NCBI GenBank assembly: GCA_965197585.1
Contig: OZ240215.1
Coordinates: 3,136,001-3,200,000, forward strand
Reading direction: 5' to 3'
Length of the DNA stretch: 64,000 bases
Origin: Dehalococcoidia bacterium
Lineage (GTDB): Bacteria > Chloroflexota > Dehalococcoidia > Plut-88900
Shown here: piece after piece, positions 1 to 64,000 of the stretch
Layout: every line of letters begins with the position of its first letter
How positions within the stretch are numbered: position 1 is the stretch's first letter
Made by a program: the position numbers and the translations under genes
The notes under the pieces: model-generated
The model's database searches: none
Seen by the model: only the letters and a program-made list of their open reading frames with translations
Told to the model about the DNA's origin: nothing

Positions 1-32
1 AGGCCGAGCCCGACACCCTGCGTTAGAGCGTC

Positions 33-1340
33 ATGGCCATTCCCCACACCCTGCAATGGGAGATCGACCGGATTCCCCGCAACCGTAAGGTAACTCACGG
101 GCAGGGTGTCAAAGGATACGCCGTGGATGGCCTCGAGCCGGAGGCGGTCGTCTTTCCCAACACCCTTGAGGAGATGAGCAGTCTCCTATCGGCGGCGAAT
201 CGGGATGGGAAGGCGGTCGTGCCCTGGGGCGGGGGCACGGCGATGGGGCTGGGTAACCGGGCACTTGGCTGCGATCTCGTTATCAACACCTCAAGGCTGA
301 ACCGGGTCCTGGATTACGAGCCCTCAGACCTCACGGCGGTAGTAGAAGCGGGGATAACCCTTGCGTCTTTGCAGGAAGAGTTGGGGGAAAATGGCCAGTT
401 GTTGCCCCTCGACCCGCCCCTGCCGAACAGAGCGACCATCGGAGGAATCCTTTCTGCCAATTCCAGTGGTCCGATTAGGGCACAATTCGGCGCGATCAGG
501 GACAGGCTGATCGGCATAAAAGTCGTGAACCCGAACGGCGACGTGACCAAGGGCGGCGGCAAGGTGGTCAAGAACGTCTCGGGGTACGACATGAACAAGC
601 TGTACACCGGGGCGTTGGGCACTCTCGGCATCATCGTGGAGGCGGCTTTCAAGCTGGCCCCGCTGTTCAAGGAAACCTGCACCCAAGTCGTTACGTGCAA
701 GACCCCCCTGGAGGCCGGAGCCTTTGTGAAAGGTCTGCGCGAAGCCGGTGTAACCCCCGTGGCCCTTCAGCTAATCGGTGGGGAGGGGGTGGGGGTCTCG
801 GACGGATACTCGGTGGTGCTGCAGATAGGCGGGATGAGGGAGGCGGTTGAGCGACAGGCCCGGAGCGTCGTCGAGCTATGCGATTCGAACGGCTGGGGAG
901 TGACCCGGAAGGACGCCGAGGGGGCAGCAGAAGTGTGGCAAAGAGTGCGGGATGCGGGCCGACGACCCGATTCCCCCGCCACAATGATCATCAAGGCCAC
1001 CTGCCTGCCATCCGACGCCGTAACCCTGGTGGGCCGCATTCAACGCATTTCCCGCGAGGACTGGGCCGTTTCCTGTAACATGTTCAACGGAGTCGTTTAC
1101 GGGTACTGGTGGGACGAGGGCGTCTCTATTGATGACCTGGAGACCCGGGTGAAGAGAGTGCGGGAGATAACCGGGGTGCTGAACGGCCATTGCGTGATAG
1201 AGGTCTGCCCCGCACAATTGAAGGAACGTATCGACGTGTGGGGACTGGACGGTCCCGAGGTTGGCCTGATGAAGCGGATCAAAGAGCAGTTTGACCCGAA
1301 TGGGACCCTGAACCCTGGCAGGTTCGTGAAGGGAATATAG
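33..1340 (+). CDS. glcE: FAD-binding oxidoreductase, glycolate oxidase GlcE-like subunit
   Basis: PWGGGT, ATIGG, GGKVVKNVSGYDM and FDPxxxLNPG motifs; directly upstream of a GlcF-type gene. Confidence 0.85.
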   Translation: MAIPHTLQWEIDRIPRNRKVTHGQGVKGYAVDGLEPEAVVFPNTLEEMSSLLSAANRDGKAVVPWGGGTAMGLGNRALGCDLVINTSRLNRVLDYEPSDLTAVVEAGITLASLQEELGENGQLLPLDPPLPNRATIGGILSANSSGPIRAQFGAIRDRLIGIKVVNPNGDVTKGGGKVVKNVSGYDMNKLYTGALGTLGIIVEAAFKLAPLFKETCTQVVTCKTPLEAGAFVKGLREAGVTPVALQLIGGEGVGVSDGYSVVLQIGGMREAVERQARSVVELCDSNGWGVTRKDAEGAAEVWQRVRDAGRRPDSPATMIIKATCLPSDAVTLVGRIQRISREDWAVSCNMFNGVVYGYWWDEGVSIDDLETRVKRVREITGVLNGHCVIEVCPAQLKERIDVWGLDGPEVGLMKRIKEQFDPNGTLNPGRFVKGI

Positions 1341-1344
1341 GACT

Positions 1345-2667
1345 TTGGTGAGGGCAGATCAATCGGTAATTGACCTCCTTGACCTGTCGGTCGGCGGAGT
1401 AACGGCGGAGGAGCTTTACCGCTGCGTTCACTGCGGCCTGTGCCTGAACCAATGCCCCACTTACCTCGAGCTCGGCCTGGAAACGGAGTCGCCAAGGGGC
1501 AGGCTTGCCCTTATGAAAGCAGTGGCGGAGGGTCGATTCGGGTACACGGACAAGCTGGTGGAGCACATGGACTTATGCCTGCTGTGCCGCGCCTGCGAGG
1601 CCGCGTGCCCTTCCGGGGTGCCCTTCGGGAGCCTGATGACCGAGACCCGGGCCCGAATCCAGGAACAGACCCCCCAGCCCTTCATCGAAAGAACTGTAAA
1701 GAACTTCGTCTTCAGGCAAATGTTTCCTCATAAGCGCAGACTCGGCTTGGCCTTTCAGATGCTGGCGCTCTATCAGGCATCGGGAGTGCAATGGCTGGTA
1801 CGGAAATCACGGATACTGTCGCTGCTGCCCTCCCGCCTCTCACAGATGGAATCTATGATGCCGAAGCTGGCCTTAAGTCCGTATCCCCGTGGACGAGCGA
1901 AGAGCGTGCCCGCCGAAGGAGAACAGAAGCAAAGAGTTGCGCTGTTCTCTGGGTGCATAATGCCCCTGGTGTTCGGGCCCGTGAACCGGGCCACGGTGAA
2001 CGTTCTCTCCAAAAACGGGTGTATGGTCGACATACCGGGTGCTCAGGGCTGCTGCGGCGCTTTGAACGTACATAGCGGCGAGCGGAAGGCGGCGCGGGAG
2101 ATGGCCCGAAAGAACATCGACGCCTTTGAAAGCGCCGACACCGTAGTCGTCAATGCAGCGGGGTGCGGGGCCATGCTGAAGGAGTACGATGAGCTCCTGG
2201 AGCACGATGCTCGGTACTACGAGAAAGCCAGGGCCTTTACATCAAAGGTCAAGGACGTCAACGAGTTCCTTGCCGCCCTCCCCCTCGTCCCCCCCAAGAC
2301 GGGTTTCAAGAAGCGGGTCACCTACCAGGACTCGTGCCATCTGGTCCACGCTCAGAGAATAAAGGAGGCGCCGCGCAAGCTGCTGTCTTCGATTCCCGGC
2401 GTGGAGTTTGCTGAGATGCGCAACTCCGACAAGTGCTGCGGAGCGGCGGGCATCTACAACATCGTCAACCCGGATCTCTCCATGCAGATTCTGGACAGCA
2501 AGATGCGGGATGTGATGGAAGTAGACGCTGACTTCGTTACCACGGCAAACCCCGGTTGCATGTTGCAGCTTGACCTGGGGTTGCGAAAGAACGGCCAGAC
2601 GACGCGGTCTTACCACGTGGTTGAACTTCTGGACCAGGCTTACCGGCAGGAAGAGAAGTCGGGCTAG
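1345..2667 (+). CDS. glcF: glycolate oxidase iron-sulfur subunit
   Basis: Two 4Fe-4S motifs (CVHCGLCLNQCP, CLLCRACEAACP) plus two CCG domains (CCGA, SCH, ANPGC). Confidence 0.9.
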   Translation: MVRADQSVIDLLDLSVGGVTAEELYRCVHCGLCLNQCPTYLELGLETESPRGRLALMKAVAEGRFGYTDKLVEHMDLCLLCRACEAACPSGVPFGSLMTETRARIQEQTPQPFIERTVKNFVFRQMFPHKRRLGLAFQMLALYQASGVQWLVRKSRILSLLPSRLSQMESMMPKLALSPYPRGRAKSVPAEGEQKQRVALFSGCIMPLVFGPVNRATVNVLSKNGCMVDIPGAQGCCGALNVHSGERKAAREMARKNIDAFESADTVVVNAAGCGAMLKEYDELLEHDARYYEKARAFTSKVKDVNEFLAALPLVPPKTGFKKRVTYQDSCHLVHAQRIKEAPRKLLSSIPGVEFAEMRNSDKCCGAAGIYNIVNPDLSMQILDSKMRDVMEVDADFVTTANPGCMLQLDLGLRKNGQTTRSYHVVELLDQAYRQEEKSG

Positions 2668-3833
2668 GACGCCCCAGCGTACACCCGACTCGCCGCCCCC
2701 ACTCCTGCCGAGGCCGCAACCTCGTAGCCCAAGCCGTTTAGCACCCGTCCCAGGGCCGAGAGTACTAAGAGCACGTTCGTTTCCTGCGACGAATAACCCA
2801 TCAGCCCGACCCTTACCACTTTCCCCGCGAACGGCCCGAGTCCGCCCCCTGTCTCAATGTTGTGTTCCTTCAGCAGGGCCATGCGCACGGCGTTGGCGTC
2901 CACCCCATCGGGCATGCGGATGCCGTTCACGGTGTTGGAGTGCACTTCTTCGTCGGCCACTATGGAGAGGCCCATTGCATCAACCCCGGCTCGGAGGGCG
3001 TCGGCGTTCAACTGGTGCCGGGCAAAGCTGTTGTCCAGACCTTCTTCAACGAGGATTCGGAGGGACTCGCGTAGGGCATAAATCATCGATACCGGCGCGG
3101 TGTGATGGTATTTCCGACCGCTGATCCAGTATTCGTCCAGCATGGACAGGTCAAGATACCAGCTTCTGCAAGGAGTCTTGCGAGACTTCATGGCTTCGAC
3201 AGCGCGGGCGCTCATGGTGATGGGCGCGAGCCCCGGCGGGCAGCTGAGAGACTTCTGGCTGCCGCTGTAGCAGATGTCGATTCCCAGTTCGTCGACCGGG
3301 AGGCGCTGTCCGCCTAGGGAGGCTACGCTGTCGACTAGGAACATGGCCCCGTGGGCCCGAGCCAACTGCCCGATCTCCTCCAGTGGCTGCAATACGCCCG
3401 TGGACGTTTCGCAATGTACTAGCGCCACGACCTTCGTGTCGGGGTTGGCAGACAAGGCCTCTTCGACGGCAGCGGCCGAGACGGCCTTACCCCACTCAGC
3501 CTCGACGGGGACTACATTGGCTTCGCAGCGCTGCGCGATCTCGACGATTCGGGAAGCAAAGAACCCTGCCACCCCCACCACCACGGTATCGCCCGGCTCT
3601 AGCGAGTTATATAAGGCGGCTTCCATCCCGGCAGACCCGGTACCCGATATGGGAAGCGTCAGGCCGTTTCCCGTCTGGAAGACTTCCCGCAGAAGCTCTA
3701 CGGTTTCGTCCATGATCGCCCAGAAGTCGGGGTCCATGTGTGAGAGCACGGGCCCCGACATCGCGGAGTAGACGCGGGGATGTACGTTGCTTGGGCCGGG
3801 GCCGAGGAGGGTCTTGGGAGTCGGTTCGGTCAT
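2664..3833 (-). CDS. alanine-glyoxylate/serine-pyruvate aminotransferase (class V PLP)
   Basis: LLGPGPSN, HCETSTG, DSVAS, SGSQK (PLP lysine), YHHTAP. Confidence 0.9.
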   Translation of the reverse strand: MTEPTPKTLLGPGPSNVHPRVYSAMSGPVLSHMDPDFWAIMDETVELLREVFQTGNGLTLPISGTGSAGMEAALYNSLEPGDTVVVGVAGFFASRIVEIAQRCEANVVPVEAEWGKAVSAAAVEEALSANPDTKVVALVHCETSTGVLQPLEEIGQLARAHGAMFLVDSVASLGGQRLPVDELGIDICYSGSQKSLSCPPGLAPITMSARAVEAMKSRKTPCRSWYLDLSMLDEYWISGRKYHHTAPVSMIYALRESLRILVEEGLDNSFARHQLNADALRAGVDAMGLSIVADEEVHSNTVNGIRMPDGVDANAVRMALLKEHNIETGGGLGPFAGKVVRVGLMGYSSQETNVLLVLSALGRVLNGLGYEVAASAGVGAASRVYAGAS

Positions 3834-4046
3834 GATGGTGTCCTTCTATGGCGAGATATGCGCCCGTAGTGTAGCGGTGGCTAATGGGAGCGTCAATTTC
3901 GTCCTGCAAAGACATATGGAATTGCGCTATGCTAGTGTCATTAAGTCCTTAGGACATTTGGTGTTATCTGATACGGGGTGCTTAAGTGAGATCCAATCAA
4001 TGCCAAGGACCCAGATGACATCTGAATGTGATGGGATGGAGGTAGC

Positions 4047-4748
4047 ATGTCCCAAGTGACTGATGCCGATAATACTTTCAACAGCTGGCGTACTGAATCA
4101 ATGTACAGCTTTGCTGAAGCTGCGCGCTTGGCAAACGTCTCCGTGACCACGGTCAAGAACTGGCTATTCGGATACACAGTTCAAGGCCGAGCAGTTCCTC
4201 CGCTGTTTTCGTCTAGTCAAAACGGTATGGTCTCTTTTCTCCAGATGATTGAAATAATGGTGGCAGGACGGTTTCGTAAGAGTGTACTGGGAAAACCAAT
4301 ACCGTTCAGCAAGGTGCGTGAGGCATATGTTAACGCACAGGAGTCATGGGATTTGGAGTACCCGTTCGCTCACTTGAAACTGGAAGCGCTAGGCGGTCAC
4401 ATTGTTCATTTCTTGAAAGAAGGGGGGCTTGTTGGAAGCTATCGAGCCCTGGATACCGTAGACCAATGGACATTGCCGGGGCTGCTCAGGCGCGAAACGA
4501 CTGATCAAATTGAGTATCAGAACGACTTGGCGGCCCGTTGGTTCCCAATTGGCAAGCAGGTACCAATTGTCGTTGACCCTAGGGTAAGCACGGGACTCCC
4601 GGTTATTGAGGGGCGCGGAGTGACAGTGCAGGCAATCCGCAAGCGATTCAAATCTGGGTTGCGGATTGATTTCATCGCGAAGGACTTCGATCTCAACCCT
4701 GACCTCGTTGAGACTGCCCTACAATACTGCGAGATGGTCGCTGCTTGA
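4047..4748 (+). CDS. HTH + DUF433 antitoxin (VapB45-like)
   Basis: N-terminal HTH (YSFAEAARLANVSVTTVKNW), C-terminal IVVDPRVSTGLPVIEG DUF433 pattern; overlaps next gene. Confidence 0.75.
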   Translation: MSQVTDADNTFNSWRTESMYSFAEAARLANVSVTTVKNWLFGYTVQGRAVPPLFSSSQNGMVSFLQMIEIMVAGRFRKSVLGKPIPFSKVREAYVNAQESWDLEYPFAHLKLEALGGHIVHFLKEGGLVGSYRALDTVDQWTLPGLLRRETTDQIEYQNDLAARWFPIGKQVPIVVDPRVSTGLPVIEGRGVTVQAIRKRFKSGLRIDFIAKDFDLNPDLVETALQYCEMVAA

Positions 4749-5134
4749 TCCTGCTCTGCGACGAAGATATAGGAACTGGCGTTCCGCGTGCCCTCACCGC
4801 AGTTGGATACGATGCTCGTTCTCTAATGGGCATGTCGTGGGGAGGGCGTCCAGATCAATTCTGGCTCACGAAAGCAGGTCAACTAGAGTGGCTCGTTCTT
4901 AGTTGCAATAAGAAGATGCTCAAGGTGGCGGAAGAGAAAGACACCCTTATCCGGGAACATGTTGGGATTGTGTTTTTGACTTCTGGAGAAGAGCATCCGC
5001 CGACAGTCCTCTTACAACTACTAAAGAAGTGGTCAGATCTAGAGTTGCTCTGGAACACTACTACTAGGCCATTTGCTCGTTTTCTCTCTCCAAACAACCG
5101 TCTTTCGGACAGATTTCGGGACTTTCGCTTGTAA
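4745..5134 (+). CDS. PIN-like toxin (VapC45/DUF5615-like)
   Basis: LLCDEDI N-terminus, D-x-x-W-L, VLSCNK; coupled to DUF433 gene. Confidence 0.7.
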   Translation: MILLCDEDIGTGVPRALTAVGYDARSLMGMSWGGRPDQFWLTKAGQLEWLVLSCNKKMLKVAEEKDTLIREHVGIVFLTSGEEHPPTVLLQLLKKWSDLELLWNTTTRPFARFLSPNNRLSDRFRDFRL

Positions 5135-5200
5135 ACATAGGGTGTGTAGACTGCACCCGTACGAGTTGCTTAGACGGTTTTTGTTCGAAGCCTAGGCAAA

Positions 5201-5854
5201 TTACCCTAACAACGAGAAATCGAAGTCCGACAGAGACTCGATCCTTCTGTCGGCCAGCGAGAGGTCCAGGTCCCGAGTCAGGTCGGTGAGCACCGCCACC
5301 ACCGTCATCCCTGCCGCCTTCCCAGCCTGAATCCCGTGGGGCGAGTCCTCGAACACAAGACACCGCGAAGGCTCAGCCCTGAGCTCGCCCGCCGCCTTGA
5401 GAAAAATCTCGGGGGCGGGCTTTCCGTTGGTAACCATGTCGCCCGAGACTACGACGCTGAACCTGTCCTTGACGTCGAGAGTCGTCAGCACGGCGTCGAC
5501 CCAGTTGGCCTGGGATGAAGAGGCGAGACCTATGGGAAGGCCGCGGGTCTTGAGGGAGTCGAGGAGGTCATAGAGCCCCGGAGACGGCTCGACGTTTTCT
5601 TTGAGGTTCTTCAGGATTATCCGGTCATATACGCCAATCCATTCTTCAAGTTCCCCGTCGAGCCCGAAGCGGTCCTTGAGCCACTGCCAGGTGTGCGTGA
5701 CCGTGGTGCCCAGGATGATGCGGTTGTCCTCGTCGGTCAGGGAGTGCCCGTGTGCCTGCAGCACCTGGTTCATGGAGAGGTGATAGAGGGGCTCGCTGTC
5801 TGCCAGTACGCCGTCCATGTCGAATATGACGGCCTCGATGGTTTGGGTCGGCAT
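5201..5854 (-). CDS. HAD family phosphatase (beta-PGM/CbbY-like)
   Basis: DMDGVLADS, KPAPEIF, FEDS motifs. Confidence 0.9.
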   Translation of the reverse strand: MPTQTIEAVIFDMDGVLADSEPLYHLSMNQVLQAHGHSLTDEDNRIILGTTVTHTWQWLKDRFGLDGELEEWIGVYDRIILKNLKENVEPSPGLYDLLDSLKTRGLPIGLASSSQANWVDAVLTTLDVKDRFSVVVSGDMVTNGKPAPEIFLKAAGELRAEPSRCLVFEDSPHGIQAGKAAGMTVVAVLTDLTRDLDLSLADRRIESLSDFDFSLLG

Positions 5855-5968
5855 GGCGGCTTATTCTATCACTTGGCGCAGGCCCCGTGGCTCGATTGAC
5901 AGCCCAAATCCGACTCTCTAATGTAGTCGTCAGCCCATCCAAGAAAGTCCGGACCCTCTACTACATCA

Positions 5969-6805
5969 ATGTTTCCCATATCAGACCGCGATCACCCCCG
6001 ACACGGCATCCCCGTAGTAAACGTGGCCATCATGGCCGTGTGCATCCTCGTCTTCCTTTATCAAATCCTGTTGCTGGACGACTTCGGGCTGTCTCGTTTC
6101 TACAACAACTATGGCGTTCTTCCATACGAGCTCACGGGACATGGAGACTTGGGGCAGCAGGTGACGGCGCTGTTGGAGGAGGGGGACCGGTCGGTGCTGG
6201 ACGTGGAGGGAGTGTCGGGGACGTTGGCCCGGCACGCGTTGAGGGTCGGTAATGACGGTACGGTGCAGTTCACGGACATTCGCAACGTCTACGATGGCGG
6301 CCCCGGCCCCTGGGCAACCCTTTTCACCTCCATGTTCATGCACGGCGGCTGGATGCACCTTATAGGGAACATGCTCTTCCTCTGGGTGTTTGGAAACAAC
6401 CTGGAGGTCCGGATGGGCCGCGTTAAGTTCCTGGCTTTCTATCTGATAGCGGGGCTGTTTGCATCGGCGGCGCAGGTTGCCATAGACATGGACTCCGCAA
6501 TCCCGACCATCGGGGCCAGCGGAGCGATCGCGGGCGTGTTGGGTGGCTATCTTGTCCTCTTCCCCCACTCCCGAATACAAACGGTGGTCTTCATGATTCT
6601 GATTTCCGTAATAGCGATCCCCGCTTGGATGCTCATTGGGATATGGGTGATCATCCAGTTCTTCAGTGGGTTCATCTCCCTGGGCGGCGAGTTCTCGCAG
6701 GGAGTGGCCTACTGGGCGCACATCGGCGGGTTCGTCGCGGGATTCCTGATACTCACGGGTATGGCGGGAGTCTCGCGGACCAGGGGCTTGTTTACACGGA
6801 TGTGA
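5969..6805 (+). CDS. rhomboid intramembrane serine protease
   Basis: HxxxxHLxGNM, GASG, AYWAHIGG motifs; hydrophobic helices. Confidence 0.92.
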   Translation: MFPISDRDHPRHGIPVVNVAIMAVCILVFLYQILLLDDFGLSRFYNNYGVLPYELTGHGDLGQQVTALLEEGDRSVLDVEGVSGTLARHALRVGNDGTVQFTDIRNVYDGGPGPWATLFTSMFMHGGWMHLIGNMLFLWVFGNNLEVRMGRVKFLAFYLIAGLFASAAQVAIDMDSAIPTIGASGAIAGVLGGYLVLFPHSRIQTVVFMILISVIAIPAWMLIGIWVIIQFFSGFISLGGEFSQGVAYWAHIGGFVAGFLILTGMAGVSRTRGLFTRM

Positions 6806-6940
6806 GGGGACATCGAGATGCTGGCCGGGCAGTGGTTCTTTCCCAGGATCGGCATCTTAGCATCGTTTCCCTTTTGATACTTAGTTGCTAATATGTGGTT
6901 GCTCGTCCAGCCGTTTTGTATTGATCGGAGATGCCGGAAC

Positions 6941-9133
6941 GTGAGATTTGTTGAAACCGCTTTAACCCTTTTGACGATTGCGATACTCATTGGTTGCGGT
7001 GGCACGGCCCCGACCCCCCCACCCGCCACCTCCCCACCCCCGACTGCCACCATAACACCCGTGACCGAAGCTACGATTCGACCCGCGCCCAGCGCGACAC
7101 CTGCTCCTTCCGCTACACCCATACCTGCTCCTACCCCCGAACCCGTGCCCACTTCTACTCCCGCACCCACTTCCACCCCCACCCCTGTGCCAACCCCTAC
7201 GCCATCCCCAACACCCACCCCTTCTCCTACACCAACGCCAACACCCACTCCAACTCCAACGCCGACACCTACGCCCACTCCTACCCCTACCCCGACTCAG
7301 TTCTCTGAGGCGGTCTGGAATGAATTTATAAATGCCCGCTGGCTTGACCAGAACAGACCTGCCCTGGCAAGACAGATCAAGTCATTCCCTTGGGTGGTAG
7401 ACGGTCTTAATTCTACGGAATCGGAAGGGCTCCAGTACTTGCTTTATGCAGCGGCGGCAGATCCTTCCGTAGTGTCATCCCTCGTGAATATGCAATGGAT
7501 ACAGGACGGCGTCAATGAAATAGAGCGTCGAGCGCTTGATGAGCTGCGATACTTCAACTTTAGCGACCTAAGGCTCATATCCTCGGTTGTTGCCTTTGCC
7601 TGGGTGCAGGACGGTATTGAACCCGTTGAAGCTGATGTGATCGATTGGCTAAACGGATTTGGCAGTGGTGATCTTGCACTATCAATTGTCGGACTTGAGT
7701 GGGTGCGAGACGGCATTGAACCCATAGAAGCTGGTGTAATTGACTCGCTGAGATCCTTTACCGATGCGGATGTGGCTTTCCGCATTTTATCCATGCCGTT
7801 CCTTGAAACCCTGGAGCCAGCCGATGCTTCGGCCATGCAATCCCTGGGCCAAATGCAGTCCCATCAAGCAGATAGCTTCCAGCGGGTCCTGTCCCACCCG
7901 ACACTCAGCAACGGCATCACCGATGAGTGGGCGCCGGTTGTCGCGACTCTGTACGGGGTCAGCACTACGAACCCGCAACTGATCGACACCCTCCTTGACC
8001 CCGGCAAGGTAGCCTTGGAGCAGCGTGTCATTGAGCTGCCCCTGGCTGGTAAGATCAGTCTCGCGATCATTCGCACGAGCCCGGGCTCCGAGCAAAGTTT
8101 AGACCTCTTGGAACAAGCCGTTCGCTACAACGAGGAATTTATGGCCGCATCCTTCCCCACCGGATATGTCGGCTGGCTCTTCGCCGATGCCGTAGGCGGT
8201 GGTTTTGGCGGGACCAATTTTGGGACCCATATTGCAAGTGTCTCCACGTACGATGTGTATGACGGCAGCGACAGTAACGAGGCCTATGGTGTCGGACAAC
8301 ACATAGCTCACGAAGTAGCCCACTACTATTGGCGCAGCCACAACTTTTGGGTGCACGAGGGAATTGCCGATTTCATGGGCAGTGTTTCCGAGAACGCCCG
8401 TACCGGCCGGCCGGTGGAGGCTAGACAGTCACCCTGTGGCTATGCCCGAACCATCGCTGAACTGGAGGCCTTGAGCATCACAAGTGAGGCCGGAGTGTAT
8501 AGCCCGTTTCTCTGCAATTACCAACTAGGCGAACGTCTATTCCTAGACCTATATCGGACTCTTGGCGAAGACGGCTTCCGGAAAGGGTTGAGAGAGCTCT
8601 ATCTTCTCTCCCAGGTAGGGAAGGGCACGAAACTTGGGATAGAACATGTCAGGACGGCTTTCAAGGGCCTTGGACAGGACTCCCTCGTCGATACAATAGT
8701 CGCCCGCTGGTACTACGGATCGGAACCGTATGCCCCTCGCGAGGCAACCACCCCACCCAACCCCAATTTCCTTACCATAGACGGGCGATTGGAAACAGCA
8801 TATCTGTCTGTAACCCGTGAAGGACCGTCCATCACCAGCGTCTCCGCCAAGGCCGCAAACGATTGGCTTTGGCTCTTGCTGCGTTGGAACCATAGTGTCG
8901 GCTCAGTCACTGAGGTGTCCCTAAAGATAGTTGGCTACTACGAGGACGGGTTTGAATTCGATCTGCAAACATTGACTCTAACCATGTACCCCTACGAGAA
9001 CAATAGACAATTGTCAGGATGGTATCAGACAGGACTTTCTCCAACTGCACCCTGGCGTGAAGGCCAATACCAGCTCCGCATCTACAACGAGAGCCGATTG
9101 CTCGCACAGTTGGAGTACGAAGTTACCGAATAG
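6941..9133 (+). CDS. lipoprotein with Pro/Thr linker, helical repeats and HExxH zinc-metallopeptidase domain
   Basis: Lipobox LIGC, long PT tract, four WxxDG repeats, HEVAH...EG; GTG start at 6941 preceded by GGAG chosen over 6893. Confidence 0.75.
7130..7297 (+). repeat. coding low-complexity (Pro-Thr)n repeat
   Basis: ACN-CCN codon repeats encoding PTPTPT. Confidence 0.9.
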
Positions 9134-9175
9134 CTGCCTATCATCGGCGCTAGGGTAGAAGCCAAGGTCCTGAGA

Positions 9176-9221
9176 CCGACCCGCCTCCGGCTCCAGAAAC
9201 GGGGTGTCCGGGGCGGGAGCG
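9176..9221 (-). repeat. diverged copy of the ftsH 3' end (direct repeat with 9874-9919)
   Basis: 40/46 identical; translates APAPDTPFLEPEAGR versus Fts[16 protein letters not shown]. Confidence 0.85.
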
Positions 9222-9379
9222 TTTGACAGCGTGAAGGGGTTCAAGTACGTTTATTGCCAGTCCCCCCTTTCTCTCCGAGAGGGTCAGGCAGGACGTGTGC
9301 GACCAGTGTTTGAGAGTATGACAACTGCAAAATTATCAGAATCATTCACCTCCGAATCTTCAGTGCCGGGAGTTGCCCC

Positions 9380-9631
9380 GTGATAGCGAGAATACCGCTG
9401 GTACTGGAGCCTCAGCCCGAAGGAGGATACACAGTTACTTCTCCCCTGCTCCCGGAGCTTATTACTGAAGGCGAGACTATCCCGGAATGTTTAGCCAACG
9501 CAGAGGACGCCTTTGCGGTCGTTTTGGAGATCTACGAGGACGAGGGGCGCGCCTTGCCGCCGATTATTCAGGTGGACGAGACCAACGGCTCGCTATCCAT
9601 TGAGGCTGTCATAACCGTTCCCGCGCCGTGA
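9380..9631 (+). CDS. hicB: HicB family antitoxin
   Basis: EGGYTVTSPLLPELITEGETIPE signature. Confidence 0.85.
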   Translation: MIARIPLVLEPQPEGGYTVTSPLLPELITEGETIPECLANAEDAFAVVLEIYEDEGRALPPIIQVDETNGSLSIEAVITVPAP

Positions 9632-9840
9632 GATACCGGGAGGTCACCCGCAAGCTGTCGAGTCTGGGATGCCACGAAGTCCCGACTAGAAGCGGCGGTT
9701 CTCATAGAAGATGGTTCAACCCTGAAACACGAAAAAACGCCCCACTGCCGGACTGGGGAGGACGAGACCTGAAAATGGGAACACTGCGCTCAGCAATTAG
9801 GCAGTTGGGAATCGACTGGCGAGAGTTTCAGGATGCGTAG
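9628..9840 (+). CDS. hicA: HicA family toxin
   Basis: GGSH motif, DLKMGTLRSAIRQLG; overlaps hicB stop. Confidence 0.85.
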   Translation: MRYREVTRKLSSLGCHEVPTRSGGSHRRWFNPETRKNAPLPDWGGRDLKMGTLRSAIRQLGIDWREFQDA

Positions 9841-9867
9841 AACAGAAACGGAGGGATGGGCGGACGC

Positions 9868-11805
9868 CTAAGTCCGCCCCGCCTCCGGTTCCAGGGACGG
9901 GGTATCCGGGGCGGGGGCGCGCTGTTCCGGTGCCGGCGTGTCCTTCTCGGCTGCGGGCGGGGGGGTCTTTGCAGCCACCACCGCAGGCACGACAACCGTG
10001 AGGTCAGCCGTTGCATCCGCATCGAAGGCAGCGGCAAGGTCATCACCGTCCAGGGTCTCGACCTGCATGACGTACTCGGCTAGCTGGCCCAGTTTGACCC
10101 TGTTGGCGATAAGGATGTCGCGGGCCGTGTTCTCAGCAAATTGGATCAGGTCCTGGATCTCCTGGTCGATGCTGACAGCGATCTTTTCACTGTAGTTGCG
10201 CGAGTCGGACAGTTCCTTGCCTAGGAATACCAGCTCTTCCTTGTGCCCGAAAGTCCGGGGCCCGAGGGTGTCGCTCATTCCGTACTCGGTGACCATGCGC
10301 CGGGCCAGCTTGGTGGCGTGTTCCAAATCGTTGGAGGCGCCCGTAGTGATCTCGTTGAAGGTCAGATCCTCGGCGACCCGCCCCCCGAGTGCCGTGGCCA
10401 ACATGGCCTTGAACTGGGAGCGGCTGTAGAGGTAGCGGTCTTCGGAGGGAAGGAGCCGCGTGTATCCCCCCATCCCACCCCGAGCCACGATAGAGACTTT
10501 ATGAACGGTGTCGGAGTGCTCCAACATTCGGGCCACCAATGCGTGCCCGACCTCGTGGTAGGCGGTGATTGCCTTCTCCTTGACGCTTATAAGGCGGCTC
10601 CTGCGCTCCGGGCCTGCGATAACCCGGTCTATGGCCTCTTCGACCTGCCGGGTTGTGATGGTCTTCTGAGAGTGGCGGGCTGCAAGGATAGCGGCCTCGT
10701 TGAGCAGGTTGGCAAGGTCGGCGCCGCTGAAACCTGGGGTCTGCTTGGCCAGCACTTCAAGGTCCACGTCATCGGCCATTGGCTTGCCCTTGGAGTGAAC
10801 GGCCAGGATTTCCCGTCTGCCGTTAATATCGGGCAGGTCGAGGACGACGCGCCGGTCGAAGCGGCCGGGACGCAGCAGGGCGGGGTCCAAGATGTCTGGG
10901 CGGTTGGTTGCGGCCAGGACTATGACATTGGTCGATGAATCAAAGCCGTCCATCTCGACCAGTATCTGGTTGAGGGTCTGCTCCCGCTCGTCGTGCCCAC
11001 CCCCGAGACCCGCGCCCCGGTGTCGTCCCACGGCGTCTATCTCATCTACAAATATTATGCACGGAGCGTTGCGCTTGGCCTGGTCGAACAGGTCCCGCAC
11101 CCGGGATGCACCCACTCCGACGAACATCTCGACAAATTCGCTGCCGCTTATGGAGAAGAACGGGACACCCGCCTCTCCGGCAACGGCTCGGCTCAGGAGG
11201 GTCTTGCCCGTGCCCGGTGACCCGACCAGCAACACTCCCCTCGGAACCTTTGCCCCGAGGGCCGCGAACTTCTCCGGGAATCGGAGGAACTCCACTACTT
11301 CCTGGAGGTCCTGCTTCGCCTCCTCCACACCGGCGACGTCCAGGAACGTGATGGTCGTCTTGCTGCCTACAAACATACGGGCTCGGCTCCTGCCGAAGCC
11401 CATGGCCTGGTTGCTGCCGCCTTGCGCCTGGCGGAGCAGGAATAGAAGCACCGCGCCGAAGAAGATCAGGGGCAGGAAGTTGAGGAAGAGCCCGAAGAGG
11501 CTGCTGAGCTGGCTCCTCTCCTTGACCCGGATACTGGGTCCCGCGCTGATGTCAACGCCGTTGTCGGTCAGAGTATCGACTATGCTGGAGCCGGGCTCTT
11601 TTCGGGACTCGTAGCGCTGATCGTCCAGGGCCGTGATGGTCAGCTTGTCCCCGTCGACCTCTATCTCCTTGATCTGATTGCTCTTGGCCATGGATATGAC
11701 GTCGGACAGATCAATGTCCTCCGTGCCGTAGGATGGCTGGAAGAGCGTAAAGACAATCGCGACGATCGCGACGATTATGATGAGATAGATAAAACTGCTT
11801 CTCAT
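9868..11805 (-). CDS. ftsH: ATP-dependent zinc metalloprotease FtsH
   Basis: Two TM helices, Walker A GSPGTGKT, Walker B IFVDEID, SRH, HEVGH. Confidence 0.98.
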
Positions 11806-12058
11806 GTCATGCGGCTTTCCCGGTACGCCTGTATGCCTCCAAAGCCATTATATTATGAAAGGCCGACAGTGTCGAAGACGAGTCCGTTTGTGCCGGTTGT
11901 TCGCCTGTAATATACTTGTTTGAAAGCGGCTATCCTGACAGCCGACCCTGTGTGGCTGAGTTTGTGAAGCGCTGGTAGGAACGGACCGCTATTTTGGCAG
12001 GTGGATTTGAACAATCTTCATTGTAGGCCTTCTTTAGCAACGCGAGCGGGAACTGAGA

Positions 12059-12859
12059 ATGGATAGTGCGACCGATCTGACCCTTGACGACCTGGCAACC
12101 CAATACCTTGAGACCCTCACGCAAAAGAAACGCATGAAGATTGAGCCCGCCGTGGCAAAATTTGTGAGGTGGTGCGGCAAAGACCGGCCGGCAGTGAACG
12201 TCACGGGTCAGGAAGTCGAGCGTTATGCCCAGGACCTGAGCAAAATGGCAGCAACGGAAAGCTCGCCTCACGTGCGGGCTTTTTTGAATTTCGCCCACAA
12301 GCAGGGCACCTTCCGCATAAGCCTTGCCCCAAGTTTTAGGGTCAGGAAGTCCCAGACCACCTCCAAAGAAGGGCCGAAGCGCGCACGGGTAGTCTCCCAG
12401 CTTACCGCCGAAGGCTTCGAAAGGATCCAGACCGAGCTTAAGGAGCTGAAGTCGAGGCGGGGTGCCCTCGCCGAGGCGATAATGAAGGCCGCAGCGGACA
12501 AGGACTTCCGTGAGAACGCTCCCCTGGATGCCGCAAGAGAGGACCAAGGCCGGGTCGAGTCCCGGATCCTGGAGCTGGAAGCGCTAGTCCGTACGGCGGA
12601 GCTGCTGAACGAAGACCATATTCGGAGTGCAGATTCCAGGGTGGCCATAGGGCGCACCGTTGCACTGGAAAACCTGACTAACGGGAACAAAGTCCAGTAC
12701 AAATTGGTCTCGCCCAGCGAAGCCAAGATCTCCGAGGGCAGGATATCCATAGCCTCCCCCGTGGGCAAGGCGATGCTCGGCAGAGTCAATGGGGACGAGG
12801 TGGTCGTGGTAGCCCCCGCAGGCGCGATGAAATTCAAGATACTGGAAATCGTGTCCTGA
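12059..12859 (+). CDS. greA: transcription elongation factor GreA with ~110-aa N-terminal extension
   Basis: LTAEG...DFRENA...ISIASPVGKAMLG GreA motifs in C-terminal ~150 aa. Confidence 0.88.
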   Translation: MDSATDLTLDDLATQYLETLTQKKRMKIEPAVAKFVRWCGKDRPAVNVTGQEVERYAQDLSKMAATESSPHVRAFLNFAHKQGTFRISLAPSFRVRKSQTTSKEGPKRARVVSQLTAEGFERIQTELKELKSRRGALAEAIMKAAADKDFRENAPLDAAREDQGRVESRILELEALVRTAELLNEDHIRSADSRVAIGRTVALENLTNGNKVQYKLVSPSEAKISEGRISIASPVGKAMLGRVNGDEVVVVAPAGAMKFKILEIVS

Positions 12860-12910
12860 CCCCGTACGACATCCCGTAACCCCGATGCGGGACAATTCAA
12901 GTCAAAAGCA

Positions 12911-13846
12911 ATGTTGCTGGACGACCTCGTAACCGCAATCCAAACCGTACAGGCCCGCATCCGCGAGCACGGCAACAGCCTCAGCCAGAACGAATACCGA
13001 ACGCGCCTTGCGCTTATAGACCCGATACTGAACGCGCTCGGCTGGGATGCCTCAGACCCAGTTTCGGTGCTGGCTGAATACGAAGTCGGCAAGCGTCGAG
13101 CAGATTATGCGCTACTCGGCGATGATGGTAAGCCCAAGGCTTTAATTGAAGCCAAGCATTTGGGCGAGATGGCTAACCCCGCCAGACATGAAGATCAGGT
13201 ATTTGACTATGCCTTTAAGCAGAAAGTCAGGTTTGCTGGCCTGACGGACGGCGATCGGTGGATTTTTGAAGATGTTGTCGCAGGGTTCTCCGGTGGTCAG
13301 AGTCGACTTCTAGATGTGACAATTTCCAAGGAATTGGCGTACCAGTGCGCTCTGAAGTTCCTATTGCTATGGCATCCGACGTTGGTACTTGGTCAACCTG
13401 TTGAGGCCAATGCCCCGGTTCTTGCCACACCTCCAGAACCTGATCCCATAATAGATATACCCCCATTGCCTCCGCTTCCACCACCCCCTTCCTCAGAATG
13501 GATATCCCTCACCAACTATGAACACAGTCATGGTCGGCCGTCATTTATACGGTTACCAGACAGTCAAGAAAAGCAACTGAGCCATTGGTACAAGATTCTT
13601 GAGAATACGGCTGAGTGGCTTATTGAAGAGAGGAAACTGACAATATCTATGTGTCCTATAAAGGATATAGTCAGTTCTGACCTTTTCAGCGAAGGGGGTG
13701 CCCGCTACCTTAGGTACGGTGAGTTGAAAAATGGCATGTTCTTTAATAAGAATAAGAGTGCCAAGGACCATTTGAGAGGCTTGAGAATACTCTTACGACA
13801 TTGCGGCCAAGACCCCACCTCCATCCTTCTAAAACCCAGTCGATGA
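12911..13846 (+). CDS. orphan HsdR N-terminal-like PD-(D/E)xK nuclease domain protein
   Basis: NExxTRxxLIDPILxALGW, ADYAL, IEAK, LTDGDRW; Pro-rich linker and unknown C-domain. Confidence 0.75.
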   Translation: MLLDDLVTAIQTVQARIREHGNSLSQNEYRTRLALIDPILNALGWDASDPVSVLAEYEVGKRRADYALLGDDGKPKALIEAKHLGEMANPARHEDQVFDYAFKQKVRFAGLTDGDRWIFEDVVAGFSGGQSRLLDVTISKELAYQCALKFLLLWHPTLVLGQPVEANAPVLATPPEPDPIIDIPPLPPLPPPPSSEWISLTNYEHSHGRPSFIRLPDSQEKQLSHWYKILENTAEWLIEERKLTISMCPIKDIVSSDLFSEGGARYLRYGELKNGMFFNKNKSAKDHLRGLRILLRHCGQDPTSILLKPSR

Positions 13847-13880
13847 CAATCCCTCCCCCACCCCCAGCCCCCCACACCCC

Positions 13881-15143
13881 ATGAAACAGGCCATCTGGAT
13901 CCCGATTGCCATCGGCGCGACAGTCCCCGGCCTCGCTATATGGAGTTCCGGGGCGCACCTCCCTGACGTTGCAGCCGCTTCATTGTTCGGGCTGGCCATA
14001 ATCGGGGGTGCATTCCTCCTCTCCTGGGCCTCCGAAGTCGCCGAGATCGACATCCCCAAGGCCCTAGCCATCTCCGTCCTCGCCATCGTCGCCGTCCTCC
14101 CCGAATACGCCATCGACGTATACCTCGCCTGGACCGCCGCCTACATCCCCGATAACGCCAACCTCGCCACCGCCAACATGACCGGCGCCAACCGGCTCCT
14201 CATTGGCATCGGCTGGAGCCTCGTTGTATTTCTTTACTGGTTCAAGACCCGCAAGAGGGCTCTGTCCATCGGCGGCGCGGCCTCTCCTGCCCTAGCCATC
14301 CTGCTCATTGCCACCCTGTACGCATTCACTATCGTTGTCAGGGGCCAGCTTCACCTCGCCGACACCTTCGTCCTCGGCGCCCTCTTCTGCCTCTTCGTTT
14401 GGACCAACTTCAAGTCGGAAGTGGTGGAGGCGGAGCTGGTCGGTCCCTCGGCCCTGATTGGGGCGCTGCCTACGGCAAAGCGCCGTACTGTGGTACTAGC
14501 TTTATTTGTCATAGCCGCAGGCACAATTCTGATAGTTGCCGAACCTTTCGTCGAGAGCCTTAAAGAGACAGGTCACAGCCTCGGCCTTAGTGAGTTCCTG
14601 CTCATCCAGTGGGTAGCACCGATGGCCTCGGAGGCCCCCGAGATGCTCCTCGCGGCCATATTCGTGCTAAGGAACAGAGGAGAGGACGGGATCGGGATCC
14701 TGGTGTCCTCGAAGGTGAACCAGTGGACTCTGCTAGTGGCGACGCTGCCCACCGCTTACAACATATCTTGGATCGAGTCTCAATCGGTGTGGGAGGTGGT
14801 TGGGCTGGCGATGAACAATCAGCAGGCGATAGAAGTGTTCTTGACTGCGGCTCAGTCACTATTCGCGATAGTACTGATTCTGAAGTTGTCAATCTCGGTG
14901 AGAGGAGCTATCGCTCTATTCGTGCTGTTCACCGCGCAACTGGTGTTGCAGTTTATTGGAGAACTCTTCACGTCTCTCGCCTTCTTAGGCTCCAACGAAG
15001 CACGCTTCGCCTTCGCCGCCCTCTACGTGGCCCTCAGCGTCGGAATCCTCGCCGTAGACCGCGAACGTATAGGGACATTGCCGGGGATATTCCGGTCAGT
15101 GATGCCGGGAGGCTCGGAGGAGGCACAACGCCCCTCATGTTGA
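13881..15143 (+). CDS. CaCA family sodium:calcium/proton antiporter
   Basis: AVLPEYA...ANMTGANR and ASEAPE...SSKVNQ alpha repeats; many TM helices. Confidence 0.85.
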   Translation: MKQAIWIPIAIGATVPGLAIWSSGAHLPDVAAASLFGLAIIGGAFLLSWASEVAEIDIPKALAISVLAIVAVLPEYAIDVYLAWTAAYIPDNANLATANMTGANRLLIGIGWSLVVFLYWFKTRKRALSIGGAASPALAILLIATLYAFTIVVRGQLHLADTFVLGALFCLFVWTNFKSEVVEAELVGPSALIGALPTAKRRTVVLALFVIAAGTILIVAEPFVESLKETGHSLGLSEFLLIQWVAPMASEAPEMLLAAIFVLRNRGEDGIGILVSSKVNQWTLLVATLPTAYNISWIESQSVWEVVGLAMNNQQAIEVFLTAAQSLFAIVLILKLSISVRGAIALFVLFTAQLVLQFIGELFTSLAFLGSNEARFAFAALYVALSVGILAVDRERIGTLPGIFRSVMPGGSEEAQRPSC

Positions 15144-15403
15144 CACCCGCCAATTAAGGGAAGGATGTGGGGCCGCGCATACTGTCGAAGATAGACCTCC
15201 AGCGGACACAGGGGCCAGTTGAAGTATTGATGGGGGTGTTGGGCCGCTCGTGCTGAGGCTCTCGAAGTATGAGCGGGGGGTGGTGCAGGTTCATTGAAGC
15301 GGCCAGCTTTGCCGAGCCACAGCTCGTGCTGTCGTAGATCCGCCGCGCTGAAGGTACGCCTTAGGCGGAGCGGGAACCCGCAGAAATATGAGCGGGGGAG
15401 GGG

Positions 15404-15979
15404 CTACGCAGTCTCGTAAGCCTGCCAGGGCTCCCGGGACATCACCCTCTCCACGATCGGTTCGAAGAACTCCAGTGGCTTGGTAGGGTAATTGGAGTCG
15501 AAGGCGTTCTGGTCGTACTTATGGCACCAGTCGACACACGCCTCGTAGTAGGGATTGTCCCGGTACTTGTCCCGGGCGTTGCGGTCCTTGCCCACGTGGT
15601 GCCAGAAATAGTAGCCCTGGAACTCCCCGTGATGCTGGACGATCCAGTGGTTCTTCTTAGATATGTAGGGTCTGAGAATCGCCGCAGCGACCTCCGAGTG
15701 ATTGTCCTGAGAGACGATCTGCCCGATGTCATGGAACAGTGCGATGAAGACGGTCTCATCGTCGGCGCCGTCCTCGTATGCCCGGGTGGCCGACTGCAGG
15801 GAGTGCTCGAGGCCCGTGACAGGCCCGCCGTCGTCGGATAGCGCCATCTGTTTTACCATAGTCATCAGGGAGTTATAGACCTTTTCCTTCCGTTGAGACC
15901 CATAGGTTTTGATGATTGCCCAGTCCTCGGGGGTGCTGGTCTCCATACTGGCATAAGTGGCTCGTTGCTTGGTCGTCAT
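15404..15979 (-). CDS. HD-domain protein (PhnZ/TmpB-like)
   Basis: LEHSLQSA, HDIG, NH, HH motifs; start moved to ATG 15979 (GGAG upstream). Confidence 0.75.
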   Translation of the reverse strand: MTTKQRATYASMETSTPEDWAIIKTYGSQRKEKVYNSLMTMVKQMALSDDGGPVTGLEHSLQSATRAYEDGADDETVFIALFHDIGQIVSQDNHSEVAAAILRPYISKKNHWIVQHHGEFQGYYFWHHVGKDRNARDKYRDNPYYEACVDWCHKYDQNAFDSNYPTKPLEFFEPIVERVMSREPWQAYETA

Positions 15980-16081
15980 TGCATTCGGTCTCCCTGGTTG
16001 ATGTCGCGCCAGTGTAATACGTATGGTGAACGCGGGCAACAAAAGGCGGGCAGACCACCCCACTCCCGTCGGGCCATCACA

Positions 16082-16114
16082 CCGCTCACCCTGAGGCACT
16101 CGAAGGGTCGAGCG
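16082..16114. repeat. REP-like palindrome family B (representative)
   Basis: CCGCTCACCCTGAG-N-TCGAAGGGTCGAGCGG; relatives near 15244, 22061, 23442, 26289, 30271, 34106, 39574, 40212, 45772, 46840. Confidence 0.85.
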
Positions 16115-16144
16115 GGCCGAAGAGCGCACAGGCGTGTGAGAAGC

Positions 16145-17083
16145 CTACGAGTTCAGCCCCAACACCCGGACCGCGTTGCCGCGCAGCATAGCCTCGACCT
16201 CTTCATGAGTAAACGACGCCTTCTCAGTGGGGTTGTCAGGCAGGTCTCGCACAAGGTCCACCCACCACTTGCGGGAGTACCATCGAGTCCACACCGGGCC
16301 GTCGCACCCGAATAAGACGCGATCTGCGCCCAAGCCATCGATCACCCGCCGGAGCACGATGCAGAACCTCCTATAGTTGTTGGCCGCCTCATGCTGGAAC
16401 GCCGAGAAGTCTGTCACGAGGTTCGGCCTATCCCGCGCCACTTCGATCAACTCCCGCCATGATGCAATGCCGAGATGCGCGGCAATGACCTTGAGGTTTG
16501 GAAAGTCGGTGAGGACGCGTACCAGCTCCTTGGGCTGGCTGAACTTGGGGTCCAGCGGCTCGAACATCTGCCCCGTGTGGAACAGCACCGGCAGCCCGAG
16601 GGCCTGGAGCCGTTCGTAGATTGGGTATGCGGCCTCGTGCCACGGGAACAGGCCGCTCATGTTGGGGTGAAACTTGAAGCCCTTGGCATTCCACTCTTCG
16701 ACGGAGCGCTCGACGAACTCCAGAGCCCCCGGGGCCCGTGGATCGATGCACGAAAAGAAGATGTACCGGTCCGGGTAGGCGGCGCAGATTTGGGCCAACT
16801 CCCGATTCTGCTCCTCTATCGACTTGGGTGCCTCCCCCAGCGCGCACGACCCGTCGATAGCCGTGACCACCGCCACGTCGATTCCCGCCTCATCCATCTC
16901 GGCAATGCACTCCGAGCCGTCGGGATCAAAGCACTTGGCAAACAGGTTCCGGTCTATCTCCTCCGGCGTCCCCGAGAATGGTGAATCAGTGATGTAGGTG
17001 GAGAAGAAGTTGGAGTAGATAGCCCACCAATGGTCGGATAGATACTCCCGGGTCCAGATATGGTTGTGAATGTCTATGGTCAA
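16145..17083 (-). CDS. amidohydrolase_2 family metal-dependent hydrolase
   Basis: IDIHNH, KFHP, FHTG, AHLG, FGCD; TTG start inferred. Confidence 0.85.
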   Translation of the reverse strand: MTIDIHNHIWTREYLSDHWWAIYSNFFSTYITDSPFSGTPEEIDRNLFAKCFDPDGSECIAEMDEAGIDVAVVTAIDGSCALGEAPKSIEEQNRELAQICAAYPDRYIFFSCIDPRAPGALEFVERSVEEWNAKGFKFHPNMSGLFPWHEAAYPIYERLQALGLPVLFHTGQMFEPLDPKFSQPKELVRVLTDFPNLKVIAAHLGIASWRELIEVARDRPNLVTDFSAFQHEAANNYRRFCIVLRRVIDGLGADRVLFGCDGPVWTRWYSRKWWVDLVRDLPDNPTEKASFTHEEVEAMLRGNAVRVLGLNS

Positions 17084-17234
17084 GGACGTCTCCCTAAGTT
17101 CTGAGTTCCGGTTGCCTGGCAAGCTCAACATACCACAGAGGTCGAGTAGTATTACAAACGGGTAGCAGGGAGGGATTAAGGAAATGGGACTCGAAAGCGG
17201 TATAGAAGGAAACTGCTTGGCCTGCGGTCTGCCG

Positions 17235-17420
17235 CTATTCGGAGAATCTCAGTATGGCAGTCATTACGCCAACTACCATACCCCCTACGAGGAGCATGAG
17301 ACCGGCTAACCGAATCTCCAGTGCCTTCAGATCGGCCTTTGTGGCCAGATGCTTGAGCTCGGTGCGAAATTCCGTCTCCAGGATGGTCATTCGCTGTTCT
17401 AGCGGTTCGATTGCTGCCAT
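17235..17420 (-). CDS. small coiled-coil + TM protein (LATKADL, DUF1640-like)
   Basis: LATKADL motif followed by C-terminal hydrophobic helix. Confidence 0.6.
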   Translation of the reverse strand: MAAIEPLEQRMTILETEFRTELKHLATKADLKALEIRLAGLMLLVGGMVVGVMTAILRFSE

Positions 17421-17612
17421 AGTTGAACTTCCCTGACTTTCAATAGGGAAGACCTCAGTCCTTAATGAATGTATGCTAATAGTACGCCTGTGCCATCATT
17501 CAGTCAACACGCTGTTTATGTTGAAATCTCGAGTACCTGTTTGCGCCACCCCTCCCCTCTTGATAAGATTCCACCCTAAGGTCCCGGGCCCCGAGGAGCG
17601 GAGGAAGGCCCC

Positions 17613-18746
17613 ATGAGATTCGATAGCACGCCCTACTACCACCTCGGCAGTGTCTACCCTTGGGACAAAATGGTCGACGAGATGCGGGACGAGGCCCGGC
17701 TCCTGGAGCAGGGCGGCTTCACCACGGTCTGGATCGCCGAGCACCATTTCGCATGGGATGGCTGGCTCGGGACATCGCCGAATCCGCTGATGCTCGGGCA
17801 AGACCTCGCCGCCCACACTGACACCCTCCGCATAGGCCAATGCGGCGTCATCCTGCCTGACTGGCACCCTCTCCGAGTCGCAGAGGACGTGGCCCTGCTC
17901 GACCACTTCACCAAGGGCCGCGTCGACTTCGGTGTGGCACGAGGGCTGAACGGCCGGGCCTCGATCCAGTTCCACCCGGACGCCGACCGCCGTGACCGCG
18001 ACCGCAGCTACGCCCTCTTCTCCGAGTCCCTCGACATCGTCAAGAAAGCCTGGACCGAAGATGCCTTCACCCACTCGGGGGAGTTCTACCGCTTCCCTGA
18101 GCCGGGTTGGATAGAGAACTCAGAGTTTATCCGCGATAGCCGGTACCATTCCCCGGACGGTGAGCTAATAGCCCTGGGCGTACACCCGAAACCCTACCAG
18201 AAGCCCCACCCGCCCATGTGGCAGATGGGCGATTCCCTCCAGTCCCACCGGTTCTCGGCCAGCAAGGGGATGGGGAACATAAGCATCGCGCTGTCCTATG
18301 AAAAGATCAGGGAAGCGTGGGGCTTATACAACGAGGTTGCCTTGGAGACCGATGGCCGGCCGCTCCAGGTCGGGGAGAAGCTCGCCGTAATGCGTCCCAC
18401 CTACATCGCCGAGACCTACGAGGAGGCGGTGAACGACGTGCGTGACGGGTTCAACATGTTCGGAGAGTGGGCAAAGCACGACCCACGCAAGGTCCGCACC
18501 CGCATGGCATTCGAACACGAGCTGACCGACGACGACTACAACCTCAGCTACTTCGACTTCAACCACAAGCACGACTTGATCCTCGTAGGCTCTCCCGACA
18601 CAGTCATAGAGCAGATCGAGGAGATGATCGCCGAGACCGGCTGCCGGCACCTGGCCCTATTCTTGAACTTCCCGGGCCTCAGTTTCAAACAGGTCATGCG
18701 CAGCCTGGACCTCTTCGCCTCAGAAGTCATTCCTCACTTCAACTAG
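17613..18746 (+). CDS. LLM class flavin-dependent oxidoreductase
   Basis: WIAEHHF, HPLRVAED, GRVDFGVARG, PKPYQKPHPP. Confidence 0.92.
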   Translation: MRFDSTPYYHLGSVYPWDKMVDEMRDEARLLEQGGFTTVWIAEHHFAWDGWLGTSPNPLMLGQDLAAHTDTLRIGQCGVILPDWHPLRVAEDVALLDHFTKGRVDFGVARGLNGRASIQFHPDADRRDRDRSYALFSESLDIVKKAWTEDAFTHSGEFYRFPEPGWIENSEFIRDSRYHSPDGELIALGVHPKPYQKPHPPMWQMGDSLQSHRFSASKGMGNISIALSYEKIREAWGLYNEVALETDGRPLQVGEKLAVMRPTYIAETYEEAVNDVRDGFNMFGEWAKHDPRKVRTRMAFEHELTDDDYNLSYFDFNHKHDLILVGSPDTVIEQIEEMIAETGCRHLALFLNFPGLSFKQVMRSLDLFASEVIPHFN

Positions 18747-18779
18747 CACTTCTCCTGTCCCCCTGCCCAAGTACCGGAC

Positions 18780-18888
18780 TAGAGGCAGACGCCTGTGCGT
18801 TAGCACAGGCGTCTGCCTCTGTTCATCCCTCCCCCTCTCCCTTTATGGCCCTAAGGGAGAGGGGGACCAAGGGGGAGAGGGTTCCCCC
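18780..18888. repeat. composite hairpin element (paralog at 43180-43286)
   Basis: AGAGGC...GCCTCT long hairpin followed by CCCCTCTCCCTTxATGGCCCTAAGGGAGAGGGGG; same layout at 43180-43286. Confidence 0.75.
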
Positions 18889-18990
18889 GCAGACATGCCG
18901 ATTGGATCGTCATCCGGAGAGCCCACGCCGGGATCCCTATCTCCGGGCGCAGTGGCTGTTACCATGAATGCCTCAAGGGGCCAGGCCGTT

Positions 18991-19629
18991 TCAATACTCC
19001 CCCGAGGAGGTCACCTCCACCCACAACCCCCTCGCAGTCTTCGCAGCCGTGCCATACCCGAACCCCCGACGCCTCAGGTGATCGACCAGCTTCTTGAAGA
19101 AGGCGTCGAAGTCATCGACGGGCAGCGAGCGGGCCCTGCGCTGAGCGGCCCGGTAGGCCTCGGCTTCATCGTCCATGTCCAGGGTCACGCCCTCTATGGC
19201 CTCGCTATCGACACCCTTCTGCCTTAGTTCCATCTCCAGCATCCTGCGGCTGCGGGGCCTGAATGTTACCCGCTGATCGACCCAGTACTGCGCGAATGTG
19301 AAGTCGTCGAGCAGCCCCTTAGCCCTGAGCTTCTCCACGGTGCGGTCTATAACAGCTTCGCCAACTTGTCGACGGCGGAGCCGGTCACGCAGCTCGCGCT
19401 CACTCCGGGGCCGGGCTGTGAGATATCTGAGCGCGACCGACATTGCAGAGTCGAGCCCCGCCTTTTCCATTAGCTCATCGAGACGTTCGTCCGAAACATC
19501 CTGTCCGATCTGGAGCCGGGCGTCGAACATCGATATCTGGTCCAGTGCGAAGGCGTAGCGCCCATCAATAAACACGTTGACGCGGTCCCGCCGGTTCTTC
19601 TGGACTCGGATATCGGTGATCTGGGGCAT
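18991..19629 (-). CDS. recX: regulatory protein RecX
   Basis: ALRYLTARPRSERE, LDDxxFA, ELRQKGV, LRRRGF. Confidence 0.9.
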   Translation of the reverse strand: MPQITDIRVQKNRRDRVNVFIDGRYAFALDQISMFDARLQIGQDVSDERLDELMEKAGLDSAMSVALRYLTARPRSERELRDRLRRRQVGEAVIDRTVEKLRAKGLLDDFTFAQYWVDQRVTFRPRSRRMLEMELRQKGVDSEAIEGVTLDMDDEAEAYRAAQRRARSLPVDDFDAFFKKLVDHLRRRGFGYGTAAKTARGLWVEVTSSGEY

Positions 19630-19638
19630 AGCGAAGGA

Positions 19639-19971
19639 TTAGTCCGAGGAGGCTGTGGTCAGCGGGCTTTCTTGGCGCGGCCGGATCATCGTGTTGATGA
19701 GCATTTCCGACGAAATTTGAGCAGTACGCAGTTCGAAGGTCTTCTGGAGGTTCAGCCAGAATTCGGGGCTCGTGCCCAGGTAACGGGATAGTCGGAGAGC
19801 GGTGTCGGCAGTTACGCTCCGGCTGCCATTGAGTATTGAGGTGATGCGGTTGGCGGGAACCCAGAGGGCCTTGGCCAAGGCGTTGGCGGACATGCCTATT
19901 TCCTGTAGCTCCTCCTTGAGAATCTCGCCCGGATGCACGGGTCGCATACGGTTCGATATGGACATGCTCAT
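19639..19971 (-). CDS. higA: HigA family antitoxin
   Basis: PVHPGEIL, ADTALRL, FWLNLQ. Confidence 0.92.
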   Translation of the reverse strand: MSMSISNRMRPVHPGEILKEELQEIGMSANALAKALWVPANRITSILNGSRSVTADTALRLSRYLGTSPEFWLNLQKTFELRTAQISSEMLINTMIRPRQESPLTTASSD

Positions 19972-19984
19972 TCCAGAAACCTCT

Positions 19985-20263
19985 TCAATGGTAGTCCACT
20001 ATTTCCACTGCATAGGGCCCTTCATCTCCCCAACGGAAACAGATTCGCCACTTTCGATTGACCCATATGCTGAATTGTCCCCCCCGAATACCGGAGAGTG
20101 ACTCCAGTTTATTGCTGCGCAAAGCTGCCAAGTCTCGCAGGGAAGCTGCATTGTCCAAGATCGTCAACCTGTGATATGCATGATACTCAGAGTCTTGGAA
20201 GGCCCTGAATCGAAAGCCCTCGAAGAATTTTCTCGCTTCTCGATCATTGAAGTTTTGAATCAT
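19985..20263 (-). CDS. higB: HigB/RelE family toxin
   Basis: LESLSG..GQFSI.VN.KWRICFRW...VEIVDYH; upstream of higA. Confidence 0.88.
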   Translation of the reverse strand: MIQNFNDREARKFFEGFRFRAFQDSEYHAYHRLTILDNAASLRDLAALRSNKLESLSGIRGGQFSIWVNRKWRICFRWGDEGPYAVEIVDYH

Positions 20264-20431
20264 TGCAACGCATTACGTAATAGGTAAATATTTGAACCTC
20301 ATTCTAGAACTTCAGCTTTGCAATTGCAAAATGTCAGTTGAAGTAAGGAACCTCGCTTGACACCCGACTCCCCCCATTCCTAACCTACCCCCGACCACAT
20401 CCGCCCGACACGGGCATTGGAGGGACGAGCT

Positions 20432-21988
20432 TTGGCTACCGATTGGGATGCAGTAATCATCGGCGGTGGACACAACGGGCTGGTCGCGGCCTGCTACATG
20501 GCAAAGGCCGGCCTGAAAGTAGCGGTCCTGGAGCGAAGGGAGGTCGTGGGTGGGGCATCGGTGACGGAAGAGACCTTCCCCGGCTTCCGAATCTCGACCG
20601 CAGCGATGGTTGGGGGTTTGCTCAAACCAAAGATCGCCGCCGACCTCGAGCTCCACAAGTTCGGCTACGGCCCCCTGGTCCCCTACGACCCCGTGGCCCT
20701 GCAGCTCTACCCCGACAACCGCTACATGCTCTGGTGGAGCGATCCCGTCAAGACTCTCGATGAGTTCGCAAAGTTCTCCCGAAAGGATGGCGAGGCATTC
20801 CTGGACCTGCGTAAGCGCATGGACAGGCTCGCCGCTGTGCTCAAGCCCCTCGAACTGAGACCCCCGCTCAGCGTCGAGGAGATCTCCAGGCAGTTCTCGG
20901 ACCCCGAGGACGCCTACTTCTTCCAGGAAGTGTTGGTCAGCCCCATGAAGGACTTCCTGGACGCCCGCTTCGAGACCGAGGAAGCGAAGGCCAGTGTCTG
21001 CTCGAATGGCGTGGTAGGTCTGGCGGCCGGGCCCTACTCCCCGGGCAGCGTCTATATGATGCTCCACTACTGGCCCGAGCTTGGCATCCCCATAGGCGCC
21101 GTTCCCGGAGGCATGGGCGGGATAACTGCGGCCCTGGCCCGTTGCGCCCGCAGCCACGGCGCCGAGGTGCGCACGGAAGCCGAGGTGGCCCGAGTAATCG
21201 TTCGTGATGAGAAGGCGTCAGGGGTGGAGCTGCTGAACGGCGAGGTCTTAAATGCCCGCGTAGTCCTCTCCAACGCCGACCCCAAGCGCAGCCTCCTCGG
21301 TCTCCTGGAACCCGACCACCTTGAAGAGAGCTTCCGCCGCAGACTGACATCGGTGAGAAGCGAGGGCATCGTATTCAAGATCAACCTCGCCCTCAGCGAG
21401 CTTCCCGACTTCACCGCCATCCCCGGCAAGGAGCTCGGGCCACAGCACATCGGCCCTTTCAAGATCTGCCCCTCGGTGGACTACCTGGAACGCGCCTGGG
21501 ACGACGCCAAGTTCGGACGGACGTCCCGAGAGCCCTACATGTACTGCGTCATCCACTCGGCGACTGACTCGACCATCGTGCCGGAGGGCAAGCACAGCAT
21601 GGGCGTTTTCGTCCAGTACGCTCCCTACCACCTCCGAGACACCGACTGGGAAACGGAGCGCGACATCTTCGGCAAACGCTGCATCGACACCCTCGCCCAG
21701 TACGCTCCCAACATCCCGGATGCCATCATCGACTACCAGTTCCTGTCGCCCAAGGACCTGGAGGAGAAGCTGTACCTGACCCACGGCCACATGTTCCACG
21801 CCGAAAACGCCCTTGCCCAACTCTTCAACGCCCGCCCGATACGCGGCATGAGCGACTACCGTACCCCGATACCCGGCTACTACCTATGCGGAGCAGGCAC
21901 CCATCCCGGAGGCACGGTCAGAGGCGCCCCCGGCCACAACGCCGCCCACGAGGCCATAAGGGACCTCCGCGAAGGCGTGGTGGGGTAA
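20432..21988 (+). CDS. phytoene-dehydrogenase-like FAD oxidoreductase
   Basis: GGGHNGLVAA, YLCGAGTHPGG.V.GAPGHNAA; TTG start inferred after GGAGG. Confidence 0.85.
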   Translation: MATDWDAVIIGGGHNGLVAACYMAKAGLKVAVLERREVVGGASVTEETFPGFRISTAAMVGGLLKPKIAADLELHKFGYGPLVPYDPVALQLYPDNRYMLWWSDPVKTLDEFAKFSRKDGEAFLDLRKRMDRLAAVLKPLELRPPLSVEEISRQFSDPEDAYFFQEVLVSPMKDFLDARFETEEAKASVCSNGVVGLAAGPYSPGSVYMMLHYWPELGIPIGAVPGGMGGITAALARCARSHGAEVRTEAEVARVIVRDEKASGVELLNGEVLNARVVLSNADPKRSLLGLLEPDHLEESFRRRLTSVRSEGIVFKINLALSELPDFTAIPGKELGPQHIGPFKICPSVDYLERAWDDAKFGRTSREPYMYCVIHSATDSTIVPEGKHSMGVFVQYAPYHLRDTDWETERDIFGKRCIDTLAQYAPNIPDAIIDYQFLSPKDLEEKLYLTHGHMFHAENALAQLFNARPIRGMSDYRTPIPGYYLCGAGTHPGGTVRGAPGHNAAHEAIRDLREGVVG

Positions 21989-22122
21989 TTCCCCATCTCG
22001 TGACGAGTCGCAGATGCACTAAGGCGTAGCCTCTGCATTGCCTGTGTTGGGGGGCATAGGCCGCTCGTGCTGTCATAGATCCGCCGAGGCGGGAGGCTCT
22101 CGAAGTGTGAGCGGGGGTCTTA

Positions 22123-22161
22123 TCCCCTCTCCCTCGATGGGAGAGGGCTAGGGTGAGGGTG
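22123..22161. repeat. REP-like palindrome family C (representative)
   Basis: CCCTCTCCC-loop-GGGAGAGGG-TAGGGTGAGGGT; relatives near 18832, 34151, 39511, 40270, 43231. Confidence 0.8.
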
Positions 22162-22211
22162 ATTCCGGAATGTCTACGATATAAGTACGCGAGGCTCTTA
22201 CCGTAGCCCCC

Positions 22212-23252
22212 CTAAAACATCTCCCCCTCCGCCCCATTCTTCGAAGCCGGCACCGGCAGCAAGGGTAACTCCGCAGCCTCCCGGATGAGGTTCTCCAGGG
22301 ATAAAGCCATAGACTTGTTCTCCCTGAGAAAGTCCTTCGAGTTCTCCCGGCCCTGCCCCAGCCGAGTCCCCTCCCACGAGTAGAATGCCCCGCTTTTTTT
22401 GAGTATCCCGTACAGCACGCCCAGGTCCACCAAGTCGGCTACCCGGCTGATCCCCTCATTGAACATGATGTCGAACTCCGCCACCCGGAAGGGCGCAGCC
22501 ACCTTGTTCTTCACCACCTTCGCCCGCACCCGGTTCCCGACTATCGCCGATTGATGCTTTATCGACTCGATGCGCCGTAGGTCTATCCGCACCGAGCTAT
22601 AGAACTTCAGCGCCCGACCCCCCGGCGTCACCTCCGGACTCCCGAACATGACCCCGACCTTCTCCCGGAGCTGGTTGATGAACACCACGGCACAATTCGA
22701 GCGGCTCGTGGCCGCGGTTAGCTTGCGCAGCGCCTGCGACATCAGCCGAGCCTGCAGCCCGACGTGCGTGTCCCCCATCTCCCCCTCTATCTCCGCCCTC
22801 GGCACCAGCGCCGCCACCGAGTCCACCACCACAATGTCCACCGCGTTGGACCGGATCAGCGCCTCGGCGATTTCCAGGGCCTGCTCACCGGTGTCGGGCT
22901 GTGAGATGAGGAGCTCGTCGACATTGATGCCGCACTTGGCGGCGTAGGACGGGTCCATGGCGTGCTCGGCGTCGATATATGCCGCCATGCCCCCCGAGGC
23001 CTGTGACTGGGCCATCAGGTGCTGACCGAGAGTAGACTTCCCCGCCGACTCCGCGCCGAACACCTCGCAGATCCGCCCCTTGGGCACCCCCCCGATCCCG
23101 AGCGCAATGTCGAGACCCAGGGATCCCGTCGGTATCGCCTCGACCTCCATGCCGCTGCGGGCGTCCCCCAACCGCATGATCGACCCCTGTCCAAACTGCT
23201 TCTCAATCTGCCCAAGGGCCAAATCCAGTGCCTTATTTTTTTCCGTCGTCAT
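22212..23252 (-). CDS. recA: recombinase RecA
   Basis: [39 protein letters not shown]. Confidence 0.99.
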
Positions 23253-23308
23253 GGTAGCGATAATAGCACGCGCCCTTTCCCATCGACAATTGCCTGCGAC
23301 CTACCGTT

Positions 23309-23322
23309 AGGATATGTGTTCT
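23309..23322 (-). promoter_or_regulatory. putative LexA box upstream of recA
   Basis: AGAAC-ACAT-ATCCT on minus strand, imperfect match to GAAC-N4-GTTC, about 57 bp upstream of the recA start. Confidence 0.45.
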
Positions 23323-23378
23323 ACACCATCGTGTCAACCGCTAGCCTTGCCAAGAGGATGGGTCATTCAGCTCAACTC

Positions 23379-23590
23379 CGTCATTCCCGACCCTAATTTG
23401 GCTGAAGGTGCGCCTTAGGCGTGAATCCACCCGATGGAGGGGCCGCTCAGCGTGTCGTAGATCCGCCGAGGCGGAAGCTTAGTCGAAGGGTCGAGCGGGG
23501 CGGTGACCCCGTACTGCCAATCCATCGCGCCCGCCCCGACTCCCAACCCACCCCCTTCTCCCCTGTCATTCCGAAGCCCCGCGAGGAATC
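23379..23590. repeat. mosaic cluster of REP-like palindromes
   Basis: Contains GTCATTCC...GGAATC, CCGCTCA...TCGAAGGGTCGAGCGG and ATCCGCCGAGGCGGA units that recur across the window. Confidence 0.75.
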
Positions 23591-23724
23591 TAGGGCTTGC
23601 CCATTCACGCCTCAACCCCCGAGCCGCACCCACGCTTGGTGGACCCACCGGGGTCCGCTACAATCCCGGACCATTTACACCGGCCCCACACCAACAAACA
23701 CCGGGGTCGAGAAAGGAACACTCA

Positions 23725-24009
23725 ATGGGAATGGACGTATGGGCAGTCAAGACGGAGCATATTGATTCACCCAAAGGGTCGGTGCGGGAATTCCTGTTCG
23801 ATTTGGCCGGAGAAGATCTGCCCGAGGGTTGGATTGGGGGCTGGGACGGCAATGTGTTCTTGCAGATCCTCAGGGAGGACTTGGAACGTAGGGCGAGGGA
23901 TTACACTTCCGAGCAGTGCCTATCCCAAACCGATGCCGATAAGCTGCTATCTTGGGTGGAGGCTCTACCGTGGGAGCGCGATGACATCACCTTGCACTTG
24001 GGGTGGTAG
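23725..24009 (+). CDS. hypothetical protein
   Basis: AAGGA RBS before ATG 23725; 94-aa globular-looking ORF. Confidence 0.6.
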   Translation: MGMDVWAVKTEHIDSPKGSVREFLFDLAGEDLPEGWIGGWDGNVFLQILREDLERRARDYTSEQCLSQTDADKLLSWVEALPWERDDITLHLGW

Positions 24010-24081
24010 GAGGACGGATTTCTCATGTATGATTCACTAAGGGAAGGGTCAGGCCTTTTGTATGAAGGAAAATTGATCTCA

Positions 24082-24984
24082 ATGGACTACCTGAACAAAG
24101 TCTTGCTTGGTGATTGCGAGGAAGTCCTTAAAGGTATTCCCGACAACTCTGTAGACCTTATATTTACATCCCCTCCCTACGCTGACCAACGTAGAAGAAC
24201 CTACGGCGGCATTCGTCCTGATGACTACGTTGACTGGTTCATGCCTAAAGCTGACCAGTTTTACCGCGTCCTTCAGTCGACAGGGACATTCGTTCTTAAT
24301 ATCAAGGAACGGGTTGTGAATGGTGAGCGGCATACCTACGTAATGGAACTGATACTGGAAATGAAGAGACGCGGGTGGCTCTGGACCGAAGAATTTATTT
24401 GGCACAAGAAGAACTCGTATCCTGGCAAGTGGCCTAATCGCTTCCGAGACAACTGGGAAAGGCTTATCCAGTTCAACAAGGAAAAGAAGTTCCACATGTA
24501 CCAAGAGGCTGTAATGGTGCCTGTGGGAGATTGGGCCAAGCACAGACTAGCAAACCTGAGCGAGACCGACCGTATAAGAGACGAGTCTAAGGTCGGCAGC
24601 GGGTTTGGTAAGAACATCTCCAACTGGCTTGGCCGCGATATGGTCTATCCCAACAACGTTCTCCACATATCCACCGAGTGCGGCAACAGAAACCATAGTG
24701 CGGCATTCCCCGTCGGGCTCCCATCCTGGTTTATCAAGCTGTTTACTGAAGCAGAGGACGTTGTGTTGGATCCCTTCGTGGGGTCGGGTAGTACGCTTAT
24801 TGCAGCGATGGATCTTGGCAGGAGCTACATCGGCATAGACATCAATCCCGCATACGTCGGTATAAGCCGTAGTCGCGTCTTAGAGAAACCATTTCGTCTG
24901 CCAGGTATTGCAGAAGAGAAACAGAATGGCTATGCGCTTTCCAATACTGAACCGGTAGTCCATCATGCAACCACTGGACATTGA
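24082..24984 (+). CDS. site-specific DNA methyltransferase (beta class, probably m4C)
   Basis: DLIFTSPPY precedes VLDPFVGSGST; HSAAFP. Confidence 0.92.
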   Translation: MDYLNKVLLGDCEEVLKGIPDNSVDLIFTSPPYADQRRRTYGGIRPDDYVDWFMPKADQFYRVLQSTGTFVLNIKERVVNGERHTYVMELILEMKRRGWLWTEEFIWHKKNSYPGKWPNRFRDNWERLIQFNKEKKFHMYQEAVMVPVGDWAKHRLANLSETDRIRDESKVGSGFGKNISNWLGRDMVYPNNVLHISTECGNRNHSAAFPVGLPSWFIKLFTEAEDVVLDPFVGSGSTLIAAMDLGRSYIGIDINPAYVGISRSRVLEKPFRLPGIAEEKQNGYALSNTEPVVHHATTGH

Positions 24985-25744
24985 GAACTTGACCGGCTTT
25001 GTCAATGACAACATAGTCGAGTTTCACAAGGCTAGGCACAAATCTCTGGAAGAGCTTAAGCTTAAAAAGCTTCTAGAGAAGAATCCGTATCTCCTGAAGG
25101 CCAAATACTTGGAATCCGCTCCGGAACTAATCGGAGGATTGATGGATGCCTACCTCTCTTCATCGGAGGAAAAGCTATTCGGTGATTTTCTGGAAGGCTT
25201 GGCAGTTTATGTCGCTCAGCAAACGACAGGAGGGCACAAATCGAGTGCTCAGGGAATAGACTTGGAATTTATCCATAATGGTATTCATTACATCGTATCG
25301 GTCAAGTCTGGCCCGAACTGGGGCAACAGCTCCCAGCATGCAAGACAGACCGATGACTTTAACACTGCAGTTGGTAGGATAAAGCAATCCTCCCGATCAT
25401 CAAATGTTGAGGCCGTCCTCGGGATCTGTTACGGCAAAACCAGAACTACTCGTACCAAATCAGGATACTTGAAAGTTGTGGGGCAGAACTTTTGGTACTT
25501 CATAAGCGAGAATGAGAACCTCTATATCGACATTGTAGAACCCGTTGGTTATAAAGCCAAGGAATACAACGAGGAATACTTTCAGAAGAAAAACGAGGCA
25601 ACTAACCGGCTCGTGCGCGATTTCATCGCTGAATTCTGCTCACGGTCCGGAGCAATTGACTGGAAAAAACTAGTCCGTTACAACAGTGGAAACTTCAAAC
25701 TGGAGAAGTTCTCTACCTATTTTCCACCTCCTCCCAAACTGTGA
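24965..25744 (+). CDS. type II restriction endonuclease (PmeII-like)
   Basis: NPYL, SSEExxFG, GIDLEF, VKSGPNWGNSSQ; overlaps the MTase; lower GC. Confidence 0.75.
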   Translation: MQPLDIENLTGFVNDNIVEFHKARHKSLEELKLKKLLEKNPYLLKAKYLESAPELIGGLMDAYLSSSEEKLFGDFLEGLAVYVAQQTTGGHKSSAQGIDLEFIHNGIHYIVSVKSGPNWGNSSQHARQTDDFNTAVGRIKQSSRSSNVEAVLGICYGKTRTTRTKSGYLKVVGQNFWYFISENENLYIDIVEPVGYKAKEYNEEYFQKKNEATNRLVRDFIAEFCSRSGAIDWKKLVRYNSGNFKLEKFSTYFPPPPKL

Positions 25745-25869
25745 CGTCAACGCCCTTGACCCACCTGAACACCCGTACTGTCATCGACGCCGCTCGAACA
25801 TGATCCCCCGGTAGCGGTTGGCTATTGGCACATGGAGGCGTTGACGGTTGAGGGAATGGGATTATCTAA

Positions 25870-26034
25870 CTAGAAGATTGCTTTAAGTAAGTAACCCACC
25901 AAATTCTCCGGTGCGCCAAATCCCGAGAAAGATACGTCTGCTCCAAACAACGCGCAAACAATATCTGTCAGCGTAGCGACTGTGATAACGTAAAGGGCTA
26001 CGGGCGATTTTATTACGTTAATAGCGTCCAACAT
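25870..26034 (-). CDS. small hydrophobic protein (54 aa, below ORF-track cutoff)
   Basis: MLDAINVIKSPVALYVITVATLTDIVCALFGADVSFSGFGAPENLVGYLLKAIF; GGAAGGG upstream of ATG. Confidence 0.5.
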   Translation of the reverse strand: MLDAINVIKSPVALYVITVATLTDIVCALFGADVSFSGFGAPENLVGYLLKAIF

Positions 26035-26417
26035 GGATATACCCTTCCAATCTATAGTTCTATAACCTATTTTATCATACGTCAGGTGACCATCACCCCT
26101 TCCCCCTCCCCCTGGGGGATGGATTCACGCCATAGCCGCACTTACAGCCCGATTGGAGTCGGGAATGACGGAAGGAGGGATGGGGCTATGCCGGGCCTCC
26201 CACCCCACCCCATGCTAAAATTTCCTTGGAGGCCCTATGCAAGACGCACCCACCGCCGAGCCGGGACCCCTCCCCAAGGGCTTTGGGGCCGCTCACCCTG
26301 AGCTAGCTGAAAGTCCGCCGAGGCGGATCGAAGGGTCGAGCGGGGCGCGGCCCTGCGTTGTCAATCCGTCGTGGTTGTCCTCCGACAGTGACACCACCTC
26401 CCTCCCCCCTTGGTAAC

Positions 26418-26458
26418 GATATATCAGCCATGTTGCAGAGCAACATGGCTGATATATC
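26418..26458. repeat. perfect 19-bp inverted repeat
   Basis: GATATATCAGCCATGTTGC-AGA-GCAACATGGCTGATATATC. Confidence 0.9.
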
Positions 26459-26520
26459 AATAAAACAGGGCGGGTGGGTGGGACTTAACTTATTCCGGAA
26501 GGTCGGACGGCCCCTCCCCC

Positions 26521-26568
26521 AAAAGTGACACGAACCCCTTGACTCAAGCCGTACACATGTACTATATT
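26521..26568 (+). promoter_or_regulatory. sigma70-like promoter with LexA-like palindrome, copy 1
   Basis: TTGACT(26539)-18-TATATT(26563); GTAC-ACAT-GTAC at 26551-26562; conserved at 43314-43361. Confidence 0.65.
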
Positions 26569-26574
26569 CACCCC

Positions 26575-27130
26575 CGATAGGCCAATCACTATTCTCAAGA
26601 CCAAGGAGGAACCAAAAACCCAGGGAAGCCCACCTGACCCACCCGAGGACTCAACGCCTAAGCCCATCCCAACGGCCTTCGCGCAGGCCAGCGGCACAAG
26701 CAAACGTCGCCATCTCCTCATCCCATCGGGTCCCGTGTCCCTTCCCTGACTCCCAGGCGATGGATGGTCCACAATTTTAAGCGGCACGCTCCCCTCAAAG
26801 GAGCCCTGCCCAAATGAGCCCCGCTCACGCCGGGCCAAACACCTCGGGCCTTTACGCCCTTGGAAATATCTCCCCCGTCGTTCCCTTCGGAGACCCCCAT
26901 GCAACCAGCGACGGCAGCGAGAAAACGTGCTCCCCACCCCTCCGAGTGGGTCAGCCAAAACTGGTGGTAGAGATGCCCTCAAGCGAGAACCCCTCGCTTG
27001 TCTACCACGTGATAACAGAAGCACGGGGCTGAACCAGGCTGGCCTCCCGCCCCCTGAATCCGAGTCCCGGACCTTCCATCGCCTACTCCCCAACAACCAA
27101 AACCAAACTCCTACCACAACTCAATATCTC
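26575..27130 (+). ncRNA. candidate large structured ncRNA, copy 1
   Basis: Rod domain closed by CAGGGAAG(26621)/CTTCCCTG(26741); stem 26755-26770/27069-27084 encloses 298 nt; A/C-rich tail; no credible ORF; paralog at 43368. Confidence 0.65.
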
Positions 27131-27215
27131 AGCGGGCTTGCCCCCATGTCATCCGCGGGCTCCGCGAGGGATCTGGGGCGGGGAATTCCGCTCAATCGCG
27201 AAACACCCTCCCCCC

Positions 27216-28841
27216 TCAAAACCCCCGATACCAGTTAACAATCGGCATCCGGCGGTCCCGCCCGAAGTTCCTCGGCGTGATCTTCACCCCAGGCGCCGCC
27301 TGCCGGCGCTTGTACTCGTTCCGGTCAACCGCCTTGATCACCCGCTTCACCATCTCCTCGTCGAACCCCATGCCTATGATGTCCGCCGGAGACTTGTCCT
27401 GCTCCACGTAGGCCTCCAGCACGGGGTCAAGAACGCTGTAGGGCGGCAGGCTGTCGGTGTCCTTCTGGTCGGGGCGCAGCTCTGCGCTGGGCTCCTTGTC
27501 GATAACGCTCTGAGGGATAACCGGGCTCGGGCCCCGGGCGTTGCGGGTCTCGGCCAGCTCGTAGACCAGCACCTTGGGCACGTCCTTGATCACCGCAAAC
27601 CCCCCGGCCATGTCGCCGTACAGGGTGCCGTAGCCCATCGCCATCTCGCTCTTGTTGCCCGTGGTCAGCACCAGCCACCCGAACTTGTTGGAGATCGCCA
27701 TCAACAGGTTCCCCCGCATCCGGGCCTGCAGGTTCTCCTCCGCGACGCCCGACCCCGTGCCCGCAAACAACGGGTCCAGAGAGTCGAGGCTCGACTGAAA
27801 CATATCCTCAATCGAGATGTTCCACAGCTTCACCCCGAGATTCTTCGCCAGCATGTCCGAATCGGCTATCGACCCTTCCGACGAGTACCGGGATGGCATT
27901 GTCACGACGACTACGTTCTCGGGCCCAAGGGCGTCCGCTGCGATGGTTGCCGTCAGGGTGGAATCGATCCCCCCCGACAGCCCGATTACGACCTTCTCGA
28001 AGCCATTTTTATAAACGTAGTCCCGCGTCCCGATAGTCAGTGCCTCGTAGACCTCTTCCAGATCGGCGAGAGCGGGCTCCGGTGCAGGGTCGACGGCGGG
28101 TTGAGTGGCGTCGGGATCGATGTCCACAATGAGCAGGTCCTCTTCGAACTGCTTGCCTCGCGCCAGCACATCCCCCGAGGGCGAAAATACGCAGCTTCCC
28201 CCATCAAATACCAGCTCGTCCTGCCCCCCGACCAGGTTGGTGTAGAAGACGTAGACCCCGTTGTCCCGTGCCCGGTCAGCCAGCATCTGCTCCCTGAACC
28301 GGCCCTTGCCCCGGTGATAGGGCGAGCCGTTGATGTTCATGATGACCCGCGCCCCGGCCTTGCTCTGGACGTTGGTCGGCCCCGACTCGTACCAAATGTC
28401 CTCACACACGTTCACCCCAACACACGTCCCGTTGATATCGAAGACCGGACATTCGCTGCCCGACTGGAAATAGCGCTGTTCGTCGAAGACGCCGTAGTTA
28501 GGGAGATGTACCTTGTGATATACGCCGAGGAGCTTGCGGTCCTGTATCACCGCCGCAGCGTTGAAAAGCTCCTCATTCCTATCGACGAACCCGACTACCA
28601 CGGCAATCCCCGCCGAATGCTCAATAACCTCGTCGAGACGCTCGCGGTTATCGCGAATGAGGTTGTTCTTATAGAGAAGGTCTTCGGGGGGGTAGCCCGT
28701 GATGGTCAGCTCGGGGAAGGATACGAGGTCGGCGCCCTCGGCCCGGGCCCGGTCGATATACTCGATGATCTTGGCCGTGTTGCCCCGCAAGTCGCCGACG
28801 GTGGTGTTGATCTGGGCGAGAGCTGCTCGGAGTTTAGTCAT
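27216..28841 (-). CDS. nadE: glutamine-dependent NAD+ synthetase
   Basis: Nitrilase domain (FPEL, K, VCED) plus SGGIDS, TGNKSE, YKRRQA. Confidence 0.97.
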   Translation of the reverse strand: MTKLRAALAQINTTVGDLRGNTAKIIEYIDRARAEGADLVSFPELTITGYPPEDLLYKNNLIRDNRERLDEVIEHSAGIAVVVGFVDRNEELFNAAAVIQDRKLLGVYHKVHLPNYGVFDEQRYFQSGSECPVFDINGTCVGVNVCEDIWYESGPTNVQSKAGARVIMNINGSPYHRGKGRFREQMLADRARDNGVYVFYTNLVGGQDELVFDGGSCVFSPSGDVLARGKQFEEDLLIVDIDPDATQPAVDPAPEPALADLEEVYEALTIGTRDYVYKNGFEKVVIGLSGGIDSTLTATIAADALGPENVVVVTMPSRYSSEGSIADSDMLAKNLGVKLWNISIEDMFQSSLDSLDPLFAGTGSGVAEENLQARMRGNLLMAISNKFGWLVLTTGNKSEMAMGYGTLYGDMAGGFAVIKDVPKVLVYELAETRNARGPSPVIPQSVIDKEPSAELRPDQKDTDSLPPYSVLDPVLEAYVEQDKSPADIIGMGFDEEMVKRVIKAVDRNEYKRRQAAPGVKITPRNFGRDRRMPIVNWYRGF

Positions 28842-29180
28842 GGCTCAACGAGGCAAGGGCCGGCTCCTCCGGCAAGGCTAGAGTATAGCACGGCCCCGAG
28901 CCCCTCACCCTAACCGGTACGCAGGATCGTCCCGAAGAAACCACCCCCACCCCCCTGTCATCCCGGCCCCGCGCTGCAAGTCCGCCTTATGCGGGAGGGA
29001 TATAGGACTTGCCCACTCACTAGCCTCTCTGTAAAACCATCCCTCGTGGTCCCTGTCCGTCATCCCGGCCCCGAGCCGGAATCCATCCCTGTAAGGGCAA
29101 CTCTCGTGGTTGCCCTGGGGCGTGGGGAGGAATCCCCTCTCACTCGGCCTAGTCATTCCCGCCCTTCTTATCGTCATTCC

Positions 29181-30235
29181 TGTAAGTGTTAGGTAATTCG
29201 TTGACAGATTGGTATTCAATGGGTAACCCAATCTGGAGGCGAAAATGCGAGACAACAGCAAGGACCTCACCCTTGAAAGGAACTACATTCAGAAGTGGCG
29301 ATTCCTCATACAGGAATACCGATTGGTCAAGGCCAGGAAGCACCCCCGATTCCGCTTCGCCCAGGACTTCTATGTCTTCCACGGCACTACACGTCAGACC
29401 TTTGCCAAGTACTACAACCGGTTCCTCCTCTCCCCCTCCGACGACTCCTTCTTCCCCCGTAAGCGGGGCCCAATTGGAAGAGCCGCCGTACCCTGCCCTA
29501 CATAGAGCAGAAGGTTCTCAGCGAATGCTTCAACGGTACCAATCGCTACGAGATATATGCCATACTCAAGCCCATCCTCAAACAGCACACCCCTAAGCCC
29601 TCTACCATCTACGCCATCACCAGACGCCACGGTGTTAATAGGCTCACAAAGCCGATGCAGCAATCGAAGCGCAAGATCATCAAGACCCGGGCAGGGGAGT
29701 TGGGGCACCTGGACAGCCACCACCTCAGCCGGGACCTCCTGGTAGACTCCAAGCGCCGTTACTACCTGGTAGCCCTCATCGACGCCTGCACCCGCTTGGC
29801 CTGGGCCGAAGTGGTCGGAGACATCAAGAGCCTTTCTGTGATGTTCGCAACCCTGAAATCCATCAACTTCCTTAATGCGGAGTACGGCATCAAATTCGAG
29901 GCCATCCTCACCGACAATGGCCCTGAGATGGCCTCGCCCAGGAACATTGAGGGCCACCCCATGGAACGGATGCTCAATGAGCTGGGCATAAAGCACCGCT
30001 ACACCCGCCCTTATAGGCCCCAGACCAACGGGAAGATAGAGCGGTTCTGGAGAACCCTGAACGAGGACCTGCTGGAGGGGACCACCTTCGAGTCGGTGGC
30101 CGAGCTGCGAGACGAACTGCAGCAATATCTGCTCTACTACAATACCCAAAGACCCCACCAGGCAATGGATGGAAAGACCCCTTTGGAAACCCTTCAATCC
30201 CTCTAATTCTGTCAACGAATTATCTGACATTTACA
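29181..30235 (+). mobile_element. IS481 family insertion sequence, copy 1
   Basis: TGT...ACA ends, ~28-bp imperfect TIRs (TGTAAGTGTTAGGTAATTCGTTGACAGA), ATTCC duplicated on both sides. Confidence 0.92.
29245..30206 (+). pseudogene. IS481 transposase with a 1-nt frameshift near 29471
   Basis: Split in two frames relative to intact copy 42139-43101 (GGCCCAATTGG versus GGTCCCGGGTGG); could also be a sequencing error. Confidence 0.8.
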
Positions 30236-30444
30236 ATTCCTGCGGAGGCAGGAATCCAGAGGTGGGTATTCCGTTCGCCCTGAGCGGAGTCGAAGGGTCT
30301 CAAGAACGGAATGGGTGGGGGGTCCGTCCCCCTCTTGTAGGCCATACAAAAACACACGCATTTCTTGATTTGGCAATTTTCTGGAGGCGGGGGGCGCTCC
30401 CTCCACTGCGATACAATACCCCCACCCCACCCAGGAGGCCCCAC

Positions 30445-31005
30445 ATGCCCGACGACACCCGCACCCGCTGCTTCGGCTCCCCCGACGACCCCCTAATGAT
30501 GTCCTACCACGACAACGAATGGGGCATCCCCGTCCACGACGACCGCAAGCAGTTCGAGTTCCTCTGCCTGGAGAGCATGCAGTCCGGCCTCTCCTGGAAG
30601 ACCATCCTCGACAAGCGAGAGAACTTCCGCAAAGCCTTCTCCAGCTTCGACCCCGTGAAGGTCGCCGCCTACACCGACGCCGACATCGAGCGCCTGATGT
30701 CCGACGCGGGCATCGTCCGCAACCGACGCAAAATTGAGGCCATCGTCAACAACGCCCGACGCTTCCTGGAGGTCCAGAAGGAGTTCGGCTCCTTCGACAA
30801 CTACATCTGGCAGTTCACGGGCCACGAGACCCTGCGTCGGGACTACGAACAGGTCCCCGCCCAGACCCCCGAGTCCGAGGCCCTCTCCAAGGACCTGAAA
30901 GTAAGAGGCTTCAAATTCATGGGCCCCATCGTCGTCTACTCCCACATGCAAGCTACCGGCCAGGTCAACGACCACCACCCCACCTGCTTCCGCGTGCCGA
31001 ATTAG
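30445..31005 (+). CDS. tag: DNA-3-methyladenine glycosylase I
   Basis: YHDNEWG, QSGLSW, GIVRNRRKI, GFKFMGP, NDH..C; AGGAGG RBS. Confidence 0.95.
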   Translation: MPDDTRTRCFGSPDDPLMMSYHDNEWGIPVHDDRKQFEFLCLESMQSGLSWKTILDKRENFRKAFSSFDPVKVAAYTDADIERLMSDAGIVRNRRKIEAIVNNARRFLEVQKEFGSFDNYIWQFTGHETLRRDYEQVPAQTPESEALSKDLKVRGFKFMGPIVVYSHMQATGQVNDHHPTCFRVPN

Positions 31006-31072
31006 TCGTAAATCGTTAAATGTTACAATGCCTGCCTTGTACCAATACTAGGGGCCTTGGGAGGAGTGCGAC

Positions 31073-32422
31073 ATGACCGGATACGATGATTATCGTGACG
31101 ATGATGCTGACGATGATATTGAACCCCTGAAGCTTCCCGAAGGCTTCGATACCCTTAAAGCCGAATGGGACACTTGGCCCGTTCGAAAGCTACGTGAGGA
31201 TATCTCAAGCGGAGCGATCGATCTGCAACCTGATTTCCAGCGTGAATATGTATGGAACTCGGAACGCGCGAGCCGGTATATTGAGTCCATTCTCCTAGGA
31301 TTCCCGACGCCGCCAGTATTTCTTGCTGAAGAACCAGATGGCCGATGGGTCGTTATCGATGGACATCAGAGGCTTGAGACTCTGTTTAGATATATGAAAC
31401 CACTTTTGGGATCAGATTTACCCGAGTCAATCAAAATGCTGGAGCCACTCCGTCTCAACCATCTTGAAGTGTTGCAGAACCTCAACAGTACATTGGTCAA
31501 CAAACTCGACATATCAAGACGAGAAGAGCTATGGAAAACAGACCTTCAAGTCGTGCTTTTGCCTAAAGAAGTCGACCCCGATATGAAATACTCTCTGTTT
31601 GCCAGACTCAATTTAGGGTCCATGAGCCTAAACCCACAGGAATTAAGGAACTGCATATATAGGGGGCGTTATAACAATTTCTTAAAACGCAGAAGCGAAT
31701 CGTTGGAGTTTTTGCAGCTTTGGAATCCAAGTAGACCAGAACCTGACAAAAGAATGAAGCATAGGGAGAGATTACTTCGATTCTATGCCATGCTTCATAG
31801 GAGGAGCCATTATAGGACTCCATTCAGGGTCTTCCTTAACGATGAAATGGAAGCGCACAAAGACTTTTCTTATGAAGAAGAGACTAGATTTAGCGAGGAA
31901 CTTCATACAGCAATAAAGTGGATCAAGAGGGTATTCGGTAAAGAAGCATTCTGCCGGTTCGAGATGGGCAATTCGGATAACCATCAAGGTAGATGGGTGC
32001 GGAATAGAATGGACGTATTGGCCGATGTCGAAATGGTTTGGTTTGCGGAAGTCGGAAATCAATTAGATGGAATCTGGGATAATGTCAGCGACATGGATCG
32101 GGAATTTCTCGTGAAGTCTCTTCGGCGCATTTCGATCAACGTCATGCTTCAGCCGAAGTTCCAAGATGCCCTTTCTAAGGATCGGACTAGGGCAACTAAT
32201 CTAGAGCAACGGTTCGATGCATGGTATAGAGCCATGAATGCAATAGTCAGGTACACCGAACGCGAGATCGACACTACAAAGGAGCTTTATCTGAAACTAG
32301 CCAATTCGGAGATATGCAACTATTGCCCCAACCGCATGGATATGGAAGATGCGTTGCTAAACAGCAAATTCCAGTTAGTCCACCGATACTGTCACCGACA
32401 TCCGCCACGGTCGACCGTCTAA
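31073..32422 (+). CDS. DUF262 (GmrS/ParB-like) domain protein
   Basis: PDFQREYVW, IDGHQRL, FARLN motifs; C-terminal CxxC...HxxC. Confidence 0.85.
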   Translation: MTGYDDYRDDDADDDIEPLKLPEGFDTLKAEWDTWPVRKLREDISSGAIDLQPDFQREYVWNSERASRYIESILLGFPTPPVFLAEEPDGRWVVIDGHQRLETLFRYMKPLLGSDLPESIKMLEPLRLNHLEVLQNLNSTLVNKLDISRREELWKTDLQVVLLPKEVDPDMKYSLFARLNLGSMSLNPQELRNCIYRGRYNNFLKRRSESLEFLQLWNPSRPEPDKRMKHRERLLRFYAMLHRRSHYRTPFRVFLNDEMEAHKDFSYEEETRFSEELHTAIKWIKRVFGKEAFCRFEMGNSDNHQGRWVRNRMDVLADVEMVWFAEVGNQLDGIWDNVSDMDREFLVKSLRRISINVMLQPKFQDALSKDRTRATNLEQRFDAWYRAMNAIVRYTEREIDTTKELYLKLANSEICNYCPNRMDMEDALLNSKFQLVHRYCHRHPPRSTV

Positions 32423-32782
32423 CTCCCCCTTCATCAGCCCCGGCACCCGAATCAACCTGCGCCCCACCGGGTCCACTGCGACGTTGAACAACTCCAAGGT
32501 CGTCGGACCAAGCAACGGTCCCACCCCCGACTCCCCGACCACCACTAACACCGTCCTTTCCCGGTCTCCCAGCCGGACCCTCGCTTCGCCTACTTCGTAT
32601 TCCACTGTCCGGTCATCAGCTGGTTGAAAGGGCACCGACTCCAGGCACTCGATGCCCAATGCCGTTGCCGTCTCCTCTGGAATGACGGTGTGCGTAGCGC
32701 CCGTGTCCACCAGCGCCTCGACATCGAGCCAGTTGCCTCCCTGAACGTCACCCACCTGTACATTTACTGAAAAAGTGCCCAT
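32375..32782 (-). CDS. clan AA (retropepsin-like) aspartyl protease
   Basis: ALVDTGATHT, LLG..TLE, VDPV. Confidence 0.85.
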   Translation of the reverse strand: MGTFSVNVQVGDVQGGNWLDVEALVDTGATHTVIPEETATALGIECLESVPFQPADDRTVEYEVGEARVRLGDRERTVLVVVGESGVGPLLGPTTLELFNVAVDPVGRRLIRVPGLMKGELDGRPWRMSVTVSVD

Positions 32783-32878
32783 ATATTTACCTCTCAGGCC
32801 ACAATCCTAACCCACCCCTCCCCACCCCCATCCCCCTGTGCTACCATTCCACCATCCCCGAACCCCGTGGAGGCCATT

Positions 32879-34072
32879 ATGCCCAGGAACTTGTACTTCT
32901 CGCAGGATGAATACGAACGCCGCTGGAAGGCTGTCTATGACTCGATGGCGGAGAAGGGCTACGAGACCGCCGTCATCTGGGGCAAGACCGCCGGCAACTA
33001 CGAACGCCACGGCGACCTCCTCTACCTGACCAACTACTACTCCAACCTCTCCGGCCACTCCCTGGACGTCGAGGGCCACCAGCAGGCCCGCTCCTACGGC
33101 GCGGTCATCCTCCACCGGGGCCAGGAGCCCGAGCTCATCATGGACATGCCCAGTTTCGACATGGACCAGCTCGCCGTCGATAATGCCGAGGGCCACACCG
33201 ACCCGATTTACGGCGTCACCCAAGCCCTCAAGAGGCTCGGCGTCGAGGGCCGCACCGCCCTTATCGGCACTGACTTCCTTCCCATGAAGTACGCCAAGCA
33301 GATGGAACAGCAGTCCCCTGCCATTGAGTGGGTCGGTGAGGACGAGCTTGTCCGAGAGGTCCGGCAGGTCAAGAGCGACGAGGAAGTCGAGCTATACCGC
33401 AACGCCGGTCAGACCATGACCGAGGCAATCTCCCGGCTCATGGAAGCCCTGGTCCAGGGCAAGACCGAGGCCGAGGCTGCCGCAGATGCTGCCTACGTGA
33501 TCACCAAGGCCGGGGGCCGCTTCCACATGATCCCCGTTTCCCACGGCGACTCCATCTACTATTTCACCCGCTCCCCCATCTCCGGCTTCAGCCTGGACGG
33601 CGCTGAGCCCGGAGACATGGTGCGCGGCTGGGTCTACGGCGCCGTCTACCAGGGCTACTGGATGGACCCCGGACGCACGGCCGTCGCTGGTCGGGCCCCG
33701 ACCCCCGAACAGCGTGACCTCACCGAAAATTGCTACGGCATCGTCGAAGGCATCATCAAGGCCATCAAACCCGGTGTACGCATCGACGAGGTCGTTAAGA
33801 TAGGCGTCGACCTGATGCAGAAGGTCGGCACCGAGGAAAACCAGCTCGCCGAGATGTTTCCCCTCTTTGGACACGGTATCGGCCTTTTCTGGGAGCGGCC
33901 CTCATTGAGGATCGGCCTGGAAACCGACGAAATCTTCCGAGAGAACATGACCTTCGGCATCGAGGCCTTCCTGTCGAAGGCCGGAGTCGGCGTCGCCGGC
34001 TACGAAGACAACATCCTCGTAACCGCCAACGGCGCCGAGATCCTAACCCCCGCCCCCAACTTCTGGTGGTAG
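32879..34072 (+). CDS. M24 (Xaa-Pro peptidase/creatinase) family protein
   Basis: VKSDEE, GYWMDPGRT, GHGIG, YEDNILVT. Confidence 0.85.
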   Translation: MPRNLYFSQDEYERRWKAVYDSMAEKGYETAVIWGKTAGNYERHGDLLYLTNYYSNLSGHSLDVEGHQQARSYGAVILHRGQEPELIMDMPSFDMDQLAVDNAEGHTDPIYGVTQALKRLGVEGRTALIGTDFLPMKYAKQMEQQSPAIEWVGEDELVREVRQVKSDEEVELYRNAGQTMTEAISRLMEALVQGKTEAEAAADAAYVITKAGGRFHMIPVSHGDSIYYFTRSPISGFSLDGAEPGDMVRGWVYGAVYQGYWMDPGRTAVAGRAPTPEQRDLTENCYGIVEGIIKAIKPGVRIDEVVKIGVDLMQKVGTEENQLAEMFPLFGHGIGLFWERPSLRIGLETDEIFRENMTFGIEAFLSKAGVGVAGYEDNILVTANGAEILTPAPNFWW

Positions 34073-34311
34073 CCCCCACCCCACTGTTGACCTGGTCATG
34101 GGGTTCCGCTCACCCTGAGGCACTCGAAGGGTCGAGCGGGGGGTGTCCAGTCCCCTCTCCCTCGATGGGAGAGGGCTAGAGCCTGCCCCGAGTCCCCCCG
34201 AGGGGGTGAGGGTGACCTTCCCTCTTGACGAAGCCGCGCAAGCGAGGGGAACGGGACACCCCCTATCCCAATAGCCCCCCACCCCTCGCCCTTGATATAA
34301 TATTGGTTCAT

Positions 34312-34388
34312 GGGCCATTAGCTCAGGTGGTTAGAGCGCAGTCCTGATAAGACTGAGGTCCCTGGTTCGAGTCCAGGATGGCCCACCA
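34312..34388 (+). tRNA. tRNA-Ile(GAT)
   Basis: Full cloverleaf, anticodon loop CTGATAA, TTCGAG T-loop, ends ACCA; TATAAT just upstream. Confidence 0.97.
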
Positions 34389-34459
34389 CCCCCCGACAAA
34401 ATCGAGCACTTTCGCCTTGGGGTTCGTTCTGAATGAGTTAACTCAGGCAGAGATATGCA

Positions 34460-35476
34460 ATGGGAGCGTTCTTAACTAGTTCAATGTCGATAGCGGGACA
34501 CCTTGGGGAGTTGATAGGCTACAAGGCCGGCCTTGCTCTCACTCGCGAGGAGCTCGCGGAACATCTCATTGATACACCGGATATCCGGGACGCTGTCCTT
34601 GTGACAGAGGACCAGTGGATACGTATCCGATCCGAGGAGTACGAAGCAGCTGTTAGTGGGCTTCTGTACCGGGTTGGAAATATTCCAACTGCGCATCCAT
34701 CGTCACCCGTCCTTGCCGTTTACCGTCGCTTCGAGCATGATCCGGCCCACAGCAAGGTTCTTGAAGAGGTCCTAACTCGTTGCGTGGAACTGCTCAACGA
34801 TGGGATCGACAAAACCTCGCAAGGAGCACCTCTCAATCCATCCCAGCTCCTTGAGACTGTCGATACTGAATTCGGTCTTCCAGGGCTAAACATCGCCAGT
34901 GCGCTGATCGACGAGCTTGTCCTTCATATGCATATCTCACCTTGGATGCCCCGGCGATGGTTCAATTGGGATGACACGGTTCAGCTGCGCGATCTGTTCC
35001 TGAGCGAGAGCTTGGAGACGCAGTACGGGACGTTTTTCGATCAGCGCTTCGTCGACTACTTGGCTCGGAACTTTCCGCGGATTGACGAAATCAATTGGCG
35101 AAAGTTTGAAGGACTAGTAGGAGAGTTCTTTGAGCACGCTGGCTTCCGAGTTGAGATGGGACCTGGTCGAGGAGACGGCGGCGTTGATATCCGGGTGTGG
35201 GCTCCAGAGGATGAGGTCGCGAAACCACCCCTGGTTCTCGTACAGTGCAAGCGTCAGCAAGAGAAGGTCGCCCAGGTGGTCGTAAAGGCTCTTTGGGCGG
35301 ATGTCTCGAACGAGCGGGCACAGTCGGGGCTCATCGTTACGACGAGTGCATTGGCGCCTAGCACTGAAACTGTTAGGAAAGCCCGTGGATACCCTATTGC
35401 TGCAGCGGAAAGGGGAACGCTTCAGGACTGGATAGAACAGCTACGGTCACCCGGATCCGGAACGTTCATGGCATGA
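34460..35476 (+). CDS. Mrr-like restriction endonuclease domain protein
   Basis: FEGLVGE, DGGVDI, VQCKR, IVTTS in the C-terminal domain. Confidence 0.85.
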   Translation: MGAFLTSSMSIAGHLGELIGYKAGLALTREELAEHLIDTPDIRDAVLVTEDQWIRIRSEEYEAAVSGLLYRVGNIPTAHPSSPVLAVYRRFEHDPAHSKVLEEVLTRCVELLNDGIDKTSQGAPLNPSQLLETVDTEFGLPGLNIASALIDELVLHMHISPWMPRRWFNWDDTVQLRDLFLSESLETQYGTFFDQRFVDYLARNFPRIDEINWRKFEGLVGEFFEHAGFRVEMGPGRGDGGVDIRVWAPEDEVAKPPLVLVQCKRQQEKVAQVVVKALWADVSNERAQSGLIVTTSALAPSTETVRKARGYPIAAAERGTLQDWIEQLRSPGSGTFMA

Positions 35477-35528
35477 ACTTGTAGACACCATTGGTGGATG
35501 GTATCCCCCCTCCACCCCCCCACCCCCC

Positions 35529-36389
35529 ATGCCCATCCACCTAACCCCCCTCGACAACAACTTCGCCTTCGAAGTCCAGGGCCTCGACATCTGGTCGGGC
35601 CTCGACGACGCGCAAGTGCGGTCACTCGATGATGCATGGGCCAATCAAGGAGTGCTGGTGTTCCGTCGCCAGTCGCTTTCGGAAGAGGAACTGGTCACCT
35701 TCAGCAGCTGCTTCGGCACACCCGATGTCATCGTCCGCACCGATTGGGCGTCCAAGGGTCGCCCCGAGGTCACGCAGATCTCAAATATGCGCAACGCCGA
35801 TGGCAAAACCATTGGTGGTCTCGGGTCGGGAGAACTCCATTGGCACACCGACCAAGCCTACATGGCAGAGCCGGCCACGGGCGCCATCCTCTATGGCGTC
35901 GAGGTGCCTGAGGACGGGCCGCACACCTATTGGGCCAACCTGCACCTTGCCTACGAAGCGCTCCCGCAAGAGACCAGGGCGCGGATCGCCGGCCGAAGCG
36001 CTATCTTCAGATACGGCGAACGATACAAGGACTACAAAGACGAGAGCGTGCCCAGCGAAGAAATCCTGGCTCGGACGCCCGACGTAACCCACCCGCTGGT
36101 GCACTCCCATCCGACAACCGGCGTCAAGACCCTTTACCTTGACCCGTCGACCATGGTCGGGATTGAAGGCATGGACGAGGCGGAAGGCCGGGCGTTGCTC
36201 GACGAACTGATCGAACACGCCACACGGCCCGAGTTCGTCTACCGCCACGACTGGCGTCCGGGCGACCTTATCATGTGGGACAACGGCTTCCTGCTGCATC
36301 GCCGGGACGCCTTCCGCACCGATCAGAACCGCCTCCTCAAGCGCACGACGATCCGGCTTTCGCCTGACCGGCACATCATCCCCTGCTAA
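35529..36389 (+). CDS. TauD/TfdA family 2-oxoglutarate dioxygenase
   Basis: WHTD, HPLV..HP, WDN...LHRR, R motifs. Confidence 0.92.
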   Translation: MPIHLTPLDNNFAFEVQGLDIWSGLDDAQVRSLDDAWANQGVLVFRRQSLSEEELVTFSSCFGTPDVIVRTDWASKGRPEVTQISNMRNADGKTIGGLGSGELHWHTDQAYMAEPATGAILYGVEVPEDGPHTYWANLHLAYEALPQETRARIAGRSAIFRYGERYKDYKDESVPSEEILARTPDVTHPLVHSHPTTGVKTLYLDPSTMVGIEGMDEAEGRALLDELIEHATRPEFVYRHDWRPGDLIMWDNGFLLHRRDAFRTDQNRLLKRTTIRLSPDRHIIPC

Positions 36390-36431
36390 GGGCACAAAAA
36401 GCCGCCTAAATGTCCGCCGGGGAGCAATGAC

Positions 36432-37031
36432 ATGCGCAGAAACAGGTGGGGAATAGAAGGACCGCCCGATGAAGCGTACTCCCGAGTAACCAACCCCGAA
36501 CGCTTCCAACCTCTTCACGCCGCAGCGACGGAGTTGCTCGACCGGCTGAAACGAGAGTTCGCGGTCGAACGATTAGATGTGCACGATGTGGACGACGAAC
36601 TGGCCAGGATAAAATTTGCTCGTCCTCCCGTAAGACTCGTCCCGCATGACCCGCAAGCTGCGCCAATTGTTGTGGCGTTCACTGATTTTCCGGGGCTGCA
36701 TTTGAGGTTCGGCTCCTGGCGCACCGAGCCATTCCCCAACTGTGGCTGCGACGCCTGCGACGAAACAGCCGACGGCTCTATCGAGGATATGACCAAGATG
36801 GTGGAATCAGTCGTCTCCGGCGGGTTCTGCGAGTCGATACAGGTGCCTCTGCTTCTGGGCAGCGGTTGGCAGGAATCAGAGTTCCGCTTTAACGATGCCC
36901 ACAACGGATCTAGCCGCTCTCGAGGCCGCATCCCGCGCTCCCGCGCCCTCGAGATGACGGGAGGCGAACGCCACGTGACCCTGGACTGGAAGCCCTGGCC
37001 CCGACGCAACACAACCGCCAAGCCACCCTAG
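36432..37031 (+). CDS. DUF6226-like hypothetical protein
   Basis: GPPDEAYSRVTNPERF.PLH and P.CGCDACDE motifs. Confidence 0.7.
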   Translation: MRRNRWGIEGPPDEAYSRVTNPERFQPLHAAATELLDRLKREFAVERLDVHDVDDELARIKFARPPVRLVPHDPQAAPIVVAFTDFPGLHLRFGSWRTEPFPNCGCDACDETADGSIEDMTKMVESVVSGGFCESIQVPLLLGSGWQESEFRFNDAHNGSSRSRGRIPRSRALEMTGGERHVTLDWKPWPRRNTTAKPP

Positions 37032-37077
37032 CCCAGCAGAGGGTGCCCAACCCCCAGTTCTTGAACCCAGCGGTCTC

Positions 37078-37866
37078 CTAACGGCCCTTGAACTGGGGCG
37101 GACGCTTCTCCAGCCAGGCCCGCACACCTTCCTGAACGTCCTCGCTCTGGGCGGCGATGACACTGATCACGTCTTCCAGTCGGCCCGCCTCCCGGATTCC
37201 GTCCAGCAGACTTCTATAGGAGACCTCTTTGATCCCCCGGACTGCCAGGGGCCCGTTGCTGTTGATTTTCCGGGCCATCTCCTCTGCCCTGCTCATAAGC
37301 TGGTCATGAGGCACGACGTGGTTCACGAACCCCCACTGTTCGGCCTGTTGAGCCGTGACATGATTTCCGGTGAGCAGAAACTCCAGGGCCCTGCCAAAGG
37401 ACATGTGGGCCCTGGCCCTCACGGTGCCCCACCAGGTGGTAACTATCCCCAGCTCCACCTCCGGCAGACCGAATACCGCTCTCTCCGACGCAATACGTAT
37501 GTCGCAGTCCATTGCGAAGACCACCCCACCCCCCATAACCCAACCGTTGATGGCCGCGATGATCGGTTTCCAGACACCCAGCTCCTCCGAGGGGCGCAGC
37601 GGCCTCGGATCGCCGCCAAAGGGGTTGCCGCCACGGGTGCCGCTATCGTGACCGGACCTCATCTCCTTGAGGTCGGCCCCCGAGCAGAATGACCTGTCCC
37701 CGGCACCCGTAAGAATCGCCGTCCAGGCGTCGTCATCGTCTCGAAATCGCTCCCAAACTTCGTTCCACATCCGGGACATCTCATTGTTGATTGCGTTGAG
37801 AGAACGGGGCCTGTTCAGGGTCACGTATGCGATCTTGTCTCTCACTTCGTATTCGATAACGGCCAT
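37078..37866 (-). CDS. enoyl-CoA hydratase/isomerase
   Basis: FCSGADL, KPIIAAING..MGGG, FGLPE. Confidence 0.92.
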   Translation of the reverse strand: MAVIEYEVRDKIAYVTLNRPRSLNAINNEMSRMWNEVWERFRDDDDAWTAILTGAGDRSFCSGADLKEMRSGHDSGTRGGNPFGGDPRPLRPSEELGVWKPIIAAINGWVMGGGVVFAMDCDIRIASERAVFGLPEVELGIVTTWWGTVRARAHMSFGRALEFLLTGNHVTAQQAEQWGFVNHVVPHDQLMSRAEEMARKINSNGPLAVRGIKEVSYRSLLDGIREAGRLEDVISVIAAQSEDVQEGVRAWLEKRPPQFKGR

Positions 37867-37875
37867 AGGTTCCTC

Positions 37876-39351
37876 CTAGGGGTAGTAGAGCCTTTCGGCT
37901 GCCTTCTGGAGGTCAGCCCTGAAGTCTGGATGGGCGACGGCTATCAGCTCCCGAGCCCTCTCCCGGATAGATTTACCAAGGAGCTGAGCTACGCCGTACT
38001 CGGTCACTATGGTATCGGCGAAGGTGCGAGGCACGGTTACCGCCTCCCCCTCCGGGTGCTGAGGCACGATGCGCGACACGGTCCCTCGTGCCGCCGTCGA
38101 CCGCAGAAGCGTGATGGCCCTGCCGCCCTTCGATATAACGGCGCCCATGTGAAGCTCCGGTTGGCCGCCGGTCCCGTTCCACTGGCGGCCTCCAATGGTC
38201 TCCGAGTTGATCTGCCCGGAGAAGTCTATGGAAATGGCGTTGTTCATGGCAATGTAGTTGTCGTGGGAAGAGACGGTGTTGATGCTGACCACGTACTCTG
38301 CGTCTCGCAGCTCTATGAGGGGGTTGTTGTGGGCGAAGGGGACCTCTTTGGGATCGCTGCCGGTCAGTGCGGTGAACACTGCAACACCGGTATTCACGTT
38401 CTTGCGTTCGCTGGTGATGACTCCCCTTTCGATAAGCCTTAGTATGCCGGGGGCCGTCATCTCCGAATGCCAGCCGAGGTCCCGCTTATCATCGAAGGTC
38501 CCGAGGCCGGGCAGATAGGCGCTCGGGGTGCCGACCCCGATCTGGATGGTATCCCCATCCCTGACCAGCTCAGCTACGTACTGTGCTATCTTCCTGTCTT
38601 CCTCACTCGGCTGCTCCGCGTGAGCCAGGAGCCTGGCGAACTCCTGTACCTGTTTGACGGTTCCGCCGACCAGATTGGGCAGATATTCGTACCTGGCGCT
38701 TCCACTCAACAGGGGCAGCAACTGTTCCAGTTCCGCTCGAAGAAGGGGGTTCTCCACGCTGGAGACCAGCTCCTCCGATTCTTCGATAGACAGCTCGGGA
38801 TGCGTGTGCTCGACGAAGCGATCGATTTCAGAGACGTGTATGTAGTTGTCCCCATAGGTGCGGATGAGAGTGTCGTCCACCTGTGCAAGGACTATCCGAG
38901 CGTGTTTGGCAAAGCTCCGCTTGTTCCACAGGGCCTTGCCGAAGCTGCAGAACCCCTGGTCGTCGGGGGGTGAGCAGGACACCAGGGTTACGTCTAGCCT
39001 CGGGCCTCTGTTGGGCTCTCTATACGGCTGTATGTCCGTTGTAAAGATTACGGGAGCAAAATCTATACGGTGCTCGTAGTAGGCCGGCCGAGCCACAGAA
39101 CCCAGGAACATGGAGGGACTGTACCTGAACGACCCCTCGAAGTCGGGATGCAGCCAGCCCGGGTCGTAGTGTGGGGCAACATCGAATATCCGCAAATCAT
39201 CCAGCTGCTCGTGGTGTGCGACCAGGGCATCCATCAGAAGGGTGGGCTTGGGGTCCAGGCTGATCGCCACGTTGTCGCCCGGGCTGACCATCGCCACCGC
39301 CTCGTCCACGCTGACCATGTTGCGCTTATAGTGCTCTTTCCAGCCCATCAA
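37876..39351 (-). CDS. acetyl-CoA hydrolase / 4-hydroxybutyrate CoA-transferase family
   Basis: SPPD..GFCSFG, DGDTIQIGVG, HSEM, GTGGQ, VTEYGVA, IAVAHPDFR. Confidence 0.9.
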   Translation of the reverse strand: MMGWKEHYKRNMVSVDEAVAMVSPGDNVAISLDPKPTLLMDALVAHHEQLDDLRIFDVAPHYDPGWLHPDFEGSFRYSPSMFLGSVARPAYYEHRIDFAPVIFTTDIQPYREPNRGPRLDVTLVSCSPPDDQGFCSFGKALWNKRSFAKHARIVLAQVDDTLIRTYGDNYIHVSEIDRFVEHTHPELSIEESEELVSSVENPLLRAELEQLLPLLSGSARYEYLPNLVGGTVKQVQEFARLLAHAEQPSEEDRKIAQYVAELVRDGDTIQIGVGTPSAYLPGLGTFDDKRDLGWHSEMTAPGILRLIERGVITSERKNVNTGVAVFTALTGSDPKEVPFAHNNPLIELRDAEYVVSINTVSSHDNYIAMNNAISIDFSGQINSETIGGRQWNGTGGQPELHMGAVISKGGRAITLLRSTAARGTVSRIVPQHPEGEAVTVPRTFADTIVTEYGVAQLLGKSIRERARELIAVAHPDFRADLQKAAERLYYP

Positions 39352-39763
39352 ACCATGCTCGCTCCCGAACAGACCGCCAGAATGCAGCGTAGCCTAAGTT
39401 GGCCGGGCAAGCACAGTCAAGGAGCCAAACGCTCAACCCCCACCCCGTCATTCCTGCGCCGAGCCAGGAATCCATCCCCGGAGGAGGGGACGGGGCGGGG
39501 TGGCGTCCTACCCCCTCTCCCTCCGATGGGAGAGGGTTGGGGTGAGGGTGATCCCCCCATCCCCAAGGAGGGGCCGCTCACCCTGAGCACCGTCGAAGGG
39601 TCGAGCGTGGGGCGGCCCACCTCCGCCATTCCGTCGCGTCCGCACTCCCCCCAAACCCCTCAACAGTCCGCGTGATAAGCTTGCCGCGAACACACACCAG
39701 GTGATTTGGAAGCCCGAGATCCAATCGCCTCCCGACGGTCACAGCCATATAAGGAGACCTCTA

Positions 39764-40120
39764 ATGAGCCAAGGGAAGATATTCAACTGGGACAACGTCG
39801 AACCGTGGCCTTCCGACGATCGCTATCCGGGGATATCCGTAAAGGTGGTGGATGGCAAGAACATGCAACTAGTATGGGCCGAGTTCCAGCCCGGCTCCAC
39901 CTACCCCCTCCACGCCCATGAGCGGGAACAGTTCAGCTTCATGGTGAGCGGCCGGATGCGCCTCACCGTCGGGGAAGAAGTAACGGAAATCGGACCCGGA
40001 GACATGTGGCATGCCCCGGGCAACGTGGTCCATGGTGGGGAAATCCTGGGGAACGAGCCCGTGGTCTTCGTCGATGTCTACTCGCCCCCCGCCGAGGAGT
40101 TCAAAAAAGACGGGGAGTAA
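39764..40120 (+). CDS. cupin domain protein
   Basis: PLHAHEREQ...PGNVVHG; AAGGAG RBS before ATG 39764. Confidence 0.88.
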   Translation: MSQGKIFNWDNVEPWPSDDRYPGISVKVVDGKNMQLVWAEFQPGSTYPLHAHEREQFSFMVSGRMRLTVGEEVTEIGPGDMWHAPGNVVHGGEILGNEPVVFVDVYSPPAEEFKKDGE

Positions 40121-40352
40121 CCGCCCGACTGCCTCCAACAGGAAATACCCACCCGTCCCACCCGTCATTCCGGCCCCCCGAGCCGGAATCCATCCCCAAG
40201 GGTAGGGAATTCCGTTCGCCCTGAGCGGAGTCGAAGGGTCTCAAGAGCGGAATGTGGCGGGGTGTCCTGTCCCCTCTCCCTTGAGGGGAGAGGGCTAGGG
40301 TGAGGGTGCATCCCCCAACGATCCCACATCCCCTGCTATAATTTCACCGACC

Positions 40353-40426
40353 AGCCCATCAGCTCACGCGGTTAGAGCGCAGTCCTGATAAGACTGAGGC
40401 CCGTGGTTCGAGTCCAGGATGGCCTA
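40353..40426 (+). pseudogene. degenerate copy of tRNA-Ile(GAT)
   Basis: Near full-length copy of 34312-34385 with C-C mismatch in acceptor stem, U8 to C, T-stem mismatch, no CCA. Confidence 0.85.
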
Positions 40427-40705
40427 TCCTCGCTTTGTCCGGTTGTGTGTTGGGTTTTTCCCACCATGACTGCTTCTATACGTTCCAAGCTTTTTTGCTT
40501 CCCACTGTTCCGCTGCTTTGCGTGACATGGAAGGAGTTTCTGTTTTCAGTTGGCCGGGCTTACCTTCAGATTTGTGCTCCGCGGCTCTCCGTCCAGGGTT
40601 GTTGGTAGTGCCCACGTAGTTAATCTTTCCATACTTTCCTCTTATGGTGTAACCTCGAACGGCGTTTCTTGTCGGCCTGCGGCCACCCCTAGACCCTCTT
40701 GGCAT
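40424..40705 (-). CDS. small GIY-YIG nuclease domain protein
   Basis: GY-x10-YVG, R..EH, E, and C-terminal N; very basic; GGAGG RBS. Confidence 0.7.
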   Translation of the reverse strand: MPRGSRGGRRPTRNAVRGYTIRGKYGKINYVGTTNNPGRRAAEHKSEGKPGQLKTETPSMSRKAAEQWEAKKLGTYRSSHGGKNPTHNRTKRG

Positions 40706-40718
40706 TTTTGGCCTCCCT

Positions 40719-40795
40719 TAACTTATAGGATGTCACTTCCTAATTAGGAATTCTACTGATTATTCCATAATAGGATATACTTTGCAAGTCAGGAA
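40719..40795. promoter_or_regulatory. array of TTCC-N6-GGAA-like operator palindromes in a divergent promoter
   Basis: TTCCTAATTAGGAA (40737-40750, perfect), TTCCATAATAGGAT (40763-40776), TTGCAAGTCAGGAA (40782-40795), partial at 40719-40730. Confidence 0.6.
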
Positions 40796-40815
40796 GCCAC
40801 TTAAATGGAGGTGAT

Positions 40816-41157
40816 ATGTCTAGCGGCGCTTTCGATGTCGAATCCTTCTACTCGGCACTGGATTCTCAGAGGCAGGCAAAAGGCATGTCATGGAAGGAGG
40901 TCTCGGAGCAATCGGGAGTAAGCCAGCCCACGCTTAGTCGCATGTCTCAAGGAAAGCGTCCAGATGTTGATGGTTTGGCACTGCTTTTGGCCTGGTCTGG
41001 GCTAGATGCTACTCTTTTCCTGCCTGGTTATTCTGCGCCGGAACCGTTGGCACAGATCACTGCCAACCTTCGTGCAGACCGTAAACTCTCACCAAAGAGT
41101 GTCGAGGCTCTTGAGCAAATCATACGGGTTGCTTACAACCAGTTCAGGGATGAGTGA
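40816..41157 (+). CDS. XRE family HTH transcriptional regulator
   Basis: MSWKEVSEQSGVSQPTLSRMSQGKRPD HTH; GGAGG RBS. Confidence 0.88.
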   Translation: MSSGAFDVESFYSALDSQRQAKGMSWKEVSEQSGVSQPTLSRMSQGKRPDVDGLALLLAWSGLDATLFLPGYSAPEPLAQITANLRADRKLSPKSVEALEQIIRVAYNQFRDE

Positions 41158-41714
41158 TGGTGCAGTTTCGTCGCGGCTTCAAGGCCCGAGCCAACGACAT
41201 AGCTCTGGGTCTTCGAAAACAGGCGGGACTATCCAAGACGGCACCACTCGATCCCAGGGACGTTTTAGACCGACTATTTGTTCAGGTTGTACCGCTTAGC
41301 AACTATCTGGATTCTTGCGCCCGTAGTGCCGCAACTTTTCTCTCCTCTTCTGTAGATTTCTCGGCCATGCTTCTTCGAGTCGGCCAAAATCGGCGCATCA
41401 TCCTCCATGATGATTCTCATAGCAAACGGCGGCAGAACAGTGATTTGGCTCACGAATTAGCTCACATTCTCTTGGTGCACCCTGGTGAGGTCGTTTGTGC
41501 GGAGAATCTGGCAAGGAAACCAGATTCTCTGATCGAGGCGGAGGCCGCATACTTGGGCGGATGCATTCTTCTCCCTAATGAGGCTGCTTATCGCCTCGCT
41601 GTTCAGGGGGTTGATGTCAGTAAAGCCGCCATTAGATATGGAGTAAGCGAGAACATGATCGCATACCGATTAAGGATGAGCGGTGCCCTCAAGAGAGTTC
41701 AACGTTTCAAATGA
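41154..41714 (+). CDS. ImmA/IrrE family metallopeptidase
   Basis: RQNSDLAHELAH, EAEAAYLGGCILLP; coupled to XRE gene. Confidence 0.88.
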   Translation: MMVQFRRGFKARANDIALGLRKQAGLSKTAPLDPRDVLDRLFVQVVPLSNYLDSCARSAATFLSSSVDFSAMLLRVGQNRRIILHDDSHSKRRQNSDLAHELAHILLVHPGEVVCAENLARKPDSLIEAEAAYLGGCILLPNEAAYRLAVQGVDVSKAAIRYGVSENMIAYRLRMSGALKRVQRFK

Positions 41715-41808
41715 TGTACCTACTGAGTACTAGCGACGAATTTGCTAGTCGAGTGCTATGCTGCTTTCACCCGTATCATCAGGCAGGGGTGACTTCGCCC
41801 CACCCCCC

Positions 41809-41965
41809 CACCTAGCACCCCTCGACAACAACTTCGCCTTCGAAGTCCAGGGCCTCGACATCTGCTCGGGCCTCGACGACGCCCAGGTCCGCACCCTCGA
41901 TGACGCCTGGGCCAATCAGGGAGTGCTCGTGTTCCGCTGCCAGTCGCTTTCGGAGGAGGAACTGG
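41809..41965 (+). pseudogene. 5' fragment of the TauD-family gene (copy of 35538-35694)
   Basis: 157-bp colinear high-identity copy lacking the start codon and truncated after LSEEEL. Confidence 0.88.
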
Positions 41966-42074
41966 ACGATGTGGCTAGGGAGTGGTTTGGTAGGCGTTAG
42001 TCCACCACTTCGACAAGATCGGGAACGTTACCTTGGCGCTCTATTGAACCCCCCCCACCCCCCTCCGTCATTCC

Positions 42075-43130
42075 TGTAAGTGTTAGGTAATTCGTTGACA
42101 GATTGGTATAAGAGGCCAACACCAATCTGGAGGCGAGAATGCGAGACAATAGCAAGGACCTCACCCTTGAGCGGAACTACATTCAGAAGTGGCGGTTCCT
42201 CATCCATGAGTATCAACTGGTCAAGGCAGGGAAGCATCCCCGTTTCCGCTTCGCCCAGGACTTCTACTCCTTCCACGGCACTAGCCGTCAGACCTTCGCC
42301 AAGTACTACAACCGGTTCCTCCTCTCCCCCTCCGACAACGCCTTCCTCCCCCGTAAGCGGGGTCCCGGGTGGAAGTCCCGCCGCACCCTGCCCTACATTG
42401 AGCAGAAGGTCATCAACGAGCGCCTTAACGGTACCAACCGTTACGAGATCTATGCCATACTCAAACCCATCCTTAAACACAACACCCCTAAGCCCTCCAC
42501 CATCTACGCCATCACCAGACGCCACGGTTTCAATAGGCTCACAAAGCCGATGCAGCAGTCGAAGCGCAAGATCATCAAGACCCGGGCAGGAGAGCTGGGC
42601 CACCTGGACAGCCACTACCTCAGCCGGGATACCATCGTGGGCACCAAGCACCGCTACTACCTGGTGGGCCTCATCGACGCCTACACCCGTCTGGCCTGGG
42701 CCGAAGTGGTCGGAGACATCAAGAGTCTCTCCGTTATGTTTGCTACTCTGAAGTCCATCAATTTCCTTAACGTGGAGTACGGCATCCAATTCGAGGCCAT
42801 CCTCACCGACAACGGCCCCGAGATGGCCTCCCCAAGGAACACCGAGGGCCACCCCATGGAACGGATGCTCAATGAGCTGGGCATAAAGCACCGCTACACC
42901 CGCCCTTATAGGCCCCAGACCAACGGGAAGATAGAGCGGTTCTGGAGAACCTTGAACGAGGACCTGCTGGAGGGGACAACCTTCGAATCGGTCTCGGAAC
43001 TGAAGGACGAGCTTCAGCAATACCTGATCTACTACAATACTCAGAGACCCCACCAGGCAATGGACGGAAAGACCCCTTTGGAGACCCTTAAATCCACCTA
43101 ATTCTGTCAACGAATTACCTGACATCCACA
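42075..43130 (+). mobile_element. IS481 family insertion sequence, copy 2
   Basis: TGT...ACA ends, same TIRs as copy 1, ATTCC target duplication. Confidence 0.93.
42139..43101 (+). CDS. IS481 family DDE transposase
   Basis: GHLD, LTDNG.E, PQTNGKIERF, YNTQRPH. Confidence 0.95.
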   Translation: MRDNSKDLTLERNYIQKWRFLIHEYQLVKAGKHPRFRFAQDFYSFHGTSRQTFAKYYNRFLLSPSDNAFLPRKRGPGWKSRRTLPYIEQKVINERLNGTNRYEIYAILKPILKHNTPKPSTIYAITRRHGFNRLTKPMQQSKRKIIKTRAGELGHLDSHYLSRDTIVGTKHRYYLVGLIDAYTRLAWAEVVGDIKSLSVMFATLKSINFLNVEYGIQFEAILTDNGPEMASPRNTEGHPMERMLNELGIKHRYTRPYRPQTNGKIERFWRTLNEDLLEGTTFESVSELKDELQQYLIYYNTQRPHQAMDGKTPLETLKST

Positions 43131-43313
43131 ATTCCGGCCGCCGAGAGCCGGAATCCATCCCTCTCCCCCAGTACTGAATTAGAGGCCCACGTGCGTGCAG
43201 AGTACGCACGTGGGCCTCTATTCTTATCTTCCCCTCTCCCTTAATGGCCCTAAGGGAGAGGGGGATTAAGGGGGTGAGGGTTCCCCGGTGGGGCTGGGGG
43301 CGGTGTTCCCCCA

Positions 43314-43361
43314 AAAAGTGACACGAACCCCTTGACCAGAGTTGTACCTATGTACTATATT
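43314..43361 (+). promoter_or_regulatory. sigma70-like promoter with LexA-like palindrome, copy 2
   Basis: TTGACC(43332)-18-TATATT(43356); GTAC-CTAT-GTAC at 43344-43355. Confidence 0.65.
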
Positions 43362-43367
43362 CACCCC

Positions 43368-44058
43368 CGACTAGCTCGTCACTCACCCTAACTATCTCAA
43401 GGAGGAACCAAAAACCCAGGGAAGCCCACCCGACCCACCCGAGGACTCAACGCCTAAGCCCATCCCAACGGCCCATACACGGGGCCCGCGGCACAAGCGA
43501 ACGTCGCCATCTCCTCATCCCACGGGTCCCGTGCCCCTTCCCTGTCGGCAGGCGATGGAAGATGCCTGGACAGAGCCGTAGTGGACCGGCCATACCCCGC
43601 CGAGACCCCGTCTCGGTGGTCGGTTAGCAGCGAGCTTACGCTTTATCAAGCAAGGGGTGGCGGACCGGCTATCCCCGGCCGAGACTCCCTCTCGGAGGTT
43701 GGCCCGCCTGCGAGCTTACGCCATATCAAGCAAGGGGCTGATGGGCCGCCTGGACCCTCGGGTGGCCCACGTAAATACGAAATCTGAGGGGGCTACTGCC
43801 CGATCACTGGCCCCCACCATGCCTGAGGGCATTCAGAGGCGGGGTCACAGCCGGACTATCTCCCCGGAGAGTCCGAGTTTATCATCGAGCATTAGGGGTG
43901 GCAGGGCTTCCAGGCCTCGGAGCAGCCTAACAACCGCCAGAAACTCGGGGCAAAACCGTCCGGCCAGCACCTTCCATCGCCTGCCCCTCCCAAACAAACC
44001 AAAACCCCACAATCGAAGATCCGCCTCAGGAGGACTGAATAAAAGCAGTCCCTCGGCG
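43368..44058 (+). ncRNA. candidate large structured ncRNA, copy 2
   Basis: Rod domain CAGGGAAG(43417)/CTTCCCTG(43537); stem 43547-43565/43967-43985 encloses 401 nt of hairpins; A/C-rich tail; 3' hairpin 44021-44057. Confidence 0.65.
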
Positions 44059-44072
44059 AGCCATTACCCCCC

Positions 44073-45581
44073 TTAATCCCCCCGGTAATACTCCATTCCG
44101 AGATGCGTGATCTGCTCCTCTCCCATCAGCCACCGCAGGGTGTTTTTGAGCTTCGTCTGCTGTATGAACAGGTCGTGCTCCGGGTACACCGACGGCGCGT
44201 GCTGCGGGCTCTTGAAGTAGAACGACAGCCACTCCTGGATGCCTGCCATGCCTGCCCGTTGTGCCAGGTCCATGAACAGCACCAGGTCCAGTACTAGCGG
44301 AGCCGCCAGTATCGAATCTGAGCACAGGAAGTTGACCTTCAGCTGCATCCGCCGCCCGAGCCACCCAAACAGGTCGATGTTGTCCCAGCCCTCCTTGTTG
44401 TCTCCCCGGGGAGGGTAGTAGTTGATTCGCACCTTGTGATAGGCGTCCTTATACAGGTCGGGATACAGGTCGGGCTGCAATATGTATTCCAGTACCCCTA
44501 GCTTCGACTCTTCCTTCGTCTTGAAATTCTCGGGCTCGTCCAGCACCTCGCCGTCCCGGTTCCCCAATATGTTCGTCGAAAACCAGCCATTCAATCCAAG
44601 CATCCTGGCCTTCAGCATCGGACCGATCACGGTCTTTACCAAGGTCTGGCCGGTCTTGAAGTCTTTTCCGCATATCGGCACGCCCTGGTCCCGGGCCAGC
44701 TTCTCAAGAGCGGTAACATCCACGGTCAGGTTGGGAGCCCCGTTTATGAAGGGCACCCTCTCCATCAATGCTGCGTAAGCGTAGATCATGGAAGGTGCGA
44801 TGTTTTCGTCGTCGTCATGAAGCGCCTCAACGAAATTTTCGATGTTTCGATGGGCCTCGGTCTCCGTAATGAATTTTTCGGTCGAGGCGCACCAGGCCAT
44901 AACCAGCCGGTCACAGTTGTTCTCTTCCTTGAAACGTCGGATATCGCTGCGTATAGCCTCCACGGCGGCGACCTTGGAGCCAGGCGATTTGACATTGGTC
45001 CCGTTGATGCGCCGGACGTAATCATTGTCGAAAATAGCCGGCATAGGCTCGACCGACCTCAGGAAGTCGGCTATGGGCTCCACCTGTTCATGCCGGTCCA
45101 AAACACCCGCGTTTACCGCCGAGTCGTAAGCGTTGTCGGGGATCGGGTCCCAGGCCCCGAATACCAGCTGGTCCAGCTTTGCCAGGGGAACGAAGTCCCG
45201 AATGAGTGGCGACCGTTTGTCAGGTCGCTTCCCGAGACGAATGGTGGCCATCTGAGACACCGATCCCACCGGTTGTCCCGTCCCCCGCTTGATATGCTCG
45301 ATGCCTGCGATAAAGGTGGATGCCACCGCCCCCAAACCCACCATCAGGACACCGAGTTTCCCGCTGACTGGGCTGATACTGGGGGCGGCTGTTGTTACGA
45401 AATCCTTAGGTTCCAAGTTGATCCCTTTCTCATGTGAAAGTTCCATTAGCCGCTCGTGCCACTGCGATGGTATGCGTCCAGTATTTGCCCAGTGCTGCAC
45501 CGTGCTTTGGCGTTTGCCCAGCAGTGCCGCCAGCGCCGACTGACCACCGAAACGATCGATTATCTGCTTTGCGTTGTTCAT
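44073..45581 (-). CDS. ino1: myo-inositol-1-phosphate synthase with N-terminal Cro-like HTH
   Basis: GLGAVAST, GKDFKTGQT, NILGNRDG, GDNKEGWD, DSILAAPL; extra ~65-aa N-domain FGGQSALAALLG..QSTVQHW...GRIP. Confidence 0.9.
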   Translation of the reverse strand: MNNAKQIIDRFGGQSALAALLGKRQSTVQHWANTGRIPSQWHERLMELSHEKGINLEPKDFVTTAAPSISPVSGKLGVLMVGLGAVASTFIAGIEHIKRGTGQPVGSVSQMATIRLGKRPDKRSPLIRDFVPLAKLDQLVFGAWDPIPDNAYDSAVNAGVLDRHEQVEPIADFLRSVEPMPAIFDNDYVRRINGTNVKSPGSKVAAVEAIRSDIRRFKEENNCDRLVMAWCASTEKFITETEAHRNIENFVEALHDDDENIAPSMIYAYAALMERVPFINGAPNLTVDVTALEKLARDQGVPICGKDFKTGQTLVKTVIGPMLKARMLGLNGWFSTNILGNRDGEVLDEPENFKTKEESKLGVLEYILQPDLYPDLYKDAYHKVRINYYPPRGDNKEGWDNIDLFGWLGRRMQLKVNFLCSDSILAAPLVLDLVLFMDLAQRAGMAGIQEWLSFYFKSPQHAPSVYPEHDLFIQQTKLKNTLRWLMGEEQITHLGMEYYRGD

Positions 45582-45649
45582 AGTGGCAAACGATAACAGT
45601 TTTTTCGTTAATTAACAACTTCCGTTCCTTCAACACCCTCCCTCCCTCC

Positions 45650-45676
45650 GTCATTCCGGCCCCCGAGCCGGAATCC
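45650..45676. repeat. REP-like palindrome family A (representative)
   Basis: GTCATTCCGGC-loop-GCCGGAATCC; relatives near 23565, 26121(rc), 29059, 39447, 40164, 46799, 49369(rc), 53616 and at both IS481 targets. Confidence 0.85.
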
Positions 45677-45938
45677 ATCCTGCGGGGCATGATGGGAGCT
45701 GGTTTCCCTTCCACTCCCGTACGGGAGTGGCCGCACACCCTGCTGCAGATGGAATATCCGCCTGTGGAGGAACCGCTGAGGCGGAAGCCAAGCTCAAGGG
45801 TCGAGCGGATGCGCATCTTTCGTGCAAGCCTTAGCACCTTTTGGGCATTCCACTACCCTCTGGCCCCCCGCCCCCCTTGCCGCATTGGACACGACTGGAC
45901 GTCTGTCATGTAATATGTCCCTACTGAGGGGTGCGAAA

Positions 45939-46160
45939 ATGAAGTTGATCGAGGCCGGAAAGTTCAAGGAGCAGTGCTTGGCGCTGCTGGACGATCTGGA
46001 CGCCGAGGGCCTAATCGTTACGAAACACGGCAAGCCCGTCGCCCGAGTCGTTCCTTACGCTAGCCACGCAGCCGACCTCATAGGCAGCCTGCGCCACAAG
46101 GTCGAGGTTAAAGGCGACGTGTTTACGACAGGCCTCCGGTGGAGTGCACATGCTCAATAA
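45939..46160 (+). CDS. Phd/YefM family antitoxin (orphan)
   Basis: AGKFKEQCLALLD...IVTKHGKPVARVVP. Confidence 0.85.
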   Translation: MKLIEAGKFKEQCLALLDDLDAEGLIVTKHGKPVARVVPYASHAADLIGSLRHKVEVKGDVFTTGLRWSAHAQ

Positions 46161-46174
46161 GGCGTCTTACTAAC

Positions 46175-46714
46175 ATGGTCGCCCCCGCCCCCAACTCCTA
46201 CTGGGTAGTCCCCGGCTCCTTCGCCGCGGGCGAGTACCCCGGCGACGTGGACCCGGCCCGCGCCGCAAAAAAGCTCAGGCGGCTCCTTGAAGCGGGCATC
46301 GACCACTTCATCAACCTGACCCAGCCCAACGAGCTCGAACCTTATGACGGGATCGCCGAGGAACAAGCCGAGTTCCTTGGCATAACCGTCGGCCATGAAC
46401 GCAGCTCGATAGTCGACCTGAACACCCCCGACAGCCCCATGTACATGACCGCCATCCTGGACGCCATCGACTCCTCCCTTGCTGCGGGTAAGACCATATA
46501 CGTCCACTGCTGGGCGGGTGTAGGGCGCACGGGGACCGTAGTCGGGTGCTGGCTCGTGCGCCATGGACGCTCCGGCGACGAGGCCCTCGCCCAGATCGCC
46601 GAATGGTGGGAGGGTATGGATCAGTTGAAGAGGTCCATCCACCCCACCTCCCCGGAAACGAGCCGCCAGAAGACATACATAAGAAACTGGTCCAAGCTCT
46701 CGGGTGAAGGTTGA
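46175..46714 (+). CDS. protein-tyrosine/dual-specificity phosphatase family
   Basis: VHCWAGVGRTG (HCx5R), AGEYP, PETxxQ. Confidence 0.9.
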   Translation: MVAPAPNSYWVVPGSFAAGEYPGDVDPARAAKKLRRLLEAGIDHFINLTQPNELEPYDGIAEEQAEFLGITVGHERSSIVDLNTPDSPMYMTAILDAIDSSLAAGKTIYVHCWAGVGRTGTVVGCWLVRHGRSGDEALAQIAEWWEGMDQLKRSIHPTSPETSRQKTYIRNWSKLSGEG

Positions 46715-46884
46715 TAGAGAACTAGGAAACCTCTGAATAAGTCATTGCCGCCATCCTCTTATGCCATTTCTCCTATCTTCGTCATCCCTCCTATCTCCGT
46801 CATTCCGGCTCCCAAGCCGGAATCCATCCGCGGGTGGGGCCGCTCGTGCTGAGGCCCTCGAAGTATGAGCGGGGGGAATGTTTG

Positions 46885-47049
46885 ACCAAGCAGGGCATTG
46901 TGGGCACGCACAACCGCTTCTCCCCCAAGCACCTACAGAGGCACACTACCGAGTTCGACGGGCGGGACAACGATTCGCCCAGCGACATCCTCGACCAGAT
47001 GAAGGGCATGCACCGGAAGCGGCTCACTTACGATGCCTTGCCCTCTGAC
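46885..47049 (+). pseudogene. IS1595-family transposase C-terminal remnant
   Basis: G..GTH...SPKHLQR...EF.GR.N...DQM.GM..KRLTY..L resembles IS1595 transposase C-termini; N-terminal part absent. Confidence 0.65.
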
Positions 47050-47330
47050 TAGAGCCTCTGGACGGTTATGTTGCCCCAATTGTCTACTTGGACTATCTCC
47101 CGCCGCTCACCCCGAGTGATGCCGAGCACCAACCAGATCACTCCCCAGATCAGACAGGTAAAGAGGGTGATGATGGCGTGGAGCACGTGGTTGACCCGGT
47201 GACCGTAGATGAGCACGGCCTGAAAATCTGATTGTGATTCTACCCTCGCTCCCTGGGCTACTGAAAAGGAGATGTGCTGTGCTAGCATCTCTTTTCGCTG
47301 TTCAGTAGATATTCCATAAGTCTCAGGCAC
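47049..47330 (-). CDS. small membrane protein
   Basis: NHVLHAIITLFTCLIWGVIW hydrophobic motif; AAGGAGG before GTG 47330. Confidence 0.7.
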   Translation of the reverse strand: MPETYGISTEQRKEMLAQHISFSVAQGARVESQSDFQAVLIYGHRVNHVLHAIITLFTCLIWGVIWLVLGITRGERREIVQVDNWGNITVQRL

Positions 47331-47362
47331 GAAAACCTCCTTCTCGTCCACTCTAGAGCTGG

Positions 47363-47926
47363 TTAAAGGGATCGTGAGGGTGGATGGGGATTGGGAACCG
47401 TAATAAGGCTCCGAGACCACTCCTGTCGCTGGGCCTCCGCCGTCGAGGGAGTGATGTTCTCTCCCCCTGTCCTCTCCCAGAGCCAGTCCCCGAACTCCAA
47501 CGCCCACAGGGGTTTAGTGAAGTCGGGCACGGTGGTGGCACCCGCCTTGGACTGCACGTTGAGGGTGTAGCCGCTACCTCTGACGGATTGGGTGACGGCC
47601 ATTGACGCTCCGTCGGCTTTCAGGCTTCGCCAAGCTGTCTGGGAGATAGGATGCCACCCGTTGATGGCGGAATACCTCTGGGCCTCGTTGAAGTTTCGAC
47701 GGGTTTCCACTTTGTCCCACACCTTTAGCCCTAGACCGACCAAGAGGGCGGCCCCCCAGTAGAGGAGGAAGATGAAGAACAGGAGGCCCCAGATTAAGGC
47801 GGCCGTGCTTGGTTCCTCGGCATCTACGTCCACCACTACGAGAAATCCGACGAAGAATATGAGGGTGAAAAAGCCCGTCGGTATCAGGGATACGAGAAGC
47901 CAGAACCCGACTCGCCCTTTGCTCAA
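47363..47926 (-). CDS. hypothetical two-TM membrane protein
   Basis: Two hydrophobic helices; AAGGGGG before TTG 47926. Confidence 0.6.
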   Translation of the reverse strand: MSKGRVGFWLLVSLIPTGFFTLIFFVGFLVVVDVDAEEPSTAALIWGLLFFIFLLYWGAALLVGLGLKVWDKVETRRNFNEAQRYSAINGWHPISQTAWRSLKADGASMAVTQSVRGSGYTLNVQSKAGATTVPDFTKPLWALEFGDWLWERTGGENITPSTAEAQRQEWSRSLITVPNPHPPSRSL

Positions 47927-48278
47927 AGTGGAACCCCCTTGCAAGCGATAGGTATTTCGATCATTGCTTAGGCAGTCGTGCTTCCTCGGCGGGCAAGAGA
48001 GCATGAGTGACCTCATGCTCTACTCGCATTTAACCGAGGATCGACTACCTAAGCGGGCGTAAGGTACACTCTCTCTAGGAATGCGTCAACGAGTACCGCA
48101 CAGGCGTTCCAATTTTGGGGGAGTGGGGTTATAATTTATCCAACACGGATAAGACGAAAGACAGAAGCCCATTCGAGAGGTACCACATTCCCGCCTCCTT
48201 AGAGAACCTCCTGACGATGGTGGTGAAGGGGTAAAAGCTTAAGAAGGGTGAGGAGCAAGTAGGAGAGAAGGACAAAGA

Positions 48279-48440
48279 GTGATCACGCTAGGAGTGGCAA
48301 TTATCATGGGTGGGATAGGAGCCACCCTTTTTGGGGGAACAGCAACTGCTATGCGGCTACCGCCGCAGATCTCAGGAATAGCTGGTGCAGTTGGCTTCTT
48401 CCTGCTGTTCTTGATTTATCTCTGGAATTCCTTGAACTAA
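48279..48440 (+). CDS. small two-helix hydrophobic protein (53 aa, below ORF-track cutoff)
   Basis: MITLGVAIIMGGIGATLFGGTATAMRLPPQISGIAGAVGFFLLFLIYLWNSLN; AAGGA upstream of GTG. Confidence 0.55.
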   Translation: MITLGVAIIMGGIGATLFGGTATAMRLPPQISGIAGAVGFFLLFLIYLWNSLN

Positions 48441-48471
48441 TTGCAAAGTTAAGAAAAGGGAATAAACCAAG

Positions 48472-48708
48472 ATGACAAATCTAGAGGACATCAACAACCG
48501 ACTGGGCCGTATGGACTCGAGGATACAGCGAGTTGAGACTACAGTCGTGAATATGTTCGAGGTGGTGAAACTCATGTCCGATACCCTGCTCCCGATGTCA
48601 GAAGAGGTTTCTCAGATCAAGGGGGATACGTCGAGGATCGTGAAGGTTATCGGTGAGATACAGATCGACGTAGAGATTATCAAAGGGTATCTGAATTCAG
48701 AAAGCTAG
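48472..48708 (+). CDS. small coiled-coil protein
   Basis: Heptad pattern; AAGGGA RBS. Confidence 0.6.
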   Translation: MTNLEDINNRLGRMDSRIQRVETTVVNMFEVVKLMSDTLLPMSEEVSQIKGDTSRIVKVIGEIQIDVEIIKGYLNSES

Positions 48709-48729
48709 ACACAGAGGTCAGAGCGATAG

Positions 48730-48993
48730 ATGACTATTGACGAAGCTGACAAAGATGCGATGGCAGACTGGTTTGAGAGACTGGATAGGGACAGAGAAGC
48801 TCTGTTAAAAGAGTGTAGAGACTTAGAGAGACAGCCAGGTGGGCCATTTATACGGTACAGTGGTGAGCGAGGGGCCACGCCTTACTTGTTTAAGTATCTT
48901 GAAGATATTCAGAAAGTTTTGGTTATGTTAGACCACAAGCTCAACGAGCTAGAAAAACAAAAGAACAACGCTACCCACCCTCCGAAGGGATGA
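48730..48993 (+). CDS. hypothetical protein
   Basis: 87-aa ORF in tandem with previous two; charged helical composition. Confidence 0.55.
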   Translation: MTIDEADKDAMADWFERLDRDREALLKECRDLERQPGGPFIRYSGERGATPYLFKYLEDIQKVLVMLDHKLNELEKQKNNATHPPKG

Positions 48994-49007
48994 GGTAAGG
49001 AATTCTC

Positions 49008-49103
49008 TGGCGGAAGCGGGGGGATTCGAACCCACCGAGACCTGTATCGAACACGTCTAACCGTTTTTAAGACAGCCGCAATAAACCTCTCTGCCACACT
49101 TCC
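49008..49103 (-). tRNA. tRNA with Ser-type body and TAA (Leu) anticodon; possibly a decayed tRNA-Ser(TGA)
   Basis: GGAAGTG/CGCTTCC acceptor, G73-CCA, long variable arm, anticodon loop CTTAAAA; mismatches in T and V stems. Confidence 0.75.
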
Positions 49104-49601
49104 ATCGTCACGAGCAGGAAAATAGGGGAAGACATCCACTCTGCCACATACCTGCCCCTCGATGGTACGGGGCCCGTCACGAGTAGTAAATACTTCTGTG
49201 TCCACCTGTGCCAAATCGTATATAACTCCCAAAATTCCCCCCCTGATCAATCATACAGGCACGGACTCAATCAGAAACAATCAACACTCGGAGCTAGCGA
49301 TAGGCCGCACACCTAGGGATGGTCTGAGCAAGTGGGTGGTTGGCTAAGAGGACGGAGAAGGGAGGGAAGGATTCCTGCCTCCGCAGGAATGACGGCTGAG
49401 GTGGATATGACGGAAGAAAGTGGTGTCGATGACTTGTCCAGAGGTTTCCTGGCTTGCCTGTATTCCCCACCACGCCCCACTGCATACAATGTCCCATGTC
49501 CTTGCTCACCCCCTTTCTTCTACCCCCGGAACCGCAATCCGCGCGCCTAAACTATCCCGCAACGCTTGGGGAATTCCATTATTCTCAACGAGTACACCCG
49601 T

Positions 49602-49630
49602 TTGACATGTGCGTTATCCCTCCCTATAAT
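49602..49630 (+). promoter_or_regulatory. consensus sigma70 promoter
   Basis: TTGACA-17-TATAAT exact. Confidence 0.85.
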
Positions 49631-49636
49631 CCCGAC

Positions 49637-51538
<1,902 letters not shown>

Positions 51539-51582
51539 CAAGGTGACTTTACAGTTAGTTTACAATATATGGTGATGCAGCT

Positions 51583-52233
51583 ATGCAGATTTGGCTTGAC
51601 ACCGCAGACATAGAAGAGATTCGGGAAGCCTCCAAGTTCGGCGTCATCTCCGGCGTGACCACTAACCCCTCCCTCGCCGCGAAGGCCGGGCATCTGGACT
51701 TGCGCGCCGCCGTTATCGAAATCTGTTCCCTGGTCGACGGCCCGGTCAACGCCGAGGTACTCAGCCTCAACGCCCAGGACATGATCGAAGAAGGACGAGA
51801 GATTGCCACCTGGGCTCCCAACGTCGTGGTGAAAGTCCCCATCGGGGAAGAAGGCCTGCAGGTCATCTCCGTACTCTCCGGCGAGGGCATAGCCGTGAAC
51901 CAGACCCTCACCTTCTCCATCAACCAGGCCCTCCTCGGGGCCCTGGCCGGCGCAACCTATATAAGCCCCTTCGTCGGCAGGCTAGATGATGCGGGGAACG
52001 ACGGCATGACCGTAGTCTCCGAAATGGTCGAGGTCTTCGAAAAGCACGACCTCAAAGCCAAAGTCTTGGCCGCAAGCCTCCGACACCCTCAGCACGTAGT
52101 CCAGGCCGCTCTTGCCGGCGCCCATATTTCGACCCTCCCCTACAAAGTCTTCAAGCAGATGTTCCAACATCCCCTAACCGATGTCGGTCTGAAACGTTTT
52201 ATAGATGACTGGCGCGGCCTTGTCCGAGTCTAA
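51583..52233 (+). CDS. fsa: transaldolase / fructose-6-phosphate aldolase
   Basis: LDTA, GVTTNPS, VVKVP, YISPFVGR, AASLR. Confidence 0.93.
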   Translation: MQIWLDTADIEEIREASKFGVISGVTTNPSLAAKAGHLDLRAAVIEICSLVDGPVNAEVLSLNAQDMIEEGREIATWAPNVVVKVPIGEEGLQVISVLSGEGIAVNQTLTFSINQALLGALAGATYISPFVGRLDDAGNDGMTVVSEMVEVFEKHDLKAKVLAASLRHPQHVVQAALAGAHISTLPYKVFKQMFQHPLTDVGLKRFIDDWRGLVRV

Positions 52234-52278
52234 CCCCCAGATCACCCCAGCCTTCACCCCCTTCCATTCGAGGACCCC

Positions 52279-53595
<1,317 letters not shown>

Positions 53596-54128
53596 CCCCG
53601 AACCACCCCCCATCCGTCATTCCGGCCCCCGAGCCGGAATCCATCTTAGTGCAGCGTGTTCCTATGCTAAAGAGATGGCTCGCCTATCACCCCCACTCTT
53701 TCCCTGCATACCCCCGCCCCTACGTCCACCCCACTCCCACGCTCCCACCTTACTCTCTACTCCCCCACCCTCTCCGGACCTGGAGCCCACCCAGATCTCC
53801 CTGTGACACGAGCCCCTTGCCCTACTTCCCACCTCCCCTGTATGGTCTCTCTATGGCCTATTTGACTATTCCCATGTTTCCGGCCCCTTTCCTTCATGAG
53901 TCCTCCCTCTCCATCAACCCAAACTCCCCGAAACATGGAACAATCAGAATTCGTGCCTGTTACCCGACAACAATCAAACACAAAGCCGTTTTTTAAATTG
54001 TCCGCACCACCTGTAGTAGTTATATGTAAACTCCCCAATATGTACTGAAATAGTGCCCAACCTTGACTACCGAACGCGCAGCGGTATAGGGTGAGAGTCG
54101 CCAATTCGACAATTCACGGGAGACAAAT

Positions 54129-55769
54129 ATGGCTACAGTTAATGGAAGCTATCTGATCGCAAGGACCCTGAAGGAGGAGGGTGTCGACACCCTCTTTTAC
54201 CTCATGGGAGGCCCGAACTTCGATATCGTCATGTCCTCAGAGGACTTGGGGATAAAGAGCGTAGACTTCAGGCACGAGCAGGGAGCGGCCTACGCTGCGC
54301 ACGCCTATGCGCGGGTCTCTGGGAAGCCGGGGGTATGCACCGCTGCGTCGGGGCCCGGCACTCTGAACCTTCTGACCGGCGTATACACCGCTTCCATTGA
54401 CAATTCGCCGATGGTGGTTCTGGGTGGCGCGGGCCCCGTGCACGATATAGGCCGCGAGGCCTTCCAGGAAGTCGACCAGGTCGGCATTATGCAGCCCCTG
54501 TGTAAGTTCCTGCACAGGCCCACCATGGCCGCTCGATACCCGGAGGTTGTAAGCATGGCCTTCCGGCAGGCCACATCCGGCAGGCCGGGCCCCGTCTACA
54601 TCGACTGCGGTGCAGACGTTCTCTACGAAGAGATAGAGGAGTCGGACGCCGTCGTCCCTAGCCGATACGATAAGAGGAGCAAGCCGGGCGCCGACCCGAA
54701 CGCCGTGGCCGAAGCCGTAGACCTGCTGGGCAAGGCGGAACGCCCCATGATAATGGCGGGCGGAGGCGTCTTCTTCTCCGGCGGCAGCCCGGAGCTGGAA
54801 CGGTTCGTTGACATCACCAACATCCCCTTCTACACGGCCCCCATGTCCCGGGGCGTTGTGCCCGAGGACCATGTAGTCTCGTTCCCCGGCGCACGCAGCA
54901 CGGCGATGAGGGAGGCCGACGTTGTGCTGGTGGTCGGCACCAGGATGAACTGGATGATGAACTACGGTCAGCGTATCTCCCCCAATGCCAAGATTATCCA
55001 GATCGATATCGAGGCGAGCGAGATAGGCCACAACAGGAGCGTCGACCTCGGGATCGTGGCCGATGCGAAGGTGGCTATGGCGCAGATGGTCGCTGAGGCC
55101 GAGGCTCAGGAAGCCAATTTCGCCGGGGCCCTGGAGTCGCCTTGGGTGCTCCGTCTCAGTGAGGCGAACGACCAGCGGGCAGCAAAGATCGCCGACCTCC
55201 TCAACTCCGATAGTAGGCCTATTCACCCCCTCAGGATATGCAAGGAGATCAGGGAATTCCTGGACAGGGACGCCATCCTCTGCGTCGACGGGAACGAGAT
55301 ACTCCACTATGCCCGCCAGTCCATCCCGACATTCGAACCCGGCCACAGGCTCAATGCAGGGGTGACGGGTACCATGGGTGTGGGACTGCCCTACGGATTA
55401 GGGGCGCAGCTGGCCAAGCCCGACAAACAGGTGCTCGTCCTGCACGGGGACGGCTCTATGGGCATGAACGCCATGGAAGTGGACACGGCGGTTCGACACA
55501 ACCTCCCGGTGGTCACCGTCGTCAGCAACAACGCCGGCTGGACCGCCCGCTCTCTCGACACCCGCAAGCCGGGCCGAGAGCTCGGCTTCACCGCCTTCCA
55601 CGAGATGGCTCAGTCCCTGGGCGGGTACGGCGAGCAGGTAGAAGACCCCAACGAGCTCCGGCCCGCCCTGGAAAGGGCCTACGCCAGCGGCAAAGCGGCC
55701 GTAATCAACGTCATAGCCGATCCGTTGGCCCGGGCTATTTCCAACTGGGGTGGGTCTCGTATGGAGTAG
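54129..55769 (+). CDS. thiamine pyrophosphate enzyme (oxalyl-CoA decarboxylase / 2-hydroxyacyl-CoA lyase-like)
   Basis: RHEQ, SGPG, GDG..GMN..E..TA.R...NN TPP motif. Confidence 0.88.
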   Translation: MATVNGSYLIARTLKEEGVDTLFYLMGGPNFDIVMSSEDLGIKSVDFRHEQGAAYAAHAYARVSGKPGVCTAASGPGTLNLLTGVYTASIDNSPMVVLGGAGPVHDIGREAFQEVDQVGIMQPLCKFLHRPTMAARYPEVVSMAFRQATSGRPGPVYIDCGADVLYEEIEESDAVVPSRYDKRSKPGADPNAVAEAVDLLGKAERPMIMAGGGVFFSGGSPELERFVDITNIPFYTAPMSRGVVPEDHVVSFPGARSTAMREADVVLVVGTRMNWMMNYGQRISPNAKIIQIDIEASEIGHNRSVDLGIVADAKVAMAQMVAEAEAQEANFAGALESPWVLRLSEANDQRAAKIADLLNSDSRPIHPLRICKEIREFLDRDAILCVDGNEILHYARQSIPTFEPGHRLNAGVTGTMGVGLPYGLGAQLAKPDKQVLVLHGDGSMGMNAMEVDTAVRHNLPVVTVVSNNAGWTARSLDTRKPGRELGFTAFHEMAQSLGGYGEQVEDPNELRPALERAYASGKAAVINVIADPLARAISNWGGSRME

Positions 55770-55810
55770 GGAACCACCCTCTCTGCACGCACCCGATAAG
55801 ACGACACTAT

Positions 55811-57112
55811 TTGAGCAAGCAGACTGGACTATCTGCCCAGCAGACCCTTGCTGCACCTGCGGCCAAGGGAATCGGCAGCGGAGATAGACGAGGCCTGCTG
55901 GCCCGGGTCCACACCTTCGACTCCCTCAAGGAGCGCAGCTATCGATGGCTGTGGCTGGGGATGCTGGGGGCCTTCGCCGGAATGCAAATGCAGATGCTGG
56001 CGCGGGGCTGGCTGGTGGTGGACAAATTGGATGGCTCGGCGCTGGACCTCGGCATCGTGACTTCCAGCAGTGGGGTGCCTCTTCTGCTCCTCTCCCTGTT
56101 CGGCGGAGTGATCAGCGACAGGTTTCCTAAACGGAACCTTCTGGTGGTAACCCAGACCTGCAACGCCATAATCGCTCTCCTGGTCGCTGTTCTTATCGTC
56201 ACTGACCTTGTGCAGATCTGGCACATGATAGTGGCGGCGGTGCTGACTGGGACGGTCTTCGCATTCAACATGCCGGGCCGCCAGAGCCTGATCCCCGAGC
56301 TGGTGAGCAAGGACAAGCTGTCGAATGCCATTGCGCTGAACGCTGCGGGGATGAATCTGAACAGGATCATCGCACCGGGGGTGGGCGGAGTTTTGGTGGC
56401 CTTCATCGGGTTGAGCGGCGTCTACTTCATCGTAGTCGGCTGTTACGCTTTCGCCGCGTTCACCATGCTGATGGTCCATCCCGTAAGACGCACAATGCAG
56501 GCGCGAACCACGTCGATCATCCAGGACCTGAAAGCCGGACTCAAGTACGCCAAGAGCGACTCCAAGATAATGAGCCTGCTGCTCCTGGCCTTGGTACCCT
56601 TGATTTTCGCCCACCCTTATCAGGCCCTGCTCCCCGTCTTTGCCAAGGATATCCTGGGAGTGGGCTCGGACGGGCTGGGTTTCCTGATGGGTGCGGTCGG
56701 AGTAGGAGCGGTGACCGGTACGCTGGCCTTGGCATCCCTGTCGAACTTCAAGAGCCGGGGCGTACTGATGGTCGCGTTGTTGGTGCTATTGGGGCTGGCG
56801 CTGATTCTGTTCTCCCAGTCTGGGAACCTGTACCTGTCCATGGGCGCGCTCTTCCTGGTGGGTGTAGGTAGCATGGGATACAACGCCCTGAACCACACGC
56901 TTCTGCTGACGACAACGACACCCGAGATGCGCGGCCGGGTCACGAGCATCTACATGACGAGCTTCGGCATCATGCCACTGGGTGTGTTCCCAATGACGGC
57001 CGCCGCCGATGTAATTGGGCCGCCGAATGCCCTGACCATTGGCGCAGCAGGACTCATATTGATTACCCTGCTGCTGGTGTTGTTGAGGCCTCAGATCCGG
57101 TCACTGAGGTGA
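55811..57112 (+). CDS. MFS transporter
   Basis: GVISDRFPKR motif A, MRGRV, ~12 TM; TTG start inferred downstream of the TPP gene stop. Confidence 0.9.
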   Translation: MSKQTGLSAQQTLAAPAAKGIGSGDRRGLLARVHTFDSLKERSYRWLWLGMLGAFAGMQMQMLARGWLVVDKLDGSALDLGIVTSSSGVPLLLLSLFGGVISDRFPKRNLLVVTQTCNAIIALLVAVLIVTDLVQIWHMIVAAVLTGTVFAFNMPGRQSLIPELVSKDKLSNAIALNAAGMNLNRIIAPGVGGVLVAFIGLSGVYFIVVGCYAFAAFTMLMVHPVRRTMQARTTSIIQDLKAGLKYAKSDSKIMSLLLLALVPLIFAHPYQALLPVFAKDILGVGSDGLGFLMGAVGVGAVTGTLALASLSNFKSRGVLMVALLVLLGLALILFSQSGNLYLSMGALFLVGVGSMGYNALNHTLLLTTTTPEMRGRVTSIYMTSFGIMPLGVFPMTAAADVIGPPNALTIGAAGLILITLLLVLLRPQIRSLR

Positions 57113-57116
57113 CGGG

Positions 57117-57884
57117 TCAGTCGTCCATATCGTCGTCGTCGTGGGCGGAGTGGGCCGTGGAATGGCTCAGATGAGACCCGATACTCTCCACGTGACGCCG
57201 TTCGTCCTCTTCCCTCGGTGGCAGAGCGTCGATCTCTTTACGCAGCCGGGGCAGCTCAGCGGCGTCTTCTTCCGAAGCTACGTCGACTACGATTCCGATC
57301 GCTCCCACGTGCTGGAGCGCCGAGAGTTCGCCTTCGGACAGCCCTGCCCTTACGCATACGATACTCGGTTTGCTAACGGCAGTTAGGACTGACCTGAGGG
57401 TCATAAGGTCGGTGATTTTAAGGACGTCCTGGGCCCCGTGCTCGATTAACAGGCAGTCGACGGGTACGTCTTCAAGGACGCGAAGGTGCGCCTCCTCGAT
57501 GGACGGAGAGACGGAGAGGAGCTTGGCGGAGTTTTCCTCGTTGAGAATGGATGCGGGAGAGTTGTCGGGGCTCAGGACGAAAAAGTCGCAGCCCTGCTTG
57601 GTGAGGGGTGCAATATCCTCGGAGTTGATAGAAGAGGGCTGGATGCCCCACGGCGCCGACTCGGGGAGGTTGGCCGGTAGAGGTGTCTGGTTGGCCTGGG
57701 ACACTGTCAGGATGACTGAGTCGGCGTGTTCGGCCGCATCGGGTATGGAGGGTGCCGCAGAGGAATCCAGGCGGACTATCAGCACCAGGGGCGGCACGGG
57801 GGCCGAGGTGTCGGCGGCGACGAAGCCCATGCGCCTCGGCGCGGGCTGGCCCGCCTTTTCAAGTTTGTCCAGTAGTTTGCTCAT
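57117..57884 (-). CDS. conserved hypothetical protein, probable TIM-barrel
   Basis: Alternating beta/alpha pattern, MGF N-terminal motif, acidic tail; function unknown. Confidence 0.7.
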   Translation of the reverse strand: MSKLLDKLEKAGQPAPRRMGFVAADTSAPVPPLVLIVRLDSSAAPSIPDAAEHADSVILTVSQANQTPLPANLPESAPWGIQPSSINSEDIAPLTKQGCDFFVLSPDNSPASILNEENSAKLLSVSPSIEEAHLRVLEDVPVDCLLIEHGAQDVLKITDLMTLRSVLTAVSKPSIVCVRAGLSEGELSALQHVGAIGIVVDVASEEDAAELPRLRKEIDALPPREEDERRHVESIGSHLSHSTAHSAHDDDDMDD

Positions 57885-58049
57885 TTAGGGTGGCCTTCCG
57901 ATCAGGGTTTGCGTAGGTGGAACGGGTGGGTATGGTATAAGCGCGGGCGATGGGGTGTCAATCGAAAAACGGAGGAAGGAGTAGTGACCCCGGCGAGCGC
58001 TGGAACTGACTCAGGAGACTAGTTGCAGACACAATTAGAGGGAAGTCGG

Positions 58050-59147
58050 TTAGTCTGTTGCATCTTCTCTCCATTTGAGGCCCACTTTCAGCCCATTGAG
58101 AGAGCGCCAAGGCATTTTCTTTTCATGTTGAAGCCTCCCAACCACGATACCGGATGCTAGCCCTTGCTCCTTAGCAAACCGGCGGACGGAACTCGCAGAG
58201 AATGTGGAGGAAGCAACAAATGCGCGCCAGACCGGGTGAGGGATGAGGAAATTGGCTGCCCACTCGTCAGCTTCCGCATCCTCGTCCGTTGTATTCCCAT
58301 TACCTTCGTGAACGAATACGTCTCTCTTGCCGTGCAAGATGATATGAGCGGCCTCGTGGAAGAAGCTGAACCACAGCTGATCATCTCTCAAATGCCGGGC
58401 ACTTAGTTGGATTAACGCCTTTTGCGGTGTTAACCAGCGAGCCGCTCCGCTTAGTGCAGTTTTTGGGAGCGGTCTAACTATTGCCAAGGCGACTCCCGAC
58501 TGGGCACAGAGTTCTTCTGCCTCCGATAAGACTTCAACGGATTGAACGGCAGTCAGCTTTCGGATGTGGTGGAGAGTTTTCTTGAAGGTTGACTCATTGT
58601 AAGCTGCGCACTCAATCTGACCTGACTCCAATTCTCCCAGCCGAAGCCATGTGGCTAAAGCAAATTTGTCACTCTTGAAACTGGGTGAATGTCGATACGC
58701 GACCTGGGTCTTAGCGTAATTCCGTTCCCAAGAATCTACAGAGGCTACACCAAAGAAGGCGAGCAGAGCCGCGACTCCTTCTGCGGGCGATGCAGGTTCT
58801 TTTACTACGTTGCGCTTGATGAGTTCATTGATCGGAAACTTTCTTGACCAAGCAAGCCAATCTGCCGCCTTCTGCTTCTCAATTTCGCGTGTTTGGTGGA
58901 GTTGGTAGCCTGATTCGATGCCGAGCCAGATACTTGCGTCCATGCCCAGCACTTTCTCAAACTGGAGAGCGGTCCTTGGCTCGACGGGGGCCTTGCCCGA
59001 GATAATGTCACTGATCAATTTGGCGGACCTGTCGCATCGCCTGGCAAACTCGGCGTGAGACATTTCTCGTGCTTCAAGGTGTTCCTCCAGTACCTGACCA
59101 GGCGAAACCGCGTAATCCGGTTCGTACGAATATGTAACAGTCGCCAT
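58050..59147 (-). CDS. HigA-type HTH fused to ImmA/IrrE peptidase
   Basis: PGQVLEEHLE HTH, FHEAAH, E.EAD.WA. Confidence 0.9.
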   Translation of the reverse strand: MATVTYSYEPDYAVSPGQVLEEHLEAREMSHAEFARRCDRSAKLISDIISGKAPVEPRTALQFEKVLGMDASIWLGIESGYQLHQTREIEKQKAADWLAWSRKFPINELIKRNVVKEPASPAEGVAALLAFFGVASVDSWERNYAKTQVAYRHSPSFKSDKFALATWLRLGELESGQIECAAYNESTFKKTLHHIRKLTAVQSVEVLSEAEELCAQSGVALAIVRPLPKTALSGAARWLTPQKALIQLSARHLRDDQLWFSFFHEAAHIILHGKRDVFVHEGNGNTTDEDAEADEWAANFLIPHPVWRAFVASSTFSASSVRRFAKEQGLASGIVVGRLQHEKKMPWRSLNGLKVGLKWREDATD

Positions 59148-59160
59148 GATTTCCCCTTCG

Positions 59161-59496
59161 TTAATGATAGTCCGTGACTTCGATTATGGTGATCGCAGTC
59201 ACTTGGTCCTTATCTATTCCTCCCTCTTCATTTTCTGGGACAGGGTCGTGGTTTGGTTCGAAGAGAAGCCGTTGCGGGTGCACTAAATCCACTGCAAATT
59301 GCCCTTTTCGATTACCGGAGAGTTGATGGAGTCGCTCCGGACGACTCGTTGGTACAAGATACAAGTTACTAGCGTTCCTCAGAACAGCAAGGCGGTTCTG
59401 GATTGCACGCGCCATGTGATCTCCGTAGTTTCTCTTGATGTCCTTGCAAGAGTTGAAAACTTTCTGAAGCTTCCTGGTTCTAAAGGTGATCTCCAC
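59161..59496 (-). CDS. HigB-like toxin (killer protein)
   Basis: LHQLSGNRKGQFAVDL.HP.RLLF...EVTDYH. Confidence 0.88.
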   Translation of the reverse strand: MEITFRTRKLQKVFNSCKDIKRNYGDHMARAIQNRLAVLRNASNLYLVPTSRPERLHQLSGNRKGQFAVDLVHPQRLLFEPNHDPVPENEEGGIDKDQVTAITIIEVTDYH

Positions 59497-59541
59497 AAGA
59501 GTACCTCGACGAAGAATATAAAACTCGCATAGGGCACCTCC

Positions 59542-59568
59542 TAATCGTTACCTATTAGGTAACGATTA
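59542..59568. promoter_or_regulatory. perfect palindromic operator upstream of the higB-like gene
   Basis: TAATCGTTACCTA-T-TAGGTAACGATTA. Confidence 0.7.
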
Positions 59569-59721
59569 TATGTCAGGCGCCTAGAATCAGCAAGGGCGGA
59601 CATTTGATGGTGTGACTGGGAACAATCTACTTCATGCCTCATCCATCATAGGTAAAGGATGAGTGGATGCTATAATGCCCGCCTTTGGGTCGGGGGTGTG
59701 GGCTGTAGGCAAGGATCGAAC

Positions 59722-60729
59722 ATGAAACGCATCACCATCATAGGTCTCGGACTAATAGGAGGCTCTCTCGGACTGGCTCTGAAGGAGTCGGGCGTGGACG
59801 AGATTGTGGGTTGGGACGTTGCCAGGGCCTCCGCCAACCGAGCCCTCAAGATGGGAGCGATAGACAAGGCCGGTAAGAGCCTGGCCGGTTCGGTGGAGGG
59901 CGCGGATCTGGTGATCATTGCCACGCCCCTCCTTGCCATGCCGGACGTCATGCAGGAGATCGCCCCGAGCCTCAGCCACGGGTCTGTGGTGACGGACACC
60001 GGCAGCACCAAGGCAGCCGTGATGGATTGGGCCGAGACATACCTGCCGGGCGTCGACTTCGTCGGGGGCCATCCGATGGCCGGCAAGGAAGTGCCGGGCA
60101 TCGAGCATGCTGAGGCAGGCCTTTTCAAAGATGCGACATACTGCATTTGCCCGCCTCCCACTGCATCCCGTACGGCTTTCGATGCTGTAATTGAAGTAGC
60201 AAAGAGGGTGGGGGCTGTGGCCTACTTCCCCGAGCCCCGTGAACACGACGCCATGGTCGCCGCAACTAGCCACCTTCCCCTGCTAATGTCCTCAGCGCTG
60301 ATGACCCTTGCCTCATCCTCCGAGTCGTGGAGAGAGATGCGCCGCGTCGCTTCCAGCGGTTTCGCCGGGGCCACGCGTCTGGCCTCGACCGTCCCTTCGA
60401 TGAGCACGGGGATATGCGTCACCAACCGGGAAGCCATCGAACATTGGATAGACAGGTTCATCGATGAATTGCTCGGGTATAAGGCCCTGCTGGGCGCGGG
60501 TGATGAGGAGATACGGTCGGGGCTCGACAGGGCCCGCGACGCCAGGGAGAGGTGGCTTGCCGGAGAAGAACCATCGTCCGAAGAATATGGACCCAGGGTC
60601 CCGGGCGCGGGCCAGCAGATGAGGAGCATGTTCCTCGGCGAGGCTCTGGCCAAGCGGGGACGTAAGCTTATGGACCTGTACGAGCGGGGCACGGGGAAGG
60701 GCCGGGATGAGGAACGGAGGAGTCGCTAG
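59722..60729 (+). CDS. tyrA: prephenate/arogenate dehydrogenase
   Basis: GLGLIGGS, DTGSTK, GGHPMAG, HD...SHLP; start moved to ATG 59722. Confidence 0.93.
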   Translation: MKRITIIGLGLIGGSLGLALKESGVDEIVGWDVARASANRALKMGAIDKAGKSLAGSVEGADLVIIATPLLAMPDVMQEIAPSLSHGSVVTDTGSTKAAVMDWAETYLPGVDFVGGHPMAGKEVPGIEHAEAGLFKDATYCICPPPTASRTAFDAVIEVAKRVGAVAYFPEPREHDAMVAATSHLPLLMSSALMTLASSSESWREMRRVASSGFAGATRLASTVPSMSTGICVTNREAIEHWIDRFIDELLGYKALLGAGDEEIRSGLDRARDARERWLAGEEPSSEEYGPRVPGAGQQMRSMFLGEALAKRGRKLMDLYERGTGKGRDEERRSR

Positions 60730-60731
60730 CG

Positions 60732-62036
60732 GTGGTCTACAAAGTACAAACCGCCAAGTCGCTCGCCGGTGAGTTAGAACCGCCCGGCGATAAGAGCATC
60801 TCCCACCGGGCGGCCATGCTCGGTGGCCTCGCTCAAGGCACGACAATCGTCGACAACTTTCTGCACGGAGAAGACACCGAGGCAACGATGAACTGCCTTC
60901 GCTCCCTCGGCGTCGAAATTCACGTGGAAGATCCGAGTCCCGGCTCTAAAGGCCTCAAGCTCACCATCGCAGGGCGAGGGCGCGAGGGATTCCGGGAGTC
61001 CGAGCAGGTGCTGGACGTGCGAAACAGCGGTACCACCATGCGAATGATGTCGGGAGTGCTGGTCTCTTTCCCCTTTCTCTCCGTGCTGACCGGCGACGCC
61101 TCCCTCATACGCCGCCCCATGCGCCGGGTCATAGACCCCCTGCGGCTCATGGGCGCCGATATACAGGGCAGAGACGGGGACAAATTCCCCCCTCTCGTGA
61201 TTCGAGGTGGTGGATTGCAAGGCATTGACTACACGCTCCCGGTGGCCAGCGCCCAGGTTAAATCGGCAGTGCTCTTGGCGGGGTTGGGGGCGGATGGGCG
61301 CACCGTCGTACACCAGCCCTCGGCTACGCGGGACCACACCGAGCGGATGCTCCGAGCCATGGGCGCCGACATCTCGGTGAACGGGAACAGCGTAAGTATC
61401 GTACCGGGGCCATTGAATAGCCTTGAGATCGATGTGCCGGGGGACGCGAGCTCGGCAGCGGCCTGGTTGGTTCTGGGGGCCATCCACCCAGAGGCACGCA
61501 TCCGGCTGCGGAAAGTGGGCGTAAACCCCGGACGCATAGGCATAGTCAATGTGCTGAAATCTATGGGTGCCAGTGTCACGATGGAAGAGAAGGCGTCCGC
61601 CGTGGCCGAGCCCGTCGCTGACATCTTCATCGAGAGCAGCAGTCTCACCGGCGTCTCAATCAGAGGTGAGACCATCCCGAACGTCATTGATGAGATTCCG
61701 CTTATCGCCCTCGCAGCTACGCAGGCAGAGGGAGAGACGGAGATCCGGGACGCTGCGGAGCTGCGGGTCAAGGAGTCCGACAGGATCAGCACGACAGTAG
61801 TGGAGCTCAGAAAGCTGGGAGCGGACATAGAAGAGTTACCTGACGGAATGATCATCAGAGGCCCGACACCGCTCCAGGGTGCGTCCTGCGAAAGTCACGG
61901 CGACCATCGGCTTGCAATGACTTTGGGAGTGGCCGGATTGCTGGCCCGCGGCGAGACCATGGTTGCGGGCCACGAGTGTGTCGGGGTCTCCTACCCGGGG
62001 TTCTGGGAAGACCTGGAATCCTTGAGGGTCGGCTGA
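60732..62036 (+). CDS. aroA: 3-phosphoshikimate 1-carboxyvinyltransferase
   Basis: PGDKSISHR, NSGTT, SAQVKS, ELRVKESDR, DHRLAM. Confidence 0.97.
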   Translation: MVYKVQTAKSLAGELEPPGDKSISHRAAMLGGLAQGTTIVDNFLHGEDTEATMNCLRSLGVEIHVEDPSPGSKGLKLTIAGRGREGFRESEQVLDVRNSGTTMRMMSGVLVSFPFLSVLTGDASLIRRPMRRVIDPLRLMGADIQGRDGDKFPPLVIRGGGLQGIDYTLPVASAQVKSAVLLAGLGADGRTVVHQPSATRDHTERMLRAMGADISVNGNSVSIVPGPLNSLEIDVPGDASSAAAWLVLGAIHPEARIRLRKVGVNPGRIGIVNVLKSMGASVTMEEKASAVAEPVADIFIESSSLTGVSIRGETIPNVIDEIPLIALAATQAEGETEIRDAAELRVKESDRISTTVVELRKLGADIEELPDGMIIRGPTPLQGASCESHGDHRLAMTLGVAGLLARGETMVAGHECVGVSYPGFWEDLESLRVG

Positions 62037-62037
62037 C

Positions 62038-62607
62038 GTGGCGTCGCTGCTAATCGTGTTGTCCGGGCCGAGTGGCGTCGGCAAGGACACGCTGATCCAC
62101 AAGCTGCTCCTGACTGAGCCGAAAATGCGGAAGATAACCACCGTCACCACCCGCGCCCCGAGACTAGGAGAGATAGATGGCCGAGACCACTATTTCGTCT
62201 CCCTCGACCGCTTCCATGAGCTGATAGAGGAAGGCGCGCTTCTGGAACACGCCAGGGTTTACGACAACTGGTACGGCGTCCCCAAGGCTGACGTTGACGA
62301 CTCGATACGGGAGGGTTGGGACGTGGTGTTGAGGACCGACATTCAGGGTGCGGCCTCAGTGAAGGCCCTTGCCCCGGAAGCGCTGACCATCTTCATTTCG
62401 CCGGGAGATGAGTCGGACCTTGAGAAGAGAATAGACAAGAGGGGTGCGGTAGATTCTGAAGACCGGGACTTGAGGCTCAAGACCGCAAGGGAAGAGATGC
62501 AAGCCGCCGAATCCTTCGACCACGTCGTGGTCAACCCGGAGAATGACCTGGACGCGGCGGTGGAGAGTGTCAGGCGGATATTGGAAGAGGAGCGGGGCCG
62601 GGACTAG
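62038..62607 (+). CDS. gmk: guanylate kinase
   Basis: SGPSGVGK, TTR.PR.GE.DG.D..F, YG. Confidence 0.95.
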   Translation: MASLLIVLSGPSGVGKDTLIHKLLLTEPKMRKITTVTTRAPRLGEIDGRDHYFVSLDRFHELIEEGALLEHARVYDNWYGVPKADVDDSIREGWDVVLRTDIQGAASVKALAPEALTIFISPGDESDLEKRIDKRGAVDSEDRDLRLKTAREEMQAAESFDHVVVNPENDLDAAVESVRRILEEERGRD

Positions 62608-62906
62608 GTGTCGTGGTTGTAGAAGATGCTGACCTCGTAGTCCTCCAGGATGGGAGGCTCGGCCCAGACGTCTCCCATGGTCTTCATCTGTTGGGCGTAG
62701 TACCCGTCCGTATTGCGCTCAATCACCTGCTCTTTGGTCTCCCACAGCGTGATTGAGAAACCCTTGCCCGTATCGGGGTTGGTCAGAAGGATCCCCATCT
62801 TGTAGCCCGGCGTCCTCTTGGAATTCTCAATCGACTCATCGTAACGTCTTACTGCCTCGGCGGCGGTTTCGGACGTGACCTTAAGGGTGACGACTCTCGC
62901 ATGCAT
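62604..62906 (-). CDS. ABM-like (dimeric alpha/beta barrel) small protein
   Basis: MHARV...PGYKMG.LL...TGKG.SITLWET...YEV; AGGAGG RBS before ATG 62906. Confidence 0.7.
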   Translation of the reverse strand: MHARVVTLKVTSETAAEAVRRYDESIENSKRTPGYKMGILLTNPDTGKGFSITLWETKEQVIERNTDGYYAQQMKTMGDVWAEPPILEDYEVSIFYNHDT

Positions 62907-62931
62907 GGGTGAACCTCCTGGACGTAGGTAG

Positions 62932-63030
62932 TGGCGGGAGCGGGAGGGAGTCGAACCCACCGTGGACGCCGAAGGGCGCCCACCGGACGGATTTGAAGTC
63001 CGCGGAGCCCACCGGGACCCATCCGCTCCC
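62932..63030 (-). tRNA. selC: tRNA-Sec(TCA)
   Basis: 8-bp acceptor GGGAGCGG/CCGCTCCC, anticodon loop CTTCAAA, extended D stem, long variable arm, GCCA end. Confidence 0.93.
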
Positions 63031-63059
63031 ATCCGGCGGTTGATTCTAACACAGGTCAA

Positions 63060-63103
63060 AAGGAGGCCGGGGCCCGACTCATCTGCGGGAACCCCGGCCT
63101 TCA
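63060..63103 (-). terminator. GC-rich hairpin between trxA and selC
   Basis: AGGCCGGG...CCCGGCCT stem followed on the minus strand by CCTTTT. Confidence 0.45.
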
Positions 63104-63133
63104 GGTCTTCCTGTTTGAAACCGGCGGGTGGGT

Positions 63134-63463
63134 CTAGGTCAGGACGGATTCGACCTTCTTGACCAGCTCCCGCTTCGGCACGGCCCCGACTACCGTCTCG
63201 GCAACTTCGCCGTTCTTGAAGAACATCACGGTGGGGATGCTGCGAATGCGATACCCGGTCGTGACTTCGGGGGCTTCGTCCACGTTGAGCTTGGCGAAGG
63301 TCATTTTGCCTTCGTACTCAGAGGCCAGCTCCTCCACGATGGGTGCGATCATTCGGCACGGGCCGCACCAAGGCGCCCAGAAGTCGACCAGGACGGGCAC
63401 GTCCGAGTCCAGCACTTCCTTCTGCCAACTCTCGTCTCCTACTTCTATTGGCTTCGGCATCAT
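63134..63463 (-). CDS. trxA: thioredoxin
   Basis: DFWAPWCGPC, SIPT. Confidence 0.96.
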   Translation of the reverse strand: MMPKPIEVGDESWQKEVLDSDVPVLVDFWAPWCGPCRMIAPIVEELASEYEGKMTFAKLNVDEAPEVTTGYRIRSIPTVMFFKNGEVAETVVGAVPKRELVKKVESVLT

Positions 63464-63554
63464 GTTCCTCCGGGGGTCTGAATCGGTATTTCCGGGCCAT
63501 TTTGGGCACGGTATCTACTCTTGCCAGTCAAGGAAAATTATAACACAGGCCGGG

Positions 63555-64000
63555 CTAGGGGCCCGACGGAAAGTCGGGAAACTCTGCGGCCAGGGCTTCC
63601 AGCGCGGGGCCGGATTCAGAGATTATTAGCAGAACGCGGTCCTCGTCCAGGGCCAAGTAGACACTTCGGGATTCGGAGTCCCAACGGCGGAGGCCCTCGG
63701 CGGAAGTTCTCAAGTCCAGGGATTCCTGCCCCGGGGCTTGGAAGTAGGAAATACAGGCGCCGAAAAAGTCCTGGGCATCCTCCACCGAGTCCCATGTGGA
63801 AAGTGATACCAAGGCAGACTCGTCTTGGTCGGAGTTGCGGAAAAGTGCGAAGCTGTCGCCTCCCCAGAATTCAGCGGCGTTGGCCGCCCTCGAGTCGGTG
63901 AGGCGGTTCTCCAGATAGGTGGCGATGATGAATTCCCCAAGGACCCCTTCGTCAATGGTCTCCCAGCCCGGTGCAAGGGCGGTAGTAAAGTCGGGGAGGG
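63555..64000 (-). CDS. C-terminal part of a hypothetical (probably secreted) protein, truncated by window edge
   Basis: Open frame runs off the window: ...GWETIDEGVLGEF...AAEFWGGDSF...TWDSVEDAQDF. Confidence 0.65.
   Translation of the reverse strand, partial: LPDFTTALAPGWETIDEGVLGEFIIATYLENRLTDSRAANAAEFWGGDSFALFRNSDQDESALVSLSTWDSVEDAQDFFGACISYFQAPGQESLDLRTSAEGLRRWDSESRSVYLALDEDRVLLIISESGPALEALAAEFPDFPSGP

Follow-up and report, generated by a model that had tools for sequence, protein, structure and literature searches.

A genus-specific family of modular intergenic elements in Dehalococcoidia, probably structured non-coding RNA genes

Two copies of one modular element

The window analysed here is a 64,000-nt stretch of a Dehalococcoidia genome (GenBank assembly GCA_965197585.1, contig OZ240215.1, positions 3,136,001 to 3,200,000 of the forward strand), and all coordinates below refer to it. 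It holds two collinear copies of a non-coding element, in which a promoter is followed by AAGGAGGAACCAAAAACC, a rod-shaped handle, an opening strand AGGCGATGGA, a closing strand TCCATCGCCT and an A/C-rich tail. This shared order of parts, from promoter to tail, was already described in the original prediction and holds up in the alignment; the stem extensions named there can likewise be read in the window sequence. The features of the two copies are the following.

26521-26568, + strand: copy 1, promoter P1, with a GTGACAC motif (26525-26531), -35 box TTGACT (26539-26544) and -10 box TATATT (26563-26568)
26569-26602, + strand: copy 1, leader, one of three leader types; probable transcription start near 26575, judging from the -10 box
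26603-26620, + strand: copy 1, AAGGAGG (26603-26609) plus AACCAAAAAC, with no start codon after it; putative STAB-SD-like 5' stabiliser
26621-26748, + strand: copy 1, rod handle, with helices H1-H4, a three-way junction with hairpins H5/H6, and conserved unpaired CUCAACG..AGCCCAUCCCAA
26755-26770, + strand: copy 1, opening strand (AGGCGATGGA at 26755-26764, plus TGGTCC) of the long closing stem, from sequence and fold
26771-27068, + strand: copy 1, multi-hairpin domain of type 3, with compensatory changes in its hairpins and cover by RNA-library contigs
27069-27084, + strand: copy 1, closing strand (GGACC, T and TCCATCGCCT, the last at 27075-27084)
27085-27130, + strand: copy 1, A/C-rich tail with CCACAACTCAATAT at its end; putative Rho entry site, lacking the 3' docking module
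43314-43361, + strand: copy 2, promoter P1, with -35 box (43332-43337) and -10 box (43356-43361)
43399-43544, + strand: copy 2 (L006 in the alignments), AAGGAGG (43399-43405) and rod handle (43417-43544)
43547-43985, + strand: copy 2, closing stem (GGCAGGCGATGGAAG.. / ..CTTCCATCGCCTGCC; AGGCGATGGA at 43550-43559, TCCATCGCCT at 43973-43982) around a type 2 domain
43986-44044, + strand: copy 2, tail, with CACAATCGAAGAT (44008-44020), hairpin module TCCGCCTCAGGAGGA (44020-44034) and CTGAATAAAA; lacking the 3' docking module

The same order is common to all copies of the family: promoter, AAGGAGG, rod, a long stem enclosing a multi-hairpin domain, and an unstructured A/C-rich tail. The stem comprises 15-20 bp and the enclosed domain 290-530 nt, which in the type 2 domain of copy 2 includes two internal repeats of ~80 nt. 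With at most one mismatch, the closing motif occurs in all 57 copies of the source genome, 472-694 nt past the start of the handle. From handle start to closing stem the span is 482-703 nt, to which promoter, tail and 3' module have to be added; the whole element measures ~0.8 kb.

Family size, module exchange and genomic position

The original prediction counted two copies. Using blastn, we found 57 copies of the handle in the source genome (3.43 Mb in one contig, 92% complete), and a divergent 58th copy comes in addition to these matches. The handle is also present in each of eight sister genomes, with tens of copies apiece; across the nine genomes the family has ~40-80 copies per genome and hundreds altogether. 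It is absent from all other genera searched and confined to one genus of Dehalococcoidia. Sequence of this host genus is present in sponge samples, a metagenome scan yielded only five short contigs from a single assembly, and the viral collection that was scanned for the element gave no match.

Comparison of the whole window with Rfam 15 at the gathering threshold returned only three tRNA matches and a tRNA-Sec, and nothing for the element; when E-values up to 10 were allowed, the two window copies gave only chance-level matches, either outside the element or below threshold. Its motifs are absent from the literature searched, in which general surveys of structured RNAs make no mention of Dehalococcoidia. 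In agreement with the earlier suggestion of an undescribed family, these are probably structured non-coding RNA genes, and they match no described RNA or mobile-element family. The original prediction was real but understated in scale: it had missed how many copies exist, that they are confined to a single genus, that they prefer a place and orientation directly upstream of host promoters, and that promoter/leader, handle and tail are exchanged too.

The enclosed domains, once proposed to be fast-evolving, fall into ~15 discrete and conserved types (153 copy windows with 136 unique domains, 15 of which belong to type 3), and that of copy 1 is 99.4-99.7% identical to the domains of two other copies. 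The notion of a large modular non-coding RNA, with a fixed handle and an exchangeable domain enclosed by a stem, is borne out by orthologous sites, where the domain types differ in 5 of 16 pairs and also upstream of leuS. Tracts of near-identity between copies stop at the closing stem, and the promoter/leader, handle, domain and tail modules have each been replaced piecemeal among copies. Many positions are shared between species: elements lie upstream of leuS in eight of the nine genomes and upstream of uvrA in eight of nine, and 20 of 28 mapped sites recur in G000.

The copies have a preferred orientation. In 45 of 57 the downstream gene is co-oriented (binomial p = 6.6e-6, with orientations taken from a crude gene caller written for the analysis), and divergent intergenic regions contain 33 of the 57, vs a genome-wide share of 23% for such regions. 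In the remaining 12, both window copies among them, the gene ahead is convergent or antisense, although these copies are fully intact. No common function links the downstream genes (uvrA, leuS, glnS, def, amidohydrolases, transporters), which retain -35 and -10 boxes of their own. Given a weak GC skew and the absence of strand bias among genes (1462/2913), the orientation of the elements relative to replication (21/57) is uninformative.

Full-length copies terminate in a 25-nt 3' module that stops 5 bp ahead of the -35 box of the host promoter. A TTGACA-like hexamer stands at exactly +5 past the module in 42 of 67 rows (38 of 62 once five double-counted loci are removed), vs 0-2 of 67 rows at each of the other offsets between 0 and 11. 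The 3' module occurs 26 times in the genome, always as part of an element; as it is missing from 32 of 58 copies, the two window copies included, docking is not universal. Empty sites at leuS (G001) and uvrA (G003) retain the 5 nt and the -35 box. These comparisons of empty and filled sites define the right junction, without showing a clean left junction or target duplication. With its differing upstream repeat cluster, G000 did not provide a clean empty counterpart to the filled L048 site. Neither the 57 copies nor the 153 copy windows included an autonomous relative, and we identified no enzyme or mechanism for spread. Other hairpin repeats abound in the genome, some of them adjoining the element; a 22-nt hairpin module had three genome matches with a strict pattern, which is too narrow.

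Fold, expression signals and RNA evidence

The handle forms a ~128-nt rod with a three-way junction that is supported by covariation. In plain MAFFT alignments the covarying helices are put out of register by indels, and the poor structures that RNAalifold derived from them were replaced by a hand-drawn model. With partners correctly placed, 88.9% of handle helix cells are paired, vs 38-56% with partners slid, in copies that were re-aligned with a covariance model (CM) leaning towards the structure drawn by hand. Both sides change in 18 of 31 handle pairs, a number reached by 0 of 500 shuffles. Helices H1, H3 and H5 covary, H4 is invariant and H6 is weak. Furthermore, the inner extension of the closing stem covaries with domain type, and local hairpins of the domain carry compensatory changes. 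Folding the single sequence 26576-27130 on the + strand reproduced the rod and closing stem that had been predicted (z = -5.32, with 0 of 100 shuffles equally stable), vs a weaker fold on the - strand (z = -2.97). The earlier strand argument from G-U pairs found no support: scaffold helices have 93 G.U vs 154 A.C cells, and those domain helices that are predicted on either strand have 63 vs 66. The helices are ~96% Watson-Crick, and a DNA-level hairpin would look alike.

Both window copies have the promoter noted in the original prediction: TTGACT-18-TATATT at 26539-26568 and TTGACC-18-TATATT at 43332-43361 each score 10 of 12 matches in a promoter scan, vs 0.2-0.3 sites of such quality in shuffled sequence. 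In the 57-copy alignment, conservation reaches 90% or more at the -35 and most -10 positions, and 30-70% at most spacer positions. A strict promoter regular expression matches 37 of the 57 copies, the remainder having a variant -10 box. This promoter type occurs 66 times in the genome, 49 times in elements and once ahead of a tRNA gene. Judged by its sequence, P1 is a consensus sigma-70-type promoter. The leaders behind it are of three types, each with a short perfect palindrome; as these types are shared and none is locus-specific, we rejected the idea that the leader carries a "guide" particular to its locus.

The AAGGAGG that follows is invariant in all 80 aligned scaffolds. In the window copies there is no ATG, GTG or TTG at the usual spacing past it, and indels break any frame. 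The genome encodes RNase J (565 bits, cut-off 400), and a search found no RNase E/G. A comparable arrangement is known as STAB-SD, the 5' mRNA stabiliser of Bacillus thuringiensis cry3A, whose mechanism is treated in PMC4113751. In both cases a strong, perfect Shine-Dalgarno-like sequence stands near the 5' end without a translation start in an organism with RNase J; the AAGGAGG of the element, unlike that of cry3A, heads a non-coding RNA, and its role as stabiliser is putative. At the other end, the tail (A 42%, C 38.5%, G 10.9%, T 9%; median C/G ratio 3.5) is a median 76% unpaired in the minimum free energy (MFE) fold. C-rich, G-poor and unstructured as it is, and with a Rho gene in the genome, it resembles a rut site at which transcription may terminate.

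Contigs from four RNA libraries of a single study cover 26672-27094 and bridge both stem junctions, although they carry no strand, end or expression-level information. Excision or circularisation at the closing stem, as once envisaged, finds no echo in them: they run continuously across both junctions and no joint was reported. Contigs are essentially lacking over 25700-26555 and over 26556-26662 (the 5' half of the handle), and several begin at 26672-26696. These starts could reflect processing within the conserved junction strand, with loss of a ~95-nt 5' piece, or they could be assembly breaks in the most repeated part. The contigs cannot separate the two, and the sparse cover of neighbouring genes is accordingly not used as evidence either.

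Interpretation and comparison with known elements

We consider it reasonably probable, though far from certain, that each copy is an independent structured non-coding RNA gene of ~0.55-0.8 kb, carried on a recombining, promoter-docked, genus-specific modular intergenic element. Transcription would start ~7 nt past the -10 box. By analogy with STAB-SD, the AAGGAGG without a start codon may bind the 30S subunit and so block the 5'-3' exonuclease RNase J, and would thereby prolong the life of the RNA. Rho, on the other hand, may load on the C-rich, G-poor tail as it does on rut sites, so that transcription would stop ahead of the neighbouring promoter. Recombination or gene conversion between copies would both keep and shuffle the family, and the handle, the tail and the 10-nt arms of the stem would provide the homology. 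Finally, the 3' module lies at -41 to -65 of the host promoter, the position of an UP-element, and by this analogy docking might be tolerated by, or even useful to, the host gene. As for function, we would guess at a stable and abundant RNA that binds proteins or ribosomes; since nothing in it is tied to a particular locus, we do not favour a locus-specific regulator. A bolder version, to which we give only a modest chance, is a promoter-docking RNA-gene cassette: dedicated machinery would place the element exactly 5 bp upstream of -35 hexamers, and one of ~15 domains would be swapped as a cassette into the fixed handle at the conserved 10-nt inverted repeat. The abundant RNAs so produced would build a combinatorial set of large assemblies, of RNA alone or with protein, that are of importance to the symbiont.

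Several rival explanations have to be weighed against an independent RNA gene. It is unlikely, but worth serious thought, that the family is a purely DNA-level selfish or structural repeat (a mosaic like REP/BIME, BOX or MITE elements) whose hairpins act as DNA and whose RNA is incidental. Helices that are almost all Watson-Crick, with no excess of G.U over A.C, would suit it, as would the hairpin repeats adjoining the element, the leader palindromes (which resemble protein sites) and the shuffled, modular copies. A separate objection to the RNA gene is that gene conversion alone could maintain similar promoters and helices without selection on the RNA. Promoter hexamers conserved selectively over a variable spacer, of a type shared with a tRNA gene, speak against the DNA repeat, and a closing stem that covaries across 300-500 nt needs a single strand. 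The A/C-rich loops and stronger z-score of the + strand, the RNA-library contigs, the lack of terminal inverted repeats and a length of ~0.8 kb, several times the usual size of such repeats, argue against a DNA repeat as well. Slightly less likely again is a portable cis-acting expression module, in which read-through from P1 would give the downstream gene a second promoter or a long, structured leader, or else transcription up to the host promoter would tune that promoter. The 45 of 57 copies pointing into the next gene, the fixed 5-bp spacing (suggestive of a functional composite with the host promoter) and the failure to find an intrinsic terminator at the + strand 3' end of the window copies all fit such a module, whereas the 12 intact copies facing a convergent or antisense gene do not. 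Nor do the promoters that downstream genes have for themselves, their lack of functional relation, or an RNA with nothing gene-specific in it.

A guide or scaffold RNA for an RNA-guided recombinase or nuclease (IS110 bridge RNA, TnpB/IscB omega RNA), or something retron-like, with its protein encoded elsewhere, is very improbable. The conserved handle with variable parts invites the comparison, docking at so exact a site is suggestive of targeting, and the genome has nine IS110-family recombinase genes, two of them just upstream of elements. These two end before P1, however, and the other 55 elements have none nearby; the IS110 copies have conserved ends outside the element and a different 5' non-coding region of their own. 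We rejected omega RNA, as the 92% complete genome has no PF07282 match (the TNB domain of TnpB/Cas12f), Rfam gave no HEARO or other match and the copies contain no ORF, and a retron msr-msd, given that no PF00078 match (reverse transcriptase) was found in the genome. Besides, the variable parts are a few shared types rather than locus-specific. The chance that we are dealing with a decayed or unusual protein-coding gene, such as the 210-aa minus-strand ORF at 26485-27117 or the 72-aa ORF at 26814-27032, is close to negligible. Copy 1 does have open frames, and in three near-identical copies the 72-aa ORF obtained a weak codon score from the crude caller. Yet no ORF is conserved (frames differ in strand, start and length within one domain type), the conserved handle contains single-base indels, and substitutions spread 35/32/38 over the three codon positions without 3-periodicity. 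The 210-aa ORF has no Pfam match, and since the minus strand is poor in A, long open frames are expected there from composition alone.

Known element families help to place these RNA genes. BOX elements of Streptococcus pneumoniae and Correia elements of Neisseria are multi-copy and modular, lie in intergenic regions, often 5' of genes, form stable stem-loops and are transcribed; they are ~100-300 bp long, and neither is known to be a self-contained RNA gene. Correia elements can provide promoters and have terminal inverted repeats and target duplications. The family described here is likewise multi-copy, intergenic, modular and stem-loop forming, and PMC2229807 gives background on BOX and Correia (CREE) elements. 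Unlike them, it measures ~0.8 kb and has its own promoter, a three-way-junction handle, a stem closing over 300-500 nt, ~15 exchangeable domain types, no terminal inverted repeats and a fixed distance to the host -35 box. Nor does it show the terminal inverted repeats of a MITE or non-autonomous insertion sequence: in a full-length copy the best inverted repeat is the internal closing stem, and none joins the two ends.

Large ornate RNAs, namely OLE, GOLLD, ROOL, HEARO/omega RNA and raiA, are several hundred nucleotides long, with intricate folds, covariation and no ORF, and occur in one or few copies per genome (HEARO in more, but beside IscB). The element is like them in size, in its intricate covarying fold and in lacking an ORF; it differs in its ~40-80 copies per genome, restriction to one genus, interchangeable modules and lack of an Rfam match. 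Eukaryotic SINEs, which are transcribed from an internal Pol III promoter and mobilised via RNA by the reverse transcriptase of LINEs, share the head-body-tail layout, high copy number, chimeric modules and RNA gene cargo. In contrast to SINEs, the promoter of the element lies upstream of the transcript yet is copied along, and the search for a reverse transcriptase domain gave no match, so that the element must spread as DNA.

Insertion sequences can have outward-facing promoters. Promoter reuse by putative mobile promoters, with very similar promoter-bearing sequence upstream of many unrelated genes, is described in PMC3575422. Unlike the mobile promoters treated there, our element leaves host promoters in place, and its unit is a complete RNA gene that stops 5 bp before the host -35 box. 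A riboswitch or other cis-regulatory leader was rejected, with a host promoter between element and gene, unrelated downstream genes and 12 of 57 copies lacking a co-oriented gene.

If the family proved to be only a mosaic DNA repeat, it would still be an extreme and instructive example of its kind. If the favoured reading is right, on the other hand, a large ornate RNA gene absent from all databases takes up, with its roughly 58 copies, ~1% of the genome of an uncultivated genus. This would add a new class to the few large structured RNAs of bacteria, with rich natural variation for covariation-based structure. Docking at a fixed 5 bp and the exchange of stem-enclosed cassettes would be behaviours not described for bacterial repeats, and could reveal a new way of placing DNA next to promoters. 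The case would also illustrate how the intergenic regions of long-read metagenome-assembled genomes can conceal entire families of transcription units that gene callers skip.

Anatomy and distribution of the element

Inspection of both sequences, and their alignment to each other, bore out the original prediction's description of copy 1 (26516-27130, +) and copy 2 (43308-44044, +). Each starts with a sigma-70-type promoter (P1), which a scan scored at 10 of 12 consensus matches:

26539-26568, + strand, copy 1 promoter (TTGACT-18-TATATT)
43332-43361, + strand, copy 2 promoter (TTGACC-18-TATATT)

A leader of 34-37 nt is followed in both copies by AAGGAGGAACCAAAAAC and a ~128-nt rod, the handle. 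Next, AGGCGATGGA opens a long stem that is closed by TCCATCGCCT 320 nt downstream in one copy and 423 nt in the other, and an A/C-rich tail forms the 3' part. The domains enclosed by this stem do not align with each other, and neither copy finds a match in Rfam, whether gathering scores are applied or E values up to 10 are admitted. The flanking genes are ordinary, namely a restriction-modification pair and NAD synthetase for copy 1, and an IS3-type integrase and inositol-1-phosphate synthase for copy 2.

What had been taken for a pair of copies is in fact a large family: blastn with the 169-nt handle finds 57 copies in the window's own genome (a single contig of 3.43 Mb), and a divergent 58th lies outside these matches. 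The closing motif (at most one mismatch) is present in all 57, 472-694 nt past the handle start; none has an ORF-sized insert in its enclosed part, and there are no truncated relics among them. By blastn, tens of copies also occur in each of the eight other genomes of the genus, and none in three other genera of the family or 29 other families of the class. When 151 genomes sampled from the class were searched with a handle covariance model, six gave matches, each of them a member of this genus. When 185,579 species genomes were scanned with an exact pattern, the matches listed were only 'MAG: Dehalococcoidia bacterium' records (at least eight assemblies); the viral collection gave no match to the pattern and the metagenome collection five short contigs from one assembly. 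Public runs containing the element include RNA libraries labelled sponge metagenome.

Some further features of the window deserve mention. On the minus strand at 26620-26637 and 43416-43433, the rod base followed by GTTTTTGGTT is scored as terminator-like by a scan; rod and U-tract could halt antisense transcription from a convergent neighbour, for example nadE or the inositol-phosphate synthase gene. A pair of tRNA matches ~6 kb apart (34312-34385, 68.5 bits; 40353-40426, 42.9 bits, acceptor stem mismatched) shares its anticodon loop and looks like a tRNA and its partial duplicate flanking an integrated element. A selenocysteine tRNA (62936-63030, -, 65.8 bits) and a Rho gene (about 52492-52701, +) are also present.

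Folded structure and exchange of modules

The first handle alignment comprised 80 of 96 unique handles, 16 being omitted as insertions brought them to at least 176 nt. Helices drawn on copy 1 then gave a covariance model, whose 101 matches were re-aligned (100 loci, 98 distinct, loci L103-L123 not included). This alignment is fitted to a hand-drawn structure and its figures are biased towards it, the slid-partner controls being the fairer comparison: paired cells amount to 88.9%, versus 38-56% with partners slid by 1-3 columns; both sides change in 18 of 31 pairs (129 cells vs 32 in shuffles); and none of 500 shuffles reaches any of five measures. Covariation is clear in helices H1 and H3 and in the H5 hairpin at the apex; H4 (GAGGA/UCCUC) does not vary, and H6 is weak. 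For example, the handle stem GACCC/GGGTC becomes GGCC/GGCC among copies, and the apical stem GGCC[C]T/AGGCC (bracketed C bulged in most copies) becomes GGGCGG/CCGCCC or GGTCGC/GCGACC. In the closing stem, the 10-nt arms do not vary but the inner extension does, by domain type (GACGC/GCGTC, GGTCC/GGACC, GAAGCCC/GGGCCTC); local hairpins of domain types 2 and 3 also show compensatory changes. The rod and closing stem also form when copy 1 is folded as a single sequence (z = -5.32, versus z = -2.97 for the opposite strand).

The argument that G-U pairs favour the + strand did not hold. Handles have 93 G.U cells versus 154 A.C (48 of the latter from one bulge column), and domain helices predicted on both strands have 63 versus 66, beside 4889 Watson-Crick cells. 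What does speak for the + strand is the direction of the promoter and its conservation pattern, the stronger z-score, and the fact that unpaired regions are rich in A/C and not in G/U.

The element is modular throughout. From 156 copy windows (136 unique domains) we distinguish 15 domain types, copy 1 carrying type 3 (15 members) and copy 2 type 2 (16 members). There are three leader types, each with a short perfect palindrome, at least two covarying handle flavours, and zero to three small hairpin modules per tail; the same 22-nt module is inserted in H6 of some handles. The copy 1 domain is 99.4-99.7% identical to domains at two other loci, where handles are only 84-87% identical and tails unrelated, and the near-identity stops at the closing stem. 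At 16 orthologous sites (flanks 72-99% identical to other genomes; four more shared sites with strongly different spacing omitted), the domain type is kept in 11 (0.90-0.99 identity) and replaced by an unrelated one in five (0.46-0.52). Several orthologous sites have a replaced promoter or handle and a retained domain, and the site upstream of leuS holds at least four different domain types among species of the genus. Two elements there have lost the apical part of the handle and kept its basal pairing.

Three observations concern pairing and duplication. A tail motif shared by many copies, ATCGAAGATGGAAC (full-length copy L016:2142-2226), is complementary to the closing strand with one mismatch in 10-17 nt, and judging by this complementarity an alternative pairing that opens the long stem is possible. 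CCTCC-like runs in 28 of 57 tails could pair with the 5' AAGGAGG. Finally, seven loci in other genomes of the genus (L046, L104, L087, L090, L100, L116, L044) have two handle matches 87-175 nt apart with one common 3' end, which are partial tandem duplications of the handle.

Transcription and docking at host promoters

Across the 57 copies, conservation is 90% or higher for TTGAC and the majority of -10 positions, and 30-70% for most spacer positions. Hexamers conserved over a variable spacer point to P1 as a working promoter and not just a product of recent copying. The genome has 66 sites of this promoter type (GTGACA, 6-9 nt, TTGAC, 16-19 nt, TRNNNT): 49 in elements, one directly before a tRNA gene, and about 14 preceding a second repeat family. 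One study supplied four RNA libraries whose contigs, uninformative on strand, ends, or expression level, cover 26672-27094 and bridge both the handle/domain and the domain/closing-stem junctions without a joint.

We rejected a protein-coding element. The longest ORFs within one domain type differ in strand, start, and length; substitutions in a 72-aa frame of copy 1 show no codon-position pattern (35/32/38); and the conserved handle contains single-base indels. A 210-aa minus-strand ORF of copy 1 matches nothing in Pfam, and an open frame of this kind is to be expected on a strand so poor in A.

Genes were called with a crude home-made tool, by which 45 of 57 copies point in the same direction as the gene downstream of them (p = 6.6e-6). 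Divergent genes, which border 23% of intergenic regions, surround 33 copies; 12 sense and four antisense copies lie between co-directional genes, and eight, both window copies included, between convergent ones. The downstream genes are unrelated (uvrA, leuS, glnS, def, ribF, proA, lgt, eight amidohydrolase paralogues, oxidoreductases, and transporters). Beyond the tail of full-length copies lie, in order, a conserved 25-nt 3' module (GTCACTAAYCTACCGAACGAGTACA), five locus-specific bases, a -35-like hexamer, and, ~17 nt on, a -10-like hexamer. At least four of six matches to TTGACA fall at exactly +5 from the module in 42 of 67 rows (from 153 unique copy windows, with five loci double-counted and about four false module matches), or 38 of 62 with the double-counted loci removed, versus 0-2 rows at the other offsets from 0 to 11. 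The module occurs 26 times in the genome, always in an element, so it is an element part and not a general promoter feature. Natural empty sites at leuS (in G001) and uvrA (in G003), two other genomes of the genus, retain the five bases and the -35 box; thus, the host promoter is native and the element ends at about -41. Each of these genes has an upstream element in eight of nine genomes, and 20 of 28 copies from other genomes with both flanks mapping in the window's genome (G000) are occupied there too (eight are not). The element sites are old.

Several repeats adjoin or resemble the element. The second family shares the promoter type and numbers about 14 copies; it differs in its conserved 5' part of ~200 nt (ending ...AAAGGAGTCCCATGAGTCGCAC), its body varies, and its tail contains similar A/C-rich pieces. 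It has no match in Rfam and is probably non-coding, as its 'ORFs' are P/R/S-rich and vary in length.

G000:C1 1590859, 684518(-), 2280200, 3386770(-), 62860, 3022084, 3035253(-), 3062928(-), others; loci L157, L158: second repeat family

A 17-bp perfect hairpin (ATATATCAGCCATGTTGC...) with its surroundings (26420-26456) is a repeated module preceding three elements, the others at G000 1397331 and 3412352, with an IS110-family insertion just upstream at two of the three places. A REP-like cluster at 43180-43220 and 43228-43264 consists of a terminator-like GC-rich hairpin (19 bp, with a T-tract) and a CCCTCTCCC...GGGAGAGGG hairpin, and is common 5' of the element promoter; the same modules occur upstream of leuS in several genomes and persist at the empty site of G001.

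Nature of the element and its proposed working

Among described systems, the element comes closest to mosaic intergenic repeats of the BOX and Correia type and to the large ornate RNAs (OLE, GOLLD, ROOL, HEARO). It has some traits in common with both groups but is a member of neither. It exceeds the repeats several-fold in size and is a complete transcription unit, and unlike the RNAs it has tens of copies and exchangeable modules. Its head-body-tail layout resembles that of SINEs, but its spread must be at the DNA level. We found no terminal inverted repeats in the element and no reverse transcriptase or TnpB-type domain in the genome. A link to IS110 was likewise dismissed, as nine IS110-family elements carry their own distinct 5' non-coding region and insert into a REP-like hairpin often near elements. 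That hairpin repeat (GTCATTCCGAGGC..CGCGAGGAATC-type) is found at 27146-27180; in the inserted element, a conserved 5' non-coding stretch of about 190 nt is a candidate bridge RNA, and two copies contain an in-frame TAG.

G000 1396256, 2811654(-), 2899851(-), 3413422(-), 974514(-), 1486302, 2797109(-): IS110 copies at the hairpin repeat

Searches of the literature by motif and by topic returned no publication with the motifs and nothing relevant. That the element is a categorically new promoter-docking cassette system seems to us rather unlikely.

Starting from the observed anatomy, covariation, copy number, docking geometry, module exchange, and presence in RNA libraries, we can sketch how the element may work. 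P1 would fire like a stable-RNA promoter, and the invariant AAGGAGG, which lacks a start codon, may act by analogy as a STAB-SD stabilizer, at which a bound 30S subunit is described to stop RNase J (PMC4113751). The genome encodes RNase J, and no RNase E/G was found in it. The tails (38.5% C, 11% G, 76% unpaired) would be Rho entry sites, Rho itself being encoded in the window, and transcription would then end before the host promoter. The 3' module, in turn, would sit at the UP-element position of that promoter, which would make this the only place where an insertion spares the function of the host gene, and recombination through the conserved parts may both homogenize and reshuffle the copies. 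Since the RNA has no locus-specific part, a general role is expected rather than gene-by-gene regulation, namely that of an abundant binding or scaffolding RNA.

Follow-up and report, generated by a model that had tools for sequence, protein, structure and literature searches.

What is the promoter-bearing, ORF-less unit that faces the inositol phosphate synthase gene ino1 in a Dehalococcoidia bacterium, and how did it come to lie there? We analysed a window of 64,000 nucleotides (GCA_965197585.1 OZ240215.1:3136001-3200000) from this genome, which is a single contig of 3.43 Mb and 92% complete. A preliminary description of the window had placed the unit, here called copy B, at 43308-44058 and a related one, copy A, at 26516-27130, and had taken both for modular non-coding RNA elements with a common scaffold and different enclosed domains. 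The evidence assembled below argues that copy B is probably a decayed, non-autonomous transposon with its own promoter, which carries a large, ORF-less, folded RNA gene and belongs to a family that originated from a fragment of a terminase-like gene.

Architecture and state of copy B

The layout proposed for 43308-44058 stands: a promoter, an ~215-nt scaffold ~90% identical to that of copy A, a helix and a CA-rich tail, all on the plus strand. From the promoter through the following ~250 nt, the alignment of copies A and B is nearly gap-free, with copy B up to about 43565 matched to 26516-26765 of copy A; beyond that the two diverge. The promoter (43332-43361) is of a near-consensus sigma-70 type that matches 10 of 12 consensus positions; it comprises the -35 hexamer TTGACC (43332-43337), an 18-nt spacer and the -10 hexamer TATATT (43356-43361). 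Both hexamers and an upstream GTGACAC motif (43318-43324) are at least 90% conserved among 58 copies. The search for promoter-like sites returned two, against 0.3 expected from shuffles. Transcription of copy B would start near 43367.

The conserved, C/A-rich 5′ scaffold (43365-43546) contains small hairpins and a helix formed by CAGGGAAG (43417-43424) and CTTCCCTG (43537-43544). It also carries a Shine-Dalgarno-like box, AAGGAGGAA (43399-43407), which is identical in all 53 copies compared, from nine genomes, and has no start codon behind it. The element may be an analogue of STAB-SD, which stabilises the cry3A mRNA of Bacillus thuringiensis from its 5′ side and likewise consists of a perfect Shine-Dalgarno-like box that no start codon follows. 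The ribosome-binding-like box of copy B, together with folding, would stabilise its RNA.

The scaffold leads into a long-range helix whose 19-nt arms, 43547-43565 (core GGCGATGGAAG) and 43967-43985 (core CTTCCATCGCC), are 401 nt apart and 95% complementary, as had been described. The arms enclose a domain of consecutive hairpins (43566-43966), a mosaic B-type insert with an internal tandem duplication of ~80 nt (28-nt cores at 43630-43657 and 43710-43737). Downstream follow a CA-rich tail (43986-44012), a single 22-nt module (44013-44034) and CTGAATAAAA (44035-44044), where conservation stops in copies without a right end. Across the family, compared here in the 57 copies having a 3′ arm, tails hold from 0 to about 4 such modules. 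Both CCCAAACAAACCAAAACCCCAC and the GGACTG/CAGTCC hairpin reported behind the helix are present; the hairpin is private to the copy B locus and its orthologue in G005, the nearest relative. Small hairpin modules of ~22 nt, of the type GGAACATCCGCC...GGAGGA, occur besides in a scaffold hairpin loop (L024, L029, L072) and in the leaders of the type-2 relatives described below.

Copy B has lost its left end, and its 5′ side starts inside the promoter-upstream motif. On the right, a 13-nt remnant of the terminal repeat survives (44054-44066), with the remainder of the repeat and the target duplication gone; the G005 orthologue has the same truncated junction. Having lost the whole left end and half of the right one, copy B is immobile. 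The gene that converges on it, on the minus strand at 44073-45581, encodes myo-inositol-1-phosphate synthase (PF07994, E = 7e-96), and copy A converges on a NAD synthase gene, both as originally named. No terminator-like site was found downstream of the copy B tail. A cis leader or riboswitch was considered for copy B and rejected, given its convergence on ino1 and the lack of a terminator-like site after it.

Fold, conservation and possible expression of the RNA

The two arms are paired in the minimum-energy fold of 43365-44060 (z = -3.74; none of 20 shuffles was equally stable). A helix of 19 bp is found in copy B only; the family core consists of an invariant stretch of 10-11 bp plus 4-6 covarying pairs, and the distal pairs covary by subfamily. 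For the enclosed domain, the alignment of 20 B-type inserts from eight genomes supports 88 pairs, and 98% of its cells are paired. Double changes occur in ten pairs, compared with 4.3 ± 0.9 in shuffles, of which 0 of 500 reached the observed number, and 0-3 in slid controls. Four of the five insert hairpins proposed earlier, CCGAGAC/GTCTCGG, GGGGCTA/TGGCCCC, ATGCC/GGCAT and CGGACT/AGTCCG, are kept in these inserts, the last with double changes from G-C to C-G and from A-U to G-C. The fifth, TGGGCCGCC/GGTGGCCCA, is ambiguous: it is paired in the single-sequence fold, but the consensus fold joins GGGCCGCC to an upstream partner.

Covariation in the scaffold is slight, and the scaffold is kept mainly as sequence. 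When RNAalifold was applied to the scaffold alone, the 5′ arm found an alternative partner within 43510-43560, the upstream CGCCATCTCC. This predicted pairing may be an artefact of omitting the 3′ arm; a structural switch, in which the 5′ arm would pair with either CGCCATCTCC or the 3′ arm, is also possible.

Between orthologous copies, inserts are 96-97% identical and 3′ arms and tails 97-100%, both gap-free, compared with 92-97.5% in the downstream, mostly coding flank; the scaffold is lower, at 88-93%. These values bear on an alternative in which the element is selfish junk and its transcript functionless. The promoter would then be a relic of a terminase cassette, the helix an inheritance from the gene, in which the arms are already complementary throughout the genus (see below), and the hairpins would be maintained by gene conversion and the DNA-level needs of transposition. 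Gene conversion among copies could preserve sequence without selection, and the swapping of interior parts among copies, the slight scaffold covariation and the decay of many copies are what such an element would display. We nevertheless consider this alternative unlikely. Double compensatory changes occur in the insert and the distal helix, orthologous inserts are conserved at least as well as coding flanks and free of indels, and promoter, scaffold and helix are intact in copies without both ends, for example copy B and its G005 orthologue.

If copy B is instead a decayed transposon with an RNA gene as cargo, it would still yield an RNA of ~0.68 kb, from about 43367 to about 44044. Since copy B has no downstream gene and has lost its ends, with promoter, scaffold and helix intact, this RNA would be free-standing and act in trans, not as a leader; for copies such as B we infer that this is the most likely role. 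The long helix would probably be an element for double-strand RNA processing or stability. A role as CsrA sponge was also considered and dropped, as PF02599 was not found in the genome, which is 92% complete.

A weak hint of expression comes from metatranscriptome contigs, which in three runs of low depth cover 43387-43544, 43596-43806 and 43818-43978; the contigs reveal neither ends nor strand and may stem from DNA. All four runs consist of contigs at a depth unsuited to ranking genes, and nothing is concluded from the uncovered stretch 43249-43355.

At the gathering threshold, Rfam matched one tRNA-Sec and three tRNAs in the window (62936-63030, minus strand; 34312-34385 and 40353-40426, plus strand; 49011-49103, minus strand) and nothing else, so no group II intron or riboswitch family either. 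With E up to 10, the stretch 43200-44150 gave chance-level matches only; these fall in the REP-like repeat or around the promoter, ahead of the transcribed part. OLE, GOLLD, ROOL and raiA are large, ornate bacterial ncRNAs of unknown function with promoters of their own. The element RNA is like them in size, degree of folding and possession of a promoter; unlike them, it has no Rfam match and an exchangeable central domain, and it is mobile, with about 60 copies per genome in one genus only. HEARO and omega-RNAs are tied to IscB-IsrB and to ORF-less IS200/IS605 derivatives, and HEARO has an Rfam entry. The element is, like these, a multi-copy structured ncRNA that travels with mobile DNA. It differs from them in having neither an Rfam match nor an attached IscB or TnpB gene, and its terminal repeats and target duplications suggest a DDE-type mechanism.

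A probable transposon family and its insertion sites

With the copy B scaffold as query, nhmmer returned 62 matches in the genome, 58 of them longer than 200 nt. These 58 full copies bear out the earlier suggestion of a dispersed multi-copy family. All 58 contain the 5′ and 3′ arm cores, with inserts of 159-535 nt between them, and the total of about 60 copies takes up about 1.3% of the genome. By blastn, the scaffold is present in eight of eight congeners, each with 42-82 first-look candidates, and missing from 32 other genomes of the class, 3 from other genera of the family and 29 from other families. A literature search (supplementary files excluded) found no published description of the family.

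The inserts group in subfamilies whose members are 92-99.7% alike; the insert of copy A is 99.7% identical to two others, and that of copy B 94-96% to two others. Internal parts have been exchanged between copies. The orthologous ino1 site of G005 provides a case of the insert swapping that the preliminary description had proposed to look for. Its flanks are 95% identical to those of copy B and its scaffold merely 79%; behind the same junction it has an insert of another subfamily (349-nt type) and a tail with more modules. By these alignments, the interior of the element is replaced at a fixed site, and exchange of the middle part would be the way in which the family evolves. No element lies beside ino1 in G001, G007 and G008, though synteny differs there.

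What the first reading had overlooked are the signs of a transposable element, namely imperfect terminal repeats, duplicated target sites and empty orthologous sites, and the decayed state of copy B. Both end blocks are present in 14 of the 58 copies, which are 728-879 bp long, and neither is present in 29; copy B is among those without a left end, and copies with terminase-derived inserts mostly have no ends. Complete copies have TG...CA termini and imperfect terminal repeats of ~30 bp. The left and right ends share the blocks CGTTC, TAGA, GTGACA and CACC, separated by 1-2-nt indels, and agree at just 12 of 34 positions without gaps. When TG...CA is taken as the termini, the 5-bp target duplication is perfect in 7 of the 14 complete copies and matches at 4 of 5 positions in 4 others, compared with 0 and 4, respectively, of 182 non-cognate end pairs; copy B, its ends being lost, was excluded from this scoring.

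Both complete copies that were tested have empty orthologous sites in relatives. Copy c416241+ is present in G002, whereas G005 has an empty site with 2 nt between the flanks. The site of copy c3362419- is empty in G005, G002 and G001; in G002 the alignments of its two flanks overlap by 6 nt, which is what one copy of the target should give. Neither a transposase gene nor an ORF conserved across subfamilies is present inside the elements. MITEs are usually shorter than about 600 bp, a size that the complete elements exceed. Judged by these sequence hallmarks, the family is probably a genus-wide set of MITE-like, non-autonomous DNA transposons of 0.73-0.88 kb, and copy B an immobilised member.

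Of the 28 right-end blocks in the genome, 26 lie within elements. Five nucleotides past the block, a -35-like hexamer (at least 4 of 6 matches to TTGACA) is found at 19 of 28 right ends, compared with 3.2% of control positions (random non-genic positions). At 15 of 28 right ends a -10-like hexamer follows at a spacing of 16-18 nt, a combination found at 0.09% of controls. Insertion therefore appears to be aimed at the upstream edge of promoters, and the literature searched holds no precedent of a bacterial transposon that inserts next to promoters at a fixed distance from the -35 hexamer. Copies G000:C1:1530631(+) and 2399702(-) end directly upstream of tRNA gene promoters.

Targeting of promoter edges explains the placement of the family: crude gene calls put 46 of 58 copies ahead of a co-oriented gene, and 33 of 58 between divergent ones. 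The claim that the elements are stand-alone units and not leaders applies to copies A and B but finds no support as a rule for the family. The same placement speaks for a second alternative, in which the element is a mobile cis-regulatory module; its strong promoter and long, structured, Rho-sensitive leader would tune the downstream host gene, and copies A and B would be strays. Right ends that abut a host promoter and the absence of a terminator-like site after the RNA are in keeping with such a module, and there is a precedent in the Correia elements of Neisseria. In a review (PMC10969869), these are described as non-autonomous elements in many copies, with terminal inverted repeats and target duplications. 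They carry sigma-70-like promoters, and most of them are found immediately ahead of genes; once transcribed, the inverted repeats fold and are cleaved by RNase III, and inactive copies without ends are common. The present elements are likewise multi-copy, promoter-bearing and mostly upstream of genes, with target duplications, imperfect terminal repeats and many end-less copies. Compared with the Correia elements, they are longer (730-880 bp versus about 100-200 bp) and carry as cargo a complete inward promoter and an ~0.7-kb conserved multi-domain RNA. Their long-range helix is internal and not made from terminal repeats, they insert a constant 5 nt away from -35-like hexamers, and they descend from a terminase-like gene.

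We doubt that the element is a cis-regulatory module. The host promoter is intact past the element, with both hexamers at the 15 of 28 right ends, and the position is accounted for by target choice. Two copies run into tRNA genes, and copies A and B are well preserved although they converge on neighbouring genes. Within the family, a separate host promoter comes after the element.

A candidate for the missing transposase lies upstream of copy B, an IS481-like insertion sequence of 1056 bp (42075-43130, plus strand) with an rve transposase of 320 aa (42139-43101). Members of the IS481 family have TG...CA termini and make a 5-bp target duplication. The IS481-like element, of which the genome has about 20 copies, shows TG...CA ends and a 5-bp duplication (GGAAT/ATTCC). 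Our elements share the termini and the length of the duplication, and one end is partly similar: the IS481-like left end and the reverse complement of the element right end agree at 20 of 34 positions (P about 0.0015). Unlike IS481, they have no transposase, and their left end is dissimilar to the IS481-like ends when compared ungapped (7 of 34). The resident IS481-like copy sits at GGAAT in a REP-like repeat, whereas the elements sit beside -35-like hexamers. A search of the genome for an autonomous partner with matching ends found none; it yielded one solo left end and two left ends cut off from the element by inserted repeats. We infer that the elements were moved in trans by an rve-type (IS481-like) transposase. 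About 10 of 29 rve transposase genes, as counted by eye from coordinates, are within about 2.5 kb of an element.

Other repeats accompany the family. Copy B is abutted by a REP-like module of ~145 nt (43160-43305, plus strand), which belongs to a separate repeat family and is no part of the RNA. It contains a terminator-like hairpin (43180-43220) with a 19-pair stem and then a T-rich tail. Nhmmer found 47 matches to the module, including some palindromic self-hits; 17 are just upstream of elements, most of them 5-9 nt away. Upstream of copy A, at 26395-26500, lies a module that forms a long perfect palindrome. By hand count it occurs at about 11 loci in the genome (20 matches including self-hits), 9 of which are 14-71 nt upstream of elements.

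Descent from a terminase-like gene

The preliminary description had also overlooked that the helix and many inserts are descended from a protein-coding gene. The source protein has 430-463 aa and is encoded by two gene copies in the genome. In PHROGs it matches terminase-large-subunit families only, and weakly (E = 7e-6 to 2e-2); there is no direct match among Pfam and PDB sequences. Thousands of homologues of ~460 aa exist, and some at 55-58% identity carry PF17289. Both gene copies stand in a three-gene cassette behind a promoter motif common to the elements. The cassettes (G000:C1:2872277-2874405, L076; G000:C1:1117832-1119956, L077) encode, besides the 430-463-aa terminase-large-subunit-like protein, a basic protein of 134 aa and a membrane-like protein of 72 aa. 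The full-length large gene is present in 33 of 41 relatives in the class, mostly as a single copy outside the genus, a pattern that looks like that of a domesticated phage gene. Fragment matches to it, 8-28 per genome, are confined to the nine genomes of the genus.

The 5′ arm of the helix is homologous to the codons (S)DDGR of this gene and the 3′ arm to the codons (G)PSI(V). Within the gene the two stretches are 396 nt apart and complementary. This complementarity is found in the terminase-like genes of the genus and not in 12 homologues from other genera. Iterative nhmmer aligned 22 of 58 inserts, including that of copy A, collinearly with the gene segment; the other 36, including that of copy B, did not align. 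In global alignment to the segment, copy A reached a z score of 8.9 and copy B one of 1.7. The two methods agree, so copies A and B hold unrelated middle domains, as their description as different had implied. The ~20 nt past the 5′ arm of copy B match the terminase-like gene at 17 of 21 positions, as read from alignments.

A comparison of the inserts with phage, plasmid and host sequences, suggested earlier as a way to trace them, gave no source for the copy B domain. The whole element had no match in phage and plasmid collections (blastn, distant setting), and B-type inserts matched only small REP-like pieces in the host genome with the elements masked (blastn, tblastx). Taken on the alignments, the family is descended from an internal fragment of a terminase-large-subunit-like gene with the same promoter motif.

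At least 13 further loci, the type-2 relatives, share the promoter and have a long frame that opens with an ATG behind a conserved Shine-Dalgarno box; examples in G000:C1 are 684415(-), 1590962(+), 3022210(+) and 505506(-). In 12 of 13, this frame is open for 220-366 codons and has no stop over 660 nt, compared with about 4 stops in each of the other two frames. It aligns to residues ~162-345 of the terminase-like protein. Some type-2 copies have internal duplications of ~30 codons, and some frames continue into REP-like sequence.

The in-frame alignment of these open frames is the argument for a third alternative, that the element is a protein-coding unit for a terminase fragment, as its type-2 relatives appear to be. 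We regard this as highly improbable, and for copy B a coding reading was rejected. The scaffold-bearing copies, copy B included, have no start codon behind the Shine-Dalgarno-like box. Indels of 1-2 nt in the scaffold between copies disfavour coding, and insert lengths are not multiples of three. In copy B, an ATG in the frame of the arm meets a stop after 8 codons, and the longest open stretch, of 164 codons, is not shared in position across subfamilies; the insert has no match to the terminase-like gene at the protein or DNA level.

The path from gene to element recalls the Pack-MULEs of plants, transposons that capture and amplify gene fragments. Here, too, an internal gene fragment was amplified to tens of copies, some with an open frame. 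The elements differ from Pack-MULEs in being bacterial and in that the fragment retains the gene's own promoter; most copies are now non-coding folded RNA, and in B-type copies the fragment itself has been replaced.

A wider interpretation would link all of the ~70 promoter-driven units per genome, RNAs and type-2 relatives, through a promoter motif and a long-range helix in common with the cassette. They would be regulon-like satellites of a domesticated terminase-like nuclease/ATPase cassette, acting in trans, as RNA or protein, as decoys for a factor that recognises the helix, and carried to the promoter-proximal edge upstream of host genes by a transposase that recognises -35-like DNA. We think this quite unlikely; if true, it would describe a promoter-aimed bacterial transposon bearing an RNA gene born from coding sequence.

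For annotation, the element explains why these genomes have dozens of 0.7-kb gaps that bear a promoter but no ORF. If copy B is the decayed copy of a non-autonomous transposon that we take it for, the family would represent a bacterial transposable element that carries a large, conserved, folded RNA gene instead of a transposase or resistance gene. It would offer a traceable path from a terminase-like coding segment to a non-coding structured RNA, and the frame-keeping intermediates in the same genome would make the birth of an RNA gene directly testable.
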